Assembly: GCA_946548575.1 (NCBI GenBank)
Contig: CAMNPT010000002.1
Span: 1,165 to 65,164, forward strand
Length of the DNA stretch: 64,000 nt
Source of the DNA: an uncultured Clostridium sp.
Lineage (GTDB): Bacteria > Bacillota > Clostridia > TANB77 > CAG-508
Direction of reading: 5' to 3'
A model generated the notes under the pieces. The model was not told the DNA's origin, did not search any database, and saw nothing but the letters and a program-made list of their open reading frames with translations. This document shows, in pieces, positions 1 through 64,000 of this stretch. The stretch's first letter is position 1, and the number at the start of each line of letters is the position of its first letter. The position numbers and the translations under genes were made by a program.

Positions 1-287
1 GTAAAAAAACCTTTTTCTTTTATTTCATCAGTTGAATATAATTCTACTTCTTCTCTTTTACTTAATAGTTCCTCTATAGTATAATCTAATTTAGAATCAT
101 CTGATAAGGAATAATAAATCATAATGTCTCCCAGATAAGCACACATTACGTCTATATCATTTCCCGAAAAATCTAAAAGTTTTTTCATAAAGTCTTTGTT
201 ATTTATTAATACTTGTATTTGATTTTTTTCTCTTTTTTTGCTAGTAATCATTTTATTTAATTTTGTTATGAAATATTTTATTTCCAT
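1..287 (-). CDS. hypothetical protein, N-terminal part only (gene runs off the left edge)
   Basis: Own minus-strand reading: ATG at 287-285 preceded by GAGGAA; open frame MEIKYFITKLNKMITSKKREKNQIQVL... continues to position 1. It is absent from the ORF track because no stop lies in the window. No recognisable domain. Confidence 0.4.
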   Translation of the reverse strand, partial: MEIKYFITKLNKMITSKKREKNQIQVLINNKDFMKKLLDFSGNDIDVMCAYLGDIMIYYSLSDDSKLDYTIEELLSKREEVELYSTDEIKEKGFF

Positions 288-448
288 ATTAAATCAAAAT
301 TCCTCATTTCTTAAACTCTTGTTAATTTTTTATTAACTTTCATATATCTTTTATTTTTGTTACAACAAACTACTAAGCCTTTCATATCGTATTAAATAAT
401 TGTTTTTAATATTTTATCATTTTTTTATATTTTTTTCAAGATTTTACC

Positions 449-468
449 ACTGTCACTAGACAGTGGAC
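449..468. repeat. perfect 8-bp inverted repeat CCACTGTC-ACTA-GACAGTGG (operator- or hairpin-like)
   Basis: Read directly. It sits just upstream of a TTGAAA-17-TAAAAT promoter-like sequence for the leftward gene at 1-287. Confidence 0.35.
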
Positions 469-521
469 ACTTTTTATTTTTCTTCAGTATTTTCAATGGT
501 TTTAGAGTTTCATTTTTATTC

Positions 522-576
522 TAGATACAAATTAGATACAAAAAATTTCTTCAATTTGTATCTAAATTTGTATCTA
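522..576. repeat. palindromic array of four GTATCTA motifs (TAGATACAAATTAGATACA ... TGTATCTAAATTTGTATCTA)
   Basis: Read directly: two motif copies per arm and a 16-nt AT-rich spacer. The same heptamer recurs at 786-809 and 3260-3304. Confidence 0.6.
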
Positions 577-628
577 ATTTCATTTTTCAAAATTCTTAAA
601 CATAGAAAAAAGCCCGAGAAATCGGACT

Positions 629-780
629 TTATTGATTTCTTCCATGACAATTTTTATACTTCTTACCACTTCCACATGGCTTTTAATCCTCGTGCTTTTG
701 CATAGTCATTTCTTCCGAAAACAGCCTAAATTCACCTTTTTGGTCCTAAACTTTCCATTAACTTTCTTGCTCATCCGGCG
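629..780 (-). pseudogene. decayed duplicate of the secA 3' end (SEC-C zinc-motif tail), with its own terminator at 605-628
   Basis: 642-679 matches secA 3354-3391 at 37 of 38 nt. The minus strand reads ..AVFGRND.. and, in another frame, [17 protein letters not shown]. Upstream similarity to the secA tail (GGACCAAAAA, GGAAGAAATGA) is broken by indels and stops. A hairpin GTCCGA-TTTC-TCGGGC plus T-run follows. Confidence 0.6.
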
Positions 781-785
781 CTCAG

Positions 786-809
786 GGTATCTAAAAAGGT
801 ATCTAAAAA
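786..809 (+). repeat. two tandem copies of the 12-mer GGTATCTAAAAA
   Basis: Read directly. Lies 17 nt beyond the stop of the 826-1716 gene. Confidence 0.7.
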
Positions 810-825
810 TCAGTATTATAAACCT

Positions 826-1716
826 TTATGTAACTTCAATTATATAAATTAAAAAATTTGAAAATGTTATAGAAGAGTTTACAAATAACTCTGCAATTGA
901 CTTATTAAGCTCTAATCTTTTATCCCCAACTCCATGTGAATCACTATTCTTATCTCTCATCTGTGAAATAGCAGTTAGGATTTTTTCAAATCCTGATAAT
1001 AATGTTTTTATTCTTATATCCAATTCATCATTTATATGCATCTTATATAAAACTTTAAATTGGTTATACAATGTATTAATATTTCCTTTTTCAGAAGGTT
1101 TACAATTTTTTTCTTCAATACCTTTAATTAGTATTTCTTCCAGTAATGTTCTTGATTTAGTTATTGCACTTTCATAATCTGTATTTTTTATTGCATTATA
1201 TGCTTCATTAGCAATTCTTTTTATATATGCTGAATCAACTTCTTCAATTTTGCTGGCAACCAATTCTATATTATTTTCAAAATCTACTATCGAAAACTGA
1301 TAAGATTGTAAATTATATTCAATATAACATTTGTCAAACGTCAAATATTTATTAATTGATTGGAATAAATTATTTACTATATCCCAGTACTTTTCTTGGA
1401 TTGATGAACCGAATCCATAAGTATAGCAATCATCAGCCAATTTTTCAAATCTTTTTATTTCTAATAACTCTTTAAAAAACAGATTTATTTTGTTATTCTC
1501 TATAATATAATCTAATAATCTATCCATATATTGCCATCTTGATAATTTTTCTTCATTATAGTTTTGAAGAAACCCTAATTTTTTTGAAAATTCGCATATT
1601 TGTATTCCTGACATGTATGGCATTTTCTCTTCTTCAAACATGTAACTTTGTACTGGGTTATCACCAATAAACAAATCAATTATCTTCCTATTTTTTAATA
1701 AATTCCAATTATTCAT
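826..1716 (-). CDS. Abi_C / HEPN-type abortive-infection-like protein (AbiJ-like C-terminal domain)
   Basis: 296-aa ORF. The C-terminal region carries an Rx4-6H HEPN-type motif (ISQMRDKNSDSHGVG) in a helical context, as I remember it from the Abi_C family. The N-terminal part is not recognised. Confidence 0.5.
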   Translation of the reverse strand: MNNWNLLKNRKIIDLFIGDNPVQSYMFEEEKMPYMSGIQICEFSKKLGFLQNYNEEKLSRWQYMDRLLDYIIENNKINLFFKELLEIKRFEKLADDCYTYGFGSSIQEKYWDIVNNLFQSINKYLTFDKCYIEYNLQSYQFSIVDFENNIELVASKIEEVDSAYIKRIANEAYNAIKNTDYESAITKSRTLLEEILIKGIEEKNCKPSEKGNINTLYNQFKVLYKMHINDELDIRIKTLLSGFEKILTAISQMRDKNSDSHGVGDKRLELNKSIAELFVNSSITFSNFLIYIIEVT

Positions 1717-1746
1717 CTCTAACCATCTCCAAAAATTTTTTTAGGT

Positions 1747-3099
1747 TTAAACTCCATTTTCTTCTAATATTCTCTTAATATCTCCATAGTTGTTTACAGT
1801 ATATTCAATCTCAATTAATGGTATTTCAAGTGTTTTGGCATAATCTTTTTTTAATTTATCATGGATTTGTTGTTTTTTGAATTGTTCTTCTCCACCAAAA
1901 TATTCAACTGACTGATAATGTTGCTTTCCTTGACATTCTATTAAACAATATGGTTCATTATTTTTATACACAATAAAATCATATGATAGCTGCATTTTAC
2001 CAGTTCCAATAAGATTTTCAAACTTTTTTTGACATTCATAATCTACTGTATTTATATAATTCTTCTCTTTAAAATATCTAATAACAAATTCTTCAAGTTT
2101 AGAATATTTCCAGCATCCACATGATTGAGTTCTACCATCCATCAATGGTGCAGCATGAACAGTTACTATATTACCACAATCACATTTACACTTAAATCTT
2201 ACATAACCCCTTTTTGAATTTTCAGCTCTTTCGATAACTACAAGTTTACCAAATCTTCTGCCACTAAGATCGTTAAAATGTGTATCACTTGCAACCTGGT
2301 CTTGATAACATCCACAAGATTGTGTATGTCCACTTTTTAATCCACTCGTACTAACTATGACTTCATTTCCACAGTCACATTTACATAACCAATGTGTTTT
2401 ATTATACTTTGACTCTACTTTTTTTATAACAACAAGCTTGTTAAATCTTTTCCCAATTAAATTTTCCGAAAAGTTATTTTTTATTACTTCTTTATGTAAG
2501 CACCCACATGATTTAGTTGATCCATAAATCAGATTATTGCCTGATGTGATTTTTTCATTGCCACAATCACATTTACATTTAAATTGAGTCCATCCATTTT
2601 TATCATCTAACTGTTCAACTACCAATAGCCTTCCGAATCTTTGACCAACCAGTTTTTTTCTATATCCTTTTCTTTTAACACTATCGTATGTATGACTTCT
2701 TAATTTGCATTGCTTACCACATGATTTTGTTTTTCCTGTTGTAACATTTGATAAATAACATTCAACCTCATTTCCGCAGTCACATTTAAATAACCATCTT
2801 GTTTGGCCATTTTTATTTTCTACCTTTCTTATTCCAATCAAATTACCAAATCTTTCGCCTGTTACATCTCTCTGTAATTTTTTTCTTCCATCTGCTCTTG
2901 CACAACCACATGATGTAGTATGATTTCTTGTTAAATTTAAACCCATTACATCTACTTCATTACCACATTCACATTTGCAATGCCAAGTTAATCTACTATT
3001 TCCATTTTTTGATATATGATTTTCCGTTTGATATAAAACAGTTAATTTTCCAAATTTTTTTCCTACTAAATCAATTCTTCTTGTCACTTTAATTTTCAC
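1747..3099 (-). CDS. protein with five tandem Cys-rich zinc-ribbon modules and a C-terminal PD-(D/E)XK / DUF559-like nuclease-fold domain
   Basis: 450-aa ORF. It has five repeats of G-x-[RK]-F-[GN]-x-L-x-[VI]...W-x-C-K-C-[DE]-C-G-N...[ST]-x-S-C-G-[CK]. The tail ...LSYDFIVYKNNEPYCLIECQGKQHY...FGGEEQF...DKLKKDY... resembles Vsr/DUF559-type endonuclease folds. The true start may be GTG at 3087 (GAGGTG 9 nt upstream). Confidence 0.55.
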   Translation of the reverse strand: MKIKVTRRIDLVGKKFGKLTVLYQTENHISKNGNSRLTWHCKCECGNEVDVMGLNLTRNHTTSCGCARADGRKKLQRDVTGERFGNLIGIRKVENKNGQTRWLFKCDCGNEVECYLSNVTTGKTKSCGKQCKLRSHTYDSVKRKGYRKKLVGQRFGRLLVVEQLDDKNGWTQFKCKCDCGNEKITSGNNLIYGSTKSCGCLHKEVIKNNFSENLIGKRFNKLVVIKKVESKYNKTHWLCKCDCGNEVIVSTSGLKSGHTQSCGCYQDQVASDTHFNDLSGRRFGKLVVIERAENSKRGYVRFKCKCDCGNIVTVHAAPLMDGRTQSCGCWKYSKLEEFVIRYFKEKNYINTVDYECQKKFENLIGTGKMQLSYDFIVYKNNEPYCLIECQGKQHYQSVEYFGGEEQFKKQQIHDKLKKDYAKTLEIPLIEIEYTVNNYGDIKRILEENGV

Positions 3100-3259
3100 C
3101 TCTTTTTTTATCTCACCTGCTAATTACATCGGCAACATTATATCACAAATGTTAATATTTTGCCACTTAGGTTTGTTTTTTTAGTGACCTATGTCACTTG
3201 GACATTGGTACATAGTTGATGAAACGCTTGCAATAAAAGGCTTTTAAGTTGTAAAAATG

Positions 3260-3304
3260 TTTTTAGATACCCTCACGGAAGGTATTTAAAAAGGTATCTA
3301 AAAA
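3260..3304. repeat. three GGTATCTAAAAA-type 12-mers (one inverted, one degenerate, one exact)
   Basis: TTTTTAGATACC at 3260-3271, GGTATTTAAAAA at 3281-3292 and GGTATCTAAAAA at 3293-3304, immediately downstream of the secA terminator. Confidence 0.65.
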
Positions 3305-3313
3305 AAAATCGGT

Positions 3314-3340
3314 ATAAAAAAAGCCCTTAATTTAAGGGCT
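3314..3340 (-). terminator. rho-independent terminator of secA
   Basis: Hairpin AGCCCTTA-ATT-TAAGGGCT abuts the secA stop and is followed by a T-run on the minus strand. Confidence 0.8.
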
Positions 3341-6097
3341 TTACGCGTTTTTACCATGACAATTTTTATATTTCTTACCACTTCCACATGGACAAGGATC
3401 ATTTCTTCCTATTTTTGGTCCTTCATTTCTTACAGTTCTATCTACATCTGTTCCAATTTTAGAACCACCATCCACACTATGAATTGCCTCAAGTGCAGCA
3501 CCTGTAATTCTCACAGTCTCTTGTCTTCTAGCTTCTCCTTGTTCTCTAATATGCATTAAAATTTTTGTTACATCAAATTTGATATCGTTTATCATTTCAT
3601 CAAACATATCAAATCCCTCTAAACGAAATTCAATAACAGGATCTCTTTGAGCATATCCACGAAGACCGATTCCATTTTTTAGTTCATCCATATTATCAAT
3701 ATGCTCCATCCATTTTTCATCAACAACCTTAAGCATTACAACTCTTTCAAGTTCTCTCATTTGTTCAGAAGTTATTTCTTTCTCTTTTTCATCAAATATA
3801 TTATGAGCTTTATTTTTTAGTTCATCAGCAATTGCTATAGAATTACTAGAATTTTCTTTTATAAAGTTTTTCATATCAATTCCAAATGTATTATTTATTT
3901 CTGTATCTAAAGCTTCTATATTTAATTCTCCATTTTCTCCTTCAACATACATTTGAGGAATTGAATCTGCTACAAAATCTATCATATCCATTACACTTGA
4001 ATGAATATCTTCTCCATCTAAAACTTGTCTTCTTTGTCCATAAATAATTTCTCTTTGTGCATTCATAACATCATCATATTTTAATACATTTTTACGAGTA
4101 CTGAAGTTTCTACTTTCTACTTTCTTTTGAGCATTTTCTACTGCATTAGATATCATTCTAGAAGCTATTGGCATATCTTCATCTGCACCTAATGAATTAT
4201 ATACCTTAGTAATCATATCTCCACCAAATATTTTCATTAAGTCATCATCTAATCCAATATAAAATCTTGATTCACCAATATCTCCTTGACGTCCTGCACG
4301 TCCTCTTAACTGATTATCAATTCTTCTTGATTCATGTCTTTCTGTACCAATGATTTTTAGACCACCAGCTTCAATTACTTTCTTCTTTTCTTCTTCAATT
4401 TCTTTATCATATTTCTTAACTAAATTTCTGAATTTTTCTCTAGCATTTAAAATATCCTTATCATCAGTTTCATAATACGTATTTGCTTCTTCAATTAATT
4501 CTTGTGAAAGATTTGAATTTCTCATTTCTTCTTTTGCTAAGAATTCACTATTTCCACCAAGCATAATATCTGTACCACGTCCAGCCATGTTTGTAGCAAT
4601 TGTAACTGCACCAAATTTTCCGGCTTGTGCAACAATTTCAGCTTCTTTTTCATGATACTTAGCATTTAAAACTTCATGTTTTATACCTTCCCTTTTTAAT
4701 AACCCTGAAAGTTTTTCAGATTTTTCAATTGATACTGTACCTACCAATACAGGTTGACCTTTTTTGTTGCTTTCTTTGATACTTTCAACAATTGCTCTAT
4801 ATTTTGCATCCTCATTTTTGTATATAACATCATTTTCATCTTTACGAATCATTGGTTTATTTGTTGGTATTGCAACAACATCTAAATTGTATATTTCCTC
4901 AAATTCAGCTTCTTCTGTCATAGCAGTACCTGTCATACCAGATAATTTGTTATACATTCTGAAAAGATTTTGGAAAGTGATTGTTGCAAGTGTTTTTGAT
5001 TCATCTGCTATTTTTACTTTTTCTTTTGCTTCTATTGCTTGATGTAATCCATTATTATATCTTCTACCATACATAATACGACCTGTAAATTCATCAACAA
5101 TTAATACTTCTCCATCTTTTACTATATAATCAATATCTTTTTTCATAACACCATAAGCACGTAATGATTGATTAACATGATGAACTAAAGTTGAATTTTC
5201 TAGGTCATTAAAATTCTCTAATCCAAATGTTTCCTCTGCTTTTTTTATTCCCTTACCAGTTAATGATGCTGATTTTGCTTTTAAATCTACTATATAGTCA
5301 TAATTTTCATTATCTTCTGCTTGTTCAAAATCTTTTACATCTTCTTCTACAATTACTTTAGGTGTTAATTTTCTAACAAAACTGTCAGCTTTTTTATACA
5401 AATCTGATGATTCATTTGCTCTACCAGAAATTATCAATGGTGTACGAGCTTCATCTATCAAAATACTATCAATTTCGTCTACTATTGCATAATTTAATCC
5501 TCTTTGAACTAATTGGTCTTTATAAATTACCATATTATCTCTTAAGTAATCAAATCCAAATTCATTATTAGTTCCATAAGTAATATCACTATTATAAGCT
5601 TCTTGTTTCTCTTTAGGTTCCATTCCTGCTATAACTAGTCCTACAGAAAGACCTAAAAATTTATATAATTTACCCATCCACTCGCTATCTCTTTTAGCTA
5701 AGTAATCATTTACAGTTATTACATGAACACCTTTTCCTTCTAAGGCATTTAAGTAAACTGGTAATGTGGCAACTAATGTTTTACCTTCTCCAGTTTTCAT
5801 TTCGGCAATTCTACCTTGATGTAAAATAATACCACCTATAATTTGTACATCAAAATGTCTCATACCTAAAACTCTCTTTGAAGCTTCTCTAACAACAGCA
5901 AATGCTTCTGGTAAAATATCATCTAATGTTTTACCCTCTTCTAATTGTTTTTTAAAATAGTCTGTCTTTTCTCTTAGTTCATGATCTGTTAATTTTTCCA
6001 TTTCAGGTTCAAGGCTATTTACCTTTTCTAATAATGGTTTTACTCTTTTTACTTCTTTTTCACTATAAGATTTAAATATTTTATTTAATACACTCAT
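3341..6097 (-). CDS. secA: preprotein translocase ATPase SecA
   Basis: 918-aa ORF with motor motifs ([29 protein letters not shown]), the C-terminal SEC-C motif [14 protein letters not shown] and an AGGAAGGA RBS. Confidence 0.97.
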
Positions 6098-6339
6098 TTA
6101 TATTCAATCCTTCCTAATGTATAATACTTTGTTAATATATCATTAAAATTGCTTTTTTTCAAGTCATTTTAAAAATTATTTTTATATATTTAAAAAATCA
6201 TTAGAATGGGGAAATTGAAGAAAATTTATATATTAACCACGCTAGCAGGACTTATAATAGCAAATTATGAATTAATATATAAGTTCTAAGAAAAATTTAA
6301 ATTTAATATACTTAAATAAAAAAGAAATGAGGAAAATTT

Positions 6340-6888
6340 ATGTTTATATATAATTTCAAAATAAATGGAAGCAAAGTTTTTAAATGGATTTTTTCATTAA
6401 TGATTTTAATATTAATTTTTATTGTTGCAATTGTAATTTTTAAAATATTTAATGGTGCAAATAAAACAAACAAAGACTCCTCTTGCCTACCATCTAACAA
6501 AGTTTGTAAAATTGATTCAAGTAATTATACAAATATTTTAAAATGTGTACATGAAAATATAGACGACTATATTGGTACAAAAATTAATTTTACAGGTTAT
6601 GTATATAGAGTTCTAGATTTAGATGATAATCAATTTATATTAGCTAGAGATATGATAATTTCATCAGATTTTAAAAGTGTTGTAGTTGGTTTTTTGTGTG
6701 AAGCAGATAATGCAAAAGATTTTAAAGAAGATACTTGGATTGAAATAACAGGTGAAATTATAAAAGGCAATTACCATGGTGATATGCCTATTGTTAAAAT
6801 TACAAATATTAATCAAATTAATAAACCTAATGATGAATATGTTTATCCACCTGATGAAAGTTATATTCCAACAAATGGCATCTTGTAA
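6340..6888 (+). CDS. membrane-anchored protein, DUF1980/TIGR03943-like C-terminal domain
   Basis: 182-aa ORF with a GAGGAAA RBS and one N-terminal TM helix. The C-terminal pattern (GYVYR..FILARDMI..CEADN) recalls DUF1980. Confidence 0.45.
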   Translation: MFIYNFKINGSKVFKWIFSLMILILIFIVAIVIFKIFNGANKTNKDSSCLPSNKVCKIDSSNYTNILKCVHENIDDYIGTKINFTGYVYRVLDLDDNQFILARDMIISSDFKSVVVGFLCEADNAKDFKEDTWIEITGEIIKGNYHGDMPIVKITNINQINKPNDEYVYPPDESYIPTNGIL

Positions 6889-6936
6889 AATATCTAAAAA
6901 TATTATATAATTTCTTCTAAATAAGGAGGTTTTTAT

Positions 6937-7818
6937 ATGATAGATTTACATATTCATTCAAAATATTCTTTTGATGGTTCAGATAACATAGAAACCATTT
7001 TAAAAAAAGCTGAGGAAGCTAATTTAGAAATAATATCAATTACAGATCACAATAATACAGATGCATATAATGAATTGGAAAAAATTAAAATATCTGATTA
7101 CTATTCTGGCAAAATAATTGCTGGTATAGAAATGAATACTAAAGTTGAAAATATACCTATAGAAATATTAGGTTACAATTTAGATTATAAAAAAATGAAT
7201 CAAATAGCTTATCAAAATATTCTTTCTCCTGAAGAAAGAACTAAAGTTGAATTTGAAAGGCTTGTTGATAAATGCATAAAATTCGGAATTCAATTAGATA
7301 AAAGTGAATTAAATAATTTTGACTATAGTGAATTTGCATCTGGTTTTATACATAGAAATATCAAAAAATATGAAGAAAATAAATCAAAAATTAACGAACG
7401 CTCTTGGAATTCTGCTAGAGATTTTTATAGAGATTATATGTCTAACCCATCAACTCCATTATATGTTGAAATGGATGATTTAGTACCTGATTTAGATACA
7501 GCAATAGATATGATACAACAAGCAAATGGTCTTGTTTTTATCCCACATATATATGAATACAGAGAAAATACTCCAAAAGTATTAAATAAATTATTAGAAA
7601 ATAAAAATATAAGTGGATTTGAGTGTTATTACACAACTTTCACAAATGAACAGCAAAATTATATGCTAAATTTATGTAATCAAAAAAAATATTTTATTTC
7701 CGGAGGAGCAGATTATCATGGTGCTAAAAAACCAGATGTAAAATTAGGATTTGGTTTCGGAAATTTAGAAATTCCAAGCAATATAGTAAATAGCTGGGGA
7801 AAATTTGTTTACTTTTAA
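6937..7818 (+). CDS. PHP-domain (histidinol-phosphatase-like) metal-dependent phosphoesterase
   Basis: 293-aa ORF with an AAGGAGG RBS, the N-terminal MIDLHIHSKYSFDGS PHP signature and a later ..GGADYHG.. motif. Confidence 0.75.
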   Translation: MIDLHIHSKYSFDGSDNIETILKKAEEANLEIISITDHNNTDAYNELEKIKISDYYSGKIIAGIEMNTKVENIPIEILGYNLDYKKMNQIAYQNILSPEERTKVEFERLVDKCIKFGIQLDKSELNNFDYSEFASGFIHRNIKKYEENKSKINERSWNSARDFYRDYMSNPSTPLYVEMDDLVPDLDTAIDMIQQANGLVFIPHIYEYRENTPKVLNKLLENKNISGFECYYTTFTNEQQNYMLNLCNQKKYFISGGADYHGAKKPDVKLGFGFGNLEIPSNIVNSWGKFVYF

Positions 7819-7892
7819 TATAAATTATGGTATAATATAGTTATGGAAACCGTTTTACAAGCAATTTAACTCAATGAAAGAGAGGATACATT

Positions 7893-8549
7893 ATGAAAAA
7901 GACAAATTTAAATCTCAAAAAACATTTATACATAGTAATTACTGGCTTGGACGGAGCCGGAAAAACTACGCTTATTGACGACTTAGAAAAGTTTTTTTCT
8001 AGCAAAGGTCTTAAGGTCAAAACAGCTCATTCTCCGTATGATGAGCACCTTCGATATGAAGTGCTTCCTGCTTTAGGAAATGATAGTCATGGTGACAGAC
8101 TTCTGTTTGCATTAGACAATCATATTCTTGGAGCAAAAATCCGGGAATGGCTTGTAGACTATGATATCGTAATAACACAGCGTGGTCCATTTGACAGTTT
8201 TGTTCATGGACAGGTTCAGGGTTTTACGTATGCAGAAGTCGAAAGACTTAATTGTACCAAATCCCTTCCAGCTGCAGATATCATGGTTCACCTTTGCGCT
8301 AGTGCTGAAATTGCATTTGAGCGCATTAAGAATGATCCAGACGCAGATAAATTTGAATATCTTTCCTATATCGTTGAACAGGAAAAAATGACACGTAAAG
8401 GATATTCAGATTTGGTTCTTAAAAAAGACCCTGCTCTTTCGTCATTCTTTGGAACTAGAAATCTTTTTGTGGATACGACTGATTTTACAACAAAGGATAC
8501 CTTTGATTATGTGATTCATCGTCTACTCAAAATCATTCGCGAAAAATAA
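7893..8549 (+). CDS. thymidylate-kinase-like P-loop nucleotide kinase (compositionally atypical)
   Basis: 218-aa ORF with Walker A ITGLDGAGKTTL and Tmk-like DRLLFALDNH / ITQRGPFDS motifs. G+C is visibly higher than in the neighbours, and it contains one in-frame CGG at 8142-8144. Confidence 0.6.
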   Translation: MKKTNLNLKKHLYIVITGLDGAGKTTLIDDLEKFFSSKGLKVKTAHSPYDEHLRYEVLPALGNDSHGDRLLFALDNHILGAKIREWLVDYDIVITQRGPFDSFVHGQVQGFTYAEVERLNCTKSLPAADIMVHLCASAEIAFERIKNDPDADKFEYLSYIVEQEKMTRKGYSDLVLKKDPALSSFFGTRNLFVDTTDFTTKDTFDYVIHRLLKIIREK

Positions 8550-8567
8550 GTAGTTTTTCCAAAGGGG

Positions 8568-8601
8568 GCAACATTCTTACTTAGAATGTTGCTTATTTTT
8601 T
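8568..8601. terminator. bidirectional rho-independent terminator
   Basis: Hairpin GCAACATTCT-TACTT-AGAATGTTGC followed by TTATTTTTT, between convergent genes. Confidence 0.8.
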
Positions 8602-17059: not shown

Positions 17060-18916
17060 TTATGATATAGCATGGAAAGGACAAGATCTAATACAAGTAC
17101 CACATTTAATACATTTTTCTTGATTTATATGTCTTTTATCTCTTCCCTCTCCTTCAATTGCTCCAACTGGACAATTTCTTTGGCAAAGTCCACATCCTTT
17201 GCATAATTCTTCATTTATAGTTATTTTTGATATCGCTTTACATTCATTTGCTCTACATTTTTTATCTATTGCATGTTCTTTATATTCATCTCTAAAATAT
17301 TTTAATGTACTAAGTACAGGATTTGGTGCACTTTGCCCTAATCCACATACACTGGCATTTCTTATATCATTTGCTAATTGCTCTAGTTTATATATGTCTT
17401 GTTCTTCGCCTTTTCCTTCACATAGTTTTTCTAAAATTTCTAACATTCTTTTAGTTCCGATTCGACAAGGTGTACATTTTCCACAACTTTCATCAACGGT
17501 GAATTCTAAATAGAATTTTGATAATGCGACCATACATTTTGTATCGTCCATTACAATTAGTCCACCAGATCCCATCATTGAACCAATTTCTTTTAAAGAT
17601 TCATAATCTATTGGTGTATCTAAATGTTGTTTTGGTATACAACCTCCTGAAGGTCCTCCTGTTTGAGCTGCTTTAAAGTCTCTTCCATTTGGAATTCCTC
17701 CACCTATATCATAAACTATTTCTCTTAATGTTGTTCCCATAGGTACTTCTACTAATCCTATATTATTAACATTTCCTCCTAATGCAAATACTTTTGTTCC
17801 TTTTGAATTTTCTGTTCCTATTGATGAATACCAGTCTGCTCCATTTAATATTATTCTTGTTACATTTGCGTATGTTTCAACATTATTTATTAAAGTTGGT
17901 TTGCCCCATAAACCTGAATTTGCAGGGTAAGGTGGTTTTACTCTAGGTTGTCCTCTTTTTCCTTCTATTGATTCTAGTAGTGCTGTTTCTTCTCCACAAA
18001 CAAATGCTCCTGCACCTAGTCTTATTTCTATATCAAAACTATATCCGGTTCCTAAAATATTTTCACCAAGTAATCCATAGTTTCTGGCTTGTTCGATTGC
18101 GATTTTTAATCTTTCAACTGCAATTGGATATTCTGCTCTTACATATATAAATCCTTTATTTGCTCCTATTGAATATGCAGCTATAGTCATAGCTTCTAAT
18201 ATACTATGTGGGTCACCTTCTAATATGCTTCTATCCATAAAGGCTCCTGGATCTCCTTCATCTGCATTACAAACAACGTATTTTATATCTCCTTCAACGT
18301 TTTTTGTTAATTCCCATTTTTTGCCTGTAGGAAATCCTGCTCCACCTCTACCTCTTAGTCCAGATTTTGTAATTTCTTCTATTACTTGCTCTCTTGTCAT
18401 AGATGTTAATACTTTTTCAATAGCTTTATATCCATCAAAAGCTATATATTCATCTATGTTTTCAGGATTTATTAATCCACAATTTTTTAAAGCAATTCTT
18501 TTTTGTTTTTTATAGAAATTTAATTCATCTAATTTATTAACTAGAGTTCCATCAACATCTTTACAAAGTAATCTTTCAACTTTTTGCCCTTCGATTATAT
18601 GTTTTTGAATAATTTCTTCACAATCTTCTGGCTTGACCATTGCATAAAATGTATCTTCTGGTCTAATGATTACAATCGGACCTTTTGCACATAATCCAAA
18701 ACAACCAGTTTTTATCACTCTAACATTTTCTATTTTTTTCTCTTCAATAATTCTTTTAAAATTTTCTAATATTTTAGGTGATTTCGAAGAAGTACATCCT
18801 GTACCATGACAAACTAATATATGTTTTTCTCTTGTATCAGATTCAGTATTTACTCTTAAGTCTAATTCAGCTCTTTTTATTTTTCTAATTTCTTCAATTT
18901 CATCTATTGTTTTCAT
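17060..18916 (-). CDS. hydB: NADH-dependent hydrogenase subunit HydB (NuoF-like, FMN/NAD-binding)
   Basis: Motifs GRGGAGFPTGKKW and two C-terminal CxxCxxCxxxCP clusters. The start is placed at MKTIDEIEE (GGAGG RBS). The 30-codon extension in the ORF track reads through an intergenic repeat. Confidence 0.9.
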   Translation of the reverse strand: MKTIDEIEEIRKIKRAELDLRVNTESDTREKHILVCHGTGCTSSKSPKILENFKRIIEEKKIENVRVIKTGCFGLCAKGPIVIIRPEDTFYAMVKPEDCEEIIQKHIIEGQKVERLLCKDVDGTLVNKLDELNFYKKQKRIALKNCGLINPENIDEYIAFDGYKAIEKVLTSMTREQVIEEITKSGLRGRGGAGFPTGKKWELTKNVEGDIKYVVCNADEGDPGAFMDRSILEGDPHSILEAMTIAAYSIGANKGFIYVRAEYPIAVERLKIAIEQARNYGLLGENILGTGYSFDIEIRLGAGAFVCGEETALLESIEGKRGQPRVKPPYPANSGLWGKPTLINNVETYANVTRIILNGADWYSSIGTENSKGTKVFALGGNVNNIGLVEVPMGTTLREIVYDIGGGIPNGRDFKAAQTGGPSGGCIPKQHLDTPIDYESLKEIGSMMGSGGLIVMDDTKCMVALSKFYLEFTVDESCGKCTPCRIGTKRMLEILEKLCEGKGEEQDIYKLEQLANDIRNASVCGLGQSAPNPVLSTLKYFRDEYKEHAIDKKCRANECKAISKITINEELCKGCGLCQRNCPVGAIEGEGRDKRHINQEKCIKCGTCIRSCPFHAIS

Positions 18917-18971
18917 TTTATTTACCTCCATTTTTGTCCATTTTGTACCTGGGTTCTGACCCAAATGGACA

Positions 18972-19442
18972 TTAGTGTCCATCTGTACCTGTCCCCAAAA
19001 GGACATCTAGCACTTCATCTAATTTTTGAACAGTAGCTTTTCCATATACTTCACCATTTACGGTAAATACAGGTGCTAATCCACATGCACCAACACATCT
19101 CATAGGTTCAATTGTAAACATTCCATCTTCTGTTGTTTGTCCTTCCTCAATTTTTAATCTTTCTTTTAATCTATCCATGATTTTTTGAGAACCTTTAACA
19201 TAACATGCTGTTCCAAGACATACAGATATTTTATATTTTCCTTGTGGTTCTAATGAAAATCTTGAATAAAATGTAACTACTCCATATATTTCAGCCATTG
19301 GTATTTCAAGGTAATCTGATAACCCTTTTTGTGATTCTATAGGTATATAACCATAATGTTCTTGTACTTCATTTAGCATTTGTATTAAATTATCTTTTTC
19401 TGGTAAATATTTTTCTAATAGATTTTGCATAAACTCGTCCAT
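18972..19442 (-). CDS. hydC: hydrogenase subunit HydC (NuoE-like 2Fe-2S)
   Basis: 156-aa ORF with CLGTACYVKG...CVGACGLAP. The last ~10 codons run into the repeat at 18921-19000. Confidence 0.88.
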   Translation of the reverse strand: MDEFMQNLLEKYLPEKDNLIQMLNEVQEHYGYIPIESQKGLSDYLEIPMAEIYGVVTFYSRFSLEPQGKYKISVCLGTACYVKGSQKIMDRLKERLKIEEGQTTEDGMFTIEPMRCVGACGLAPVFTVNGEVYGKATVQKLDEVLDVLLGTGTDGH

Positions 19443-19604
19443 AATTTTTCCTCCGTTTTTTTATTTCAATTTCATTATAACATAACTTTTAAAAAAATAA
19501 ATAAAAAAATATAAATTTATTAAAATTTGATTTTTTTATAATAAAGTGTTATAATTATATTATGTAACTTAATGGTTCTGATTTAATTTAAAGGGAGGAT
19601 ACAC

Positions 19605-19784
19605 ATGTATCTTATGAATTGCACCTATGGAGATATGTTAAAGCATTTAATTAGTGAAGTTACAAGTAATAAGCAGCGGTTTTGGCTTCAAAAATGCTTT
19701 AACAAATTCGAATCCCACATTCGGCAATGCGAGGAAGATGAATTTCTCACTTTCGGAGAGTTTATCTCCATGTATTGTTGTTAA
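19605..19784 (+). CDS. 59-aa orphan protein (MYLMNCTYGDMLKHLISEVTSNKQRFWLQKCFNKFESHIRQCEEDEFLTFGEFISMYCC)
   Basis: Own reading, just below the ORF-track cutoff. It has a GGGAGG RBS, an upstream TTGATT-17-TATAAT promoter with TGn and a downstream hairpin terminator. G+C is higher than in the flanks. Two in-frame CGG codons lie at 19677 and 19722. Confidence 0.45.
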   Translation: MYLMNCTYGDMLKHLISEVTSNKQRFWLQKCFNKFESHIRQCEEDEFLTFGEFISMYCC

Positions 19785-19788
19785 AAGG

Positions 19789-19826
19789 AAGGCGGTGACA
19801 AAATTATGTCATCGCCTTTATATTTC
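19789..19826. terminator. bidirectional terminator between the orphan ORF and uvrB
   Basis: Hairpin AAGGCGGTGACA-AAATTA-TGTCATCGCCTT followed by a T-rich tract. Confidence 0.75.
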
Positions 19827-19829
19827 CTT

Positions 19830-21789
19830 TTAATTTATTAATTTTTCTAGTTCTTTTATTTTATCTCTTAATTCTGCTGCTTTTTCAAATTCCATTTTTG
19901 CTGCATATTCAAGCATTTCGTCTGTTAGTTTAATTATTGTAGTTTTTATATCTTCATCTTTTTCTAATTTATATTCTACACTTATATCTTCAACATTTGT
20001 CACTGAAATAGAATCTCTAACTGATTTACTAATTGTTTTAGGTGTTATTCCATGTTTTTCATTATACTCTGTCTGTATTTTTCTCCTTCTATTTGTTTCA
20101 GATATTGCTCTTTCCATACTTTCTGTAAGTTCATCTGCATACATTATAACTGTACCATCTGTGTTTCTTGCAGCTCTTCCTATTGTTTGTATTAAAGATC
20201 TTTCTGAACGTAAAAATCCTTCTTTGTCTGCATCAAGTATTGCTACCAATGAAACTTCAGGTATATCTAAACCTTCTCTTAATAAATTTATACCTACAAG
20301 TACATCAAACTTTCCAAGTCTCAAGTTTCTTATTATTTCCATTCTTTCTAAAGCTTTTGTATCTGAATGCATGTAATTTACTTTTATATCTAACCCTTTT
20401 AAATATGATGTTAAATCTTCTGCCATCTTTTTAGTTAATGTCGTCACTAATACTCTTTCTTTTCTTTCTACTCTTATTCTAATTTGTTCTAATAAATCAT
20501 CAATTTGATTTGTAACAGGTCTTACTTCGATTTTAGGGTCTAGTAATCCTGTTGGTCTAATAATTTGTTCTACAACATTTTCTTTGCTATGTTCTTTCTC
20601 ATATTCAGCTGGTGTTGCACTAACAAATACTACTTGATTTACTCTTTCTTCAAATTCTTTAAATGTAAGTGGTCTATTGTCAAATGCAGATGGTAATCTA
20701 AAACCATAATTTACTAAAGATTCTTTCCTTGCTCTATCTCCATTATACATTGCTCTAACTTGTGGTATTGTAGCATGTGATTCATCTATCAGTAATAAAA
20801 AGTCATCAGGAAAATAGTCAAATAATGTATATGGTGGACTTCCTGCTGGTCTTCCACTTATATGTCTTGAATAGTTTTCTATTCCTGAACAAAAGCCTGT
20901 TTCTTTCATCATTTCCATGTCAAAATTAGTTCTTTCTTCTATTCTTTGAGCTTCTATTAACTTATTTTGAGATTTAAAATATTTTACTCTCTCTTCCATC
21001 TCTTGTTCAATTGTAACTAACGCCTTTTCCATTTTGTCTTTAGTTGTTACATAATGTGATGCAGGTGAAATTAAAATATGTCTTCTTGTCCCTATTGGTT
21101 TCCCAGTTAACGCATTAATTTCTGTGATTTTTTCAATTTCATCTCCCCAAAACTCTACTCTTACTGCATTTTCTGATTCATTAGCTGGATATATTTCAAC
21201 TATATCTCCTTTTGCTCTAAATGTTCCTCTTTTAAAGTCTATTTCATTTCTCGAATATTGCATTGTAATTAACTTTTTTAAAACCGCTTCTCTTGATTTT
21301 TGCATACCTGGTCTTAAAGATAACATTAAACCTTGATAATCAACTGGATCTCCTAAACCATATATACAAGATACAGATGCAACTATAATTACATCTCTTG
21401 TTTCAAATAAAGATAATGTTGCAGAATGTCTTAATTTATCAATTTCATCATTTATTGATGCATCTTTTTCTATATATGTATCTGTTGAAGCTATATAACT
21501 TTCAGGTTGATAATAATCATAATAAGACACAAAATATTCAACATTATTTTCAGGGAAAAACTCTTTAAATTCTGAATATAGTTGTCCTGCCAATGTCTTA
21601 TTATGAGCTAAAACTAATGTAGGCTTTTGAACTTTATTGATAATATTTGCCATAGTAAAAGTTTTACCGTGAACCTGTTACACCTAGAAGAGTTTGATAT
21701 TTCTTGCCTTCTTCTATTCCTTTTGATAAATATTCAATTGCTTCTGGTTGATCTCCTGTTGGTTTATATTTTGATACTAATTTAAACAT
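19830..21789 (-). CDS. uvrB: excinuclease ABC subunit B, interrupted by one extra C in the Walker A motif (CGG at 21669-21667)
   Basis: A 40-codon N-terminal [24 protein letters not shown]...GVTGS ends R-stop. The minus strand reads GGT TCA C GGT AAA ACT TTT ACT ATG GCA. Omitting the C gives [15 protein letters not shown], contiguous with the 607-aa ORF, for 652 aa in total. Confidence 0.9.
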
Positions 21790-21844
21790 TTTTCCTCCCT
21801 TTTTTTGCTGAAGCTGTCAGGATTGGTGTGTGAATTTTATATAT

Positions 21845-23026
21845 TTAAAACCCAATAATTTTATTATACATTTCAATTGCATAATTATCTGTCATTCCTG
21901 AGATATAATAAATAATAGCTTTGTAATAATTTTTTTCATTATCTATATTAAATATAACATCATTTTTCATACATTCTTTTCTTTCTAAATTCCAGTAATT
22001 ACATAACCATTCTTCAAAATCATTAATTACTTCTGGATACATTTTTTTAATTTTTTCTTTATTTTGATATGTTTGTTTTAAAGTTTCGTAAATTGTATTT
22101 AATACAATTTTAAAATATTGTTTTGATGTTGTTAACTTTTCTGATAAATATATATTTTTATAATTGAATCTTTTAATTTCATTTAACATATCAAAAATAT
22201 TCTGAGAAAAACATAAGCCATTATCAGGATTTGAATTTTTGCACAAATCATAAATTAAATTATTTATAATTACTGTATTATTAATCACTTCTTCTGAATT
22301 ATCATTAAATAATTTTTTTAGCTCAACTAAATGCTCATCTAAAATTCCTAATGTTTTTGCATCTTCAATATCTCTACCTAAATACGATATTTTATCTGAT
22401 ATTTTTACAACACAACCCTCCCAAGTATATGGATTATATTCATTTGGATGATTATATATCGATAAATCAATACAATCCTCTCTTGGTCTTAAATTATTTT
22501 CATCTATTTCACCACAATGAGATATAATTCCATCTCTTACAGCATAAGTTAAATTTAGATTTTGCTTATTTCCTTTATTATCTTCTAAAAGTTCAATATA
22601 ATCTACCATATCTAATCCATTTTTTTCATGCCAAAATGTTTGTCCTATATCTCTTTTTGATATTTCAGAAAGAATCCTTTCACCTTCATGCCCAAATGGA
22701 CTATGTCCTATATCATGTGCAATTGCTATAGCTCTTGTAAGTTCTACATTTAATCCTAGGTATTTTGCTATTGTATAACTAATTGATTCTACATGCATAA
22801 CATGTTCAATTCTAGTACAAACATGATCATTTGCAGGTGAAAAAAATACTTGTGTTTTATGTTTTAATCTTCTAAAAGCTGTACTATGTAAAATTCTAGT
22901 ATAATCTCTTTCAAATTGTGATCTAATGTCATTATTTCTAGAATATAATTCTTTTTCTCTTTTTATCATTTCATTCCATTTCACATTATTCTCTGTAGCT
23001 GAATACTCTAAAAAATTATTTTTCAT
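21845..23026 (-). CDS. dGTP triphosphohydrolase-like HD-domain protein
   Basis: 393-aa ORF with FERDYTRILHSTAFRRLKHKTQVF and the HD motif HDIGHSPFGH. Confidence 0.85.
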   Translation of the reverse strand: MKNNFLEYSATENNVKWNEMIKREKELYSRNNDIRSQFERDYTRILHSTAFRRLKHKTQVFFSPANDHVCTRIEHVMHVESISYTIAKYLGLNVELTRAIAIAHDIGHSPFGHEGERILSEISKRDIGQTFWHEKNGLDMVDYIELLEDNKGNKQNLNLTYAVRDGIISHCGEIDENNLRPREDCIDLSIYNHPNEYNPYTWEGCVVKISDKISYLGRDIEDAKTLGILDEHLVELKKLFNDNSEEVINNTVIINNLIYDLCKNSNPDNGLCFSQNIFDMLNEIKRFNYKNIYLSEKLTTSKQYFKIVLNTIYETLKQTYQNKEKIKKMYPEVINDFEEWLCNYWNLERKECMKNDVIFNIDNEKNYYKAIIYYISGMTDNYAIEMYNKIIGF

Positions 23027-23052
23027 CGATTTCCTCCATTACTTATTATATT

Positions 23053-24906
23053 TTATTGCCATTCTGTCGTTGCTGGTGGTTTACTTGTTACATCATAAAT
23101 TATAAACTCGATTTTATCACCATAATTTTTTTCAATTTCTTTAACAATATTCTCTAATTGATTTTTTTCAACTTCTTTTCCAATTTCTCCTGGTCTACCA
23201 GTCATAAAATCATTTGTAACAAATGTCCTTATTGCAACTGAATATTTTTTATTAATTCCTATCGGTATTAATACTGCAAATGTTTGATTTACTTTTGCAG
23301 ACTCTAAATTACTTGTAACTATTTTATCTAGTTCTCTTAGTAATTCTACATTTTCATCATTAATTTTCATATCATAACAATTTATATTATCATTTATATT
23401 TGATTTATTTAAAATATAACCAACTCTATTTATAGTATGAATTGAATCTGTTATTTCTTTTGCCTTAGATGTTATATTTTTCCAATTAAACTCAAGATTA
23501 TTTCCTTCTATTAAACATAAATTTCTATAGCTTCTGCTATCACCTTGTACTCCAACAGATTTAATAGGAAGAATGAATCCATTTTCATTTACATTTCTCA
23601 ATATATCATTTAATTTATTTATATCTTCAGATGTTATTTTTGCTTCATCACTTTTATCATGACAGATTAATCTTATAGCAAGTCCTGGACCTGGAAACGG
23701 CTGCCTTGAAGCAATACTTTCTTCTAAACCTAATTTTCTTGCAACTTTTCTAACTTCATCTTTATGCCAATCACTGTTTGTTTCAACTATAAGACCTTTT
23801 TTTCTCGCTTCTCTAACTATTTCAACATCATTATGGTGTGTTTTTATTTTATGTGCAAAACCACTTATATCCGGATTTCCACTTTCTATTAAATCTGGTC
23901 TTAAAGTACCTTGTGCAATAAATGTATTTTCAGGATTTAAGCCTAATCTTTCTATAACATTATTAGCTATTCTTATAAATATTTCTCCTATAATTTGTCT
24001 TTTTATTTCAGGATCAACAGTATCTACCAATGGTCCTAATTTTTTTCCATTTACTTCTACAACAGTATTAAAAAAATAATCTTTTGCATTTTCTCTAATT
24101 AAGTTTTTTAATCCAAGTTCTTTTAAATTTTCACATATAATATCACTTTCATTTTTTCTCATAAATCCTGAATCTATATGTATTGCATAAATATTATCTG
24201 CTGGTAAAGCTTTTACAAGTAATGCTGCTGTTACAGCGGAATCTACTCCACCACTTACAAGTACAATAACTTTATTGTTTCCTACTTTTTCTTTAATCAT
24301 TTTTATAGATGTTTGAATTCTGTCGTCTAATGCATATACTTCCTTATATTCAGCAACTTTTCTTATGAAATTTTCGAACATTTTCATTCCGTTTTCTGTC
24401 AAATCAACTTCTGGATGAAACTGAAATCCATATATTTTTTTATCATCATTTCCAATTGCAGCGATAGCATTTCCAGACATTCCAATAATATCAAATCCTT
24501 TTGGTGTTTCATTTACAGTGTCTCCATGACTCATTAGAACCTGTTGATTTTCTGATAACCCTTCAAAAATTGGTGAATTAGTTTTTATAGTTATTTCACA
24601 TTGTCCATATTCTTTTTTTAAATTACTATCTACTTTTCCTCCAAAATAATCAGATATTAATTGCATTCCATAGCAAATTCCAAGTACAGGAATTCCTAAC
24701 TCAAATATTTTTTGATCAAATTTTAATCTTTGTGCTTCTCCTATATTATTTGGTCCTCCAGATAAAATAACTGATTTGTACCCTTTTAAATCTTCACTTT
24801 TTACATTTATAGGAAAAATATCAGACTTAACTCCCAATTCTCTAACTCTTCTATCTATTACCTTTGTATATTGACCTCCACAATCTAAAATAGCTAGTTT
24901 TTCCAT
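23053..24906 (-). CDS. guaA: GMP synthase (glutamine-hydrolysing), long eukaryote-like form
   Basis: 617-aa ORF with GATase motifs (LDCGGQYTKVIDRRVRELGV, GICYGMQL), the PP-loop SGGVDS and the C-terminus ..KPPATTEWQ. Confidence 0.9.
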   Translation of the reverse strand: MEKLAILDCGGQYTKVIDRRVRELGVKSDIFPINVKSEDLKGYKSVILSGGPNNIGEAQRLKFDQKIFELGIPVLGICYGMQLISDYFGGKVDSNLKKEYGQCEITIKTNSPIFEGLSENQQVLMSHGDTVNETPKGFDIIGMSGNAIAAIGNDDKKIYGFQFHPEVDLTENGMKMFENFIRKVAEYKEVYALDDRIQTSIKMIKEKVGNNKVIVLVSGGVDSAVTAALLVKALPADNIYAIHIDSGFMRKNESDIICENLKELGLKNLIRENAKDYFFNTVVEVNGKKLGPLVDTVDPEIKRQIIGEIFIRIANNVIERLGLNPENTFIAQGTLRPDLIESGNPDISGFAHKIKTHHNDVEIVREARKKGLIVETNSDWHKDEVRKVARKLGLEESIASRQPFPGPGLAIRLICHDKSDEAKITSEDINKLNDILRNVNENGFILPIKSVGVQGDSRSYRNLCLIEGNNLEFNWKNITSKAKEITDSIHTINRVGYILNKSNINDNINCYDMKINDENVELLRELDKIVTSNLESAKVNQTFAVLIPIGINKKYSVAIRTFVTNDFMTGRPGEIGKEVEKNQLENIVKEIEKNYGDKIEFIIYDVTSKPPATTEWQ

Positions 24907-25063
24907 ATATACCTCCTAAAATAACTATAATAAATTTATTATACTATAAATCATTTTTAGGGTCAATTAAATTTTTTTTAAATTTTACTGGACAGTTTCT
25001 ATTCTTTGTGTTATTATATAAAGGTAAACAAATGATTAAAATAATATTTATTGGAGGTAAAAA

Positions 25064-25492
25064 ATGTTAAAAACAACTATTTTTAAAATTATATTTATAA
25101 TAACAGTAATCACATTATTTATAGGATTTAATTATTGCTATGCAGTAGATTTAAATATATCTGATGATTTAACAAGTGATTTTTCTGATAATACAACAAA
25201 TGAGTCATCTAATGAAACTTCAGATGAATCAAACACTTCTAGTGAAGAAGAAAATGATGATGAAGCTTATGATGATAGTGATAGTGATAGTGATACTTAT
25301 TCTGATTCAAACACTAGTTATGATAATACTAGTGAAGAAACTAATACCACTAACACTAGTTCAACTACAGTTTCAAATTCTTTGCCAGAAAGTAATTTAG
25401 GTTTATCCAATATTGTTAATATTTTATTAATAGTTATAGGAATATTACTTATATTATTATCAATAGCAATTTTAATAAGATTAAAAAATTAA
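25064..25492 (+). CDS. acidic Ser/Thr/Asp/Glu-rich protein with N- and C-terminal hydrophobic segments
   Basis: 142-aa ORF with a GGAGG RBS, a signal/TM-like N-terminus and a C-terminal TM helix. Confidence 0.6.
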   Translation: MLKTTIFKIIFIITVITLFIGFNYCYAVDLNISDDLTSDFSDNTTNESSNETSDESNTSSEEENDDEAYDDSDSDSDTYSDSNTSYDNTSEETNTTNTSSTTVSNSLPESNLGLSNIVNILLIVIGILLILLSIAILIRLKN

Positions 25493-25502
25493 TTTTTAAA
25501 AA

Positions 25503-25540
25503 AAGGTTCGCTTCTCTATATCGAACCTTTTATTTTTTTT
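25503..25540 (+). terminator. rho-independent terminator
   Basis: AAGGTTCG-CTTCTCTATA-TCGAACCTT followed by a T-run. Confidence 0.8.
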
Positions 25541-25648
25541 GAATTTTTTGTATGTATAATTTATTTAAATTTAAAAATACTATAATTAGAATTTGTTTTT
25601 ATAATTATTTTAAAAACAGTTTTTAATTTTTAATAGGAGGATAATTTT

Positions 25649-26068
25649 ATGTACAAAAAATTATTAATAGGAACTATTATTCTTGTTGCGACAATATTTA
25701 CATTTTCAATTTGTTTTGGTGCAGATAATAATAATATGACTCAAGATATAAAAAATGCTGCTAACAATGTTACAAATGGAATAAGAAATACTGTGGGAAA
25801 TGCTGAAAATACTATTGAAGGTGCTACTAATAATGTTGCTGGAGCTACAAAAAATGCAACCAATATGAATAATAATACAAATAATAATACAGACTATAAT
25901 GCAACAAGAACAGCAACAGGTACAACCGGTAATAATGAAACATTTATGGGAATGACATCAACTGCATGGACTTGGTTAATTATGGGTATTGCCGCTATAG
26001 CAATTATTGCACTAGTATGGTATTATTCAACACAATTACGTTCCTCAGATTATGATGAAAAACATTAA
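25649..26068 (+). CDS. Asn/Thr-rich secreted or membrane-anchored protein
   Basis: 139-aa ORF with an AGGAGG RBS, an N-terminal signal-like segment and a C-terminal TM helix. Confidence 0.6.
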   Translation: MYKKLLIGTIILVATIFTFSICFGADNNNMTQDIKNAANNVTNGIRNTVGNAENTIEGATNNVAGATKNATNMNNNTNNNTDYNATRTATGTTGNNETFMGMTSTAWTWLIMGIAAIAIIALVWYYSTQLRSSDYDEKH

Positions 26069-26074
26069 AACTAA

Positions 26075-26118
26075 AACAATTCAGAGATAATCTAATTTAT
26101 TCTGAATTGTTTTTTATT
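26075..26118 (+). terminator. rho-independent terminator
   Basis: AACAATTCAGA...TCTGAATTGTT followed by TTTTTATTT. Confidence 0.75.
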
Positions 26119-26158
26119 TATATTTATGTTATAATAATCAAAGAAATGAGGTTTATTT

Positions 26159-26620
26159 ATGGAAAAGAAAATTATAGCTAAAAATCCTACTGCTTATCAT
26201 AATTATAATATTGAAAATAAAATAGAAGCTGGAATAGTTCTTTCTGGTACAGAAATTAAATCTATTAGAAATGGTAAAGTGAATTTAAAAGATTCATTTG
26301 CTATGTTAAAAAATAATGAAGTTTTTATTATTGGAATGCATATTAGTCCCTATGAACATGGAAATATTTATAATAAAGACCCTTTAAGAGATAGAAAAAT
26401 TTTATTAAATAAACATGAAATAGAAAAACTTTTTGTTTTAACAAAACAAAAAGGATATAGTTTAGTTCCAATAAGTTTATATTTTAAAGGTAGCTTTGTA
26501 AAAATAGAACTAGGTATTGGAAAAGGCAAAAAATTATATGACAAGCGTCAAGATATTGCCAAAAAAGATGCTCAAAAACAAATTGCAATTAATTTGAAAA
26601 ATAATTTGAGGACGAATTAA
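26159..26620 (+). CDS. smpB: SsrA-binding protein SmpB
   Basis: 153-aa ORF with the typical SmpB sequence ([27 protein letters not shown]..). Confidence 0.93.
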
Positions 26621-26631
26621 TCGTCCTCTTT

Positions 26632-27624
<993 letters not shown>

Positions 27625-27708
27625 TCAATATGTCAAGTCAAAAAAAATTTTGACAAAGAAGGACGGGTCATTTGATAAAAATGAACCCGCTCCTTCTTTG
27701 TAGATTTT

Positions 27709-27876
27709 TTAATTTTCATGATTTTCATAGCTTGCGCACATTGATTCATCAGGATTTTTTGTATCACATCCTTGCATTGGTGAAACATGAATTGCATCTA
27801 ATATACATTTATCATGTTCTGTATTATTGTATTTACAACTTGCAACTGTACAATTAATTTTTTGGTTTTTCTCCAT
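27709..27876 (-). CDS. DUF1540-domain small Cys-rich protein
   Basis: Own reading, below the ORF-track cutoff. A GGAGG RBS precedes MEKNQKINCTVASCKYNNTEHDKCILDAIHVSPMQGCDTKNPDESMCASYENHEN, which has the DUF1540 C-x4-C...C pattern. Confidence 0.65.
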   Translation of the reverse strand: MEKNQKINCTVASCKYNNTEHDKCILDAIHVSPMQGCDTKNPDESMCASYENHEN

Positions 27877-27976
27877 CTTAGAATACCTCCACTTTTAGTT
27901 CTAGAACAAAAAAAGTTCTATTTATATTATGTGGATTTTTTTTTATATTAATCAATTTTTATATAATAATTTTAAT

Positions 27977-28666
27977 TTACTGGTCTTTTGTTTTACTTAA
28001 ACATTGTTTGTCTGGTTCTTTAAAACTTAAATACCAATTAATACCATTTTTATTTTCATTTATGTTCTGTACTGTTTCTTCTAATTGTTTAAAGGTTTGT
28101 GGCATTTGAACTATCACTGGCTGATTAGGCATCCAGTTTGCTGCTGTAGAACCTTCTGTACAATCTGCCATTTGTATTGCTTGCACTGTTCTTAATATTT
28201 CTGGAATAAATCTTCCAACATTCATTGGATAAACCATTATTGTTCTTATTATACCTTTTTCATCTATAATAAATACATTTCTAACTGTCGATGTATTTGA
28301 TATATCACTTGCTATCATTCCATATTTTCTTGAAATTTGTCCGCTTCTATCTGCAACTATTGGAAAAGATAACTTTATTCCTGTTCTACAATATATGTCA
28401 TAAACCCATGCTAAATGTGAAGAATTACTATCAATGCTTAATCCTAATAATTCTGTATTTATTTTTTTAAAAAAAGGATATGCTCTTTCAAATGCAATCA
28501 TCTCAGTTGTACATACTGGAGTAAAATCTCCAGGATGACTAAAAAATACAAGCCATTTTCCTTTGTAATTATCTAAATTTATTTTTCCAAAAGTAGTATC
28601 TGCTTCAAAATCAGGTGCTTTTTGCCCTATTTTTACATTTCCATTCATCATTAATTCATAATCCAT
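27977..28666 (-). CDS. peroxiredoxin (Prx6/1-Cys-like)
   Basis: 229-aa ORF with the active-site motif FFSHPGDFTPVCTTE. Confidence 0.88.
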   Translation of the reverse strand: MDYELMMNGNVKIGQKAPDFEADTTFGKINLDNYKGKWLVFFSHPGDFTPVCTTEMIAFERAYPFFKKINTELLGLSIDSNSSHLAWVYDIYCRTGIKLSFPIVADRSGQISRKYGMIASDISNTSTVRNVFIIDEKGIIRTIMVYPMNVGRFIPEILRTVQAIQMADCTEGSTAANWMPNQPVIVQMPQTFKQLEETVQNINENKNGINWYLSFKEPDKQCLSKTKDQ

Positions 28667-28726
28667 AATTAATAAAAACTCCTCTCATATTATTATTTTA
28701 TAATATGAGAGAAGTTATAATTAAGT

Positions 28727-29269
28727 TCAATTTTCATTTTCCATATCTTTTATATTGTTTGATTTTTTTAATAACTTAAAAATTTTACTTAGTTTATTTG
28801 TATTTTCATAATTAATATTTTTATCATTTGACACTATTGGATGAATTTCATATTTTATATTAAATATTTTAAAATCTTCTAATTCATCTTTTTCTAAACA
28901 ATCTAAATAAACATTTAGTTCATCTAAATTTTTACAAGCAGTTATAATTGCTGGATGTAAATATCTTTTAAACATCATTTCAATTGGTAATGTTAATGTA
29001 TATATAGATGAATTTTTTTTACTTTTTGATATAAGATTTATTGTTTCATTATATCTTGATACAAACTGAAATTTATAGTATGAAAGAGGTTTAGTAAATT
29101 TATTAGATATAACATCTTCAGCTAATTTGAAATCATTTTCTTTATTTTCTAATAATTCTTCAATTTCATTTGAAGTATATGGTAAAATAACCTTATCTTG
29201 TATCTCTGATATAAGCAAAGTATCATTGTTTTCTATTTTATTAACTTGTTCAGATTCATTTTTTATCAT
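28727..29269 (-). CDS. hypothetical protein
   Basis: 180-aa ORF with an AGAGGA RBS. Its start overlaps the upstream gene's stop by 4 nt (operon). No family recognised. Confidence 0.5.
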   Translation of the reverse strand: MIKNESEQVNKIENNDTLLISEIQDKVILPYTSNEIEELLENKENDFKLAEDVISNKFTKPLSYYKFQFVSRYNETINLISKSKKNSSIYTLTLPIEMMFKRYLHPAIITACKNLDELNVYLDCLEKDELEDFKIFNIKYEIHPIVSNDKNINYENTNKLSKIFKLLKKSNNIKDMENEN

Positions 29270-29889
29270 AATTGATCATCCTCTTTATATTTTGGTATAT
29301 TATACATTTCACGAGCTTCTTCTCGTATCATTCTTTTTTCTTCTTTTAAAATAATGTGTAAATAAATCAATATAACTGTTAATATAATTATAGTAATTTC
29401 TATTCCAGTTAAAAGCTTTGTTGATATTTTACCACCATTATCTAATCTATAAATTACTTTTCCTTTTATCTGTTCATAATTAACTAATTCTGCATCTGGT
29501 CCACTATTATTATCTCCCTTTGTCTGAAATTGTATTCTTCCATCATCAGATTTAGAGATTTGAATTACTCTATGTGTAGTGGTATTTTTTTCATTACCAG
29601 TATAATATGTTATAATATCATTTTCATTAATTTCATCTATATTTACTTTTTTTGTAACTATTAAATCTCCCTTATTATATGTTGGTTGCATGCTGTTTGT
29701 AGTTACCACATATTTCTTAAAACCAAAAATATCAATATCTTTTTCCTTCTTTATATAAACAGAAAAAGCTGTATCAATTAATATTAAAAAAGCAATAATA
29801 ACAAATGTAAAAAATATAAATTTATAATATCTTCTTCTTTTTCTTTTTCTTTCATTTTTTTGTTTTATCATATCATTTGTATATATCAT
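29266..29889 (-). CDS. signal peptidase I, SipW/archaeal type (S26B)
   Basis: 207-aa ORF with catalytic-region motifs TNSMQPT, THRV and GDNN, plus N- and C-terminal TM segments. Confidence 0.75.
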   Translation of the reverse strand: MIYTNDMIKQKNERKRKRRRYYKFIFFTFVIIAFLILIDTAFSVYIKKEKDIDIFGFKKYVVTTNSMQPTYNKGDLIVTKKVNIDEINENDIITYYTGNEKNTTTHRVIQISKSDDGRIQFQTKGDNNSGPDAELVNYEQIKGKVIYRLDNGGKISTKLLTGIEITIIILTVILIYLHIILKEEKRMIREEAREMYNIPKYKEDDQL

Positions 29890-29892
29890 TTA

Positions 29893-31608
29893 TTATTCTC
29901 CCTGTTTTAATCTTAAATAACCTAGTTCATCCCAGACATTATAAGCTAAATTAAGTCTAAATACTAATGTTGGCTTTGCTCCTGCTCTGTTTTTATCTAC
30001 AACACATGCATAATATCTAACATCAGGATCATCATATTTTTTAAGTGGAAAATATTCAGTATCAACTTCTTTTAAAGAATATTCATAATTTTTTAAAGTA
30101 TCTCTATGTATCTGTTTCATTAAAGTTAAAGTATCTAATACTTCTTTAACTGTTCTACTAACTGCCAAATCATTTACAGTTAAATTAACTGGTAATGTAT
30201 CACTTTCTGCTAATTGTAATGTTGAACAAATATATAAATTAAAATTTTGTGCTAAGTTTGATAGTATTGTTGCTGTTTTCTTTAATTCTTCACCTATACC
30301 AATATTTGCTGTATCTGTTTTTAGTGTATCATAAAAAACATACTCAATTTGTTCTTTATAATAATAATTCATTATAACTTTTTTTAATTCATCATTTGTA
30401 TGGTCTGTAATATTTATAAAATAGATTGAATTTTTAATTTCTTTACTTGCCCAATCTGTTATTGCAACAACTTTTTTAAAATCAGAAGAAACCTTTAAAA
30501 GTCTTTTTACAAATTCTCCTTGTTTTTCACCTTCATTTTTTACAACATAACCTTTTTCATCAACTTGTACTTCATTTGGATTATCTGGTCTAAATTTAAA
30601 TTCCAATAATTCACCTTCTGTTATGGTTACATCTTGTCCATGTAATTTTTTTATTTTTGGATTATTAATAATTGTAGTAATTAAACAAAGTTTCATTTTT
30701 TCTTCTGACATTTCGTTTGATATTACTAAAACTTTCTTTTTATGAACTAATGCTGTATGTGCTGCAATATTCATTGTAAGCCTACTTTTACCTGCATTTG
30801 AAGGCATTGCAATAGACATAGTTTCTCCCTTTCTTATTCCTTTGAATACACTATTAAGGATAGGAAAAGGTAATTCTAATCCATTTCTTAAATTATTTTC
30901 ACCTATTTCTAAGAAGTCAGTTAAATGCTCATTTAAAACTGCTCTTTTAAATTTCTCAGTATCATTAATTTGAATAATAGCACTTTCTACTTCTTCTATA
31001 GACATTTTATCATATAAAAGATAGTCTGTAATTTCAACTACTTTGTCTTGAATGGTTTTTACAGGTATGGCTAAATAATTTTTTCTTAATACAAATAATT
31101 TTTTTAATTCTAAATATATTTTTTCCATATCATAATTTTTGTTTTCAACTTGTGATTTTAATTCATTTTTAAAATGATAAACTCTTTCTGAATCTTTTGC
31201 AAAATTAAAGTTTTGCTTAGCTATTTCAGGTGTGTATCTTCCACCTTCTGTAAATAATACACTTTTATATACATTTAGAATTTCTTCATCCTCAAAATAG
31301 CATAAATCATATACAAAATAATATTTTACTATTAATTTAGGATCTGTAAGTAATAGTCCCATATATATATGTTCTAATTCTATATTACTTAACTTCTTTG
31401 GATATATACCCTGATCTTCTTCAACTTCTTCAATTATTTCTTCTGGCTCTTCTTGTGTATTATTTAATTCTTCTATTTTCTTTAGTACTTCCATATATTC
31501 TTCATTTAGTAAACTTTCTTTTATTTCATCTATCTTATCTTTGTTTTTATCAGTAACAGGAATATTGTTTATCAATTCGTATATTTTCTTTATTTTATCT
31601 TTTTCCAT
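29893..31608 (-). CDS. divergent DnaB-like helicase-family protein
   Basis: 571-aa ORF with a DnaB N-terminal-like segment (IELEHIYMGLLLTDPKLI) and a RecA-type core with the Walker A-like AMPSNAGKSRLTMN. The Walker B region is atypical (VLVISNEMSEE). Confidence 0.6.
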   Translation of the reverse strand: MEKDKIKKIYELINNIPVTDKNKDKIDEIKESLLNEEYMEVLKKIEELNNTQEEPEEIIEEVEEDQGIYPKKLSNIELEHIYMGLLLTDPKLIVKYYFVYDLCYFEDEEILNVYKSVLFTEGGRYTPEIAKQNFNFAKDSERVYHFKNELKSQVENKNYDMEKIYLELKKLFVLRKNYLAIPVKTIQDKVVEITDYLLYDKMSIEEVESAIIQINDTEKFKRAVLNEHLTDFLEIGENNLRNGLELPFPILNSVFKGIRKGETMSIAMPSNAGKSRLTMNIAAHTALVHKKKVLVISNEMSEEKMKLCLITTIINNPKIKKLHGQDVTITEGELLEFKFRPDNPNEVQVDEKGYVVKNEGEKQGEFVKRLLKVSSDFKKVVAITDWASKEIKNSIYFINITDHTNDELKKVIMNYYYKEQIEYVFYDTLKTDTANIGIGEELKKTATILSNLAQNFNLYICSTLQLAESDTLPVNLTVNDLAVSRTVKEVLDTLTLMKQIHRDTLKNYEYSLKEVDTEYFPLKKYDDPDVRYYACVVDKNRAGAKPTLVFRLNLAYNVWDELGYLRLKQGE

Positions 31609-31705
31609 ATCTATCCTCCATTTTTTTCTTTATTATATACTTTTACAATATTTTTCGCAATAGATTTTTTATAAAATTTATGATATACTATTTAAGGTGA
31701 TTGAA

Positions 31706-33394
31706 ATGGCCTTTGATGGAATCGTAACAAAAGCTATTGCTTCTGAATTACAGCAACTTTTGGGAGCAAGAATTGATAAAATATTTCAACCTAATTCTAA
31801 TAATATAATTTTAGGTTTTTATTTTAATGGAAATAATTATGCTTTAAATATATGCACTAATTCTAATAATTATAGAATAAGCTTAACTACTCATCCTAAA
31901 CCAAATCCAAAAATTGCACCTAATTTTTGTATGGTTTTAAGAAAACATTTACTTGGATTACATATAAAAAATATTATTACTAATAATTTGGAAAGAATTA
32001 TAACAATTGAATTTGAAGGGTTTGATGATATTGATGACATTGTTTCTAAAAAACTTGTCATAGAATTGATGGGCAAACATTGTAATGTAATCTTACTTAA
32101 TGAGGAAAATATTATTATTGATAGTTTACGTCATATTAATAATGAAAATAGTACTCATATTATTATTCCAAATATTAGATATAAATATCCAAATGTTTCA
32201 AAACTTAATTTTTTAGATTGTTTAAATTTTGAAGAATTTAAAAATAAAACAAATAATAATATTGATTGTATTTCCGATATTTATAATGGTATTAGCAAAC
32301 AATTTATTAATTTTATTAAAGAAAATTTATTAATTAATGATTTAGAGAGTATTTACAATTATTTAAATAGCATAATTTCAAATACAGATTCTTTAAATTT
32401 AAAATTTGAAATATATAATAATGATTATTTTTTAGTACCTTCTTCTTATTTAGAAAACTTATCATTAAATTTTTTCATAGATGATTTTTATTATAAAAAA
32501 GAATGTGCTGAAGATTTAAAAATATATAGAGATACTGTACTTAAACTTATATTATCTACTTTATCAAAATATAAGAAAAGACTTAAAAATATTGATACCA
32601 AATTATCAGAATGTACTAATATGGATAAATATAGGTTATATGGAGAACTTATTACTGCAAATTTATATAAAATCAAAAAAGATAATTTATCTGAAATTAA
32701 ATTAGAAAATTATTATGATAATAATAATTTAATTACTATTCCTTTAGATAATAAATATTCGCCAAATATTAATGCTAAAAAATTTTTTAAAAAATATAAC
32801 AAATTAAAAAATGCTTTAGAAGTTGTTAGTATACAAAAAAAGGAAACTATTGAAGAATTAAATTATATAGAAAGTATTGTTTATGAATTAGAAGCGGCAA
32901 CCTCAGTTGAAGATGTTTCTGAAATATTTGATGAAATTTCCGAAAATGTTATATTTAAGGATAAAACTGATAAATTTAAGCAGAAGAAAAACGTAAAAGT
33001 AAAAAAATCATCATTAACAAGAAATAAAAAAGTATCATTTAATCCTCTAAAATATTCGATTAATGGGTATACACTTTTAGTTGGAAGAAATAATAAAGAG
33101 AATGATTATTTAACCTTAAAATATGCACATAAATCAGATTTATGGTTTCATACAAAAGAAATTCATGGAAGTCATGCTATACTTTTATTAAATATGTCTA
33201 ATACAAAAAAAGAACCAAGTAAAGATATTTTAATAAAATGTGCTGAAATTACTGCTAAACATAGTAAGGCTAAATTTTCTTCAAATGTACCTGTTGACTA
33301 CTGTGAAGTTAAATATGTTAAAAAACCCCATGGTGCAAAACCTGGTATGGTTATTTATAGTAATAATTCAACATTATTTGTAACTCCTAAATAA
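31706..33394 (+). CDS. rqcH: RqcH / FbpA-type NFACT ribosome quality-control protein
   Basis: Starts MAFDGIVTKAI.. with an AAGGTGA RBS. The C-terminal DUF814 region is ..WFHTKEIHGSHAILL.. Confidence 0.85.
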   Translation: MAFDGIVTKAIASELQQLLGARIDKIFQPNSNNIILGFYFNGNNYALNICTNSNNYRISLTTHPKPNPKIAPNFCMVLRKHLLGLHIKNIITNNLERIITIEFEGFDDIDDIVSKKLVIELMGKHCNVILLNEENIIIDSLRHINNENSTHIIIPNIRYKYPNVSKLNFLDCLNFEEFKNKTNNNIDCISDIYNGISKQFINFIKENLLINDLESIYNYLNSIISNTDSLNLKFEIYNNDYFLVPSSYLENLSLNFFIDDFYYKKECAEDLKIYRDTVLKLILSTLSKYKKRLKNIDTKLSECTNMDKYRLYGELITANLYKIKKDNLSEIKLENYYDNNNLITIPLDNKYSPNINAKKFFKKYNKLKNALEVVSIQKKETIEELNYIESIVYELEAATSVEDVSEIFDEISENVIFKDKTDKFKQKKNVKVKKSSLTRNKKVSFNPLKYSINGYTLLVGRNNKENDYLTLKYAHKSDLWFHTKEIHGSHAILLLNMSNTKKEPSKDILIKCAEITAKHSKAKFSSNVPVDYCEVKYVKKPHGAKPGMVIYSNNSTLFVTPK

Positions 33395-33429
33395 ATTGAA
33401 ATTGTTGCTCTTAGTAAAATGAACATTTT

Positions 33430-33458
33430 TTGATTTTTTATGTAAATTGTGGTATAAT
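33430..33458 (+). promoter_or_regulatory. sigma-A-type promoter TTGATT-17 nt-TATAAT with TGn extension
   Basis: Read directly. About 80 nt upstream of the 33542 ORF. A 12-bp palindrome GGGCAATTGCCC sits just before the RBS. Confidence 0.6.
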
Positions 33459-33541
33459 TAATGTAGGTGAAACGTTTATACTCCGATTCATCTGTAGCTT
33501 TTAACATTTTTATTGGGCAATTGCCCACAAGGAGGAACATT

Positions 33542-33811
33542 ATGGAAGAAAGAATCATTAGAGTAAATGGATGTGACTACATTATACGGGTCGAAGAATA
33601 TAATGTCTTCATTGGCACACCTGGAGTTGTTTCCAGGATTGGAGGCCAATTAATGGCACATAAAGTAATGGAATCCCTGAAATGGGAACCTACAAGAACT
33701 TTCTTAGATCTGCACTTGAAAGGAAGATCCTGCATTGGTGTAGGATACAAAATTCCATATTTTATTCGCCTGTTTCATAAGCCGATGGAATACATTATCC
33801 AGAACATCTAA
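33542..33811 (+). CDS. 89-aa orphan protein (compositionally atypical)
   Basis: An AAGGAGG RBS precedes MEERIIRVNG... G+C is higher than in the flanks. One in-frame CGG lies at 33590-33592, and a terminator follows. Confidence 0.5.
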   Translation: MEERIIRVNGCDYIIRVEEYNVFIGTPGVVSRIGGQLMAHKVMESLKWEPTRTFLDLHLKGRSCIGVGYKIPYFIRLFHKPMEYIIQNI

Positions 33812-33819
33812 ACACCTAA

Positions 33820-33851
33820 AAAACCACTCTTAATTTAAGAGTGGTTTTTTC
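33820..33851 (+). terminator. rho-independent terminator
   Basis: AACCACTCTTA-ATT-TAAGAGTGGTT followed by TTTTTT. Confidence 0.85.
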
Positions 33852-33852
33852 T

Positions 33853-33882
33853 CTTGCCATTTATCTCCGACCCCATTGGCAA
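33853..33882. repeat. REP-like element CTTGCCATTTATCTCCGACCCCATTGGCAA (family copy b)
   Basis: Same family as 17029-17058 and 52424-52483. Lies immediately after a terminator. Confidence 0.7.
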
Positions 33883-33885
33883 CTT

Positions 33886-34362
33886 TTAAAAAAAGATTCC
33901 GTATGTAAAAATTAGTGCTGTTAATATTTCAATTTTACTCCATTCATGGTCTAAAAATTTTATTTTTCCTAATCCATCTGTTAGTGAACCTTCTATTTTG
34001 TCTACTATTGAGGTTTTAAAATATTTTACTCCTTCAGCTTCAAAGAAAAACGAAAAATCTTGAGATTTGTTATTTTTATCAATTTCAACATATTTTGTAC
34101 CTATGATATTATCTTTATCATTATATAAGTCAAATTTGATTAAATTACCTTCTAATTTAGATGTGTCTTCTATTCTTCCTTTTACTTTTCCATTTACTCT
34201 TGTTGATTCAGCTTCTGTTATTTCAATTCCAGGTATATCACTTTCTTTTGAATCCATTTTTTTATATGATGCATTTAATCCCATATTTATTATTATTTCT
34301 GAAAAAACAATAAATAATACTAACCACATGACATATTTAAATAGTGTTTTTAATCTACTCAT
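33886..34362 (-). CDS. hypothetical membrane protein
   Basis: 158-aa ORF with N- and C-terminal hydrophobic segments. Confidence 0.5.
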   Translation of the reverse strand: MSRLKTLFKYVMWLVLFIVFSEIIINMGLNASYKKMDSKESDIPGIEITEAESTRVNGKVKGRIEDTSKLEGNLIKFDLYNDKDNIIGTKYVEIDKNNKSQDFSFFFEAEGVKYFKTSIVDKIEGSLTDGLGKIKFLDHEWSKIEILTALIFTYGIFF

Positions 34363-34468
34363 AATATTTCTCCAATTCTTACTAATATGTCTATATTATA
34401 GCAAATTTTATAAGATTTTTCAATATATCTAATCATAATATCCCTTATTTTATATTTTATAACATTAT

Positions 34469-36295
34469 CTAATCACTTTCAACATCAAATTGTGAATTGT
34501 ATAATCCTGCATAAAATCCGTTTTTTGCAAGAAGTTCTTCATGTTTTCCTTGTTCTACTATATCTCCATGGTTCATTACTAATATTAAATCTGCATTTTT
34601 TATAGTTGAAAGTCTATGTGCTATTATAAAGCTTGTTCTTCCTTGCATAAGAGTGTCCATAGCTTTTTGTATTTCTATTTCTGTTCTTGTATCTATTGAG
34701 CTTGTTGCTTCATCTAATATTAATATTTTAGGGTCTGTTAATATTACTCTTGCTATAGTTAATAATTGTTTTTGACCTGCTGACACATTACTAGATTCTT
34801 CGTTTAATACTGATTTATATCCTTTAGGTAATGTTTTTATAAAATGATGGACTCTTGCTGCCTTTGCAGCATTAATAACTTCTTCTTCTGTTGCGTTTTC
34901 TTTTCCATATTTTATATTGTCTTTAACTGTTCCACTAAATAGCCATGTATCTTGTAAAACCATACCAAATAGTCTTCTTAAATCTCCGCGTGTAAAGTCT
35001 TTTATATTGTGTCCATCTACTTTTATTTCACCTGAGTTTACATCATAAAATCTCATTAATAATTTTACCATTGTTGTTTTTCCTGCTCCTGTAGGTCCAA
35101 CAATTGCTATTTTCTGACCTTCTTTTACTTGTGCATTAAAGTCATTTATTATTATATTATTTTCATCATATCCAAATTTGACATTATTGAATTCTATATT
35201 TCCTTTTATATTAGAAATATCTATTTTACCTTTTTGTGTTTCACTTTCTTCTGGTTGTTCTAAAAATTCAAATATTCGTTCTGCAGCAGCTATCATGGCT
35301 TGAAGCATTCCAGATATTTGTGCAATTTGATTTATTGGATGTGTGAATTGTTTATTATATTGTATAAAACTTTGTATATTCCCAACAGTAATTTTACCTT
35401 GTATTGCTAAATATCCCCCTGCTACAGCTACACCTACATATCCAACATTTGATATAAAATTCATTACAGGAAACATTAATCCAGATAAAAATTGAGATTT
35501 CCATCCAGAATGATATAATTCACTATTTGCTTTTTCAAATTCCTTTTGTGCTTTTTCCTCTCCATTAAATACTTTTACTATGTTCAAACCACCATATATT
35601 TCTTCAACTTGACCATTCACAGTAGCTAAATAGTCTTGCTGTTTTTTAAAATATTTTTGAGATTTACCTACAATAGTTTTTACAATAAGTCCTGATATTG
35701 GAAGAATAACAAGAGATATTAGAGTCATTTCCCAGCTTATAGAAAACATCATTATTAATATTCCTACTATTGTACAAATTGAGGTTATTATTTGTGTTAT
35801 ACTTTGGTTTAAGTTAGAGTTCAATGTATCAATATCATTTGTAATAATAGATAAAATTTCTCCATGTGTTTTTGTATCAAAATATTTCATAGGTAGCTTG
35901 TTTATTTTTTGAGCAATATCATTTCTTAATTTATATGTAAGCTTTTGAGATACTCCTGTCATTGTAAATCCTTGTACAAAAGAGAAAATGGCACTTACAC
36001 TATATAATCCAAGTAACATTAATAAAATTTGTCCAATTTTGTCAAAATCAATTCCACTTCCACCAGATAATTTTGAAACTAATCCATTAAATATTTCTGT
36101 TGTGGCATTTCCAAGTATTTTAGGTCCTATAATTGTAAAAATTGTACTTCCAATTGCAAATATAAAAACAATTATAAGTTTAAATCTATAGTCAACTAAA
36201 TAATTATTAATAAGTTTTTTAGTAGTTCCTTTAAAATTTTTTGCTCTTTCTGTAGTAAGACCTTTTCTTCCTGGCCTGGCCATATTTCTTGGCAT
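34469..36295 (-). CDS. ABC exporter, fused permease/ATPase (heterodimer partner)
   Basis: 608-aa ORF with Walker A GPTGAGKTT, the signature VSAGQKQLL and Walker B ILILDEAT. Confidence 0.9.
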   Translation of the reverse strand: MPRNMARPGRKGLTTERAKNFKGTTKKLINNYLVDYRFKLIIVFIFAIGSTIFTIIGPKILGNATTEIFNGLVSKLSGGSGIDFDKIGQILLMLLGLYSVSAIFSFVQGFTMTGVSQKLTYKLRNDIAQKINKLPMKYFDTKTHGEILSIITNDIDTLNSNLNQSITQIITSICTIVGILIMMFSISWEMTLISLVILPISGLIVKTIVGKSQKYFKKQQDYLATVNGQVEEIYGGLNIVKVFNGEEKAQKEFEKANSELYHSGWKSQFLSGLMFPVMNFISNVGYVGVAVAGGYLAIQGKITVGNIQSFIQYNKQFTHPINQIAQISGMLQAMIAAAERIFEFLEQPEESETQKGKIDISNIKGNIEFNNVKFGYDENNIIINDFNAQVKEGQKIAIVGPTGAGKTTMVKLLMRFYDVNSGEIKVDGHNIKDFTRGDLRRLFGMVLQDTWLFSGTVKDNIKYGKENATEEEVINAAKAARVHHFIKTLPKGYKSVLNEESSNVSAGQKQLLTIARVILTDPKILILDEATSSIDTRTEIEIQKAMDTLMQGRTSFIIAHRLSTIKNADLILVMNHGDIVEQGKHEELLAKNGFYAGLYNSQFDVESD

Positions 36296-36297
36296 AA

Positions 36298-38502
36298 TTA
36301 TTCCTCCTCTCCATGTCCTTTAGGTGACATATCTCTATGGGACATTTCTTCTTCTGAAAGCTGTGATAGTGCAATTTGTCTATATGTTTCATTATTTTTC
36401 ATCAATGTTTCATGTGTTCCAATTCCTACTATTTTTCCTTCATCTAGTACTATTATCTGGTCAGCATTTAAAATTGTACTTATTCTTTGTGCTACAATTA
36501 TAACTGTTTTATTTTGAGTTTTTTCTTTTAAAGCTTCCCTTAAATTGCTATCTGTTTTAAAATCTAATGCTGAAAAACTATCATCAAATACAAATATTTC
36601 TGGATCTTTTGCAATTGCCCTTGCAATAGATATACGTTGTTTTTGACCTCCAGATACATTTGTTCCACCTTGTGAAATTGGAGATTTATATTTTTCTTCC
36701 ATTTTTTCAATAAATTCTGTAGCTTGCGCTATTTTTGCTGCTTCTATCATTTTTTCATCAGAGATATTTTCATCTGCATATTTTATGTTTGATTCTATTG
36801 TTCCTGAAAACAATATTCCCCTTTGTGGCACAAACCCTATAATATCTCTCAATTTTTTTTGAGATACATCTTGTATATTTACACCATCTATTAGAATTTC
36901 ACCATTTGTAACATCATAAAATCTTGGTAATAAATTAACAATAGTTGACTTTCCACTTCCTGTACTTCCAATGATTGCTGTTGTTTTTCCTGGCTCAGCT
37001 ATAAAGTTTATATCCTCTAATATTTCTGTTTCTGCATCTGGATATTTGAAACTTACATTTTTAAATTCTACTAATCCCTTTTTATTTACATCAAATTCTA
37101 ATGTTTCTTTCTTATCTTTTATGTCTGGCTCTGTTTCTAGAACTTCATTTATTCTACTACTTGAAATTGATGCTCTTGGAAGTGCAATTGATATCATTGA
37201 AATCATTAAAAATGCTGTTACAATTTGCATCATATATTGAATAAATGCCATCATATCTCCAACTTGTACAAGTCCTTGGTCAACACTATGTCCTCCGACC
37301 CATATAACTAAAATACCCATACCATTCATTATAAACATCATCATTGGCATCATTATAGACATTGTTTTATTTACAAATATATTTGTTTTCTTTAAATCAT
37401 TATTTGCAACTTCAAATCTTGCTTCTTCACTTTTTTCTTTATTAAAAGCTCTTATAACTGGAAGACCTGTTAAAATTTCTCTAGATACTAAGTTTAGCCT
37501 ATCTGTTAAATCTTGTAACTTTTTAAATTTTGGCATTGCTATTATAAATAAAGTACCTACAACAAATAAAATTGCTAACAAACCAACCCCTATAATCCAA
37601 GCCATAGAATTATCATTATTTGTTAAAACTTTAATAAATCCACCAATTCCAATTACAGGTGCATAAACTATTACTCTAAACATCATACTAACCATTTGTT
37701 GAATTTGTGAAATATCATTTGTGCTTCTTGTAATTAGTGATGCTGTTGAAAACTCTCTTAATTCTTTAGTTGAAAAACTAACAACTTTTTTAAATACTTT
37801 TTCTCTAAGTAATCTACCTAATTTAGCACCAACTTTTGCAGATAATAGCATAACAGAAATAGCACATACCATTGCAATTAATGCAATACCTAGCATTTGA
37901 AGACCAGATTTTAAAATGTAGTTATTTTGCAATTTATCTGTATCTATACCTAAATCTTTGTAAATTAACTTTATACTACTTACCGCTGTTTGCTCTTTAA
38001 TAGAGTCTGACATTTCATTTATCCTATCTGTTAATTGAGCAAGTATTGGCTCTTTTTCTTGTTCTGGCATATTGATAAACTCTTTATTTTTTAAATTAGG
38101 AAACTTTATTAAAGGAGCTACTAAAATAGAAGATAATTCGTTTAATTTATCTTCATCAATTTGATTTAATACATAAATTGTATTAGGCTCAATTTTATTA
38201 TCTTTACCTAAATATTGGTTTACAATTTTTTCTTGATATTCAGTTTTATTATCTTCTATTAAAGAATAATTATTTAAAACTTCATCATCTTTATCTGTGA
38301 ATTGAAGTATTTCTTCCATATCATCTTTAGAAATAATGCTTGGCACACTACTTTCTATTCCACCAGCTTGTATACCCACATTTACTATTTTAGATGTATA
38401 TTCTGGCAAAGCTAAATCTATTGTAGCTTGCACACATAACAAAATTACAATTACAACTACTGACCAAAATGTATATTTTAAATTACTTATGATTTTTAAC
38501 AT
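36298..38502 (-). CDS. ABC exporter, fused permease/ATPase with a long extracytoplasmic insert
   Basis: Start at MLKIISNL (AGGAGG RBS), with Walker A GSTGSGKST, the signature VSGGQKQRI and Walker B IFVFDDSF. Confidence 0.9.
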   Translation of the reverse strand: MLKIISNLKYTFWSVVVIVILLCVQATIDLALPEYTSKIVNVGIQAGGIESSVPSIISKDDMEEILQFTDKDDEVLNNYSLIEDNKTEYQEKIVNQYLGKDNKIEPNTIYVLNQIDEDKLNELSSILVAPLIKFPNLKNKEFINMPEQEKEPILAQLTDRINEMSDSIKEQTAVSSIKLIYKDLGIDTDKLQNNYILKSGLQMLGIALIAMVCAISVMLLSAKVGAKLGRLLREKVFKKVVSFSTKELREFSTASLITRSTNDISQIQQMVSMMFRVIVYAPVIGIGGFIKVLTNNDNSMAWIIGVGLLAILFVVGTLFIIAMPKFKKLQDLTDRLNLVSREILTGLPVIRAFNKEKSEEARFEVANNDLKKTNIFVNKTMSIMMPMMMFIMNGMGILVIWVGGHSVDQGLVQVGDMMAFIQYMMQIVTAFLMISMISIALPRASISSSRINEVLETEPDIKDKKETLEFDVNKKGLVEFKNVSFKYPDAETEILEDINFIAEPGKTTAIIGSTGSGKSTIVNLLPRFYDVTNGEILIDGVNIQDVSQKKLRDIIGFVPQRGILFSGTIESNIKYADENISDEKMIEAAKIAQATEFIEKMEEKYKSPISQGGTNVSGGQKQRISIARAIAKDPEIFVFDDSFSALDFKTDSNLREALKEKTQNKTVIIVAQRISTILNADQIIVLDEGKIVGIGTHETLMKNNETYRQIALSQLSEEEMSHRDMSPKGHGEEE

Positions 38503-38614
38503 AATTCCTCCTTCTATTTTATTATTCAATCTTTCTTCGAATAATAAAAGTACCTTATTATTATACTTAATAAGGCACTTTTTGTAAATGTTTTTTTTAT
38601 AATTTATAGAAAAA

Positions 38615-64000: not shown

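Follow-up and report, generated by a model that had tools for sequence, protein, structure and literature searches.

The first 3,391 nt of the window, which is the whole 64,000-nt stretch of DNA that was analysed, very probably contain the beginning of a tandem array made up of two cassettes, A and B, both integrase-less and both inserted in the last 13 codons of secA by tyrosine-integrase recombination. Read in the direction of secA, each cassette would begin with a secA end that replaces the original one (GSGKKYKNC[H/C]G..*), followed by a terminator and a P' arm of TAGATAC repeats. Next would come an extended -10 promoter of its own, cargo of one or two genes, a P arm containing a TAGATAC doublet, and a spacer of about 108 nt. 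Cassette A would extend from 680 to 3377. The architecture of these sites recurs in metagenomes, and relatives have both empty and integrase-occupied sites at this point of secA. There is somewhat more reason to accept than to reject a wider reading of these data, in which gut and rumen Firmicutes host a previously undescribed integron-like cassette system with phage lambda-type attachment sites, and temperate-phage integrases insert, excise and ferry the cassettes. All features given below for the window are on its minus strand.

The secA end and its second copy

The target gene, secA (3341-6097), is intact with the end that the element would supply. The full ORF encodes 918 aa and matches the Pfam families SecA_DEAD, PP_bind, P-loop_SecA, SecA_SW, and SEC-C (6e-10). 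Its 38-nt SEC-C block (3354-3391), the attL core, recurs at 642-679 with 37/38 identity. This recurrence, reported in an earlier reading made from the letters of the window and its ORFs (the sequence-only reading), is well supported, because the window holds two matches to the block and 100 dinucleotide-preserving shuffles hold none. The ungapped similarity extends over 56 nt (624-679 versus 3336-3391, 86%). The homology boundary in the core is C(A/T)TGTGG, and homology starts at this identical point in six independent extra copies.

The likely crossover segment in the attL core, as judged from the repeat, the common homology boundary, and the cassette ends in L178/L261, is 3378-3390, CATGTGGAAGTGG; its counterpart in the left copy is 666-678. 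Strand exchange would take place inside CATGTGGNAGTGG, which encodes Cys-Gly-Ser-Gly in the SEC-C zinc motif, so that the intact secA would end in cassette-supplied sequence. The part 3' of the crossover segment (3341-3377, 12 codons of the secA end) would have been supplied by cassette A. The hairpin and T-run terminator noticed earlier after the left copy is indeed present after each copy, at 3342-3320 past the secA stop and at 630-609 after the spare end. These intrinsic terminators belong to the 5' ends of cassettes A and B, respectively. A terminator of this kind is the one hairpin that recurs consistently at junctions.

The left copy (629-679) consists of core' (642-679) and a spare secA end with its stop at 629-631. 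Positions 642-679 would be the attR of cassette A fused to the attL of cassette B, the spare secA end being untranslated. An in-frame TAA is present two codons upstream of core', and the CPC motif there lacks its first Cys. The in-frame ORF upstream of the core has a median length of just 12 codons in 115 modules. The reading frame and stop codon of the spare ends are kept in most of 106 unique modules, and their variation is mostly at codon position 3 (entropy 1.09 versus 0.42 at positions 1 and 2). This pattern of variation shows that the spare ends are under coding constraint.

Judged by its sequence features, 629-809 is a composite lambda-type attachment site and not mainly a decayed secA tail. 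Its parts are a P-arm TAGATAC doublet, a spacer, a core from CATGTGG, a spare secA end with a stop, and a terminator. Past the terminator is the P' arm of the second cassette, which continues off the left edge. The earlier description of 629-780 as a broken, indel-containing secA tail is doubtful. The view that this segment is chiefly a decayed duplicate gives way to that of an attR/attP-like junction of arm sites, spacer, and core. The spacer between P arm and core' (680-785) contains CCAAAA-type motifs and short blocks like the secA tail. By standard local alignment, 680-785 has no significant similarity to secA (109 of 1000 shuffles reach its score). Under a gap-lenient scoring that was chosen after the fact, AAGAAA, AGGACCAAAAA, and GGAAGAAATGA are colinear with secA, and the score is reached by 0 of 1000 shuffles. 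The main colinear block coincides with the zone where the spacers of unrelated cassettes have CCAAAA repeats. The short colinear matches fit some secA-derived ancestry of the spacer.

Arm sites and promoters

A second direct repeat, GGTATCTAAAAAGGTATCTAAAAA, is present at 786-809 and 3281-3304 (23/24 identity, 0 expected); it was overlooked in the sequence-only reading. Together with the core repeat, this arm doublet makes up a nested pair of direct repeats that are not colinear. Their order is that left by an integrating attP laid out as P arm, core, and P' arm.

The P arm of cassette A (786-809) contains the doublet TAGATACCTTTTTAGATAC (787-805) at -126 to -108 from the start of core', a spacing that is equal in at least 120 metagenome modules. 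The P' arm of cassette A (3264-3304) contains the direct doublet TAGATACCTTTTTAAATAC (3282-3300) and an inverted TAGATAC (3264-3270), at +91 to +109 and +121 to +127 counted from the start of the core. In cassette B, the P' arm (522-576) contains a direct doublet (558-576) and an inverted doublet (522-539), at +103 to +121 and +140 to +157. The offsets of both P' arms match peaks over 152 cores. The TAGATAC doublets at 522-576 also went unmentioned in the earlier reading. TAGATAC repeats are found at fixed offsets on either side of the core, as well as beside one integrase lineage, and their putative role is that of arm-type sites.

Promoter-like sites with an extended -10 are present at 3137-3166 in cassette A (TGATATAAT) and at 411-439 in cassette B (TGATAAAAT). 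Of 173 cassette 5' regions, more than half have the motif TGnTATAAT at +185 to +265.

Cargo of the two cassettes

Two genes alone lie between the SEC-C copies, in agreement with the sequence-only reading, which had called them an Abi_C/HEPN-like gene and a zinc-ribbon/nuclease-like gene. Cargo gene 1 (1747-3099) encodes six zinc-ribbon repeats and a C-terminal nuclease-like domain. Its product is 450 aa long from a GTG start, or 446 aa if translation starts at 3087. It belongs to a phage-type "HNH/homing endonuclease" family (PHROG 374 at 7e-84, phrog_9084 at 7e-24) and has no match in PADLOC or NCBIfam. Cargo gene 2 (826-1716) encodes an AbiJ-family abortive-infection protein with a C-terminal HEPN (Abi_C) domain. 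Like other AbiJ proteins it matches the PADLOC AbiJ model over its full length (1.7e-59, residues 2-292), and it matches Pfam Abi_C at 1.1e-12; it differs in that the predicted AbiJ is paired here with a phage-type zinc-ribbon endonuclease-like gene that has no PADLOC match. The cargo of cassette A probably serves anti-phage defence.

The 5' part of the cassette B cargo gene is at 1-287, and the gene, of 443 aa in full, extends past the left edge. Its product has no family match in PADLOC, NCBIfam, and PHROG searches. The gene is followed by a P-arm doublet past the left edge (L001 10540-10563). No core was found beyond this right-hand arm site in the 180 nt available, so cassette B may be immobile.

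The secA site in related species

A tyrosine integrase is located about 180-300 nt past the secA stop in 21 of 80 related species, and these islands share the crossover point of the window. Empty junctions, in which secA is directly followed by prfB, are present in L015, L016, L032, and L058. A displaced secA end terminates the islands in L039, L068, and L021. The layout in L039 and L068 is like that of the window, but the arm motifs differ; in both, the supplied end reads GRNQ* versus GKNA* for the displaced end, with many synonymous differences. The L039 integrase is intact (423 aa) and has the domains Arm-DNA-bind_4, Phage_int_SAM_3, and Phage_integrase. Broken integrases follow secA in L005, L007, L008, L021, L035, and L049, indicating that decay does happen at the secA site. 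The sequence-only reading had proposed integration into the 3' end of secA by an element that supplies a replacement end, and had suggested a search for empty sites in relatives. The secA-prfB junctions are such sites and, together with the 21 integrases, the displaced ends, and the pair L178 and L261 described below, they support the proposal. An empty site was also looked for in the exact species of the window and was not found.

Recurrence and mobility in metagenomes

The combined arm-plus-core pattern is matched by at least 120 metagenome contigs, which yield 102 cassettes of 0.7-4.2 kb. Cassette ORFs are co-oriented with secA in 154 of 159 cases, and the 145 cargo proteins fall into 118 families, with many GNAT acetyltransferases. 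Arrays reach five cores. Where a locus includes a secA C-terminus (26 loci), this always ends at the array's first core. P'-arm motifs peak at +90 to +170 from the core start, though they were absent from the search pattern. Integrases are hardly ever located within about 7 kb of the arrays. Metagenome contigs could in principle be chimeric at shared short repeats.

One 916-nt cassette is present in L178 and absent in L261. The two have identical flanks, which extend for 835 nt upstream and for more than 1438 nt downstream. The cassette has the 13-nt CATGTGGCAGTGG at its borders, and its two ends share no other identity. This is a precise gain or loss of a sister cassette. Another cassette is 97.5-99% identical across five contigs. 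Two of its carriers, L221 and L296, have secA flanks that are 66% identical, and the other pairs compared have unrelated upstream flanks. Comparison of cassette and flank sequences shows horizontal spread of this cassette. A circular cassette contig was looked for in the metagenomes and not found.

An integrase lineage beside the arm sites

The earlier statement that no integrase is present between the copies or elsewhere in the window is correct for tyrosine recombinases. None was found in the 64 kb by tblastn with three integrases at E<=1e-2, which also revealed no integrase remnant, and two integrase HMMs had a best E of 0.1 against all six-frame ORFs. TAGATAC doublets adjoin one temperate-phage integrase lineage (L153, L133, L303-L305, and L307). 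A complete provirus of 35,139 nt is inserted in secA and has its two ends in L305 and L114. One of them consists of the secA tail, a terminator, a TAGATAC doublet, and the integrase; the other consists of a doublet, 108 nt, and a core with the displaced end ...CCGKNA*. In L153, an integrase-less one-gene cassette lies between secA and a prophage whose integrase is beside a cI-like repressor. L120 and L125 encode integrases with 33% identity, and there the arms and their spacing are kept but surround the 3' end of a tRNA in place of secA. The integrases located beside TAGATAC arms are all in viral contigs. Pfam recognised no arm-binding domain in these phage-type integrases.

The arms are thus physically associated with one secA-inserting temperate-phage integrase lineage. 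From their position and co-occurrence, we infer that the TAGATAC repeats are arm-type sites to which the phage integrase binds. Because the window itself has no integrase, we also infer that a phage integrase moves the cassettes, either in trans or, together with a prophage in tandem, through co-excision in cis. The sequence-only reading had left three options for the element. The favoured one is mobilisation from outside: it is integrase-less, keeps both attachment sites, and would need an outside integrase. Extension beyond the left edge also stands, in the form of the tandem second cassette; a degenerate element is less likely.

If the wider reading is true, hundreds of self-expressing integrase-less cassettes of 0.7-4.2 kb are stacked behind the essential secA, each with a spare end. 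They would be carried between distantly related hosts, in trans or by cis co-excision, and would form a common pool of defence, resistance-like, and metabolic genes.

Alternative explanations

The cassettes could instead be decayed, immobile remnants of a secA-inserted island or prophage that lost its integrase and most of its genes, leaving attachment sites and a few moron-like genes, as in cis-mobilizable elements (CIMEs). CIMEs have been described as arising by decay (PMC5704250). The broken integrases behind secA in six of the related loci, the missing right-hand core of cassette B in the available sequence, and the phage protein families of the endonuclease-like cargo all suit this explanation. 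It is nevertheless unlikely, because independent deletions would not repeatedly leave so exact a structure: at least 100 cassettes have both arms, a spare end with stop, a terminator, and their own promoter. The coding constraint on the spare ends, the precise presence or absence of the 916-nt cassette, and a near-identical cassette in hosts with divergent secA flanks also argue against decay. Duplication of the secA 3' end in place, or a pseudogene of a small SEC-C-motif protein, would call for no site-specific recombination and would explain why the SEC-C block is present twice and why short colinear blocks resembling the secA tail lie upstream of the core. Such an origin is strongly disfavoured and has very little probability. 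The arm repeat is out of line with the core repeat, independent copies from other species share one homology boundary, integrases and empty sites are found at the identical point in relatives, and there is no upstream ORF, the stop being two codons before the core here and a median of 12 codons before it over 115 modules. The idea that assembly joined unrelated sequences at a conserved SEC-C repeat is hardly credible. The data are mostly metagenome assemblies and the repeat is conserved, but the identical segments are just 13-38 nt long, below the usual final assembly k-mers. The architecture is found in more than 120 contigs from many projects, and the arrangement is present on contigs from three sources (JGI 3300002641, Logan SRR873600, and NCBI GCA_001684375.1).

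A further alternative is an integron-like platform whose dedicated integrase is encoded elsewhere in the chromosome; the phage integrases would then merely share its target and arm motif. This is improbable, though less so than a duplication or an artefact. The arrays do resemble those of integrons (IntI, attI, attC). Both have one fixed entry site, small co-oriented cassettes that mostly carry a single gene and lack recombinase genes, and highly diverse cargo that includes defence genes and GNAT acetyltransferases, which are many here; the rarity of integrases within about 7 kb of the arrays agrees with a distant enzyme. However, the integrases beside TAGATAC arms are all viral, as in L153 with its cI-like repressor and in the 35-kb provirus of L305/L114. 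The junctions are lambda-type, with arm repeats, spacer, and core, and not folded single-stranded attC hairpins. Each secA cassette has its own promoter and terminator, no IntI-type or other integrase adjoins the array entry point at secA in the window, and that entry site is inside an essential gene for which each cassette brings a replacement end.

Comparison with known elements

Phage 21 and the element e14 insert in the 3' end of icd in E. coli and supply a substitute end. The secA cassettes resemble them: the crossover is inside the coding sequence, the incoming 3' end is nearly synonymous with the one it replaces, and a partial copy is displaced to the far junction. They differ in being targeted to the secA codons for the SEC-C zinc motif and in that most occupants are integrase-less cassettes and not phages. 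A full-text literature search found no report that names these codons as an attachment site.

CIMEs are flanked by attL and attR, lack integration and transfer genes, and owe their mobility to an integrase-bearing partner (PMC5704250). Cassette A has the first two of these traits, with both cores and both arms kept, no integrase, and AbiJ and the endonuclease-like gene as cargo; it would need a partner, and none is seen in the window. There is a close likeness to the CIMEs of Streptococcus thermophilus (ICESt1/ICESt3 family), which accrete in tandem at the 3' end of fda. Both systems consist of att-flanked elements with no integration genes; these sit next to related elements behind a housekeeping gene, at its 3' end, and would be mobile through an integrase-bearing partner. 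In contrast, secA is the target here, and a temperate phage, in place of an ICE, appears to be the partner. The secA cassettes are also far smaller, at 0.7-4.2 kb with mostly one gene each; they are very numerous and uniform in architecture, form arrays of up to five cores, and do not look like decay products.

The tycheposons of Prochlorococcus encode their own tyrosine recombinase and target tRNA genes, among those screened, and the integrase-less pieces among them are described as degenerated remnants (bioRxiv 10.1101/2020.12.28.424599). The secA cassettes differ from them in target and in being integrase-less. The two are alike in that repeated integration at one site pushes older elements inward, producing islands with partial target copies and adaptive cargo.

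Integration behind secA and a displaced secA end

The region behind secA is a case of site-specific integration into a gene 3' end that receives a substitute end, with integrase-less elements then accumulating in tandem. The secA gene (3341-6097, minus strand) encodes a 918-aa protein with all SecA domains. A 38-nt block encoding its SEC-C motif (3354-3391, the core) recurs at 642-679 (core') with one mismatch; no such match arose in 100 shuffles. Behind each copy the minus strand has a terminator-like hairpin and T run, at 3342-3320 after secA and at 630-609 after the left copy. The sequence from 665 leftward reads TAAGAAGTATAAAAATTGTCATGGAAGAAATCAATAA, then enters the terminator at 609-630. 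The left copy lacks the first CPC-motif Cys and has an in-frame stop two codons upstream of its core.

Only two genes, both on the minus strand, lie between the copies. The AbiJ-family gene (826-1716) matches the PADLOC AbiJ model over its full length (1.7e-59) and Pfam Abi_C (1e-12). The zinc-ribbon endonuclease-like gene (1747-3099) encodes six zinc-ribbon repeats and a nuclease-like C-terminus; its product matches phage 'HNH/homing endonuclease' families (PHROG 374, 7e-84) and had no informative match in the structure database. No tyrosine recombinase gene is present in the 64-kb window. The sequence-only reading, which took the arrangement as an integration footprint, had noted the recurring block, the left-hand terminator, the two-gene content and the lack of an integrase, and all four observations are upheld, the last for tyrosine recombinases. 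The tRNA/RNA search detected no tRNA genes, and base composition runs across the island borders without a step.

A second direct repeat, GGTATCTAAAAAGGTATCTAAAAA, occupies 786-809 and 3281-3304 (23 of 24 positions identical, 0 expected). In the direction of secA the order is core, terminator, TAGATAC doublet, cargo, doublet, 108 nt, core' and terminator'. Simple duplication cannot give this order, because the core and doublet pairs are nested and not colinear; tandem duplication is ruled out on that ground. A direct and an inverted TAGATAC doublet lie at 522-576 and an inverted heptamer at 3264-3270; of the 24 TAGATAC copies in the window, 8 fall within one 3-kb stretch, the array region.

The possibility that the element extends beyond the left edge could be followed for 1258 nt in the overlapping contig L001 (window x = 9486 - L001 x). 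The array does continue there, with the rest of the leftmost gene (443 aa in full, product without a family hit) and a TAGATAC doublet after it; the remaining 180 nt of L001 contain no core.

The sequence between the left core and the doublet

The segment 629-780 had been described as a broken secA tail. The core does repeat that tail, with ungapped similarity of the two copies over 56 nt at 86%. For 680-785, standard local alignment with secA upstream of the core gives no significant similarity (109 of 1000 shuffles score as high). A gap-lenient scoring picked post hoc joins three short colinear blocks at a score reached by 0 of 1000 shuffles. The main block, AGGACCAAAAA, sits 59-69 nt before the core, in the zone that holds CCAAAA repeats in the spacers of unrelated cassettes. 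None of eight other spacers resembles secA, and the six extra copies that were aligned, from the window and four other genomes, share one homology start, C(A/T)TGTGG. Because the main block coincides with the CCAAAA zone, the other spacers are unlike secA and the boundary is shared, decay is disfavored, and 680-785 is treated as a putative attachment-site spacer, possibly with some residual secA ancestry. An independent small SEC-C gene is ruled out by the in-frame stops and the lack of an upstream ORF. Extra SEC-C fragments downstream of secA should be annotated as cassette boundaries, not as pseudogenes.

Occupants of the secA site in related genomes

Eighty secA loci from uncultured gut Clostridia (76-87% protein identity) were scanned, and none of them has the cargo of the window adjoining secA. 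Empty sites occur in L015, L016, L032 and L058, where prfB directly follows secA; for the species itself, an exact-protein secA look-up gave only the window's arrangement. Of the 80 loci, 21 have a tyrosine integrase gene behind secA, as a rule on the same strand and starting 180-300 nt past the stop. Broken genes occur among them, and two tandem copies are present at three loci. The related locus L039 has a 6.6-kb island after secA, followed by a displaced secA end and then prfB. The 423-aa integrase of L039 combines the domains Arm-DNA-bind_4, Phage_int_SAM_3 and Phage_integrase. The intact secA of L039 ends in a different, element-supplied ..GRNQ*, a sequence that departs from the displaced end at many synonymous sites. 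L039 and a second locus, L068, have the non-colinear geometry of the window with arm repeats of their own (TTGTTTGCATTTTGTTTGCA and TTGTCGCCAATTTGTCGCCAA, respectively), one copy about 60 nt past the secA stop and the other 116-145 nt ahead of the displaced core. The layout common to L039, L068 and the window is that expected from an integrating attP ordered P arm, core, P' arm. The secA SEC-C site is used by at least two tyrosine-integrase lineages, in hosts whose secA C-terminal regions are ~38-73% protein-identical to that of the window.

Several minor features were seen at these loci. The secA frame shifts exactly at the CPC|GSG boundary, the crossover point, in L045, L058, L061, L080 and L034; either scars of recombination or assembly errors at the repeated core could explain these shifts. 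A stretch of ~140 nt after the secA stop is conserved in one sub-clade and is duplicated within the array of L064, a goat-gut MAG; it is seen in L064 (12740-12900, 15490-15650 and 16635-16732), L021, L008, L044 and the attR flank of L039. A broken integrase follows secA in L005, L007, L008, L021, L035 and L049, with this stretch before it in at least L008 and L021; the stretch possibly represents the P' arm of an older kind of element. L046, from another species, has a homologue (~40% identity) of the zinc-ribbon endonuclease-like gene directly after secA (10642-11076) and an inverted integrase 3 kb past it. A HisRS-like gene (14602-16677) lies inside the L039 integrase island. The prfB genes downstream of secA in L015, L016, L032 and L039 have the classic programmed +1 frameshift site, CTTTGAC.

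An integrase lineage associated with TAGATAC arms

Two more doublet-spacer-core modules lie behind secA in L064, and no integrase is present in that array. Viral contig L153 has, in order, a secA end, a terminator, a TAGATAC-type P' arm, a 383-aa cargo gene, a P-arm doublet, a spacer, a core' with stop codon, a terminator and a P' arm, beyond which a 376-aa integrase is encoded on the other strand and a cI-like repressor is also present. L153 combines an integrase-less cassette with a prophage placed in tandem. A 35,139-nt provirus is represented by viral contigs L305 and L114, one for each terminus. One terminus carries the host secA tail, a terminator, TAGATACGTTTTAGATAC and an intact 374-aa integrase; the other carries a doublet, 108 nt and a core.

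A doublet lies 60-150 nt beyond the integrase stop where the integrase is at least 42% identical to that of L153, and is absent from more distant integrases in the same scan. Contigs L120 (about 4854-5100) and L125 (1290-1500) carry integrases 33% identical to the secA-targeting lineage; arm motif and spacing are retained, and a tRNA gene 3' end (..GGGACACCA) serves as core. The same arm motif with a switched target indicates that the arm motif tracks the integrase lineage and the core tracks the target, the behavior expected of arm-type sites. These comparisons suggest that the integrase would bind the TAGATAC arms.

Pfam detects only the catalytic domain in the TAGATAC-linked integrases, and their closest relatives in the collection of named phages are below 30% identity. 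Against the phage collection, the att region matched one unannotated 5.6-kb record, within the core only. A first viral scan with a doublet-only pattern gave 93 hits, of which about six were relevant and the rest mostly noise.

Number, cargo and mobility of cassettes in metagenomes

At least 120 metagenome contigs, most of gut or rumen origin, contain the combined pattern TTAGATACNNNTTTAGATAC-N(98-122)-YWTGTGGNAGTGG. Measured from core to core, the matches listed comprise 102 cassettes of 0.7-4.2 kb (median about 1.45 kb); most carry one gene, 154 of 159 ORFs are oriented like secA, and arrays have up to five cores. The secA C-terminus ends at the first core in all 26 listed loci that include one, and prfB lies behind several arrays. 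An integrase is almost always absent from the ~7-kb flanks of the listed arrays; L039-type integrase islands with different arms are found inside a few.

The 145 listed cargo proteins form 118 families. By family matches, they include GNAT acetyltransferases (11), Trp/Tyr-tRNA synthetases (3), methyltransferases, S51 peptidases, HD and NUDIX proteins and a GH10 glycosidase, and defence models matched are AbiJ, ThsB, NucC, PDC-S13, BnzB and mads. The extra aminoacyl-tRNA synthetases, a recurrent cargo, might confer resistance to synthetase inhibitors.

Metagenome contigs L178 and L261 are identical over 835 nt upstream, within secA, and over more than 1438 nt downstream. L178 has an additional 916-nt GNAT cassette, whose two ends have only CATGTGGCAGTGG in common. 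This difference indicates precise site-specific gain or loss, with the crossover within those 13 nt. A pair of cassettes, 100% identical in three contigs, is preceded directly by secA in L261, by the extra cassette in L178 and by an integrase island in the third contig, L239. Five contigs share another cassette at 97.5-99% identity; in two of them, L221 and L296, the secA flanks are just 66% identical, and upstream flanks of the other compared pairs are unrelated. Together with the L178/L261 difference, the shared cassettes show that integrase-less cassettes move within and between lineages. Some caution is due because all of these contigs are metagenome assemblies, but the shared repeats, at 13-38 nt, fall short of the k-mers generally used in final assembly. 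Terminal direct repeats, the mark of the excised circles that the sequence-only reading had proposed to look for, were found in none of the 120 metagenome loci listed.

Cassette architecture and the spare secA end

Offsets from the core start were compiled for 152 cores. The P-arm doublet lies at -130 to -112 (within the search pattern), CCAAAA repeats at -80 to -20, and the core with its stop codon at 0 to +45. P'-arm direct repeats (+90 to +140) and inverted repeats (+120 to +170) follow, both outside the search pattern. An extended -10 promoter, TGnTATAAT, lies at +185 to +265 in more than half of the cassettes (173 cassette 5' regions). Individual modules of contigs L104, L153 and L305 have a terminator after the stop codon, as do both window copies, and every window site agrees with the population offsets.

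With an in-frame upstream ORF of 12 codons at the median and 40 at most, junction cores do not qualify as genes. Most of 106 unique modules (tail count) nevertheless keep CGSGKKYK.C[C/H]GK and the stop codon. Over 115 junction modules, entropy outside the search pattern is 0.42 at codon positions 1 and 2 vs 1.09 at position 3, which amounts to protein-level constraint on a segment that is untranslated in place. Such constraint is understandable if a functional secA end has to come with each cassette that inserts beside secA.

Interpretation of the window array

On this model secA (to 3378) would be joined at CATGTGGAAGTGG to cassette A (3377-680), made up of the supplied secA end, terminator, P' arm, promoter, endonuclease-like gene, AbiJ, P arm and spacer. 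The junction core at 642-679 would open cassette B, with a spare end ..CHGRNQ*, terminator, P' arm (522-576), promoter and the 443-aa gene, which is cut by the left edge. Its ..GRNQ* spare end is of the type that the elements in L039 and L068 supply, and this fits insertion of B first and of A later into the secA core. Cassette A, with both sites intact, should be excisable by a cognate integrase. Cassette B, with no right-hand core in the sequence at hand, may be fixed. Mobilisation would presumably take a trans or a cis route.

Relation to other integrated elements

The integrase-less elements at secA fit the definition of CIMEs (PMC5704250). The pile-up resembles that of tycheposons, but these lie at tRNA genes and carry their own recombinase. 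The arrays are integron-like, but without IntI, attI or attC. Full-text searches of a paper library for secA as an integration site gave no report naming its SEC-C codons as an attachment site. What appears to be new is the target in the SEC-C codons of secA, the phage-borne partner integrase, and the large, uniform population of self-expressing minimal cassettes in integron-like arrays. Occupants of the site are mostly tiny, uniform integrase-less cassettes, not phages or islands, and may represent a route of small-gene exchange in Firmicutes. The exchanged cargo would comprise anti-phage genes (AbiJ, ThsB-like and NucC-like), GNAT acetyltransferases, extra aminoacyl-tRNA synthetases and many unknowns. 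The cassettes offer a tractable system that would permit direct tests of the mobilisation of foreign cargo by phage integrases.

Minor features of the array

The sole match in an Rfam scan is a sub-threshold gammaproteobacterial rimP leader (33.6 bits vs a gathering score of 47) at 3300-3375 on the minus strand; it overlaps the secA terminator and most likely reflects simply that hairpin. Short perfect or near-perfect palindromes lie between the P' arm and the promoter in both cassettes, at 447-466 and 3181-3200 (CCACTGTCACTAGACAGTGG; AGTGACCTATGTCACT), and may be an operator or an accessory recombination site. L178 and L261 carry a similar tract, ..ATGTACCAGTGCCAAAGTGG...

What the first reader, a model, noticed from the sequence alone, without database searches (positions are those of the whole stretch)
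1747..3099. Five tandem ~50-aa zinc-ribbon modules fused to a PD-(D/E)XK-like domain: a modular nuclease architecture
Seen directly: five consecutive repeats of (L)xG-x-[RK]-F-[GN]-x-L-x-V...W-x-C-K-C-[DE]-C-G-N-x(12-16)-[ST]-x-S-C-G-[CK], covering roughly residues 10-331. They are followed by a domain (..LSYDFIVY..CLIECQGKQHY..FGGEEQF..D..K..Y..) that resembles the Vsr/DUF559/homing-endonuclease-like restriction fold. The inference is that a tandem array of small Zn modules upstream of a nuclease fold could give modular nucleic-acid recognition. With its HEPN neighbour and island context, the candidates are a defence or addiction module or a selfish homing-type nuclease. I cannot name a characterised family with this exact organisation.
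Basis: partly seen in the sequence, partly recalled or inferred. Interest (0 to 1): 0.7.

Follow-up and report, generated by a model that had tools for sequence, protein, structure and literature searches.

The report
Zinc-module array nuclease on phage-site island
The gene encodes a real, selectively maintained nuclease built from five small zinc-binding repeats plus a restriction-enzyme-like cutting domain. It belongs to a huge but unnamed family of phage and mobile-element "homing-type" nucleases, and here it rides with an abortive-infection gene on a tiny integrase-less element lodged in a phage attachment site at the end of secA.

Summary
ORF 1747..3099(-), more likely starting at 3087 (446 aa), has five tandem ~50-aa modules (GxxFGxL…[C]xCxCG(N)…SCG(x)C; pairwise E 1e-13 to 1e-18). 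These precede a 120-aa C-terminal domain with invariant D374, E388, G391, Q393, H394, D414 and K417.

The C-terminal domain models confidently (pLDDT 95.6) as an αβββαβα restriction-endonuclease fold. It matches phage "DUF2726", "homing endonuclease" and "group I intron-associated VSR homing endonuclease" models (TM up to 0.84).

The zinc module has no Pfam or NCBIfam model, yet it is very common. A module profile hits 109,834 cluster representatives, in arrays of up to 11 modules. The arrays occur alone or fused to DUF2726-like, HNH, GIY-YIG-like (T5orf172), REase, AP2 or HTH domains. That distribution is what a nuclease-associated DNA-binding module would show.

The AbiJ link is not specific. 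A 94%-identical copy in a distant host sits at the same spot with AbiTii instead.

The island is flanked by a duplicated secA 3' end plus TAGATAC repeats. These are the attL and attR sites of temperate phages that integrate into secA. The nuclease is therefore cargo of a prophage remnant or cis-mobilizable element. Its DNA target and biological role remain inferred.

The parts
1747..3087 (-). Nuclease CDS, 446 aa from the GTG at 3087. The first-stage start at 3099 would give 450 aa.
   Evidence: ORF list. RBS AAGAGGTG lies upstream of the second GTG. The closest homologues are ~446 aa and the four inspected begin at the equivalent residue. dN/dS against the L080 copy is 0.075.
2902..3066 (-). 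Zn module 1 (aa 12-66, 450-aa numbering)
2707..2862 (-). Zn module 2 (aa 80-131). Degenerate: the first Cys is Phe and the last pair is C-G-K-Q-C.
2500..2649 (-). Zn module 3 (aa 151-200)
2308..2457 (-). Zn module 4 (aa 215-264)
2113..2265 (-). Zn module 5 (aa 279-329)
1750..2112 (-). C-terminal DUF2726/Vsr-like PD-(D/E)xK nuclease domain (aa 330-450). Conserved residues: E336, D374, E388-x-Q390-G391, Q393-H394, D414, K417.
   Evidence: Invariant columns. AF2 pLDDT 95.6 with αβββαβα order. Foldseek against PDB and BFVD. Pfam hits of homologues.
3137..3166 (-). Putative promoter of the nuclease-abiJ operon (GTGGCA, 18-nt spacer, TG-extended TATAAT), conserved in L080
826..1716 (-). abiJ (HEPN abortive-infection protein), 30 nt downstream of the nuclease gene. 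It is co-transcribed cargo, not a conserved partner.
   Evidence: PADLOC AbiJ E = 1.7e-59 and Pfam Abi_C E = 1.1e-12. The orthologous locus carries AbiTii instead.
3354..3391 (-). att core copy 1: the last codons of secA (CCATGTGGAAGTGGTAAGAAATATAAAAATTGTCATGG). This is the attL core.
   Evidence: (D4)
3249..3304 (-). P'-arm-like repeat R2a (TAGATACCTTTTTAAATACC plus the inverted copy GGTATCTA), just after the secA terminator at 3320-3342
   Evidence: (D6, I3). Equivalent arm repeats lie next to the integrase in phage attP in L102.
786..809 (-). P-arm repeat R2b (TAGATACCTTTTTAGATACC), 126 nt upstream of core copy 2
   Evidence: (D6). The same R2-to-core spacing occurs in prophage end L099; phage attP L102 has the same R2-spacer-core order.
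642..679 (-). att core copy 2: a displaced, untranslated secA 3' end (attR core), followed by its own stop/tail and a terminator at 609-630
520..580 (-). Palindromic TAGATACA repeat (R2c) that opens a second cassette
   Evidence: (D9, I25). A matching TAGATACAAATTTAGATACA closes the cassette at L093 10540.
1..286 (-). 5' part of the second-cassette gene. It is 443 aa in L093 and has no family match.
3341..6097 (-). secA. Its 3' end is the attachment site.
   Evidence: (Pfam SecA domains)

Best explanation
The ORF encodes a functional, sequence-directed DNA endonuclease of the homing-endonuclease (selfish, mobile-element) type.

Shown:
- The protein has five tandem Cys4 zinc-binding modules followed by a DUF2726/Vsr-like PD-(D/E)xK domain.
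- That domain keeps the residue pattern E336…D374…E388-x-Q390-G…H394…D414…K417.
- The gene is under strong purifying selection.
- Module arrays of variable length are combined in nature with at least four other nuclease or DNA-binding domains.

Inferred:
- Each module binds one Zn through C-x-C…C-x-C.
- The array reads an extended DNA site, in the way NUMOD or zinc-finger modules do in other homing endonucleases.
- The array thereby places the C-terminal domain, which cuts DNA with Mg2+ through the Vsr-like D/H/D centre.

Genomic setting (shown):
- The gene and abiJ are the only cargo of a 2.7-kb integrase-less element.
- The element is bounded by attL (secA 3' core plus arm repeat) and attR (arm repeat plus displaced secA 3' core).
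- These are the attachment sites of temperate phages that integrate into the secA 3' end with a tyrosine integrase.
- The element is therefore a prophage remnant or cis-mobilizable element (CIME-like). It lies in tandem with a second cassette.
- The nuclease gene and its att-proximal flank are conserved across distant hosts, while the downstream defence gene is exchangeable.

Its biological role is most likely that of a selfish or competitive mobile-element nuclease that cuts a rival or empty allele. It is less likely a dedicated partner of AbiJ.
For: Architecture:
- Repeats and motif.
- Five hits to phrog_374 (E = 7e-84); phrog_9084 'homing endonuclease' on the C-terminus (E = 7e-24); phrog_7140 'intron encoded nuclease'.

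Catalytic domain:
- Invariant D/E/Q/H/D/K residues.
- AF2 pLDDT 95.6 with αβββαβα order.
- The best PDB fold hits are weak but all PD-(D/E)xK: BstEII, TnsA, BsaXI, McrC, Card1, Exo5.
- BFVD hits reach E = 1e-10 and TM 0.84 to phage 'DUF2726', 'Homing endonuclease' and 'Group I intron-associated VSR homing endonuclease' models.
- 13 of 40 homologous domains hit Pfam DUF2726; others hit DUF559, TnsA_N or PvuRts1I_N.
- PMC3424549 groups VSR, DUF559 and DUF2726 together with I-Bth0305I (3r3p).
- The D…[H/N/Q]…H…D pattern parallels Vsr D51/H64/H69/D97 and I-Bth0305I D196/N208/H213/D222 (PMC3239194).

Module as a nuclease-associated targeting unit:
- 109,834 representatives carry it, with up to 11 copies.
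- Arrays are fused to DUF2726-like, HNH_5/HNH_2, T5orf172/MUG113, MTES_1575 REase, AP2 and HTH_3 domains, or stand alone.
- 479 phage records carry it.
- Lactococcus phage P1048 has the same architecture immediately after an intron-split nrdE gene.

Functionality: dN/dS is 0.075 overall, 0.05 in the modules and 0.13 in the nuclease domain.

Context:
- Duplicated secA core and R2 repeats.
- The same insertion point occurs in a host whose SecA is only 41-57% identical, while the nuclease is 94% identical.
- Phage attP with R2, spacer, secA-like core, arm repeats and a tyrosine integrase in L102.
- Prophage attR in L099.
- The CIME/accretion concept (PMC5704250).
Against: - No biochemical data exist for any family member that I could find. 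Zinc binding, DNA binding and cleavage are all inferred.
- The window protein scores below Pfam's DUF2726 threshold (16.6 bits against 24.7).
- Neither Vsr nor I-Bth0305I appears among the top 50 PDB fold hits, and a profile search of PDB sequences finds nothing.
- The canonical Lys of (D/E)xK is Q390.
- The modules are highly conserved among orthologues that sit at different loci. That is not what distinct homing targets would predict.
- Neither an empty-site allele nor a co-conversion tract was found.
- The att structure shows that the nuclease is not needed to explain the insertion.
- The operon with AbiJ or AbiTii, and an XRE HTH gene upstream of other orthologues, are also compatible with a defence or toxin role.
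Confidence: 0.6

Rival explanations
1. The nuclease is an anti-phage defence effector, or a regulated toxin, that works together with AbiJ as a two-gene defence or addiction module.
For: - It lies in the same operon, 30 nt upstream of abiJ.
- The orthologous locus carries AbiTii.
- The related prophage end carries a Type I R-M system, so the att-proximal region is a defence-cargo site.
- Other orthologues follow an XRE-type HTH gene, as controlled nucleases or toxins often do.
- DUF2726 REase domains are fused to AbiJ-NTD3 in other proteins (PMC3710099).
Against: - The partner is not conserved: AbiJ, AbiTii or none.
- AbiJ is a stand-alone system in PADLOC, and the nuclease matches no PADLOC model.
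- No methyltransferase or antitoxin gene is present.
- Family members in phages sit at classic homing-endonuclease positions and carry homing-endonuclease-type domains.
Confidence: 0.17
2. The nuclease is itself the mobility engine. It cuts the unoccupied secA 3' end, and double-strand-break repair then uses the two secA-core copies of a donor as homology arms and copies the cassette in. This would be homing with 3'-end replacement.
For: - The insertion point is identical in two hosts with very different secA genes.
- Every displaced copy starts exactly at G|CCATGTGG.
- The nuclease gene always lies in the cassette next to secA.
- The duplicated core would provide both homology arms.
- From memory, an analogous structure is known for fungal mitochondrial free-standing endonuclease genes that carry a replacement gene end. 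I did not check this in the library.
Against: - The same core plus arm-repeat structure is the attP of an integrase-encoding temperate phage (L102). A prophage end without the nuclease shows the same attR (L099). Site-specific recombination therefore explains the junctions.
- Second cassettes lack a nuclease gene.
- Both core copies persist in the host, so the core alone cannot be the cleavage target.
- Orthologues with 60-78% identity and conserved modules are not at secA.
Confidence: 0.12
3. The protein is mainly a DNA-binding regulator or architectural protein, for example for the element's att or promoter repeats, and its nuclease domain is vestigial.
For: - About a third of high-scoring arrays have no catalytic domain (48 of 141), and some end in an HTH domain.
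- Some phage homologues are annotated 'regulatory protein'.
- Repeats and palindromes lie upstream of the gene.
Against: - All putative catalytic residues are invariant in 55 homologues.
- The nuclease domain is under purifying selection (dN/dS 0.13).
- The TAGATAC repeats are explained as integrase arm sites.
Confidence: 0.06

Closest known systems
EDxHD / Vsr-like homing endonucleases (prototype I-Bth0305I, PDB 3R3P; PMC3239194)
   Same: - N-terminal modular DNA-binding region plus a small C-terminal Vsr-related PD-(D/E)xK nuclease domain.
- A composite E…D…x…H…D residue pattern can be laid onto E336, D374, Q390, H394 and D414.
- Phage and mobile-element habitat.
- BFVD neighbours of the C-terminal domain include a protein annotated 'Group I intron-associated VSR homing endonuclease'.
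   Different: - The DNA-binding part here is five Cys4 zinc modules, not NUMOD2/HTH motifs.
- The gene is free-standing, not inside an intron or intein.
- There is no significant direct sequence or fold match to 3R3P or 1VSR.
- An extra conserved E388 and K417 place it nearer DUF2726/DUF559.
Pfam DUF2726 (PF10881) REase-fold domain proteins, PD-(D/E)xK clan
   Same: - Best Pfam relative of the C-terminal domain: 13 of 40 homologues match, best E = 1.2e-6.
- Phage DUF2726 models superpose at TM about 0.8.
- DUF2726 is noted as associated with mobile elements (PMC3424549).
   Different: - The window protein is below the gathering threshold.
- DUF2726 carries no functional characterisation and says nothing about the zinc array.
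Phage 'HNH endonuclease' families phrog_374 and phrog_559, and HNH/AP2 proteins that carry the same zinc module
   Same: They carry the same repeated zinc module (E = 7e-84, five matches). The module occurs in 479 phage genomes.
   Different: Most phage members have one to three modules and an HNH-like or AP2 C-terminus, not five modules plus a DUF2726-like nuclease. The 'HNH' label does not apply to this protein.
DUF4379 (treble-clef zinc-ribbon repeats) / NUMOD homing-endonuclease-like proteins of phages and giant viruses
   Same: The design principle is the same: tandem small zinc-binding or NUMOD modules plus DUF2726, DUF723 or T5orf172 nuclease domains. Such genes lie directly next to an orthologue of this gene in L091. 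A 'Treble clef zinc finger domain-containing protein' shares the C-terminal fold.
   Different: The zinc module is different. There is no DUF4379 hit in this protein, and the motif is CxC…CxC, not CxxC/H.
Cis-mobilizable elements (CIMEs) and tandem accretion at the 3' end of a target gene (PMC5704250)
   Same: The element has attL and attR but no integrase. It lies in tandem with another cassette at the 3' end of a conserved gene, and the target-gene end is duplicated.
   Different: The att sites here are of phage type and the target is secA. Excision or mobilisation has not been shown.

Membership tests
PD-(D/E)xK (restriction-endonuclease-like) superfamily | αβββαβ core fold | tested here: met
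   The AF2 model of aa 330-450 (pLDDT 95.6) has the order H-E-E-E-H-E-H. The best PDB fold hits are all PD-(D/E)xK nucleases, though weak: probability up to 0.92, E about 1e-2. BFVD hits reach TM 0.84.
PD-(D/E)xK (restriction-endonuclease-like) superfamily | Acidic residue on strand 2 and (D/E)-x-K on strand 3 | tested here: inconclusive
   D374 lies on strand 2 and E388 at the end of strand 3, and both are invariant. The 'K' position is Q390 (Q, D or H in relatives). An invariant K417 lies on the following helix. This is a known type of variation, but I did not verify it in a structural superposition.
Pfam DUF2726 (PF10881) | Score at or above the gathering threshold (24.7 bits) | tested here: not met
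   The window protein scores 13-16.6 bits. Some homologues pass, e.g. P0112 at 26 bits, and 13 of 40 match at E <= 0.01. It is a divergent relative, not a formal member.
EDxHD / Vsr-like homing endonucleases | Composite catalytic motif E, D, x, H, D | tested here: inconclusive
   E336, D374, Q390, H394 and D414 are conserved, with order and spacing comparable to Vsr and I-Bth0305I. The correspondence was made by eye. There is no significant alignment to 3R3P or 1VSR.
EDxHD / Vsr-like homing endonucleases | Residence in a group I intron or intein, with NUMOD2/HTH N-terminal region | tested here: not met
   The gene is free-standing with its own promoter. The N-terminal region is a zinc-module array, and no NUMOD hits were found.
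Homing endonuclease (functional class) | Cleaves the endonuclease-less allele and is copied into it; presence/absence polymorphism at a fixed site | not testable with these tools
   A fixed site in two hosts was seen, but it is explained by phage att sites. No empty allele was recovered (one search returned only the same organism).
Zinc ribbon | Two Cys knuckles (four ligands) on β-hairpins binding one Zn | tested here: inconclusive
   Four Cys are 100% conserved in 611 modules, as C-x-C…C-(x1-3)-C; a fifth is 94% conserved. The AF2 model shows β-β-[CxC]-β-α-[CxC]. There is a weak profile match to the zinc-ribbon ribosomal protein eS27 (E = 0.007). The knuckles are CxC, not CxxC, and metal binding has not been shown.
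AbiJ (neighbour gene 826..1716) | Full-length match to the AbiJ model, including the C-terminal HEPN (Abi_C) domain | tested here: met
   PADLOC AbiJ E = 1.7e-59 over residues 2-292, and Pfam Abi_C E = 1.1e-12.
Cis-mobilizable element (CIME) | attL and attR retained; integration and transfer genes lost | tested here: met
   Core plus arm repeats lie at both ends. Only the nuclease and abiJ lie between them. The same sites flank an integrase in phage L102.
Cis-mobilizable element (CIME) | Excision or mobilisation by a helper element's integrase | not testable with these tools
   Needs PCR for attB/attP junctions or transfer assays.

The most novel reading that the evidence does not exclude
The ~50-aa CxC…CxC modules could be a prokaryotic, combinable DNA-reading unit, comparable to C2H2 zinc fingers or TALE repeats. 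Each module would read a few base pairs through its variable β-hairpin and post-CGN positions, so arrays of 1-11 modules would specify targets of graded length for whichever nuclease (PD-(D/E)xK, HNH, GIY-YIG-like) is attached. If a recognition code can be extracted from the roughly 110,000 natural arrays, this would be a new natural scaffold for programmable nucleases.
Probability: 0.15. Interest if true: 0.85.

Novelty: new variant of a known kind. Interest (0 to 1): 0.55.

Why it matters
- It defines a very abundant zinc module that has no Pfam or NCBIfam model. About 110,000 representatives at 50% identity carry it, and it is mislabelled 'HNH endonuclease' in phage annotation. The module behaves like a new nuclease-associated modular DNA-binding domain.
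- It documents a five-module plus Vsr/DUF2726-type nuclease that is clearly functional and horizontally mobile.
- It shows that the secA 3' end is a phage attachment site where integrase-less cassettes carrying exchangeable defence genes (AbiJ, AbiTii, Type I R-M) accumulate.
- If the array reads DNA modularly, the family offers natural material for studying or engineering target specificity. If not, it is still a large annotation gap worth closing.

Tried and rejected
- **Foldseek of the full-length model against PDB.** It returned only meaningless multi-domain alignments (Src kinases, Tudor, eS4; TM < 0.1). I therefore modelled the C-terminal domain alone.
- **Sequence and profile searches of PDB.** The whole protein, the C-terminal profile and the module profile gave nothing beyond a weak eS27 zinc-ribbon match.
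- **Co-conversion tract in secA.** I expected one, which would have been a homing signature. Window-versus-L080 identity instead jumps sharply only about 20 nt upstream of the att core, where the conserved SecA zinc motif is encoded. There is no tract.
- **TAGATAC repeats as binding sites of the five-module array or as transposon ends.** Rejected once the same repeats were found flanking a secA-like core next to a tyrosine integrase in a phage attP.
- **Specific association with Abi_C.** Rejected from six orthologue contexts.
- **Metagenome scan for the element-specific terminator.** It returned only the same organism, so no empty site or further variants were obtained.
- **Search for the secA core or R2 repeats near other orthologues.** None were found.
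- **Literature searches.** Searches for a secA-3' prophage site and for DUF2726 function found nothing specific.
Full report

Yes. The minus-strand ORF 1747..3099 translates without interruption.

It contains five copies of a ~50-55-aa unit with a 64-72-aa period. Each unit runs x-G-x-[RK]-F-[GN]-x-L-x-V, then a variable β-hairpin, then W-x-[C/F]-K-C-[DE]-C-G-N, then about 15 residues, then T-x-S-C-G-(x0-2)-C.

- The copies are 40-50% identical to each other, with pairwise E-values of 8e-18 and 8e-13.
- They are visible at the DNA level.
- They give five separate matches to one PHROG profile.
- No other ORF in the 64-kb window has the motif.

The probable start is the GTG at 3087, not 3099. 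The Shine-Dalgarno AAGAGGTG overlaps the first GTG, and the closest homologues in this size class are 440-455 aa (mostly 443-446); the four whose N-termini were checked start at the equivalent residue.

**2. The C-terminal domain**

In a 55-sequence alignment, D374, E388, G391, Q393, H394, D414 and K417 are invariant. S333, E336 and Q390 are nearly invariant.

- Modelled alone with 40 homologues, the domain gives pLDDT 95.6 and pTM 0.88, with the order α-β-β-β-α-β-α.
- Against PDB there is no close structure. The best hits are all PD-(D/E)xK nucleases: BstEII, TnsA, BsaXI, McrC, Card1 and Exo5, with probability up to 0.92 but E about 1e-2.
- Against predicted viral structures the matches are strong: E = 1e-10, TM 0.84, rmsd 1.4 Å. 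The targets are phage proteins named "Restriction enzyme", "DUF2726 domain-containing protein", "Homing endonuclease", "Group I intron-associated VSR homing endonuclease" and "Group I intron protein", plus giant-virus DUF5889 proteins.
- Pfam DUF2726 is hit by 13 of 40 homologous domains. DUF559, TnsA_N, PvuRts1I_N and HSDR_N appear sporadically. The window protein itself stays below threshold.
- Steczkiewicz et al. (PMC3424549) place VSR, DUF559 and DUF2726 in one PD-(D/E)xK cluster that includes the homing endonuclease I-Bth0305I.
- The order D374 … Q390 … H394 … D414 parallels Vsr D51/H64/H69/D97 and I-Bth0305I D196/N208/H213/D222 as given in PMC3239194. This correspondence is my inference, not a computed superposition.

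They are not, although the canonical Lys position is Gln and the conserved Lys (K417) sits on the next helix.

**3. The zinc module**

No Pfam-A or NCBIfam model covers it. A profile of the five window modules nevertheless finds 109,834 representatives at 50% identity at E <= 1e-3, and 47,573 at E <= 1e-10, with up to 11 modules per protein.

- In 611 distinct modules, four Cys are 100% conserved, arranged C-x-C … C-x-C. A fifth Cys is 94% conserved. The scaffold residues G, F, G, L, V, W, G, N, L, G and S are also conserved.
- The hairpin tip, the residues after C-G-N and those around the G-x-T are variable.
- AF2 predicts β-β-[CxC]-β-α-[CxC] for each module, with flexible linkers (full-length pLDDT 86, pTM 0.39).
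- The only solved-structure relative by sequence is the C4 zinc-ribbon ribosomal protein eS27 (E = 0.007). "Zinc ribbon" is therefore plausible but weakly supported.

The partners of the arrays are informative. Among the 141 best array proteins:

- 48 are arrays only.
- 28 end in the DUF2726-like domain.
- Representative other tails are AP2, HNH_5, HNH_2, T5orf172/MUG113 (GIY-YIG-like), REase MTES_1575 and HTH_3.

The module occurs in 479 phage genomes. Lactococcus phage P1048 has a 440-aa protein of the same architecture directly after an intron-split nrdE gene that also hosts an HNH homing endonuclease. Combining with several unrelated nuclease folds is how NUMOD-type DNA-binding modules of homing endonucleases behave. 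This is the main argument that the array targets nucleic acid, and it remains an inference.

**4. Homologues and selection**

More than 7,800 proteins match the whole ORF. The same architecture occurs with 4-10 modules in proteins of 440-760 aa.

- Orthologues keep position-specific modules.
- Among the ~35 closest orthologues, modules 1-4 are 56-100% identical (mostly 70-87%), against 49-89% for the nuclease domain.
- Against the 94%-identical copy in L080, dN/dS is 0.075 overall, 0.05 in the modules and 0.13 in the nuclease domain, with dS about 0.4.

The gene is therefore functional, and the array is under the stronger constraint. This speaks against a rapidly diversifying recognition array within this subfamily.

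**5. Genomic context**

abiJ lies 30 nt downstream (PADLOC E = 1.7e-59). The partnership is not conserved:

- The P0001 orthologue is followed by a 122-aa protein, AbiTii and a 57-aa protein.
- P0016 (Neobacillus) lies among integrase and resolvase genes.
- P0005 follows an XRE HTH gene and precedes TnpV.
- P0026 follows two DUF4379/NUMOD nuclease-like genes.

The island borders in the window are sharp.

- The last 38 nt of secA (3391-3354) recur at 679-642, and similarity continues through the stop and terminator (D4).
- A TAGATACC-N4-TAGATACC repeat follows the first copy (3300-3282, with an inverted partner) and precedes the second by 126 nt (805-787). A TAGATACA variant opens the next cassette.
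- Contig L093 is identical to the window. It shows that the next cassette, a 443-aa protein with no family match, is closed by the same TAGATACA repeat.
- In L080-L085 the orthologous nuclease sits at exactly the same point of a secA whose product is only 41-57% identical.
- High DNA identity (about 89%) begins about 20 nt before the core and runs through the nuclease gene.
- L080 contains three core copies and two cassettes.

What these sites are became clear from viral contigs.

- L102 carries, in order: R2, about 100 nt, a secA-like core with a stop codon, a terminator, TTAGATAAG repeats, a tyrosine integrase (Pfam E = 1.5e-25), a CI/S24 repressor and cro. This is a temperate-phage attP.
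- L099 is the right end of a 40-kb prophage-like contig. It carries a Type I R-M system, then R2, then 126 nt, then the core.

The window island is thus an attL/attR-flanked element of 2.7 kb with no integrase. It is a prophage remnant or cis-mobilizable element, accreted in tandem with another cassette, as described for CIMEs (PMC5704250). The nuclease and abiJ are its cargo, and the att-proximal cargo position is a defence-gene slot.

**6. How it most likely works**

Shown:
- the architecture
- conserved catalytic-type residues
- the PD-(D/E)xK fold
- purifying selection
- modular reuse of the array with other nucleases
- the att-flanked cargo status

Inferred:
- One Zn is bound per module.
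- The array binds an extended DNA site.
- The C-terminal domain cuts DNA with Mg2+.
- The biological role is that of a mobile-element or homing-type nuclease, not an AbiJ cofactor.

I give this 0.6. The rivals are a defence or toxin partner of AbiJ (0.17), a self-homing engine that targets the empty secA site (0.12) and a regulator with a vestigial nuclease (0.06).

**7. Novelty**

The kind is known: a modular homing-endonuclease-like nuclease with a Vsr/DUF2726-type catalytic domain. So is the island mechanism: phage att sites, CIME and accretion.

The new points are:
- The zinc module is not described in the curated libraries I could query, despite its abundance.
- It forms long arrays.
- Here it is joined to a Vsr/DUF2726-type domain on a secA-site mini-element.

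I rate it a new variant of a known kind, with interest 0.55.

Noticed in passing
window 609-809 and 3249-3391; L102 1681-1960; L099 12103-12275: The 3' end of secA, which encodes the C-terminal zinc motif, is the attachment site of a family of temperate phages. Their attP is TAGATACC arm repeats, about 100 nt, a secA-like core with its own stop codon, a terminator, more arm repeats, then a tyrosine integrase. I found no paper in the held library describing a secA-3' prophage site.
   Followed up: partly
window 1-580 (continues in L093 8910-10560): A second integrase-less cassette is bounded by TAGATACAAATTTAGATACA repeats. It carries a single 443-aa protein with no Pfam or PADLOC match. No third secA core follows it within 200 nt.
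   Followed up: partly
L080 7370-10966: The orthologous array in a distant host carries different cargo: a 122-aa protein, AbiTii, a 57-aa protein, then a second cassette of 604 aa plus 67 aa with no family match. These are candidate unknown defence genes in an att-proximal hotspot.
   Followed up: partly
window 3184-3197 (minus strand), upstream of the -35 box at 3166: A palindrome GTGACATAGGTCAC lies just upstream of the nuclease promoter (a perfect GTGACATGTGTCAC in L080) and is conserved between the two hosts. It may be an operator. No regulator gene is present in the cassette.
   Followed up: no
L001 9389-9979; L088 6443-6973: Orthologues with about 70% identity are preceded, 28 nt upstream, by a 176-196-aa XRE-family HTH protein. 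One 11-module array protein (P0121) has a C-terminal HTH_3 fusion. This suggests a regulator-nuclease pairing in other contexts.
   Followed up: partly
L091 3257-8332: Three consecutive nuclease-like genes with zinc or NUMOD modules lie inside an element with a serine recombinase: DUF4379/DUF723/NUMOD (742 aa), DUF4379/NUMOD (474 aa), and an orthologue of this gene (443 aa).
   Followed up: no
window 3087-3099: The annotated GTG start at 3099 is probably wrong. The RBS and the homologues point to GTG 3087 (446 aa).
   Followed up: yes
window 463-847 (plus strand): ORFs 463..705 and 632..847 overlap the att remnant and terminator on the opposite strand and look spurious.
   Followed up: no
L099 12140-12215; L102 1720-1800: In the phage versions, the ~100-nt spacer between the arm repeat and the core is filled with short GGGC/CCCC-AAAA(G) repeats. 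These are absent from the window's spacer. Their function is unknown; they could be accessory-factor sites.
   Followed up: no
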